Shown here in pieces: positions 1 to 31,404 of a DNA stretch of 31,404 bases. Below the pieces are notes generated by a model. The model was not told the DNA's origin. It saw only the letters and a list, made by a program, of their open reading frames with translations, and did no database searches. Origin of the DNA: Candidatus Hydrogenedentota bacterium (GTDB lineage Bacteria; Hydrogenedentota; Hydrogenedentia; Hydrogenedentales; SLHB01); contig JARKSN010000314.1 of assembly GCA_029974275.1 (NCBI GenBank), positions 1 to 31,404 of the forward strand. Reading direction: 5' to 3'. Within the stretch, counting starts at the first letter, position 1, and every line of letters starts with the position of its first letter. The position numbers and the translations under genes are program-made.

Positions 1-31
1 TTTCCCAAAGAGGTTCCCCCAACTTTCTTAA

Positions 32-1126
32 CTATCCCTGCTTCGCCTTGAATGCTGCCATGAAATCGCAGAGGGCTTGGACGCCTTCGACGGTCATGGC
101 GTTGTAGATGGAGGCGCGGATGCCGCCGACGGACCGGTGGCCTTTGAGCGCGTCGAGGCCGCAGGACTTGGCTTCCTTCACGAACGCCGCTTCCAGGTCT
201 TCGTTCGGCAGGCGCCACGTCACATTCATGATGGACCGGCACTCACGCGCCGCGTGGCCGCGGTAGAACCCTTCACTCGCGTCGATGACGTCATAGAGCA
301 TCTTCGCTTTCTTGCGATTGACGTCCGCCATCTTGTCGAGGCCGCCGATCGTGTGCAGCAGCCAGTTCGTGACCAGCATGATGACATAGATGCCAAAGCA
401 CGGCGGCGTGTTGTATAGGCTGTCGTTCTCGGCCACGACCCTATAGTCGAGCATCGTCGGCAATCCCTGCGGCGCGCGCTCGAGCAGGTCCTCTCGAATG
501 ATCACCACGGCCACGCCGGACGGCCCGACATTCTTTTGCGCGCCTGCGTAAATGATGCCGAATGGCTCGATCGGAATGGGCTGCGACAGAAAATCCGAAG
601 ACGCATCGCACACCAACGGCGCGCCGCCGGTGTCCGGAAACGATTGAAATTCAACGCCCTCGATGGTTTCGTTCGACGTGATGTGGCAATACGGCGCTTT
701 CGCGTTGAGGCTAAGTTCGGACTGCAAAGGCGTGCGTTTGTAGTGTTCTTCCTTGCCGTCCCATGCGACGCGCGTCTTGCCTTCTTTCTGCGCCTCTTTG
801 AGAGCCTTCTTGCCCCACGATCCCGTGATGATGTAGTCGGCTGCCTCTTCCGATCCGCGCAGCAGATTCATCGGGACCATCGAAAATTGCAGCGAAGCGC
901 CACCCTGTATGAATAAAACCTTATAGGAAGGGGGAAGCTTCAAAAGCTGCGCGATATTCGACTTGGCCGTTTCAAGAATTTCGCCGAATGGCTTCGAACG
1001 ATGACTAATCTCCATCACCGAGGCGCCGGCGCCAGGCAAGACCAATAGGTTGCGTTGGGCCTCTTCAAGGGCCGCCAACGGCAGCGCCGCAGGTCCCGCC
1101 GAAAAATTGTACACGCGCTTTTCCAT
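32..1126 (-). CDS. serC: Phosphoserine aminotransferase
   Basis: N-terminal YNFSAGPAALP, SVMEISHR, PLP-lysine motif YAGAQKNVGPSG, NTPP and GHRSVGGIRASIYNA. Start at MEKRV (1126) has an AAGGGAGAG RBS. Confidence 0.97.
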   Translation of the reverse strand: MEKRVYNFSAGPAALPLAALEEAQRNLLVLPGAGASVMEISHRSKPFGEILETAKSNIAQLLKLPPSYKVLFIQGGASLQFSMVPMNLLRGSEEAADYIITGSWGKKALKEAQKEGKTRVAWDGKEEHYKRTPLQSELSLNAKAPYCHITSNETIEGVEFQSFPDTGGAPLVCDASSDFLSQPIPIEPFGIIYAGAQKNVGPSGVAVVIIREDLLERAPQGLPTMLDYRVVAENDSLYNTPPCFGIYVIMLVTNWLLHTIGGLDKMADVNRKKAKMLYDVIDASEGFYRGHAARECRSIMNVTWRLPNEDLEAAFVKEAKSCGLDALKGHRSVGGIRASIYNAMTVEGVQALCDFMAAFKAKQG

Positions 1127-1378
1127 GACATCTCTCCCTTTTCTTACAGACGCCAACGCACGGCGAACCGCCCGTCTAAACCCGCCCAGGGTTTTCTGCG
1201 GCCATTTCACCACGGCGGCAAACCGTCCGCACATATGACATCATCGTTGAAGGCGAATTGTACTTAGGGAAGACCGTCTCCTGCAACTGTCCGGCCCGGG
1301 CCTGCGTATGGTTAGTAGGTTTTACGCTGCGTGTTGCTCCCAGAACTGTTCGGCCCCTGGATGTTCGGCCCGGATGAC

Positions 1379-1408
1379 TTGACATCGCCGGAATCTATCG
1401 TATACCAT
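1379..1408 (+). promoter_or_regulatory. Putative sigma70 promoter of tRNA-Leu
   Basis: TTGACA (1379-1384), 18 nt spacer, TACCAT (1403-1408), about 25 nt before the tRNA. Confidence 0.6.
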
Positions 1409-1432
1409 CGCTTCGCTTCGAAAGCGCTGCGT

Positions 1433-1518
1433 GCCGGAGTGGTGAAATGGCAGACACGCATGGTTCAGGTCCATGTACGCGCAAGCGTGTGGGGGTTCAA
1501 GTCCCTTCTCCGGCACCA
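1433..1518 (+). tRNA. tRNA-Leu (anticodon CAG)
   Basis: Acceptor stem GCCGGAG/CTCCGGC followed by ACCA, D-loop TGGTGAAATGGCAGAC, anticodon arm CATGG-TTCAGGT-CCATG, long variable arm, T-loop GTTCAAGTC. Confidence 0.97.
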
Positions 1519-1580
1519 TCAACAACGTCTTCTCTAACAAGAGGTTTCGGCAAAAACGCGGCGCCGCTCTTCCACTCGTT
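1461..1580 (+). repeat. attL direct repeat (tRNA 3' part plus 62 bp downstream)
   Basis: Matches 5620-5739 at 118/120 positions; mismatches at 1493G/5652A and 1562C/5721A. Confidence 0.95.
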
Positions 1581-1600
1581 CCCCTTCTTGCGCATAGCAT

Positions 1601-1630
1601 TTGTGCCCGAATTGTGCCCAGATTGTGCCC
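1601..1630 (+). repeat. Three TTGTGCCC repeats with 11-bp period, putative integrase arm-type sites
   Basis: Copies at 1601-1608, 1612-1619 and 1623-1630. The same motif recurs at 5497-5515 near the other end of the element. Confidence 0.75.
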
Positions 1631-1663
1631 TGCCCCGCGAACGAACAATCGAGGTTTCGCGGC

Positions 1664-2737
1664 ATGGCAAGTCTCTACAGGCGCGGGAAAACGTGGTGGA
1701 TAAAAATTTCCGACAAGGGCGTTGTCCGGCGATTTTCACTTCGCACAAGGGATGCTGGCCTTGCCCGGCGGCTCTTGACCGATATCGAATATGCGGTGAG
1801 CATGCAACGGATTTCCGAACGCATTGGCCGATTTCCTCTAAACGAAACGGTCTCGCCTTCAACCCCTACTCCGAACACGTCGCCGCGCGAACAAGTAACG
1901 GCTGTTCAGGCATGGGGCGAATACACTCAGTGGGCCACGGGCAATCTTCGGCCTGCTTCCCTGAATAGAGTCAAAGTTTCGTGGGCAGTATTCCAGGAAA
2001 GATTCCCCACAAAATACATTGCCGACATAAACCCTTCCCGCTTGGAAGAATTCAAAGCGGCACTTGCGAAGGAAGGATTCAAACCCAAGACCGTTGCCGG
2101 GCGACTGGGCGATATTGCGGCGATTCTAGGCCGCATGACGCGCTTAGGATTGCTGGACGTAAATCCTGCAAAAGGAGTCCGGCTTCCCGAGGTCCCTAAA
2201 CGCCCGCCGCGATTTCTCACCGAAGAACAGGCGGACGCCCTTCTCGCGGCGGCGCACGCCCACAGTCAAGACGTGTTCCTGTTTTGTGCTCTTTGTCTGT
2301 ACGCTGGACTTCGCAAGAACGAGGCGATCAACGCGCGTTGGGAGTGGGTAGACTGGACCGCCCGAACGCTTACCGTCCAACCCGGCGAGTGTTTTCTTCT
2401 CAAGGACAGAGATACCCGCACCATTCCCCTGTCCGACCGACTCGCGGCGATCTTGACCGATTACAGGAAGCCCGAGGGATATATTCTCGCCCCCGGCAAT
2501 GCACCCGTCGCCGGGAGACAATATAGAGTTCGTGGTCAGAGAGCCTTCGAAGCCGTCACGTGCAAGGCGGGCGTGCCGTGGTGCACGCCGCACACGCTCC
2601 GTCATACCTTTGCGTCCAGGCTTGCGCAACGCGGCGTGTCTCTGTTCAAGATTCAGACTTGGCTCGGCCACTCGGACAGTTCCACCACGCAAATTTACGC
2701 GCACCTCGCCGCTTACGACGCCGACGTGAATGCGTGA
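1664..2737 (+). CDS. int: Tyrosine recombinase / phage integrase
   Basis: Catalytic residues present: R (AGLRKNE), HTLRH, LGH and Y (TQIYAH). N-terminal arm-binding-like MASLYRRGKTWW. GAGG RBS before 1664. Confidence 0.95.
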   Translation: MASLYRRGKTWWIKISDKGVVRRFSLRTRDAGLARRLLTDIEYAVSMQRISERIGRFPLNETVSPSTPTPNTSPREQVTAVQAWGEYTQWATGNLRPASLNRVKVSWAVFQERFPTKYIADINPSRLEEFKAALAKEGFKPKTVAGRLGDIAAILGRMTRLGLLDVNPAKGVRLPEVPKRPPRFLTEEQADALLAAAHAHSQDVFLFCALCLYAGLRKNEAINARWEWVDWTARTLTVQPGECFLLKDRDTRTIPLSDRLAAILTDYRKPEGYILAPGNAPVAGRQYRVRGQRAFEAVTCKAGVPWCTPHTLRHTFASRLAQRGVSLFKIQTWLGHSDSSTTQIYAHLAAYDADVNA

Positions 2738-3253
2738 TTACCGCGTCCAGATTTCTCGGCACGGGGGGAGGCTTTTCAGCGGCACGCACACGCTCAGCGT
2801 CGAATACGCGCCGTTGTCGGCCCGCTTGACCGTGAACCTCGATACCCACGTCCGGCCCCGTTCGCGCCATGCGAGGCGCAATGCGTCCATCTGCCACGCG
2901 CGGGCCACGCCCTGGGGTTTCCAGTAGCACGTGAGCACGTCGGCCCGAGTCTTCTCAATCCATCCGGGCCACTCGCGCCCGTCGCGTCGAACGTGGAGGA
3001 ATTCAATCAGCATGTCGGCATGCGGGCGGTACCGCGTTTTCTCTTGCACTTTAACGACGGTCCCGCCTCGAAGGAAAAGCGTCCGGTCTATGCCCGCCTT
3101 TTGCTCGGGACTGTTGACCGGCGCAATGGCAATGCGTTCGAGGTCGGGGTAGAGACGGCGATACAGCCGCCCCCATACGCCCGCCTCGGCCTCGCGGTTC
3201 TCGCGGGCGAGGTATGCGCCGAAGTTATGAACAATCCGTTTGGCCGCGCTCAT
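2738..3253 (-). CDS. Hypothetical phage-type protein, possible PD-(D/E)XK nuclease
   Basis: 171-aa ORF with an AGGAA RBS and the pattern GID...VQEK...IE...GW...ADV. Its stop abuts the integrase stop. Confidence 0.6.
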   Translation of the reverse strand: MSAAKRIVHNFGAYLARENREAEAGVWGRLYRRLYPDLERIAIAPVNSPEQKAGIDRTLFLRGGTVVKVQEKTRYRPHADMLIEFLHVRRDGREWPGWIEKTRADVLTCYWKPQGVARAWQMDALRLAWRERGRTWVSRFTVKRADNGAYSTLSVCVPLKSLPPCREIWTR

Positions 3254-3300
3254 GCCTACGAATTCCTTTCCTGATTTCTTTGGATAAAATTCCTACGTCA

Positions 3301-3423
3301 CCTGAAGGGGGAGAGGGAATAAGCCGGAGTCTTCTCCGGCATTCCCTCCCTTTAGGGACTTCGGGTATCTTCGGGTCTTCCCGCCGCAAATAGATTCTCT
3401 AAGGGGGGTTTATTTGCGGCGGG
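3301..3423. other. Two adjacent long inverted repeats, candidate replication origin or structured RNA
   Basis: Hairpin 3301-3356 (GAGGGAAT..GCCGGAG/CTCCGGC ATTCCCTC) and hairpin 3380-3423 (CCCGCCGCAAATA/TATTTGCGGCGGG), separated by two CTTCGGGT copies. Confidence 0.5.
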
Positions 3424-3445
3424 CCATAAACGAAGAGATTCGTGG

Positions 3446-4967
3446 TCAAAAAGGAACATCTTTGGCGGGGACGATCGTTTGGCGATCCTTGCCGTTGACG
3501 CGCTCGATTTCCTCTCGAATCTCGCCTTGCTGGATTGCCAGTCCGATCGCCTTGTCAACGTCTGAAGCCGTCGGCCATTTGTGGAGCCTTCCGATTGCGT
3601 CGGAGAGGTCTTTTCCTACGCCTTGTCGCCGAGAAATACTGTACCGGGTTGGTTTTGTGGACGGGTTTTCGGTCAACCACTCGACAATCGAGGGTATCAG
3701 CGCCTTGTGGTCTCGCGTTGACTCAACCTGCGCCAGCGCGCCGCCGTGGACTCGCTCGAAAGTGAGGGCGTCGGTCGAAGGGTGATTCGAATTCTTTACG
3801 ACGCTCACCGTCACTACGTCTGGATAATTTTCGGCGTCGCGGCGCGTTAAATGAACAATCCACCGGGACGCGCACGCGAGTGAGGAAGCGCCGCGCGCCG
3901 AGTGTTGGGTTGCCTCGCCCGCGCGTCCTTTCGACGAATGGTGCACGAGCAGTATGGCGGTCTCTGTTTCACTGGCAAGCCGCGCAAGCGCCCCGGCCAC
4001 GGCGGCCATTTCGGAGTTCGAGTTTTCGTCCTTGAGCACCGCCGCGTTCGCCAACGGATCGATAATCACAAGGGAGGGCTTTTCGGCTCGCATGCGGCGC
4101 TTCAACGTTCGAAACTCGGCGGTCGCCTCAACGCCACGTTCGCCCGCCACAAACAGTGCGGACGGTTCGCGCCGGAACACGAGGCGCTTGTCCCTCAGCG
4201 CGGCCTCGATTTCCCCCCAAGGGATTTTGCAAGCCTCCGAAATGGCTTGCAATCGAAAGCGTAAAATCGCGAAAGAATCCTCGTACGAGTAGACTAGCAC
4301 ACTCCCGCGTTCGCGCGGAGTGAAAGCCGGGAACACGGCGCGGCCCGTGGAGACGGAGACCGCGAGACAGGTAACTTTTAGAAATTCCGGACTCGCCGAG
4401 AACGAGACCCAGAATTCCCGGAATCGGACCGTTGGAAAAAACCGGCGCGGGCGGCGCGGACGCCCCGAGAATGTCCCCGTCAAGATCGCCGTCCACGAGA
4501 GCATGTCTCGCTTCGAATCGCGCGAAAGCCTCGGCGGCTTCTTCCGGGGAACCGTTGCGCATGCGTTCCGAGGTATCCGCCCAGTCGCGGCGTCGATACT
4601 CGGCGCGAAGGGCGTCCGCACACCGCTCCGGATTGATTGTTGGGTGCTCCGAGCGGACTTCCATGAGATAGGAAGCCTCGGCCACGTCGGCAAGGCCGAG
4701 GGTCTGCAGTTCCGTGTAGATTGCGCAAGCCTCAACCGGCTCTTTACGGTCCACAAGCGAACGTACAGCCTCGGCCACGGCCCCGCTCTGTTCGTCGGGC
4801 CACACAGCGTCCGGCAATTCCGCCACGGCTCGAATGCACTCCTGGTCCGAATCCATGACGCCGGAAAGCAACGCCCGCGCGGTTTGGTGCGCGGCGTCGC
4901 TCGCGGGATGATACGGGCGATCCTCGATTTTTCCCGGCGAGGGGAGCAGACTCAGGGAAACGCTCAT
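3446..4967 (-). pseudogene. DnaB-N-like plus AAA_25/RepA-type helicase, frameshifted at about 4370
   Basis: The frame starting at 4967 (ATGA overlap with the alpA stop) gives a DnaB-N-like helical domain and Walker A GESGISKS. The +1 frame continues LAVSVSTG, YSYED, Walker B LVIIDP, ILLVHHSSKG and RGASSL to the stop at 3446. Confidence 0.8.
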
Positions 4968-5158
4968 TTGTGCGTCTTTCGCAGGTCGGGACAACCGTCG
5001 AAAATCCACTGTTCTAGTTCGGAGGCCTTCCAGCGAACACAACCGCCGGGCCTTGCGGGCGCGGGCATGATTCCGGCTTTGTGCCAGCGGCGGATCGTCG
5101 CCTCGGAACAGGTCAGGATTTTTGCGACCGTTTTGATTGGGAGAAGATCGGTAGTCAT
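4964..5158 (-). CDS. AlpA/excisionase-like HTH protein (64 aa)
   Basis: LLPIKTVAKILTCSEATIRRWHKAGIMPAP..GGCVRWKASELEQWI fits the AlpA/MerR-like winged HTH. AAAGGAG RBS. Confidence 0.88.
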   Translation of the reverse strand: MTTDLLPIKTVAKILTCSEATIRRWHKAGIMPAPARPGGCVRWKASELEQWIFDGCPDLRKTHK

Positions 5159-5192
5159 GTGCGTGTCTCCTTTAGCACTGTGCTGCACGGGT

Positions 5193-5221
5193 AGGATAGC
5201 ATAAATGCACTCTTTTGTCAA
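5193..5221 (-). promoter_or_regulatory. Putative sigma70 promoter of the alpA-helicase operon
   Basis: Minus strand TTGACA, 17 nt spacer, TATCCT with an extended -10 TG. Confidence 0.65.
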
Positions 5222-5342
5222 ACCACATACACACATGTCCGAAAGTTGCCGTACTATAGCGCCTCTAGATCGAAACCACGGCGGGATGTTTCTGGTTTGT
5301 GGATAAAGTTTGTTCGTTTTGTGCAAAACGAATTCTTTCGTG

Positions 5343-5445
5343 AGCGAAAACACCTCGCCTCGCGTGTGACGTCTGGGGCAGGGCCGCCCGGGAGGACCCG
5401 TACCTATGTGTGTGGTGCAGTGTGACGTCGGCATGCCGAGGACCC
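5343..5445 (-). other. Lambda-cos-like packaging signal candidate
   Basis: Minus strand ACGGGTCCT followed 41 nt later by GTTTTCGCT. A second GGGTCCT lies at 5439-5445, and each copy is followed by GACGTCACAC. Confidence 0.5.
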
Positions 5446-5496
5446 TCGTTCACGCGGGTTGATTTCGATTCGGCGCATGGGTAGCCTATCTTTTGA

Positions 5497-5515
5497 GTGT
5501 GCCCAAATTGTGCCC
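5497..5515 (+). repeat. Two (G/T)TGTGCCC repeats with 11-bp period, putative arm-type sites
   Basis: GTGTGCCC at 5497-5504 and TTGTGCCC at 5508-5515. Confidence 0.7.
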
Positions 5516-5619
5516 GTAGGCGGGCGAAAAAGTTTAATGTTCGCGTAGCGCAGGGCGCAGAAAGCCCAATGTTTTTGGTGTTTTGCTGTCGTGCTGTAGC
5601 GGTATGTGTACCAGTTAAG

Positions 5620-5739
5620 TGGTTCAGGTCCATGTACGCGCAAGCGTGTGGAGGTTCAAGTCCCTTCTCCGGCACCATCAACAACGTCTTCTCTAACAAG
5701 AGGTTTCGGCAAAAACGCGGAGCCGCTCTTCCACTCGTT
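5620..5739 (+). repeat. attR direct repeat (displaced tRNA-Leu 3' fragment)
   Basis: 118/120 identical to 1461-1580 and lacks the tRNA 5' half. Confidence 0.95.
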
Positions 5740-5994
5740 GATTTTTTCCCAAGGAATTCTTGTGACTTGATGGTGATCTCTCCGTGCGCCGCCTATCGAG
5801 GGAAAGCGGCGCCGGGAACCGGAAAAACGCAAGAACGCCCCTGCCGTCGGGGTCGGCCCGTTGACTCAAGCAAAAGAGCACTCGAAACCGGATTCGGTTG
5901 CGATTGGGGTGGGCGCCTTGATAGACTCTTACCTTCACACTGGGCCCGGACGGGCGTAAGCGCGTCTCAACACGGCAAGAACCGGGAGGTTTCC

Positions 5995-7149
5995 ATGGGC
6001 ATAGCTCCACATGGCGGGAAGTTGGTGAATCGCGTTTTGAAGGGCGATGCGTTAGCCGCCGCTCAAAAGAAGGCCGCCAAGCTGCCGCGTATCACGATTG
6101 ACACGTATGCTGCGTTTGATGTCGATTGCATTGCAAAAGGAATTTTCAGTCCGCTGACCGGGTTCATGGGTGAAGCCGAGACGCGTTCGGTGTTAGACGC
6201 CATGCACTTGCGTCCAGGCATTCCATGGACCATCCCGATTCTCCTCACGGTTGATGCGAAAACGGGCGATACGCTGGAACTGGGCGGGGAAGTGGCCATC
6301 GAGGACGATGAGGGCGATTTGGTGGCCATTCTGCACCTCGCGGAAAAGTACGGCATGGACCATCGCGACATCGCGGAGAAGGTGTATCGCACGCTGGATG
6401 ATTCCCATCCGGGCGTGAAGTACACCCTCGGTCTGGGCGATGTTTTCTTGGCGGGCGAGTTGGATGTGCTCAAAGAGCGCACCATCGAATTTCAAGATTA
6501 CAACCTGACTCCCCTGGAAACTCGCGCGGCGTTCGAGCATAAGGGGTGGAAACGGATCGTGGCCTTTCAGACGCGCAACCCCATTCACCGCGCGCATGAA
6601 TACATCACGAAATGCGCCTTGGAAATTTGCGACGGGCTGCTCATTCACCCGCTGATGGGCACGACGAAAAGCGATGACATTCCGGGCGATGTGCGCATGA
6701 AGTGCTATCAGGCGTTGATTGAAAAGTACTATCCCCGCGACCATGCCATGTTGTCGCTTATGCCGGTCAACATGCGATACGCAGGTCCGAAAGAGGCAAT
6801 CATGCACGCGATCATCCGCAAGAATTACGGGTGCACGCACTTCATTGTCGGGCGCGACCACGCGGGCGTCGGGAATTTTTACGGTTCGTACGACGCGCAC
6901 TACATTTTCGACGAATTCAACGCCGCCGAAATCGGCATCACGCCGTTGTTTTTCGAGCATACATTCTGGTCAAAACGAACGAATAGCATGGCGTCGAAGA
7001 AGACCTGTCCCGGCACGAACGAGGACCATGTGATGTTGAGCGGCACAAAGGTGCGCGAACTGCTCCAGCGCGGCGAAATGCCGCCCGTGGAATTCACGCG
7101 GCCTGAAGTGGCGCAGATACTCATCGACTGGGCGCGGGGCGTTGTGTAA
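5995..7149 (+). CDS. sat: Sulfate adenylyltransferase (ATP sulfurylase)
   Basis: PHGGKLVNR, AFQTRNPIHRAHEY, MRYAGPKEA, HFIVGRDHAGVG, SGTKVR. GGAGG RBS before 5995. Confidence 0.97.
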   Translation: MGIAPHGGKLVNRVLKGDALAAAQKKAAKLPRITIDTYAAFDVDCIAKGIFSPLTGFMGEAETRSVLDAMHLRPGIPWTIPILLTVDAKTGDTLELGGEVAIEDDEGDLVAILHLAEKYGMDHRDIAEKVYRTLDDSHPGVKYTLGLGDVFLAGELDVLKERTIEFQDYNLTPLETRAAFEHKGWKRIVAFQTRNPIHRAHEYITKCALEICDGLLIHPLMGTTKSDDIPGDVRMKCYQALIEKYYPRDHAMLSLMPVNMRYAGPKEAIMHAIIRKNYGCTHFIVGRDHAGVGNFYGSYDAHYIFDEFNAAEIGITPLFFEHTFWSKRTNSMASKKTCPGTNEDHVMLSGTKVRELLQRGEMPPVEFTRPEVAQILIDWARGVV

Positions 7150-8543
7150 TGCCTTTGCCGCGCGTCGAGCGTGTGCTGGTCATCGGCTTGGACTGCGCCG
7201 CGCCGAGGTTTGTGTTTGGCCCGGACGCGTTTGATCTGCCGCGCCTGCGCGTCTTGATGTCGCGGGGGCGCTATGGCGCGTTGCGCAGTTGCGATCCTCC
7301 GATCACCGTGCCGGCGTGGGCGTGTATGATGTCGGGCAAAGACCCCGGCGCGCTTGGTCTGTACGGTTTCCGCAATCGCAAGGATCGTTCCTACGATGCC
7401 TTGTTCACCGCGAACGCCTCGTCGGTGCGTGCGCCGCGCGTTTGGGATATCCTCTCGCGCGCCGGCAAGAAGGTCGTCGTGCTCGGCGTGCCGCAGACCT
7501 ATCCGGTGCGACCCGTGAACGGTTGGCTCGTCGCGGATTTTCTCGCGCCCGACACGCAGGCCCAGTTTACCTATCCGCAATCCTTGGCGGATGAATTGCG
7601 CGCCAACGTCGGAGAATATCTTCTCGACGTAGAAGATTTTCGCACCCATGACAAGGATGCGCTGCTGGAACGCTTGTACGCCTTGATGGAGAATCGTTTC
7701 GCTGCGGCGCGTCATCTCATGGATACGAAACCATGGGATTTTTTCATGATGGTCGAGATGGGCGTCGATCGTCTGCATCATGGATTCTGGAAATATTGCG
7801 ATCCCGCGCATCCGTTGTTTGAGGCGGGAAACCGGTACGAGAGCGTGTTCCACGACTATTACCGCGCCGTCGATCAGCGCATCGGAGAACTCCTCGATCG
7901 CGTGGGTGACGAGACAGCGGTCCTGATTGTTTCCGATCATGGTGCAAAGGCCATGCAGGGCGGCGTGTGCATCAACCAGTGGCTGATCCGCGAGGGGCTC
8001 TTGACGCTCCGGGAAGAGAGCGCGGGGCGGCGTCGCATCGAGGACTGTGCTATCGATTGGGCGCGCACCAAAGTCTGGAGCAGCGGCGGTTATTACGCGC
8101 GCATGTTTTTCAACGTGCAGGGCCGCGAACCGGAAGGCGTCGTTTCTCCCCGCGAATACGAGTCGTTTCGCGACGAGATGATCGCGAAAATTGAGTCCAT
8201 GCCAGGCCCGGACGGAAGGCCGTTGGGAAACCGGGCGCTGAAGCCGCAGGATATATATCGCTGCGTGGAAGGAATCGCGCCGGACCTCATTGTGTATTTG
8301 GGCGATCTGGCGTGGCGCAGCGTTGGCATGGTGGGTTTTGACTCCGTTTACACGTTTGAAAACGACACGGGGCCCGATGATGCGAACCACGATTACGACG
8401 GCATTTTTATTTTGGACGATCGATCCCGGCGCAGCGGCGAGGCGCTTTCCGGCCTGAGCCTGCTCGATGTCACGCCGACCGTATTGGCGCTTTTCGGGCT
8501 GGAGGCTCCATCTGATATGCAAGGAAAGGCGATTTCTTCATGA
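7149..8543 (+). CDS. Alkaline phosphatase superfamily / type I phosphodiesterase-nucleotide pyrophosphatase
   Basis: VIGLDCA, PPITVPAW (Thr nucleophile), GVDRLHH, IVSDHG, DDANH. TAATG coupling to sat. Confidence 0.9.
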   Translation: MPLPRVERVLVIGLDCAAPRFVFGPDAFDLPRLRVLMSRGRYGALRSCDPPITVPAWACMMSGKDPGALGLYGFRNRKDRSYDALFTANASSVRAPRVWDILSRAGKKVVVLGVPQTYPVRPVNGWLVADFLAPDTQAQFTYPQSLADELRANVGEYLLDVEDFRTHDKDALLERLYALMENRFAAARHLMDTKPWDFFMMVEMGVDRLHHGFWKYCDPAHPLFEAGNRYESVFHDYYRAVDQRIGELLDRVGDETAVLIVSDHGAKAMQGGVCINQWLIREGLLTLREESAGRRRIEDCAIDWARTKVWSSGGYYARMFFNVQGREPEGVVSPREYESFRDEMIAKIESMPGPDGRPLGNRALKPQDIYRCVEGIAPDLIVYLGDLAWRSVGMVGFDSVYTFENDTGPDDANHDYDGIFILDDRSRRSGEALSGLSLLDVTPTVLALFGLEAPSDMQGKAISS

Positions 8544-8890
8544 AAAACGCCAACGAGTCCGACGCGGCGCACACCGTTATCTTGACCGGTCCTTTGGCGT
8601 CTGAAACGGCGCCTGTGCTGGTCCGCCGTCTGCTCGAACTTGGGGGACGCGTCGACCGAATCATGCCCCAGGACGAGGCCGTATGCATCGCGTTCCGGAC
8701 GGACGTTCCGGGCGACAGGACGAAGATTGCGGCGGAAACGGACGCCAATGACACGCCGGATTTCGCCGCCGAGAAGGTTCTGGATATGTTGGCGGCAACA
8801 GGCTTGATCGCCATCGACCTGCACGATTACTCTCCTGAGGAAGAAGAACGTATCCGCGAACGGCTCGCCAATCTCGGATATATCGAGTGA
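8540..8890 (+). CDS. Small degenerate adenylylsulfate-kinase-like protein with a YSxEEE..RLxxLGY tail
   Basis: TVILTG...LxxxG resembles the CysC N-terminus but lacks GKT/S. C-terminus DYSPEEEERIRERLANLGYIE. Overlaps both neighbouring genes. Confidence 0.6.
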   Translation: MKNANESDAAHTVILTGPLASETAPVLVRRLLELGGRVDRIMPQDEAVCIAFRTDVPGDRTKIAAETDANDTPDFAAEKVLDMLAATGLIAIDLHDYSPEEEERIRERLANLGYIE

Positions 8891-9978
8891 GCCGCTGCGA
8901 CGGGGAGCAACGTGATTATATGCGAATAGGTGTCAACGCCACGCATCTCGGGACGGAAAGTCATCCGCTTGACGAATGGTATCTCCGGAACCTGCTGCAC
9001 AAGGTGACCGAGCTGCAGCCGTCAATCCGCTTCGTTGTCTTCACTTCGGAAAAGAGCCACGGCATGTTCGAAGGACATGACCGGCTGCTGGTCGAGAAAA
9101 CGATGACGGTTGGACGGCTTTTCCGATCTTCTTCGCGCCCCCTCGAATCCGCAATCGCCAAAGTCGGCGTGGATTGCGTCTTTTCTGCGATGGAATTCGG
9201 TCCTGTCAAGTCCTCGGCTCCTTGCGTGGCATACGCCTTGGACCCCTATGACATCGAGACGAAGGCGACGCAAAGCGATCGGGCGGCGAGACAGGCGATC
9301 GAAAATGCGCGCCAAACGTGCGCGGCGGCGCGCACGGTGATTGCGCCATCGGCGTATGTGCGCGACGCCCTGCTCAAAGCGCTCGGGGTGGCCATCAACA
9401 AGGTTCAGATTGCGCCGCCAGGAGTGGACGACATCGCGACGGATCCCCAACCGACTTTTGTCGATCCGCCTTATTTCTTGATCGCCGGCGGAGCCGTGGC
9501 GGCCAGCAACGCGGGGCGCGTCGTCGAGGCGTTTCGCCGACTGCAGGATGAACTTCCCCATTCGCTCGTCGTGTACGGACCGGCTGGAAGCGAGGAACGC
9601 GCGACATGGGGCGACCGCGTATTGCGCATCGAACGGTGTCCCACCGCGCACTTGACTGCTCTCTATCAACACTGCGCCGTGTGCATCTGTCCGGCGCTCC
9701 ACGACGGCGCGGGATTAGGCGTATTGCGCGCCTTACGCGCTGGGGCGCGGGTCATCGCGGGGCGCGTGGGCGGCGTTCCTGCGGCGGCGGGAAACACGCC
9801 CATTTATTGCAATCCCGACAGCGACGCGTCGATCGCGACGGCTATCCGGAGGGCGCTCGAGGAATCCCCCGAAGAACGCGATGCCGCGATTCGCGGCGGA
9901 AGAAGGATCGCCGCGGAATTTACATGGGAAAACTGCGTCTGGAAGACCTTGTTGGCTTTTCGTAAGGAGACGGACTGA
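8887..9978 (+). CDS. Glycosyltransferase family 4 (GT-B); alternative start at 8920
   Basis: MRIGVNA N-terminus, VIAPSAYVRD, ALYQHCAVCICP..DGAGLGVLRA (degenerate EGFGLPVLEA), C-terminal FTWE. Confidence 0.8.
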   Translation: MSRCDGEQRDYMRIGVNATHLGTESHPLDEWYLRNLLHKVTELQPSIRFVVFTSEKSHGMFEGHDRLLVEKTMTVGRLFRSSSRPLESAIAKVGVDCVFSAMEFGPVKSSAPCVAYALDPYDIETKATQSDRAARQAIENARQTCAAARTVIAPSAYVRDALLKALGVAINKVQIAPPGVDDIATDPQPTFVDPPYFLIAGGAVAASNAGRVVEAFRRLQDELPHSLVVYGPAGSEERATWGDRVLRIERCPTAHLTALYQHCAVCICPALHDGAGLGVLRALRAGARVIAGRVGGVPAAAGNTPIYCNPDSDASIATAIRRALEESPEERDAAIRGGRRIAAEFTWENCVWKTLLAFRKETD

Positions 9979-10049
9979 TTCGACGCGTGGCGACGCTCCG
10001 GGCGCCTGCGGCGAAACGCAATTTGTAAGCGCATGGAAGGGAGAATTCG

Positions 10050-11249
10050 ATGATGGACGAGGCGAAACTGTTTCACGCACGCAAAGCTCTGATCCAGGCG
10101 TTCTTGCGCGACAACGGCTACGACGGCATCCTGCTGTCGCACGCAAACAATTTCGCAATGGCCACCGGCGGAAAACGCAATTACATCTACCAGTTCTCCG
10201 ATAACGGCGCGAACTCGTTGTTTATCGACAAATACGGCGCGGCGTACTTCGTCGGCAACAACATCGAAGAGACGCGTCTCATGGCCGAAGAACTCGGGGC
10301 GCTTGGCTGTGAATCGCTCAGCTATCTGTGGACGGAAAGCAACCCGGCCGAACGCGTACGCAAAGAGTTCTCCGGCAATCTCGTGTCCGACGATGGCAGT
10401 TTCGGCGAAAACGTCGACGGCAAACTTGCGTACCTGCGCGGGTTGCTGACGCTCGATGAATTGGAGAAATATCGCCGTCTCGGAAAACTTGCCGCCGAGG
10501 CCATGGTGGCAACGGTCGAATCCGTCAAGGCCGGCATGTGCGAAGCCGATATCGCCGCGAAGCTCGTGTCCGAAGGCCTTAAACGCCGTTGCCAAGTCCC
10601 CGTCGCGCTCATCGCCGCGGATGAGCGCATCGCGCAATTCCGCCACCCGCTGCCCACCGAAGCGCCGTTGCTGGCCGGTAGTCTGACCGAACGCGCCGTG
10701 CGCGGCTACGTGATGATTGTAGGCTGTTTCTTGCGCGAAGGTCTCGTCGCGTCTATCACGCGTTTCGTGAAAGTGGGCGACATCCCCGCGCACATCCCCG
10801 ACGCGTTCGCGCGCGTGTGCGGCGTCGATGCCTTGATGCAGGAAGCGACAGAGGCTGGCAAGACCCTCGGCGACGTCTTCGCCGCATGCCAGAGCGCCTA
10901 CGCGACCCTCGGCTTCCCCGCCAACGAATGGCACAACCACCACCAAGGCGGCACGGCCGGTTACGCAGGCCGCGCGTGCATCGCCACGCCCGGCGAGAAG
11001 AGCCCTATTCTCAATGCTGACCGCTGGGAAAGAGCCATCCAGGAATTCGCCGGTCTCGACGTGCCACTCGGCCACGCCTTCGCCTGGAACCCCTCCGCCG
11101 TCGGCGTCAAATCCGAAGATACGTTTATACTGCTGCCCGACGGAACCAAAGAAATCGTGACATCAACGCCATCCCTGCCCCGTGTTGACTTGGAGAAAGT
11201 CCTGGGCCGCAAGACGGATGTGAAGAAGAATGGCATTGCGGGTGGCTAA
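10050..11249 (+). CDS. M24-family metallopeptidase (Xaa-Pro-like)
   Basis: FRHPLPT, ASITR, WHNHHQGG, AFAWNPS, KSEDT. GGGAG RBS. Confidence 0.82.
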   Translation: MMDEAKLFHARKALIQAFLRDNGYDGILLSHANNFAMATGGKRNYIYQFSDNGANSLFIDKYGAAYFVGNNIEETRLMAEELGALGCESLSYLWTESNPAERVRKEFSGNLVSDDGSFGENVDGKLAYLRGLLTLDELEKYRRLGKLAAEAMVATVESVKAGMCEADIAAKLVSEGLKRRCQVPVALIAADERIAQFRHPLPTEAPLLAGSLTERAVRGYVMIVGCFLREGLVASITRFVKVGDIPAHIPDAFARVCGVDALMQEATEAGKTLGDVFAACQSAYATLGFPANEWHNHHQGGTAGYAGRACIATPGEKSPILNADRWERAIQEFAGLDVPLGHAFAWNPSAVGVKSEDTFILLPDGTKEIVTSTPSLPRVDLEKVLGRKTDVKKNGIAGG

Positions 11250-11337
11250 GCTGGATTGTGGAGCGCTGCGGTGTTATCCGGAGACACAGCCGCCTCTGTG
11301 CGCGCGTCCGGGAAGGCCCTTCGCCCCTCAAAAAAAT

Positions 11338-11366
11338 TTGCACTCTCGGGCTTCTATGACTATACT
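11338..11366 (+). promoter_or_regulatory. Putative sigma70 promoter of the RRM gene
   Basis: TTGCAC, 17 nt spacer, TATACT, preceded by an A-tract. Confidence 0.65.
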
Positions 11367-11509
11367 ACAGCCAAGCACTTAGGTTTTGTTACTTGTACTT
11401 GAATCTGGTTACCACCCGGCAGACTCGCGAATCCTGTTGATTTCCGCTCTCCTGGTATGGCAAGAACCCTGAACCCGTAACAGGACCAACACACTCCTGA
11501 AAGGAGAGC

Positions 11510-11785
11510 ATGATGAATATCTATGTAGGCAACCTCTCGTATGACACCCACGACAGCGATCTGAACGAGGCCTTTTCGCGCTTTGGAAGCGTCAGTTCCG
11601 CCCGCGTCGTCATCGACCGCGATTCCAACCGATCGAAGGGTTTCGGTTTCGTCGAGATGGACAACCAAGCGGAAGCCCAAAAGGCCATCTCCGCCCTTGA
11701 CAACACCGACCTTCAAGGACGCACCATCAAGGTGAACGAAGCCAAGCCGCGCGAAAGCCGCCCGGCCCGCTCCAGCCGCTACTAG
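11510..11785 (+). CDS. RNA-binding protein (single RRM domain)
   Basis: RNP2 IYVGNL, RNP1 KGFGFVEM, GRTIKVNEAKPR. AAGGAG RBS. Confidence 0.95.
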   Translation: MMNIYVGNLSYDTHDSDLNEAFSRFGSVSSARVVIDRDSNRSKGFGFVEMDNQAEAQKAISALDNTDLQGRTIKVNEAKPRESRPARSSRY

Positions 11786-11798
11786 ACTGCGATCCCGT

Positions 11799-11833
11799 CC
11801 CTGGGCCGGCGCGTTCAACACGCCGGCCCAGGG
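11799..11833. terminator. GC-rich hairpin between convergent genes
   Basis: 13-bp stem CCCTGGGCCGGCG / CGCCGGCCCAGGG with only a weak U-tract. Confidence 0.55.
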
Positions 11834-11891
11834 GATCGATTTGCACTACCGCCTCCATCGCTCCAGCCGTAATACATCCGTTTCAGTCTTC

Positions 11892-12620
11892 TCAGATTTT
11901 CACGCCGTTTTCTCTTGCGACGAGGAGATTTGACCGCAGCAGGGCTTCGAAGGAGCCGCAGTCGGCCCACCAGCCGTCGAGGACTTCGTAGGTCATGGTG
12001 CCGCGGCGGATGTATTCGTTGTTGACGTCGGTGATCTCGAGTTCGCCGCGGTCGCTGGGTTTCAATGTCTGGCAGATGTTGAACACGTCGTTGTCGTACA
12101 GGTAGATGCCGATGACGGCGTTGCGGGAGGGCGGATCTTTCGGTTTCTCGATGATGCGCACGACGCGATCGCCGTCGAGTTCGGCGACGCCGAATTCGAC
12201 GGGGTTGTCGACTTCCTTCAAGAAGATCTTCGCGCCGCTGGGTTGTTTGTCGAAATCGTCGACGGCCTTCTTGATGCTTCCCTGGATGAAGTTGTCGCCG
12301 AGAATCACGACGACTTTGTCGCTTCCGACGAACTGCCGCGTTAACGCGAGCGCGTGCGCGATGCCGCCTTCGGTCTTCTGGTAGGTGTAATGCATCATGT
12401 TGAGACCGAAGTCTTCGCCGTTGCCGAGCAGACGCAGGAACTCGCCCGCGTTGTTGCCGCCGGTGACGAGCATGATTTCCGTGACGCCGGCATCGACCAA
12501 AGTCTGAATGGGATAAAACACCATGGGTTTGTCGTATACCGGCAGAAGATGTTTGTTGGTTACGCGCGTCAACGGGCGAAGACGCGATCCCAACCCGCCA
12601 GCCAACACAACGCCTTTCAT
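11892..12620 (-). CDS. Glucose-1-phosphate thymidylyltransferase-like nucleotidyltransferase (RmlA/SpsI short type)
   Basis: MKGVVLAGGLGSRLRPLT, KHLLPVYDKPM, ILGDN, IEKP, RGELEITD. Confidence 0.9.
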   Translation of the reverse strand: MKGVVLAGGLGSRLRPLTRVTNKHLLPVYDKPMVFYPIQTLVDAGVTEIMLVTGGNNAGEFLRLLGNGEDFGLNMMHYTYQKTEGGIAHALALTRQFVGSDKVVVILGDNFIQGSIKKAVDDFDKQPSGAKIFLKEVDNPVEFGVAELDGDRVVRIIEKPKDPPSRNAVIGIYLYDNDVFNICQTLKPSDRGELEITDVNNEYIRRGTMTYEVLDGWWADCGSFEALLRSNLLVARENGVKI

Positions 12621-12650
12621 ATGCGGAATCTCCTTCTGCGGAAGACGCGT

Positions 12651-13433
12651 CTACACGATCCGTCCGCCTTTTCCTTCTTCTTCGGTCAACGCCGCGGACA
12701 GAAAATCGCGGTTCATGCGCGCGATGTTCGCGACTTGTATGCCTTTGGGGCAAGCGGCCTCGCACTCGTAGTGGTTGGTGCAGTTCCCGAATTTTTCCCG
12801 GTCCATTTGCGATACCATATCCAGGACGCGTCGCTGGCGTTCGGGCTGTCCCTGAGGCAATAGCGCCAGGTGGGAAACTTTTGCGGAGACGAAAAGCATG
12901 GCCGATGCATTGGGGCACGCCGCCACGCACGCGCCGCAACCGATGCAGATGGCCGCCTCGAAGGCTTTGTCGGCGTCGATCTTTCGCACGGGAACGGAGT
13001 GCGCCTCCGGCGCGGAACCCGCGCGCACGCTGACGTACCCGCCTGCGCCGATGATGCGGTCGAAGGCGGAACGATCCACGACAAGGTCCTTGATGACCGG
13101 AAACGCCCGCGCCCGCCATGGTTCGACCACCAGCGTGTCGCCGTCCTTGAAATGCCGCATATGGAGTTGACAGAGAGTCATTTCGCGCACAGGCCCGTGA
13201 GCCTGGCCGTTGACCATCGCGCCGCATGATCCACAGATGCCCTCATGACAATCGTGATCGAAGGCGATCGGCTCCTGGCCTTTCTGTTGAAGCTCCTCGT
13301 TCACGCTATCGAGCATCTCCAGAAAAGACATGTCGGTGTCGATATCCCGCGCCTCATACGTCTCCAGGCGGCCCGGGGATAATGCGTCCTTTTGGCGCCA
13401 GACTTTGAGGGTCAGGTTGATTGTCTTCGACAT
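12651..13433 (-). CDS. sdhB: Succinate dehydrogenase/fumarate reductase iron-sulfur subunit
   Basis: [43 protein letters not shown]. Confidence 0.95.
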
Positions 13434-13442
13434 ACGGCATTC

Positions 13443-15356
13443 CTATTTATAGCTGCGTTGCGATAAATGCACGGCCTCGAATTCCAACGGCTCCTTGTGC
13501 AGCACGGGCGCCTTATCGGGGCCGGCGCACTCCCAGGCGGCGACGTAACAGAAATGGGCGTCGTCGCGTTTGGCTTCGCCCTCTTCGGTCTGGTGTTCCT
13601 CGCGGAAATGGCCGCCGCAGGATTCTTCGCGGTGCAATGCGTCTCGTACCAGCAATTCCGAGAACTCGAGAAAATCCGCCACGCGACCGGCCTTTTCAAG
13701 CGCTTGGTTAAAACTCTCGCCATCGCCCAACACCACGGCGTTTCTCCAAAATTCCTCGCGCAATGCGGGAATGCGACGCAAGGCGTCTTCCAATGATTTC
13801 TTGCTGCGTGCCATGCCGCAATTATTCCACAGGAGCAGCCCCAACTCGCGGTGGAAACTGTCTACCGTGCGGCCGCCGCGGAGCGAAAGCAGGCGTCCGA
13901 GGCGCCCCCGGACCTCCTGTTCCGCTGCCCGGAATGCGGGATGCGACGCGTCCGCCTTTTCCATCGGCGTCGTCGCTAGATAGTGCCCGATCGTATACGG
14001 TATCACGAAATAGCCGTCCGCCAGCCCCTGCATGAGGGCGCTCGCTCCGAGCCGGTTCGCGCCATGGTCGGAAAAATTCGCTTCGCCCAATACATGCAAT
14101 CCCGGAAGGTTGCTCATGAGGTTGTAGTCCACCCACAACCCGCCCATTGTGTAATGCACGGCGGGGTAGATCATCATCGGCGTCTCATAGGGGTCCTCGT
14201 CGACGATTTTCCGGTACATGTCGAAAAGATTGCCATAGCGAGCGGCGATGCGCTTTTTCCCCAAACGTTCGATCGCGTCGCGGAAATCGAGATGGACGGC
14301 CATCCCGGTCGGCCCAACCCCGTGGCCGGCGTCGCAAATGTTCTTGGCGTTTCGCGAGGCGACGTCGCGCGGGACCAAGTTGCCAAACGAGGGATATTTG
14401 CGCTCGAGATAATAGTCCCGGTCCTCCTCGGGAATCTCCTGCGGGGGTCTCCCATCGCCGGCCTTTTTCGGAACCCAAATGCGGCCATCGTTGCGCAGGC
14501 TCTCGCTCATCAGCGTGAGTTTGGATTGATAATTCCCCAGAACCGGAATGCACGTCGGATGGATTTGCGTGTAACAGGGATTCGCCAAAAATGCGCCCTT
14601 GCGATGCGCTCGCCAAATGGAGGTCACGTTGCAGGCCTTCGCATTTGTGCTGAGGTAGAAGGCGTTGCCGTAGCCGCCCGTGGCGAGAACGACTGCGTCG
14701 GCGGCATGCGACTCCAATTTTCCGGTGATGAGATTGCGGCAAACGATGCCCCGCGCCTTGCCGTCGATGACGACAAGCTCCAGCATTTCACGGCGCGGCA
14801 ACATTTCGACGCCGCCGCGGTTCACTTCCTTCATCAACGCGCCGTAAGCGCCGATCAACAGTTGCTGGCCGGTCTGGCCGCGCGCGTAAAAAGTGCGCGA
14901 TACCTGTGCGCCTCCGAAGGAACGGTTGTCGAGCAAACCGCCGTACTCTCTCGCGAACGGCACGCCTTGCGCCACGCAATGATCGATGATGCGGACGCTC
15001 AATTCCGCCAGGCGATACACGTTGGCCTCGCGCGAACGGTAATCGCCTCCCTTGATGGTGTCATAGAAGAGGCGATGCACGCTGTCGCCGTCGTTCGGGT
15101 AGTTTTTGGCCGCGTTGATGCCGCCCTGCGCGGCGATGCTGTGAGCGCGACGGGGCGAATCGTGTATGCAGAATGCCTTGACCTTGTAGCCAAGCTCCGA
15201 TAAGGAGGCCGCCGCCGAAGCCCCTGCCAAGCCTGTGCCCACCACGAGGATCGTGTACTTGCGCTTGTTGGCGGCATTGATCAGTTTCAGTTCGAACTGG
15301 TGGCGGGCCCATTTCGTGGCGATTGGCCCGCCCGGAACTTTTGCGTCAAGCCCCAT
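13443..15356 (-). CDS. sdhA: Succinate dehydrogenase/fumarate reductase flavoprotein subunit
   Basis: [20 protein letters not shown] (FAD-His), [30 protein letters not shown]. Confidence 0.96.
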
Positions 15357-15386
15357 GCAACGGCTCCTTGGTGTACGTCATCGCGG

Positions 15387-16091
15387 CTACGGTCTGGGCG
15401 TTCCGATGATATTGACAAGCAACGGAATCAGGGCGAATCCAGTTCCGACGGCGATGCCCAGCGCGATGCTCGCGCGCCGAATCCACGGCGTATACCGCGC
15501 GTGGTTGAATCCGAATGTCTGAAAGATGCTCTGGATGCCGTGCGTGAGATGAGCGCCCGCACATGCCACCGCAAGAATATAGACCACCGGGCGCCACCCA
15601 TGCGCCGTGAAGCGGAAAGAGTTCCATACCAATCCAAACAAGCCGAGACTCTCTCCTCCATGCACGCCCGCAATGACCGTTCCGGGGCCTTGTCGATCGC
15701 CAAACGCGTAGTCGGAGAGGTGCAAAAACAGAAACAAGAAAACCGCGGAGCCACTGTAGATCATGGTTTTCCGGACGAAATTCGTGTTTCCATGCGTGTT
15801 GCGGACGGCGTAGCCCCGATCGCGCGCCTGCCTGTTTTCCACGGTCAACAGCACGGCAAACGAGACATGCACGATTGCCGCCGCGGCGAGCGCGAAACGA
15901 ATCGCCCAAAGCAGTCCCCCCAGGGACTGCAGCGAGGCCGCATACGCATTGAAACGAGCGGCTCCCTCGAAGAGAAGGAGGTTGCCTCCCAAATGGACCA
16001 GCAGAAAAAGGACCAAGACAAGACCCGACGCAGCCACCATCTGTTTGCGGAAAATCGAGGAAGCAAAATAAGAGGATCGTCGCATTGGCAT
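15387..16091 (-). CDS. sdhC: Succinate dehydrogenase cytochrome b558 subunit (start uncertain, 16085-16157)
   Basis: Several TM helices with heme-ligand histidines (VHLGGNL, IVHV, FLHL, AHLTHG); lies upstream of sdhA. Confidence 0.9.
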   Translation of the reverse strand: MPMRRSSYFASSIFRKQMVAASGLVLVLFLLVHLGGNLLLFEGAARFNAYAASLQSLGGLLWAIRFALAAAAIVHVSFAVLLTVENRQARDRGYAVRNTHGNTNFVRKTMIYSGSAVFLFLFLHLSDYAFGDRQGPGTVIAGVHGGESLGLFGLVWNSFRFTAHGWRPVVYILAVACAGAHLTHGIQSIFQTFGFNHARYTPWIRRASIALGIAVGTGFALIPLLVNIIGTPRP

Positions 16092-16153
16092 CGAATGGCC
16101 CCGCCCGTTGCTTACGTTCACATGCTCCAGCGTAGTGATTTCAGAGGGCCTCG

Positions 16154-17740
16154 TCAACTTGACGAGTGGAAGGCCGGAGCTCGCCCCGTTCGGAACTGCC
16201 GGGCCGGAATCCGGTGCTTGCGCACGCGCAGCCCCATCACGCGCTCGGTGATGCCGAGACCTTCCGCCGCCTTTGCCATGTTGCCGCGCGAAGATTTTAG
16301 CGCCTCGATCAGCATCTCACGCTCCACCGCATCCAGCGTCGCATCAAGTTTTCCGCGCATGACGGTGCCGCTGGCCTCGGCGGTCTGCAAGGTCGGCGGG
16401 AGATGATGCCCATGCAGCACGTCGTCGCTGCTGAGCAAGACGGCGCGCTCGATGGAATTCTCCAGTTCCCGCACATTGCCCGGCCAATGATAACTCATGA
16501 GCATATCGATGGCGGGGGTCGAAATCCGCCGAATGCTCTTGTGGTTGGCTTTGCTGTATTTTTCGACGAAAAAATTGGCCAATTCCAGGATATCCGAACG
16601 CCGCTCTCGCAAGGGCGGAATGTGAACCGGAAAAACGTTCAGCCGATAGTACAGGTCCTGCCGGAACGTATTCTCTTCCATGAGTTCTTCGAGAGGACGG
16701 TTGGTGGCGGCGATGACGCGCACATCGACCTTGATGGTTTCGGCGCCTCCCACCCGTTCGAATTCGCGCTCTTGCAGGACGCGCAGCAGGCGGATCTGCA
16801 TGTGAGGCGAGAGATCGCCGATTTCGTCGAGAAAAATGCTGCCGCCGTTGGCGAGTTCGAAGCGCCCCTTGCGCTGCATCGTGGCCCCGGTGAAAGCGCC
16901 TTTCTCGTGCCCGAAGAGTTCGCTTTCGATGATTGTCTCTGGAAGCGCCGCGCAGTTGACGCGGACAAAGGGCTTGTGGGCCCGGTTGCTGCTGTAGTGG
17001 ATGGCATGCGCGACCAATTCCTTGCCCACCCCGCTCTCGCCCCGGATGAGGACTGTGGTGTCGCTTTTGGCCACCTGCCCAATGAGATCGTACACCTCCT
17101 GCATGGCGCGCGAGGACCCAATAATGTTGGCCGGACGAAACCGGTCCTCAAGTTCCATCTTGAGCCGGCTGTTTTCCTCCAGCAGGCGCTGCCGCTCTTC
17201 CAAGGCCTCCTGGCGCAGGCGCACCGCTTGCGCGATCATCGAGGCAATGATGGACAACAGCCGCACATCCTCATCCAACGAGACCGAATCGGAAAAAAGG
17301 CGGTCAACGCTCAACGCCCCAATGGCTTTGTTGCCTAGTTTAATGGGCACGCACAAAAACGAAATATTCGACTTATCTAACCGCTGTCGAGCCTTGGTCC
17401 GATCCAGAAAATGCGGCTCCTCGGAAATGCGGGGAATCACCATGGGCCGTCCTTCGGCGACAACGCGCCCCGTGATGCCTTCTCCCGGGCGATAGCGGCC
17501 TCGATCCTGTTGCGCGGGAGACAACCCATGAGCCGTCTCGATATACAGTTCCCCCGTATGGCGATCCAGCAGCGTAAGCGTGCCGCGCTCCATCCCCGTG
17601 TGTTGCGCGATCGCTTCCAACACCGCCCCTACCTCGTCTCGCAGATCGATGCTGCGATCCAGGCGTTGACTGATTTCGAAAAGCAGCGTCAACTCGCTGA
17701 GTTCGCTTCGAATTTGAGGTTGCGGCGCGCTGGCGGACAT
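16154..17740 (-). CDS. NifA-like sigma54-dependent activator (GAF-AAA+-HTH)
   Basis: GAF domain ([11 protein letters not shown]), [38 protein letters not shown], Fis-type HTH. Confidence 0.93.
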
Positions 17741-17977
17741 GGCTCCCTGCTTTCATACGTCTTGTGTAGTGGTCGCCGCGAAAACAACTATCGCGTGCGG
17801 CCTGCCCGGATTCGCTACCGCATGGTAGGAAAACCCCCAAGTAATGTCAAATTCCGTCCCACTGGAAAAAAACATTCCCTCAAGGTACTATGGGAAAAGG
17901 CTGTTAAGACGACGCCAGCGATCGCCCCGCCCAAGCGGGTTGCAGAGCGTGACGGACGGAATCCTGAACGGGGGAGT

Positions 17978-18895
17978 ATGCGCATCCTTATTGCCGAAGA
18001 CGACGCAGTATCGCGCCGGATGCTTCAAGCACAGTTGGAACGGTGGGGACATGAGGTGATCGTCACCTCGGACGGAGCCCAGGCGTTGAGCGCCTTATCC
18101 TGTCCCGATTCACCTCGTTTGGCCATTTTGGACTGGATCATGCCGGGTTTGGATGGCTTGGGCGTGACCAAGCGCGTTCGGGAGATGCCGGATCGTCCTC
18201 TTACGTACATTCTATTGTTGACGTCAAAGGACCAGAAGGAGGACATTGTCAGCGCGCTGGATTCCGGCGCGGACGATTACCTCGTCAAGCCATACGACGC
18301 CGAGGAGCTTAGGAGCCGCATCGGCGCCGGGTTGCGCATTCTTGGCCTCCAAGAACAGCTCGAACGCTTGAACCAACAATTGGCCGAGCAAGCGCGGACG
18401 GATTACCTCACCCAACTTCCCAATAGGCGCGCCGTGTTGGAACATCTCGCGTCTGAACTGGGGCGGTGCGCCCGTGTCGGAACCCCTTTGCTGGTCATGA
18501 TGGTCGACATTGATTATTTCAAGCGAATCAACGACACCCATGGGCATGCAGCGGGGGACAGCGTTCTGACCGAAGTGGCGCGCCGGTTGACGACGCACGT
18601 GCGGCTGTACGACGCCGTCGGAAGAATGGGAGGAGAGGAATTTTTGATCGTCGTGCCCGATATCGCCCTGGAACAGGCAGCGGCCACGGCCGATCGTATC
18701 CGGCAAACTCTTTCCGACACGCCTATCCCTCTTGACGGCACGGAGTTGCACATTACGGCAAGCATTGGGGTCGCATGGGCGCATCCGGATGATTCCGGGG
18801 CGTTCATCGCCGATCTGCTTATCCGAACGGCAGATGCGCAGCTCTATCAAGCCAAGACAAGCGGACGGAACCGGGTCTGCGTCACTCAGGTTTGA
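17978..18895 (+). CDS. Response-regulator diguanylate cyclase (REC-GGDEF)
   Basis: [43 protein letters not shown]-site RLYD, GGEEF. GGGGAG RBS. Confidence 0.94.
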
Positions 18896-19694
18896 CGCAG
18901 TCAAAAAGCGAGTTGTCCTTGGGCCCAAACCAGCCAAGGGCGTGCGCGCTGTTGCGCTCGCCGTAGATATTCGCGGTCGGCGTCCAGGTAAACTTCTCGG
19001 AAGTCACGTGCCCGTCGCACCACAACACGTTCACGCGGCCATTGTGCCGAAAATGCAGACTCGGCGAAGCATATCCCCAATCCGGATTTCCATGGGGATG
19101 GTCCGGCGTCACGAAATAGGGCGGCTCGGCGAAACTATATTCAATGATCAACCCATCTTGAGCCATCGCCGTGTCGGTGAACATAATCGTCTCTGTTGGC
19201 TTGCGGAGCCGGACGTCGCGCGTGGTCATGATCGAAGCCAACGGTCTGGGACGGAGATAGTCCGTTCCCCCTACGTACGCGGCATTGTAGCCGTAGCCGC
19301 CCGTCCCCGCTTCAAACGCCGTCATTCCGTTCACCTCGCGTTGGAACTCGGTGAATTCCGGACATTCCTTCACGCGGCGGTCCGGCAGGTATTCGGCCAG
19401 CGGCCCCTTGCCGGGGTCGAAGGGACTGTCCGGCGTCTCGCGCGCCCCATGCCAGCGCACGAGGCCGCCTCCAGGCGAATCGATATCCGGAGCGGCTGGG
19501 CAGAAAAAACCTTTGTTTTCGTCGGCATACATCCGGTTCGCCAAAAAAAGTTGCCGCAGGTTGTTCACGCATTGCATCGACCGGGCCTTGGCGCGAGCCC
19601 TGTTCAATGCAGGCAAGAGCAGCGATGCCAAAATGCCGATGATGGCGATCACGACGAGCAATTCAATCAACGTGAAGCCGTTTCGCGTCCTCAT
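18882..19694 (-). CDS. Prepilin-type N-terminal / DUF1559 / H-X9-DG protein
   Basis: [22 protein letters not shown]-terminal [17 protein letters not shown] overlap with the upstream gene. Confidence 0.9.
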
Positions 19695-21886
19695 GCCCGT
19701 TTCCTCGAATTCCTGCGTGTGCGTGCAAGCGCCCGGCATCCCAGCCATGCCATCGCGGGCGCGATCAGCGCCGGAACTGCGGCAAGGGGAAGGGAATCGT
19801 AATAGCCCGCCGCGAGCGTCGTCGAATGGATGTATCGCGTCTGCGCCGCATCCTCAAAAACATGGATCTGAAAAAAATCGCGCAGGTTGGGCGCGGAAAT
19901 CGTCAGAAACGCTTGTCCTCCCGAGACCATGATCTGGTGTCCCGGCTGGGAAAGGTCCGCGTCGCCCGACGTGATGGCCGCTTCCGTCACGCTGACCGTC
20001 AACAACGTTCCGTCGGGAATGGGATTTCCCATGGCGTCATGCAGCGGCGTGCTCTGAACCTCCACCTCGACCGGAGCCTCGCCCTGAGGTGGTCCTGCGA
20101 TGGTCCAGTAAATGGCCGGAGCCGGAGGGCCCGGCACGAATAGATACAGCAGTTCCCCGTAGGCATCGCCTTGAACGCTTGCCGCGCGCACTATCGCCGC
20201 GCCCGCTTCACGCGCGGGTTGAACGATGAACGAAATCACTCCGTCAAGCACAGCGACCTGTATGCCTGGCGTGACGGCGTCGCGATCGGCGCTTACGATG
20301 GAACCATGCGAAGTGGAGACCGTGATGAGCGTGCCATCGGCCGCGGCATGGTCCTGAGCATCCACGATGGTCCCGCTGGTCACGCGCACCGTATTCGCCG
20401 GATTCGCAATGCACTGGTTAAACGGTTCCGCCGTCAGGGCGATAGGGCCGTGCGCCCCCTCGCTCGTATGCTCGTCGCCTGCGCCCGCGGGCGCGGCAAG
20501 GAGAAACGTTCCGGGATACCGGGTCCGGAACGTCACCCGGTTCACGGCCGCGTTGCACTCGATAGAGGAAAGGCCATCCTGGACATACGCGTGATTATGC
20601 AATCGGTACGGTTGAAGGGCGCTTTCCTCCAGCCCTGCAATTTCAGCGGCTTGGTATTGCAGCGTGATCTCTGCGGGTTGAATGCCTTCCGCCACGAAAT
20701 CCGGCGTCGACGATTGGAACGTGCGCACGACGGCAGACGGCAGCAACGTCGCGTCCGGCAACGTCCCCTCTGGCGCGGGGGGCGCCAGGATATCCACGGT
20801 TGCATGAAACGCACGGGCTGGATTCGAACGCGCGGCGCCTGCAAAAAAACGGATTTGCGCGCCTCGATCGTCCCGCGCCGTTCCGAGCAACGCACCGTTG
20901 CCGCCTCCGCCTTCCGAAGCGGGGATTTCAAGCGGCAAAACGGTGTTTTCTCGCCGGAACGGGTCGGTTCCGGCCACGCGCGTCTCATACTCGTCCAGTA
21001 TCCCGTCGCCATCGCTGTCGATTTCCGGGGCGACATCCGCTACGGCGTCGATCTCCGGCGAGACAACGCCAAGGCCCGGCATGCTGCGGTCCACGAAGGA
21101 CGTCAAGCGGATAAAGTGAAAACGCGTCAACGACGCAGGGTTTCCGTCAACGTCGACGGCCCAAGCGATGTCAAAAGCATCGCCCCCGCCGCTGCGAGGC
21201 GAGAGCCCCACTTTCCAGGGATCGTCAGGGCGCACGTAATTGTCGAGATACGGCATCTGGGTCGGGGTCATTTCCGCGTACCCCCAGGCGTACTCGAGGG
21301 CATCGTTTGAAGGGTCTGCGTCGAGCGCGTTTGGATTCGTGATATTGCCGCCCAACAACGTGATCGGGTGGGGAGAAAGGTTGTCCAGCCCTGCTGGTTC
21401 CACGACTGCCGGGAATGGTGAATACGGAAACGCACGGCTGCCCGGTATGAGATACCAGGGATCGTCCGCCAAACCGTTTCCGTTCACGTCTTCGCTGATT
21501 TCGATGAGGGCAGGTTCCTGGAATTTCCGTTGCGGACTGCCTCCGTTCCAAAAACAATTCGAAAAAACAATGCAATCCAATCCCATCGGGTTGGCCGGAT
21601 CGTCCGTAACCGGCGTGGCGAAACGCAGCGTCAGCGACCCGCCGACTCCACCCAACGAAACGACCCCGCTGTTGTTGGGCAACGTCGGTCCCAGGCCCGT
21701 CGGAGGCCCCAATGTCTTGGAGGGATCTACATAGGGCGCGCTTGCCCCCGGCCCCGGACTGTACTGCATGACCGCGTCGGCCCATGGGTCTTCCGCACGC
21801 GCTGCTGCGGTCAAAAGGAAAAAAAACAGACATAGAAACGCCCAAGACGTTTGAAAAAAGGATTGTAATGAAGCCCTTTGGAACAT
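19691..21886 (-). CDS. Secreted multidomain cell-surface protein, putative cobalamin-binding N-domain, Ig-like repeats, C-terminal TM anchor
   Basis: Signal peptide (AARA-ED), VSLGGVGG...[23 protein letters not shown]...[21 protein letters not shown] Ca-loop, two DGTL(I/L)TVS repeats, hydrophobic plus basic tail. Confidence 0.75.
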
Positions 21887-21913
21887 GGAGCATTCTCCTG
21901 GACGCCTTGTCCC

Positions 21914-22936
21914 TTATCGCCGCAAACGCCTGATCGAAATTCCTGCAATGCCGCTGGCCAAGATCAACAGGCCCAACGCGCCGACTGCCGGAATGGGTTC
22001 GTATTCCTTTTGCGAACCATATGCGCTTACGGTGGGCGCAAACCCCTCCCAGACCGTGCTCACGATATACACCGTATTCGTGACGTGGTTGTAAAAAGGG
22101 ACATAACTGTTATAGCCGACCGGATCGGGGTCAAGCAGTCCCGCAATCTCGCCCGTCGTGCTGTCGATAAACTGCACCGAATTTTCCCATGTCCCGGCGA
22201 TGAGCGTGCCGTTCGACGATACCGCGCTTACGCCGCCCTTATTGTAGGTTCCAAGAACGGCGCCATCCATCCACGTGAGCGGAACATCGGCGGCAAACGC
22301 GTCCAAGAGCGCGCTGACGTGAAAAATCCGCACCTCGCCGGTGTCGCCGGCAGTGGCGTACAGCAGATCGCGACGCGGACTGAGCGCGAACGCCGCGCCA
22401 TAATGTCCCGGTTTATCAAGGACCTTGCGCAACACGGGAACGCCGCTCGAGAAATCGGCCAATTGAATTTCCGAAGATCCCCAAACAGGCGTCGCCTCGA
22501 CGAAAACGCGCGTTTCGTCCAAGAATACGGCCCAATAATTCGGCAGCCCCGTGATGCAGTCTGCCGCCGGGGAATAATCCTGCGGCGCAATCAGATCAAG
22601 CCGGAAAATCTTCCCATTGTATCCGCCGCCCAACAACGCCATCCGGCCGCTCGGCGAGACCGCGCAAAAGGTCGCGTCGCCTGCATATCCCGAGGCGATG
22701 TGTTGCCACCCATCCTCTCCCCGGCCCGTTTGAACCTTCACCTGGTCGCCGTCGTAGAGCACGAAGCGACCATCAGGCAGATTGCCCAGCATGACGCCAT
22801 ACCCAAACGCGGACGTGGGGAACTGGGAAAAAGCGTCGAAACCTGGCGGAGGCGTGGCCGGAAGCATATTGGCGATCGCCGTGGGCATGGCGGCTGCGAT
22901 CGAAACGATACATGCGATGAAATACAACCTTCTCAT
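21914..22936 (-). CDS. Secreted putative beta-propeller protein with IPTL-CTERM-like sorting tail
   Basis: Signal peptide MRRLYFIACIVSIAAA, repeated blade-like segments, C-terminal IPAVGALGLLILASGIAGISIRRLRR. GGGAGAG RBS. Confidence 0.7.
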   Translation of the reverse strand: MRRLYFIACIVSIAAAMPTAIANMLPATPPPGFDAFSQFPTSAFGYGVMLGNLPDGRFVLYDGDQVKVQTGRGEDGWQHIASGYAGDATFCAVSPSGRMALLGGGYNGKIFRLDLIAPQDYSPAADCITGLPNYWAVFLDETRVFVEATPVWGSSEIQLADFSSGVPVLRKVLDKPGHYGAAFALSPRRDLLYATAGDTGEVRIFHVSALLDAFAADVPLTWMDGAVLGTYNKGGVSAVSSNGTLIAGTWENSVQFIDSTTGEIAGLLDPDPVGYNSYVPFYNHVTNTVYIVSTVWEGFAPTVSAYGSQKEYEPIPAVGALGLLILASGIAGISIRRLRR

Positions 22937-23014
22937 GCGAGTTCTCTCCCTAATGCGCAAAAAAAATATGCGCGCTGTACATGGCGTTACATGATCCAAG
23001 GACATCGATGAGGG

Positions 23015-23053
23015 AAAAAAGCAGGAAGGTCTGAAACGAAGGGCCTGTCCTGC
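23015..23053 (-). terminator. Intrinsic terminator, riboswitch expression platform
   Basis: Minus strand GCAGGA-CAGGCC...GACCT-TCCTGC followed by TTTTTT, located between the aptamer and the first gene. Confidence 0.75.
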
Positions 23054-23096
23054 TGCAACCTTTCCCGCGAAGTTGCTGCACGGAATATCCTAGCTG

Positions 23097-23262
23097 GCGG
23101 GCAGGTCTTCTGGCTCCCGGTTCCTCCTACACTCCGCTCCTTCCCGCCCAATCGGGCAGTGGCTTGTGCGGATTTCGTCCCCGGTTACAGCAGCGCGACT
23201 GCGACGGACTCTCACCGTGCTTCCCTTGGCCTACGCCAGCGCATCATCCGATTTGTCGGCTT
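23097..23262 (-). ncRNA. Cobalamin riboswitch
   Basis: Minus strand motifs in canonical order: AGGGAA (23226-23221), CGGTG, GCTGTAA, GCCACTG (23163-23157), GGGAAG, and B12 box AGCCAGAAGACCTGC (23115-23101). Ends are approximate. Confidence 0.95.
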
Positions 23263-23285
23263 TTCACCTCCTTTCTTCTTGCGAA

Positions 23286-23314
23286 AGTATATCCCCTCTC
23301 CCATATCCTGTCAA
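23286..23314 (-). promoter_or_regulatory. Sigma70 promoter of the riboswitch operon
   Basis: Minus strand TTGACA, 17 nt spacer, TATACT. Confidence 0.8.
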
Positions 23315-23362
23315 CTTGCCGTTTGTTCAGGCCATTTGGGCCCTGCGCGAAAGGGAGTCGCG

Positions 23363-23391
23363 TTGACTGTGCGTCGATGTGTTGCTATTCT
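23363..23391 (+). promoter_or_regulatory. Putative sigma70 promoter of ribD-ribE
   Basis: TTGACT, 17 nt spacer, TATTCT with an extended -10 TG. Confidence 0.7.
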
Positions 23392-23412
23392 CGCGGAGTG
23401 GATGGCGAACCC

Positions 23413-24510
23413 ATGAGAGACAAAGCCATGAGCAACGATGTCGAATACATGCGTCGAGCGCTGGCCTTGGCCGAAAAGGGGCGCGGGCGCACCAGTCCAA
23501 ACCCGATGGTCGGCGCGCTTCTTGTGCGCGACGGACGCATCATCGGCGAGGGGTGGCACGAGCGCGCGGGCGATCCGCACGCCGAGGTGAACGCCGTCAA
23601 TGCGGCAGGCGGCGATGTCGCCGGGGCGACGTTGTACGTGACGCTCGAGCCCTGTTCCCATGTCGGTCGGACGCCGCCTTGCGTGGACTTCTTGCTGGAT
23701 CGCCAATTGGCGCGTGTCGTCGTGGCCATGCACGATCCCAATCCCAAGGTTTGCGGCGAGGGCATTTTCAGGCTTCGCGCGGCGGGCGTCGACGTAGAGG
23801 TCGGCGTGCTCGAAGACGAGGCGCGTTGTCTCAACGAGTATTTCATCAAGTACATTACGACGAAAATGCCTTTTGTCATCGCAAAGTGCGGCATGTCTCT
23901 TGACGGCAAAATCGCCACGCGCACCGGCGACTCGCGCTGGGTCACCGGCGAGGAATCGCGGCGTATGGTTCACCGCCTGCGCAACGAAGTCGACGCGATC
24001 CTCGTCGGCAGTCGCACGGTCATGCTCGACGATCCCAGCCTCACAACCCGCCTCGAACGGGGCAAGGTCAAAGACCCCGTACGGGTCATTCTCGACGCCG
24101 ATTCCTATCTTGACGCCGATCGACGCGTGTTTCATCTGGAAGATAATGTGCCCACCCTCGTCGTTGTGCCGGACGACCGGCGCTTCGAAGGGCCTGCGGA
24201 GGTTGTGCGCGCGCCGTCCCGAAAGGGCGGCGTCGACCTTCGCCACCTCATGCGCGAACTTGCGGCGCGCGAGATCACGTCCGTGTTGATCGAAGGAGGG
24301 GGCACCACGCACGCCTCGGCCTTCGAGGAGGGCATTGTCGACAAGGTGATGTTTTTCATCGCGCCCAAAATCATCGGCGGTCGAGACGCCGTGACCGCTG
24401 TGGAAGGAGAAGGAATCGAACGCATGGCCGAGGCATTGCCGCTGGAACGCATGACGGCCCGTCCTGTCGGCGAGGACATTTTGGTCGAAGCCTATGTGAA
24501 GCGCGCGTGA
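23413..24510 (+). CDS. ribD: Bifunctional riboflavin deaminase/reductase (start 23413 or 23428)
   Basis: SPNPMVGA, HAEV, TLEPCSHVGRTPPC, SLDGKIAT, IEGG. Confidence 0.96.
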   Translation: MRDKAMSNDVEYMRRALALAEKGRGRTSPNPMVGALLVRDGRIIGEGWHERAGDPHAEVNAVNAAGGDVAGATLYVTLEPCSHVGRTPPCVDFLLDRQLARVVVAMHDPNPKVCGEGIFRLRAAGVDVEVGVLEDEARCLNEYFIKYITTKMPFVIAKCGMSLDGKIATRTGDSRWVTGEESRRMVHRLRNEVDAILVGSRTVMLDDPSLTTRLERGKVKDPVRVILDADSYLDADRRVFHLEDNVPTLVVVPDDRRFEGPAEVVRAPSRKGGVDLRHLMRELAAREITSVLIEGGGTTHASAFEEGIVDKVMFFIAPKIIGGRDAVTAVEGEGIERMAEALPLERMTARPVGEDILVEAYVKRA

Positions 24511-25139
24511 TGTTCACCGGAATTATCGAAGAGGTTGGCGCCGTGGCGCAACGGGCGGGATCGGATTTGGTCATCATGGCCAAGCGCGTTTTGGGCGATC
24601 TGCGCCTCGGCGACAGCGTTGCGGTGGAAGGCGTATGTCTGACGGTAACGGCGCTGCACGACGATCGCTTCGTGGCCCAGATGTCGCCGGAAACCCTCCA
24701 TCGCACGACGTTGGGACAACTCAAGAGCGGCAGCGCGGTCAATCTCGAACGCGCGATGACGATGGGCGGACGTTTCGGCGGCCACTTCGTGCTGGGGCAC
24801 GTGGACGGCGTCGGTCGCGTGGCGTCTATCCAGCCGCAAGGCGAATTTTCGCTGTGGCGGTTTCAAGCGCCCGGCGATGTCGCAAAATACATCATCCCCA
24901 AAGGATCGATCGCCGTCGACGGTATGAGCCTGACCGTCGTCGAACCCAGCGGCGACACATTCGGCGCAGCCATCATCCCGGCCACGATCAATGCGACCAC
25001 GCTCAAGGGGAAACGCGTCGGCGACGCCGTCAACCTCGAGGCCGACATGATCGGGAAGTATCTCCACCACTATATCAACGTTTCGAAGCAGGGCAACGGC
25101 GTCACCCTCGATTTCCTATCCAAGCACGGGTTTGCCTGA
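24510..25139 (+). CDS. ribE: Riboflavin synthase (alpha subunit)
   Basis: MFTGIIEE, GVCLT, VNLERA, GGHFVLGHVDG, KGSIAVDGMSLT. TGATG coupling with ribD. Confidence 0.96.
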   Translation: MFTGIIEEVGAVAQRAGSDLVIMAKRVLGDLRLGDSVAVEGVCLTVTALHDDRFVAQMSPETLHRTTLGQLKSGSAVNLERAMTMGGRFGGHFVLGHVDGVGRVASIQPQGEFSLWRFQAPGDVAKYIIPKGSIAVDGMSLTVVEPSGDTFGAAIIPATINATTLKGKRVGDAVNLEADMIGKYLHHYINVSKQGNGVTLDFLSKHGFA

Positions 25140-25175
25140 TCACGCTCTGCGACGCGGCAGAGAACAGGGGGCGCA

Positions 25176-26207
25176 TCATGCGTCATGTCGCCGTCTTCGC
25201 AACTGACCGCAGGCGGCGTTGATCTCTTGGCCGCGTTCGCGGCGAAGCGTGGCGGCGATGCCTTGCTTCTCCAAGGCGGCTTGGAATTCCCGGCAGCGTT
25301 CGAAGGATGGCGGCTTGAAATCGACCCCCGTGACGGGATTGAGTGGGATCACGTTCACGGACGCCTTCAATCCGCGCAGCAGCGCCGCCAGTTCCTGGGC
25401 GTCCCGCAGCGAATCGTTGATGTCCTGTATGAGGGTCCATTCGATCGTTACCTGACGCCCTGTAGCGGATTGATAGTCGCGCACGGCCTCGATGATCGCG
25501 TCGATCGGAAAGACACGGTTGAGCGGGACAAGTTTTGAACGCAGGGCGTCATTCGCCGCATGAAGCGAGACGCTAAGCCGAACCTGCCAGTTTTCCGCGG
25601 CAAACTTTCGGATGCCGTCCACGTCTCCTGCCGTGGAGACCGTGATTTTGCGCGCGCCGATGCGCCACCCTTCGGGGGCCATGAGCAGCCGAATGCTTTT
25701 CATGACGGCGTCGTAATTCCGGAACGGCTCCCCCATTCCCATGTACACGATGTTGGGACTCGTTCCGTCGAGGTTCTCCTCCGCGAGCAAATGCGTCACT
25801 TGCTCGGCGATCTCGCCGGGGCTGAGGTTGCGCGTGAACCCCGACAGGCCCGTGGCGCAAAAGGCGCATTTCAGTGCGCACCCCGCCTGAGTCGAAACGC
25901 AGACGGTCACGCGATTGCGATCGCGGAGGAGCACCGACTCGATCGTTTCGCCATCTTTCAGCTGGAACAGAGCCTTTTGGGCGTCGGCGACGCGCATCGA
26001 ACAGGCCGCATCCGCGCGCTCAATCAGCGGAACGGTCGCCTGCTCCGCAATTTGGCGACGAAGGTCCTTCGGAAGGTCCGTCATCGCCTGAGGGTCGAAT
26101 ACGCCGCGTCGGTGCATCCATTGGAAAATCTGCTTTCCTTGATACGGTTTGACGCCTAAAACAGCCGCGATTTCATCCGGCAACAGGTCGGTCAGGGCAA
26201 TGGTCAT
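25176..26207 (-). CDS. rlmN: 23S rRNA/tRNA m2A methyltransferase (radical SAM)
   Basis: CVSTQAGCALKCAFCATG, MGMGEP, SLHA, INAACGQL. Confidence 0.95.
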   Translation of the reverse strand: MTIALTDLLPDEIAAVLGVKPYQGKQIFQWMHRRGVFDPQAMTDLPKDLRRQIAEQATVPLIERADAACSMRVADAQKALFQLKDGETIESVLLRDRNRVTVCVSTQAGCALKCAFCATGLSGFTRNLSPGEIAEQVTHLLAEENLDGTSPNIVYMGMGEPFRNYDAVMKSIRLLMAPEGWRIGARKITVSTAGDVDGIRKFAAENWQVRLSVSLHAANDALRSKLVPLNRVFPIDAIIEAVRDYQSATGRQVTIEWTLIQDINDSLRDAQELAALLRGLKASVNVIPLNPVTGVDFKPPSFERCREFQAALEKQGIAATLRRERGQEINAACGQLRRRRHDA

Positions 26208-27010
26208 GGCAATCCTTCGTCGTTTTCGATCGAGAACCAACGCGCCTCCACTCCAGCATTGATGGAAACGCTCCGCAAGCGAAATTCCATCCAAATCTTT
26301 TCCTGCGGGAGCATCGCCTTGACGACGCCCGGAAAGGCAACGCCGTCGACATCGCAGTAGTCCGTCTTCGTGATCGTGGCAATGACCTGCCCGCGCTGCA
26401 GCAACTCGTTCTTGACGACGCGCCAATCGGGGCCCGTCACCTCGACCCGCTGCCGAGGCCGCCTGCGGGGCCCTATTTCGAGCACGACCGTTGTGCGCGC
26501 CTCGTCAAAAGCGACCATGCGCACCGCGCCGTCTCCCCGCTCAGCCCAGCCCTCCGACAGGAACAATTCGCGAATAAGCGTCTCGGGTGAAAGCTTCGGG
26601 CCGATGCCCAGGAAAGTGTCCGGGTTGCGGCGAAGTTCCCGTCTTCCCTCGGACGGCAATTCAAGGAGCATGGTATTGTTGGCGTGAACCAGGCGTATGC
26701 CCAGCAGGCCCGCTCGGGTTCGTCCGGCGACGTACAGATCGGCCGGACGACGAAAAGCCACCACGCTGTTATGAAACCGCTGCACGGCGTCCGACGCGGG
26801 CGTCTGGATCGTAAACACGCCTTCTGCGCGGAAATGGTCCACTTTCTCATCGTTTTGCCCCAGCGCCGTCAAAATAGTCGCCAACGACGGGGCATTGGGC
26901 GGCAACGAACTGCGAGGTTCGCGAGGAGACATGGTTGCGCACCCAGCGATTCCGGCGACAAGAAAGGCAACCGCCCAGCGCGAAGGCGCAGCGGTCCGTG
27001 TCAAGAACAT
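26204..27010 (-). CDS. Putative lipoprotein, possibly LolA/LolB-like beta fold
   Basis: Lipobox IAGC after a hydrophobic stretch; ATGA overlap with rlmN. The fold is inference. Confidence 0.65.
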   Translation of the reverse strand: MFLTRTAAPSRWAVAFLVAGIAGCATMSPREPRSSLPPNAPSLATILTALGQNDEKVDHFRAEGVFTIQTPASDAVQRFHNSVVAFRRPADLYVAGRTRAGLLGIRLVHANNTMLLELPSEGRRELRRNPDTFLGIGPKLSPETLIRELFLSEGWAERGDGAVRMVAFDEARTTVVLEIGPRRRPRQRVEVTGPDWRVVKNELLQRGQVIATITKTDYCDVDGVAFPGVVKAMLPQEKIWMEFRLRSVSINAGVEARWFSIENDEGLP

Positions 27011-27105
27011 GAAGCATACCCTTTCCGGCGTGTGCTCGTTCACGCCTGCAAGAACGCGGCGCGCATCGTCCGCGCTGGCCCTCAAGGATAACACCTATCG
27101 AGGCG

Positions 27106-27143
27106 AAAAAATACTGGGGCGCACGGAATTCCGTGCGCCCCAG
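27106..27143 (-). terminator. Intrinsic terminator of the DUF1559 gene
   Basis: Perfect palindrome CTGGGGCGCACGGAATTCCGTGCGCCCCAG (27114-27143) followed on the minus strand by TATTTTTT. Confidence 0.85.
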
Positions 27144-27169
27144 GAAACACAGACGCGAAACAAACGGGA

Positions 27170-28261
27170 TCAGTTCGGGAACGGTCCTCCCTTGGACTGT
27201 ACGGCGTATGCCTTCCAGAGGTCATCGCCCACGCTGTTATATGGCGCGGAGCCTCCCACGAAATACGCGACGCCTTCGGTGCAGGGGAACTTGGCCTTGT
27301 AGCGGATGAATTCGACGTGGCCGTCCATATACAAACAGTTCAGTCCGCCCGGCACATGGTTGAACCGCGCCACAAAATCCGGAGAGGCGTCTCCCGGATC
27401 CGGAGCCGGAAACAGCCCCGTCTCCGTATTGGGCGCGCTGATGATGTCGAACATGATGGGGATCTGACTTTGCGCCAAATTGCTCGCGGCGGGATTGTTG
27501 ATGTCGGTGATCAGAAAACGTTCAATGCCTTCACGAACGCGATAGGTGATCTTGCCATTGCCCGATCCCCAGCAACGCTGATCCGTTTCCTCCAACGTGA
27601 ATTGAGTGATCGGTCCGCCCCAATTTACATCCGAATCCACCGTAAACGGAATCAGGGGCGGATCATACATGAGGCCAGGCATGCTACGAATGATGTAGAC
27701 CTCATAGTCGCGCTTATAGAGCCAGGAAAGGTGCTGGCCGGGATTGGCGGGGTCAAGGCCCGCCGTGCACGCCGTCGTGTCTGGCTGGGCCAACCACGCC
27801 AAATACGCGTACGAATTGGGGCCCAGCACGCAAATCATGCCTTCCTGTCTATCGCGATCCGTAACGCCCGCAGTGTTATATATCGTCTCGATCCGCTTCG
27901 ACAGATCTTCCTTTGTCGGGGCCGTTGCGTCTGAAGGACACAGCATGACGCCGGGGTCGGTCAAATATTCCGGATACAGCAACAACGGTTCCGGCGTCAT
28001 CAAATTCGCCAAACGATCGATGTTCAGAAAGCCTCCCGGCTTGCTTTCCATCGGAAACGCTACCGGCGGGAATTTGCCGCCTCGGTCTTCGCCCGCGTAC
28101 ATCTTAAATACCAACCCCATCTGCTTGAGGTTGTTTTGGCAGCTCGAGCGACGGGCGGCTTCGCGCGCTCGCGCCAGAGCGGGCAATAGAATAGCAGCTA
28201 GGATTCCGATTATGGCAATGACGACGAGCAACTCAATCAGGGTAAAGCCTTTCCTCTTCAT
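27170..28261 (-). CDS. DUF1559 prepilin-type N-terminal cleavage/methylation protein
   Basis: [89 protein letters not shown]. Confidence 0.92.
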
Positions 28262-28475
28262 GACACGCAACACTCCTTTCTGAATCTGACTTCGCCAAAA
28301 TAAAACTATGATTCCCACGCTTCACAAAATGACAAGACCACGTTTTCCCCTACAACGACGGAACGAAACCTTACGCCGTTCCCGCACGGAAGATGCAATT
28401 CGGAGGCTACCTCATCCCCCCTTCCCCATTCAACATTTCCATTTTACGGCGTCACGCAGTCCACGTCTTGACTCT

Positions 28476-28504
28476 AGTCTATCACGAGGCGAGCAAAAAA
28501 GCAA
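28476..28504 (-). promoter_or_regulatory. Candidate sigma70 promoter of the DUF1559 gene
   Basis: Minus strand TTGCTT, 17 nt spacer, TAGACT with extended TG, in an AT-rich intergenic region. Confidence 0.45.
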
Positions 28505-28901
28505 AAGATTCGATAGCTGACAAGAGTAGAGACTTCGCGTATTTCAATGCCTTACCATTCAGCGGAAAAACAGTCTGTCTTTGTACTGCCATGCAATACA
28601 AAGCTAGGTTTTTTGTAGAGCATAAGGCGCTTATGTCGGTAAAAATGAAAAAAACTCTATATTAAATCAAAACAAGAACCCATTCCGATATGCGCCCCTC
28701 GGTTGTTCATTCACGAACATACGATTATTTTCGTTGATTTGCGGCGTCAAATCATGCCTCCTGGGATGTGGACGATCAGAGGCCTTCTTGCCACGACCAC
28801 AACACGATGGGATACGAACAGAGTGTATCCCAATCCGTTGGGATCGGTCGCCGACAGAGCATTCGAGACAGGAAAGGCGAGAGGAACATCCCCCCTAATC
28901 T

Positions 28902-29642
28902 CTACTCTCGCAAGTAGTCGCGGCTCTCTTTCAGATCGATGAAAGGGTCCCGTAGGTGCGTGTCGTGCTCGATAAAAATCCAAGCATCGTAACCAACGTC
29001 CTTGAGGGCCTTCATCACGGCAAGGTTGTCGAGGCCGATGTTGCCTTTGCCGAGACCGCAGAAGCGTCCGCCGGCAGAACGGCGTTCCTTGCCGGCCTCG
29101 GGATTCGTAACGAGCCAATCCTTGAGGTGGATCGAGGATAGCTTATCGGGATAGCGGCGCACGATTGCGACGGGATCGCCGTCCACTGCGGCCAAATGGG
29201 CCGTGTCCAGGACGAGGCCGCATTGAGGGCATTCCTTGAGGAAATGCTCCAGTTCGTCTTGCGTTTCGATGCGTGTGTCCATGTGGTTGTGCAAGGCGGC
29301 CGTGATGCCCCAGCGCATGCAGGCCTCGGCTTGGGCGCGGGCTTGGCGACAGAACGTGTCCATGTCGCGATCGCGTGAGACGGCCGTGACCCAGACATAG
29401 GCCTTGCCCAGGCCGGCGGTCCATTGAATGCTGGATTCCGGGTTGGGTCCCGCGCACGTGGCGAAATCCATGCCCAGGCGCTTGTATCGCGCCGCGCGAT
29501 GCAAAGCGTCGTCCGCGCTGACCGCATGCACGCGCTCGACGCCCTCAAACCCGATGCCTTTGAGCTTTGCCAACCGCTCCTCAATGTCGTAACAGGCCCC
29601 GTCCCACACGTTCATGCCGTAGTCGGCAACGCCAAATTTCAT
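28902..29642 (-). CDS. Sugar phosphate isomerase/epimerase (xylose-isomerase-like TIM barrel, IolE-like)
   Basis: ALHNHM, LDTAHL, IHLKD, LGKGNIG, WIFIEHD. GAGGAGGG RBS. Confidence 0.85.
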   Translation of the reverse strand: MKFGVADYGMNVWDGACYDIEERLAKLKGIGFEGVERVHAVSADDALHRAARYKRLGMDFATCAGPNPESSIQWTAGLGKAYVWVTAVSRDRDMDTFCRQARAQAEACMRWGITAALHNHMDTRIETQDELEHFLKECPQCGLVLDTAHLAAVDGDPVAIVRRYPDKLSSIHLKDWLVTNPEAGKERRSAGGRFCGLGKGNIGLDNLAVMKALKDVGYDAWIFIEHDTHLRDPFIDLKESRDYLRE

Positions 29643-29670
29643 TTCATTCCCTCCTCAAAAATTCAAGATT

Positions 29671-29787
29671 CACCACAAAGGCACAAAGGACACAGAGGAA
29701 CACAAAGAAGAGAAAGAAGCAGCTGTTTTTCTCTGCATCTCTGCGTCAAATTTTTCTTTCTCCCCTTAGCGCCGTTGCCTTTGTGTT
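29671..29787. repeat. REP-like imperfect palindromic element built of CACA(A/G)AG units
   Basis: CACAAAG/CACAGAG at 29674, 29682, 29691 and 29701, followed by complementary CTCTGC(G), CTTAGCG and CTTTGTG units. Confidence 0.65.
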
Positions 29788-29805
29788 AATTTCTAAATTG
29801 CGAAG

Positions 29806-31143
29806 CTAATCCTGCATGCCCGCAGGCGCCACCGGTTCCGCTTTGATCGCGGGGACGCCACGGTGTTGTGAGGCGATGGCCAGCGCGCTTTCCCACATGA
29901 CCTTTGCCTGGAAATGATCGCCGTTGTGCATCGCGGCGTACCCGCCGCTGATGCGCTTCTTGAACTCCTCCAGCCATGCCGGGGTCGGAATGCTCTGGAA
30001 GACAAAGGACTCCTGGTACTCCAGCAATACTTCCATGCAGGCCGCATAGGCTGCCAGCGCCTCATATTGCATGCGCGGCAAGATTGGGCGACGCTCCGCA
30101 AGACTGGGCAGCACAGGGAAAGGCGCGTGGGGCTCTTTTTGATACCAATAGACCACGCTCGAATAATCGTTCTCAAAATCGTTGGCGTGGCCGTGCTCGA
30201 TGGTCATCCGGATCGATTCGCCGAAGCGAATCGGATCGTTCAGGTACCAGCGGTACATCGCGTTCATGCCGCGAAACGTATCGCCGCCTTTGTTCTCGAT
30301 GAGATGAAACCCGGTGTACGGTCCCGCATACTCCGTGGCTGGACACGCGCCGCCGCCGAAGACTTCCTCCGAACCGGTGCCGTGAATCGACGGCGGCCAC
30401 GTGTCGCCATCGATGAAGATCATGTCGTCGCCTTCGCCGTACCAACCGCCCTGGATATTGTTGACCTGCAAATGAAGCCCCACGATGTGCCCTTCGCCCT
30501 TGGCTTCGAGCATGACGTAGTTGTCCTTGCCCGTGTCGTTGATGCGCGGGAACGCGCCCCGGTCTTTGAGGATGGGCGCATCGTACACGGTGGTGAGGCA
30601 TTCGCGCCGCCACTGCGCATGGAAACGGCCCAAGTCGTGCGGCAGTTTTCCATCGGGATAGCTCTCGTAATCGACGTGGCACCAGACTCGCCCGAGCGTG
30701 CCGCCGAACACACGCGCACTTTGGTTGACAAGTTCGATGCGGGCGCCGTTCTGGAAGGGCATCGGGAAATAGCAGTTGATGCCGTTGTTGACGCGGGGAA
30801 GGCCGCAACCGGGATTGATCGCCACCATCAACGAAGTGAACAAGCGCAGTGTGCAGTTGCTAATGCAAAAGAAATCGCCGAACGGCACTTCAACGCTTGG
30901 CGTTTCCTCGCCGTCCCAATACATGCGAATCACCGCATCGCGATAGTCCAGCGGATTCGGCTCGATAATCGTGAAATAGATGTGCGTGATCATCCCCGCG
31001 CCCGGAATTTCCGCCAATACGGAGGTCTGTCCGGGTTCAATGCGCCAGCAATCGTCGTTGCAGCCGTTTCGTTCCCACGTCGATTCGCGACGGCTGCGGC
31101 CGGAGGTTATGCGCGCAAGATGATCTCCTGAAACCCAGGCCAT
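29806..31143 (-). CDS. DUF2961 / glycoside hydrolase family 172-like protein
   Basis: GAGMITHIY, MYWDGEETPSVEVPFGDFF, NCYFPMPF, WYGEGDDMIFIDG, GTGSEE, IEHGHAN, SVVYWYQ. AAAGGAG RBS before 31143. Confidence 0.88.
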   Translation of the reverse strand: MAWVSGDHLARITSGRSRRESTWERNGCNDDCWRIEPGQTSVLAEIPGAGMITHIYFTIIEPNPLDYRDAVIRMYWDGEETPSVEVPFGDFFCISNCTLRLFTSLMVAINPGCGLPRVNNGINCYFPMPFQNGARIELVNQSARVFGGTLGRVWCHVDYESYPDGKLPHDLGRFHAQWRRECLTTVYDAPILKDRGAFPRINDTGKDNYVMLEAKGEGHIVGLHLQVNNIQGGWYGEGDDMIFIDGDTWPPSIHGTGSEEVFGGGACPATEYAGPYTGFHLIENKGGDTFRGMNAMYRWYLNDPIRFGESIRMTIEHGHANDFENDYSSVVYWYQKEPHAPFPVLPSLAERRPILPRMQYEALAAYAACMEVLLEYQESFVFQSIPTPAWLEEFKKRISGGYAAMHNGDHFQAKVMWESALAIASQHRGVPAIKAEPVAPAGMQD

Positions 31144-31224
31144 ACGGACTCCTTTCTGTTTGCAGGGGGCAATGCAGGCGGTCTGCGAAAAAAACGCATC
31201 GAACCCCAACCGGCATACGGGCGG

Positions 31225-31253
31225 AGGATACGCATTTGCTGTGTGCCCGTCAA
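31225..31253 (-). promoter_or_regulatory. Putative sigma70 promoter of the DUF2961 gene
   Basis: Minus strand TTGACG, 17 nt spacer, TATCCT. Confidence 0.6.
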
Positions 31254-31263
31254 CTTCCCGAGA

Positions 31264-31404
31264 CAGGGCTATCGCATTAAAAGTCACATAGCCAGGAGGA
31301 TTTCCTTGAGGTAGTCGTTGTCCCATCCGGCGATTTTTCGTTTTCCTTTGATGCTGGCTTTCTTGGTGGTGTTGGCTTTGAGCGCGTTCAGGGCGATTTT
31401 TCGG
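31264..31404 (-). mobile_element. ISAs1-family insertion sequence, right end (truncated by the window)
   Basis: Terminal IR CAGGGCTATCGCATTAA at 31264, immediately after the transposase stop. Confidence 0.82.
31284..31403 (-). CDS. ISAs1-family transposase, C-terminal fragment (5' part outside the window)
   Basis: Manual translation gives RKIALNALKANTTKKASIKGKRKIAGWDNDYLKEILLAM*, matching the ISAs1 C-terminal pattern R.IALN.L....SIK.KR..AGWD..YL. Confidence 0.85.
   Translation of the reverse strand, partial: RKIALNALKANTTKKASIKGKRKIAGWDNDYLKEILLAM

Follow-up and report, generated by a model that had tools for sequence, protein, structure and literature searches.

The window analysed here, a stretch of 31,404 nucleotides from a Candidatus Hydrogenedentota bacterium, contains a three-gene operon that is led by a cobalamin riboswitch and lies entirely on the minus strand. 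Its features are the following:

23286..23314, minus strand: promoter-like site of sigma-70 type, TTGACA-17-TATACT, 11 of 12 consensus matches
23083..23255, minus strand: cobalamin riboswitch aptamer (RF00174), 91.1 bits, E 1.4e-21
23055..23076, minus strand: hairpin 3' of the aptamer in the predicted fold, probably P13 and then the kissing-loop partner of L5
23015..23053, minus strand: probable intrinsic terminator, G+C hairpin followed by U6, -11.0 kcal/mol
21914..22936, minus strand: gene 1, secreted probable beta-propeller of 340 aa with an IPTL/PEP-CTERM-like C-terminal anchor
19691..21886, minus strand: gene 2, secreted protein of 731 aa with a BtuH-type domain, a TSP3-like repeat, a middle region and a C-terminal anchor
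21032..21790, minus strand: BtuH-type domain, from PDB sequence matches, covering approximately residues 33-285 of gene 2
18882..19694, minus strand: gene 3, prepilin-type DUF1559 / H-X9-DG protein of 270 aa, from a clade linked to riboswitches

Re-reading the sequence returned the 27-nt gap between genes 1 and 2 and the ATGA overlap between genes 2 and 3 from which a first-pass annotation had deduced three tightly linked genes; as it also stated, none of the three matches a TonB receptor, an ABC or ECF component or an enzyme family. Its near-consensus promoter (23314-23286) ranks best among 4 such sites, shuffled sequences containing 1.7 on average, and its cobalamin aptamer is borne out by an RF00174 match that spans the full model (1-189), is the single one genome-wide, and compares with a gathering score of 31.5 bits. 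The hairpin 3' of the aptamer probably has the P13 kissing-loop role known from other cobalamin switches; its loop motif is also found behind 44 of the 79 riboswitch matches in relatives. Covariation in the form of L5-L13 partner swaps carries little information (134 of 500 shuffles reached the observed count), because the loops are nearly invariant. The terminator named in the annotation is recovered by folding as a hairpin with a long loop (23053-23021) followed by U6, with a pair probability of about 0.74 in the free leader versus 0.99 with the aptamer held out, but it is absent from the list of a consensus terminator scanner. A strict terminator test was passed by only 10 of the 79 switches of relatives (1-4 in shuffles), and the whole leader folds no better than shuffled sequences (z = 0.75). 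On these predictions, a switch with a terminator behind its aptamer is plausible.

Gene 1 is a probable beta-propeller, judging from its family profile (A1), which matches YVTN-type propellers (1L0Q, E 3.7e-7); the single-sequence AlphaFold model has a pLDDT of 39, too low for use. The propeller-like character proposed earlier is supported in this way, but without detectable homology to BtuG: DUF5074, the BtuG domain, occurs in 0 of the 36 family members, comparison of the profile with the DUF5074 protein of a Prevotella locus (L056) gave a probability of 0.7%, and the BtuG assignment was rejected. The same 36 sequences include 8 with an SBBP repeat, 5 with PEP-CTERM and 3 with IPTL-CTERM; a PEP- or IPTL-CTERM match at E 0.05 or better is present in 8 of these 36 orthologues, and gene 1's own tail scores 11.8 bits, under the sorting-motif cut-off of 20.5. 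An exosortase is encoded in the genome.

Gene 2 is homologous to BtuH over the roughly 270-aa B12-binding domain. By itself it matches 8BLW_B with E 6e-12 and 7BIZ_A with E 6e-7, and as a family profile with E 8.5e-31 and 5.3e-24, respectively; residues 289-699 have no sequence match in the PDB. We take 7BIZ to be BtuH2 and 8BLW to be the H domain of BtuG1/BtuGH, which fits the residue numbers of PMC8941943 and PMC13616437. The two-metal phosphate site of BtuH consists of N399, E406, D522, S582 and E584 (PMC13616437); in the sequence alignment the counterparts in gene 2 are N110, E124, E205, S276 and E278, so that 5 of 5 positions are kept with one conservative swap, and across the family conservation is N 44/44, E 44/44, D/E 43/44, S/T 44/44 and E/D 43/44. 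Among the corrin-contact residues compared (F334, F401, W577, L578, Y510, W511, H476), F401 and L578 are kept and the Y510/W511/H476 region is poorly aligned; W577, F334 and Q333 of BtuH2 are replaced in gene 2 (by G, S and A, respectively), a point against B12 scavenging. It is quite likely that the BtuH-type domain binds cobamide. Neither an N-terminal lipoprotein anchor nor a btuB operon of the Bacteroides style was found for gene 2, which ends in a hydrophobic-basic tail as its C-terminal anchor; since, in addition, the genome has no TonB receptor, we speak of a BtuH-type domain and not of a Bacteroides-style BtuH protein. Gene 2 had been put forward as part of a candidate new B12 capture system: export and anchoring stand as predictions, but a BtuH-type B12-binding domain with its site positions kept relates it to known binders, and it is therefore not novel.

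Gene 3 scores above cut-off for N_methyl (35.1 bits), SBP_bac_10 (PF07596; 31.5 bits, over residues 32-62 only) and TIGR04294 (28.9 bits), and with its class III signal it is the prepilin/H-X9-DG protein that had been described. Its AlphaFold model has a pLDDT of 88; in a fold comparison the 21 best rows are all pilins, with weak similarity (top Z 5.6, rmsd 3.4, 121 aligned) and with ComP at rank 2 (Z 4.8). Foldseek gave no match to the model at E 0.001, which has no bearing on the novelty of the fold, and the ESM Atlas returned generic or unnamed clusters. In an alignment of 48 clade pilins from two phyla 36 columns are invariant, and the class III cleavage signal is well preserved, with E11 invariant and F7 present in 90% or more. 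The host genome contains 22 prepilin-motif frames, 8 of them DUF1559 proteins with the C-terminal motif. PMC8567305 describes the DUF1559 / H-X9-DG family as a large expansion with no assigned function. In a literature search that covered mainly freely readable papers, we found no link between DUF1559 or prepilins and cobalamin, no pilus-type route for a vitamin and no description of such an operon.

First-look candidates number 10-143 per genome of the phylum, with one clade match in most; the clade of gene 3 is represented, mostly in single copy, in 87 of 94 genomes. A riboswitch lies upstream of the clade pilin in 67 of 88 loci and in 59 of the 59 with at least 5 kb of upstream DNA, all 21 misses falling less than 4.5 kb before a contig end. 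In a planctomycete class the switch precedes the strong clade matches in 41 of 42 cases and the weak ones in 17 of 21, and 18 of 20 further switches precede a more distant pilin. A metagenome scan, which gave mostly generic prepilins, served as control set: here a switch was found at 3 of 79 other prepilin loci (3 of the 32 with at least 2.5 kb upstream), and these three rank 1, 3 and 5 in likeness to the clade, leaving 0 of 29 among the less similar loci with enough upstream DNA. As the genomes surveyed are related draft assemblies, these counts are not independent of one another, nor does a missing match prove an absence. What accompanies the pilin varies. In 19 of the 88 loci it stands directly behind the switch and the stretch retrieved shows no binder, and likewise in L058 and L062; in 20 a BtuH-like protein is fused to it, and fusions of the form BtuH-TM-basic loop-pilin include those of L004-L007, L009 and L010; and in 6 loci the gene-1 slot is taken by DUF4465 (BtuJ), a proven binder. 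No fourth conserved gene was found around the cassettes, whose neighbours vary, and the recurrent cassette includes neither a secretin gene nor an assembly gene. The constant unit is riboswitch plus pilin, and the surface proteins are interchangeable accessories; the riboswitch linkage expected by the first-pass annotation recurs in two phyla, but its trio is one arrangement among several. Other cobalamin switches of the phylum precede metE, ribonucleotide reductases, cobU/cobT and BtuFCD-like ABC genes, and a TonB receptor in 0 of 58 cases.

The host genome, a draft that is 100% complete and 3.6% contaminated, encodes MetH and has 18 matches to B12-binding domains, while MetE and CobS were not found in it. 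An outer membrane is indicated by BamA and Kdo transferase. Matches to the TonB-dependent barrel (PF00593), the plug (PF07715) and TonB_C (PF03544) number 0 each, so the proposed lack of BtuB holds for the operon and, as far as detectable, the genome, but that of BtuFCD holds for the operon alone: an F-D-C-like ABC transporter, under the BtuF and BtuC cut-offs, is encoded on an unlinked contig (C60), and its BtuF-like binding protein is 36% identical to a riboswitch-led one of a relative. Two genes upstream of this BtuF-like gene lies an alginate-export-type barrel gene. The genome further encodes a full type II system, 8 secretin matches and 6 PilT-family ATPases, of which there are 5-10 per genome in 53 of 53 genomes. 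A test of whether the pilin and TonB receptors exclude each other between genomes showed that they do not, TonB receptors being no rarer where the pilin occurs, which counts against a pilin in place of BtuB: in the planctomycete class the plug domain occurs in 21 of 40 strong-clade genomes and 34 of 81 others, and in the phylum itself a barrel scoring over cut-off occurs in 25 genomes, all of which have the pilin, and in 0 of the 7 pilin-less ones. A TonB receptor two genes behind the cassette in L009/L146 was considered as BtuB and rejected; it is flanked on one side by a PAS histidine kinase and on the other by a small periplasmic gene, next to which is a sensor-like gene, an arrangement that we read as a signalling module.

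We consider it very likely that this is a B12-acquisition operon, and likely that the pilin itself handles B12. Because B12 is needed and no standard outer-membrane importer is detectable, the operon likely serves an undescribed, pilus-linked uptake; that it is a scavenging unit, with the pilin predicted to take over the outer-membrane step of BtuB, is the best explanation, to which we give about an even chance, and the pilus/secretin route as such has a little less than that. Cobalamin riboswitches repress their own genes once B12 is bound. Here the B12-bound switch would act probably via the terminator, so that the operon would be on under B12 scarcity. The products of genes 1 and 2, exported and anchored at their C-termini, would trap and concentrate cobamide as optional and exchangeable components. 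In the weakest step, the pilin would be cut by prepilin peptidase and become a minor subunit of a retractile type IV (pseudo)pilus, its enlarged head binding cobamide and carrying this cargo via a secretin into the periplasm, where the unlinked BtuF/D/C-like transporter would complete import. A broader proposal is possible, more tentatively: that B12 takes a TonB-independent retractile-pilus/secretin route whose receptor-carrier is the clade pilin, found in nearly all genomes of the phylum and commonly in planctomycetes, that by extension other DUF1559 pilins are cargo-specific uptake subunits standing in for TonB-dependent receptors, and that BtuH-pilin fusions are polyproteins cut by prepilin peptidase.

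An unlikely alternative is that the pilin is never assembled, acting as an inner-membrane, periplasm-facing B12 binder, perhaps together with the anchored binders, that feeds BtuF with B12 entering passively via porins or idle secretins. When synthesised, the fusions described above would have their two heads facing the periplasm, the cassette has no assembly genes, and the barrel gene near the BtuF-like gene would also fit. Against it, the class III signal is kept throughout the clade, fusions included, pointing to a pilin that is processed and assembled, and PilT-family ATPases are expanded. Moreover, B12 is too large for general porins. Tuwongella DUF1559 proteins, according to PMC8567305, fractionate with membranes, a further point in favour of an unassembled pilin. 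It is improbable that the pilin is instead a type II secretion adaptor (a minor pseudopilin) exporting the anchored binders without itself touching B12: in most loci it is directly behind or fused to a BtuH-like gene, and the genome encodes an exosortase besides a full type II system, but the conservation of its head far exceeds that of the genes around it, which change between propeller, DUF4465 and two types of BtuH, and the loci with the pilin alone behind the switch speak against it, an objection weakened by some such genomes having binders under a second switch. We judge slightly more improbable still that B12 starvation induces an adhesin pilus gripping B12-producing neighbours, with harvest by the binders and uptake by another route. 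The cobalamin switch of one relative (76.9 bits) does lead a whole Tad/Flp pilus operon (L263/L278), and in two genomes (G126, G137) the gene behind the switch encodes another DUF1559 pilin, of 420 aa and weakly related; however, the host genome showed no other route across the outer membrane, and a single-copy pilin with so many invariant columns suits a fixed small ligand better than varied partners. Finally, that ordinary surface proteins came to lie behind a switch by chance, to which the abundance of DUF1559 pilins lends some colour, is very improbable and already contradicted by the surveys (59/59 and 41/42 versus 0/29) and by the homology of gene 2 to BtuH.

With the scavenging unit and its proposed pilin carrier, a candidate ligand can be named, and simply assayed, for one protein of the very large and unexplained DUF1559 prepilin family, BtuH-type binders are extended past Bacteroidota with a different anchor, and a candidate answer is offered to how a porin-excluded vitamin enters outer-membrane bacteria that have no TonB receptors. 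If the pilus route is true, it would be a new class of outer-membrane nutrient import.

Uptake by type IV pili with a ligand-binding minor pilin is known, e.g. from ComP in DNA uptake. Gene 3 probably shares the pilin core fold with ComP, to judge from the weak fold match, and the genome encodes both retraction ATPases and secretins; unlike in ComP, the proposed cargo is a small cofactor and the head is about twice as large. With DUF1559 (SBP_bac_10, PF07596) / H-X9-DG (TIGR04294) prepilins it shares the class III signal, the DUF1559 start and the H-X9-DG motif, but its clade, mostly present once per genome, shows strong conservation and a tie to cobalamin switches, unlike the large expansion that PMC8567305 describes for the family. 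Gene 2 is like BtuH2 (7BIZ) and the H domain of BtuG1/BtuGH (8BLW) in full-domain homology and in the retained metal/phosphate-site residues, and unlike them in the loss of the W577 and F334 aromatics, in its other flanking domains and anchor, and in its frequent fusion to a pilin. The closest parallel for the whole operon is the Btu relay of Bacteroides thetaiotaomicron, in which BtuJ, BtuH, BtuK and BtuG work with BtuB and BtuFCD (PMC8941943, PMC13616437): common to both are cobalamin-riboswitch control, an exported BtuH-type domain alongside a probable beta-propeller, DUF4465/BtuJ, which in relatives can take the place of the first gene, and accessory binders that are patchy and exchangeable. 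In contrast to the Bacteroides system, the host genome has neither BtuB nor TonB, the binders carry C-terminal IPTL/PEP-CTERM-like or dockerin-like tails in place of a lipoprotein anchor, the BtuH domain is N-terminal and the constant gene is a prepilin, a gene absent from the Bacteroides loci as described.

The cobalamin aptamer that the first-pass annotation had recognized is matched by the Rfam model at 23083-23255 on the minus strand (91.1 bits), the single cobalamin riboswitch match in the genome of the window (G000). The near-consensus promoter described with it corresponds to a promoter-like site at 23314-23286 (minus strand), and the 27-nt gap and ATGA overlap among the three genes are both seen. 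Folding of the leader predicts two elements:

23076-23055, minus strand: hairpin 3' of the aptamer (predicted fold)
23053-23015, minus strand: G+C hairpin with U6, probable terminator (predicted fold)

The terminator proposed earlier is thus recovered by folding, and is absent from the terminator scanner output. Because the pair probability of its stem rises from ~0.74 in the free leader to 0.99 with the aptamer held out, termination upon ligand binding would fit these models; just 10 of 79 switches of relatives passed a strict terminator test.

Residues ~33-285 of gene 2 match 8BLW_B and 7BIZ_A in a PDB sequence search (family profile E = 8.5e-31 and 5.3e-24), which we take to be BtuG1/BtuGH and BtuH2, respectively; residue numbering in the papers agrees with 7BIZ_A at an offset of 100. 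Outside this domain there are a TSP3-like repeat, a middle region without a match in the PDB sequence search, and a hydrophobic-basic tail. BtuH2 is described as a direct B12 binder required for efficient transport (PMC8941943) and its metal/phosphate site as five residues (PMC13616437). These align to N110, E124, E205, S276 and E278 of gene 2, at positions conserved in 43 or 44 of the 44 family members; none of BtuH2 W577, F334 and Q333 is retained. Gene 1, which as a single sequence has no match in Pfam or PDB searches, belongs to a family whose 36-member profile matches YVTN-type propellers. Its identification as BtuG/DUF5074 was dropped, no link being found in profile and member comparisons, and its tie to B12 is contextual: of 58 further riboswitches read in the phylum, 21 have a member of this family as the first gene downstream, and in 6 planctomycete loci its slot is occupied by DUF4465 (BtuJ), a family with proven B12 binding (PMC13398666).

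Gene 3 is a prepilin, with profile matches to the DUF1559 start and the H-X9-DG motif. Its predicted model is confident (pLDDT 88), and the 21 best structural matches are all pilins, with a top Z of just 5.6. DUF1559 proteins are characterized as a heavily expanded family of unassigned function (PMC8567305). A second DUF1559 prepilin (382 aa) occurs within 27170-31326 (minus strand), 3' of DUF2961 and xylose-isomerase-like TIM barrel genes, a carbohydrate-type setting, consistent with pilins being cargo-specific.

The search with gene 2 returned 55 loci, with titles mostly from Hydrogenedentota and planctomycetes; one, from Prevotella, combines a riboswitch, a TonB receptor and a DUF5074 protein. 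An upstream switch was present in 44 of 50 tested loci (3 of the 44 under the Rfam cut-off), the other six having at most 2.1 kb of upstream DNA and two of them showing a switch truncated at the contig end. At six loci the BtuH-like protein and the pilin form a single reading frame, joined by a membrane segment and a basic loop. The TonB barrel had no match in 34 of the 50 genomes.

For gene 3 we used a profile of the pilin head that excludes the shared N-terminal helix, on a genome set that overlaps the previous one; all surveyed genomes are related drafts. Of the 94 phylum genomes with a completeness of 90% or more, 87 carry the pilin clade, mostly with one match each. Switches were detected with a custom nhmmer profile, confirmed by Rfam at 13 loci, and Rfam matches were also taken genome-wide. 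Outside G000, 67 of 88 pilin loci have an upstream switch (59 of 59 where upstream DNA reaches at least 5 kb), so that the proposed recurrence of the riboswitch link holds in both surveys. BtuH-type genes occur in 54 of these loci, propellers in 18 and BtuH-pilin fusions in 20; in 19 the pilin immediately follows the switch and no binder was detected. Among the seven phylum genomes lacking the clade, four have a switch before another prepilin (a sister-clade protein in G051 and G052, hhalign E = 8e-45; a weakly related 420-aa DUF1559 pilin in G126 and G137), two have one before binders, and one has no switch match. The 420-aa pilins (L231:6379-7782 and L232:1565-2821) are 69% identical; since locus L231 carries tandem switches and a downstream gene resembling that of locus L182, the pilin seems to have been exchanged there for another type. 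Across 121 genomes of a planctomycete class, 41 of the 42 strong clade matches lie under a switch, as do 17 of the 21 weak ones. Where a genome of this class has a switch and no clade match, the first 20 cases in handle order gave 18 with a more distant pilin downstream, the other two being short contig ends with BtuH-like genes. In 2 of the 121 (G231, G151), inspection by eye placed a TonB plug no more than 6 kb downstream of a switch. As a control, switches were found at 3 of 79 metagenome prepilin loci (80 rows, one omitted), or 3 of 32 with at least 2.5 kb upstream; these three rank 1, 3 and 5 in likeness to the clade.

We also read 58 further riboswitch sites in the phylum (40, plus 18 new), none with a TonB receptor behind the switch. 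First genes at the 40 were the propeller family (16), a second anchored family (6), the ribonucleotide reductase large subunit (5), BtuF/D/C-like ABC components (3), BtuH-type (3), NrdD, MetE, a cobU/cobT operon, a prepilin and a Tad pilus operon (1 each), with 2 unreadable; some BtuH-led sites are probably pilin operons split by a contig end. As MetE and reductases are usual targets of B12 repression, these further switches look ordinary in function. The second anchored family (450-480 aa; L240, L242, L251, L264, L266, L267), to which Pfam assigns no clear family, is probably a propeller. The Tad case, one among the 58, is L278:4500-19606 (G073:C1, about 2197000-2212105, minus strand), where a switch (76.9 bits) lies ~160 nt before a Flp-like pilin and an entire Tad operon (peptidase, CpaB, secretin, ATPase, TadB/C, TadG), ending in a 1249-aa anchored surface protein.

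In profile searches of G000, MetH is present, and MetE and CobS were not found, so B12 import is likely necessary for the cell. TonB barrel, plug and TonB_C were all without match; one BtuFCD-like ABC is encoded, unlinked to the operon. Genes for BamA and a Kdo transferase indicate an outer membrane. G000 also encodes a type II system, one exosortase, 6 PilT-family ATPases (5-10 per genome in G000 and 52 relatives) and a cluster led by PilM that includes a PilQ-like secretin; the secretin search gave 8 matches. Across the phylum the TonB barrel had no match in 65 of 94 genomes. Two genes 5' of the ABC lies an alginate-export-type outer-membrane barrel (L305:1967-3583, G000:C60), possibly a passive channel. 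Divergent from the B12 promoter are ribD and a lumazine-binding (riboflavin synthase) gene (23416-25139, plus strand), a neighbourhood that does not recur at related loci. A response-regulator/GGDEF gene (17978-18895, plus strand) overlaps the pilin gene end tail-to-tail by 14 nt, where the scanner listed no terminator. At 1433-4756 an integrase and an AAA_25/DnaB-like gene come after a tRNA, and the region is a probable integrated element.

We regard the riboswitch-led operon as real. That its pilin carries B12 during uptake is a reading to which, from sequence, we would give an even chance; the main rival is that the pilin acts as an inner-membrane binder. Against pilin-carried uptake count the lack of any pilus assembly gene in the cassette of switch, pilin and binders, the low terminator pass rate among relatives' switches, the relatedness and draft state of the genomes, and the coexistence of pilin and TonB receptors across genomes: mutual exclusion of the two was not found, a TonB plug being present in 21 of 40 strong-clade and 34 of 81 other planctomycete-class genomes. 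The literature searched holds no description of a pilin-linked B12 system. The closest comparison is the Bacteroides capture relay, which the G000 operon would resemble in its regulation and binders; G000 differs in that no BtuB/TonB component was found, and the constant part of its system is the pilin.
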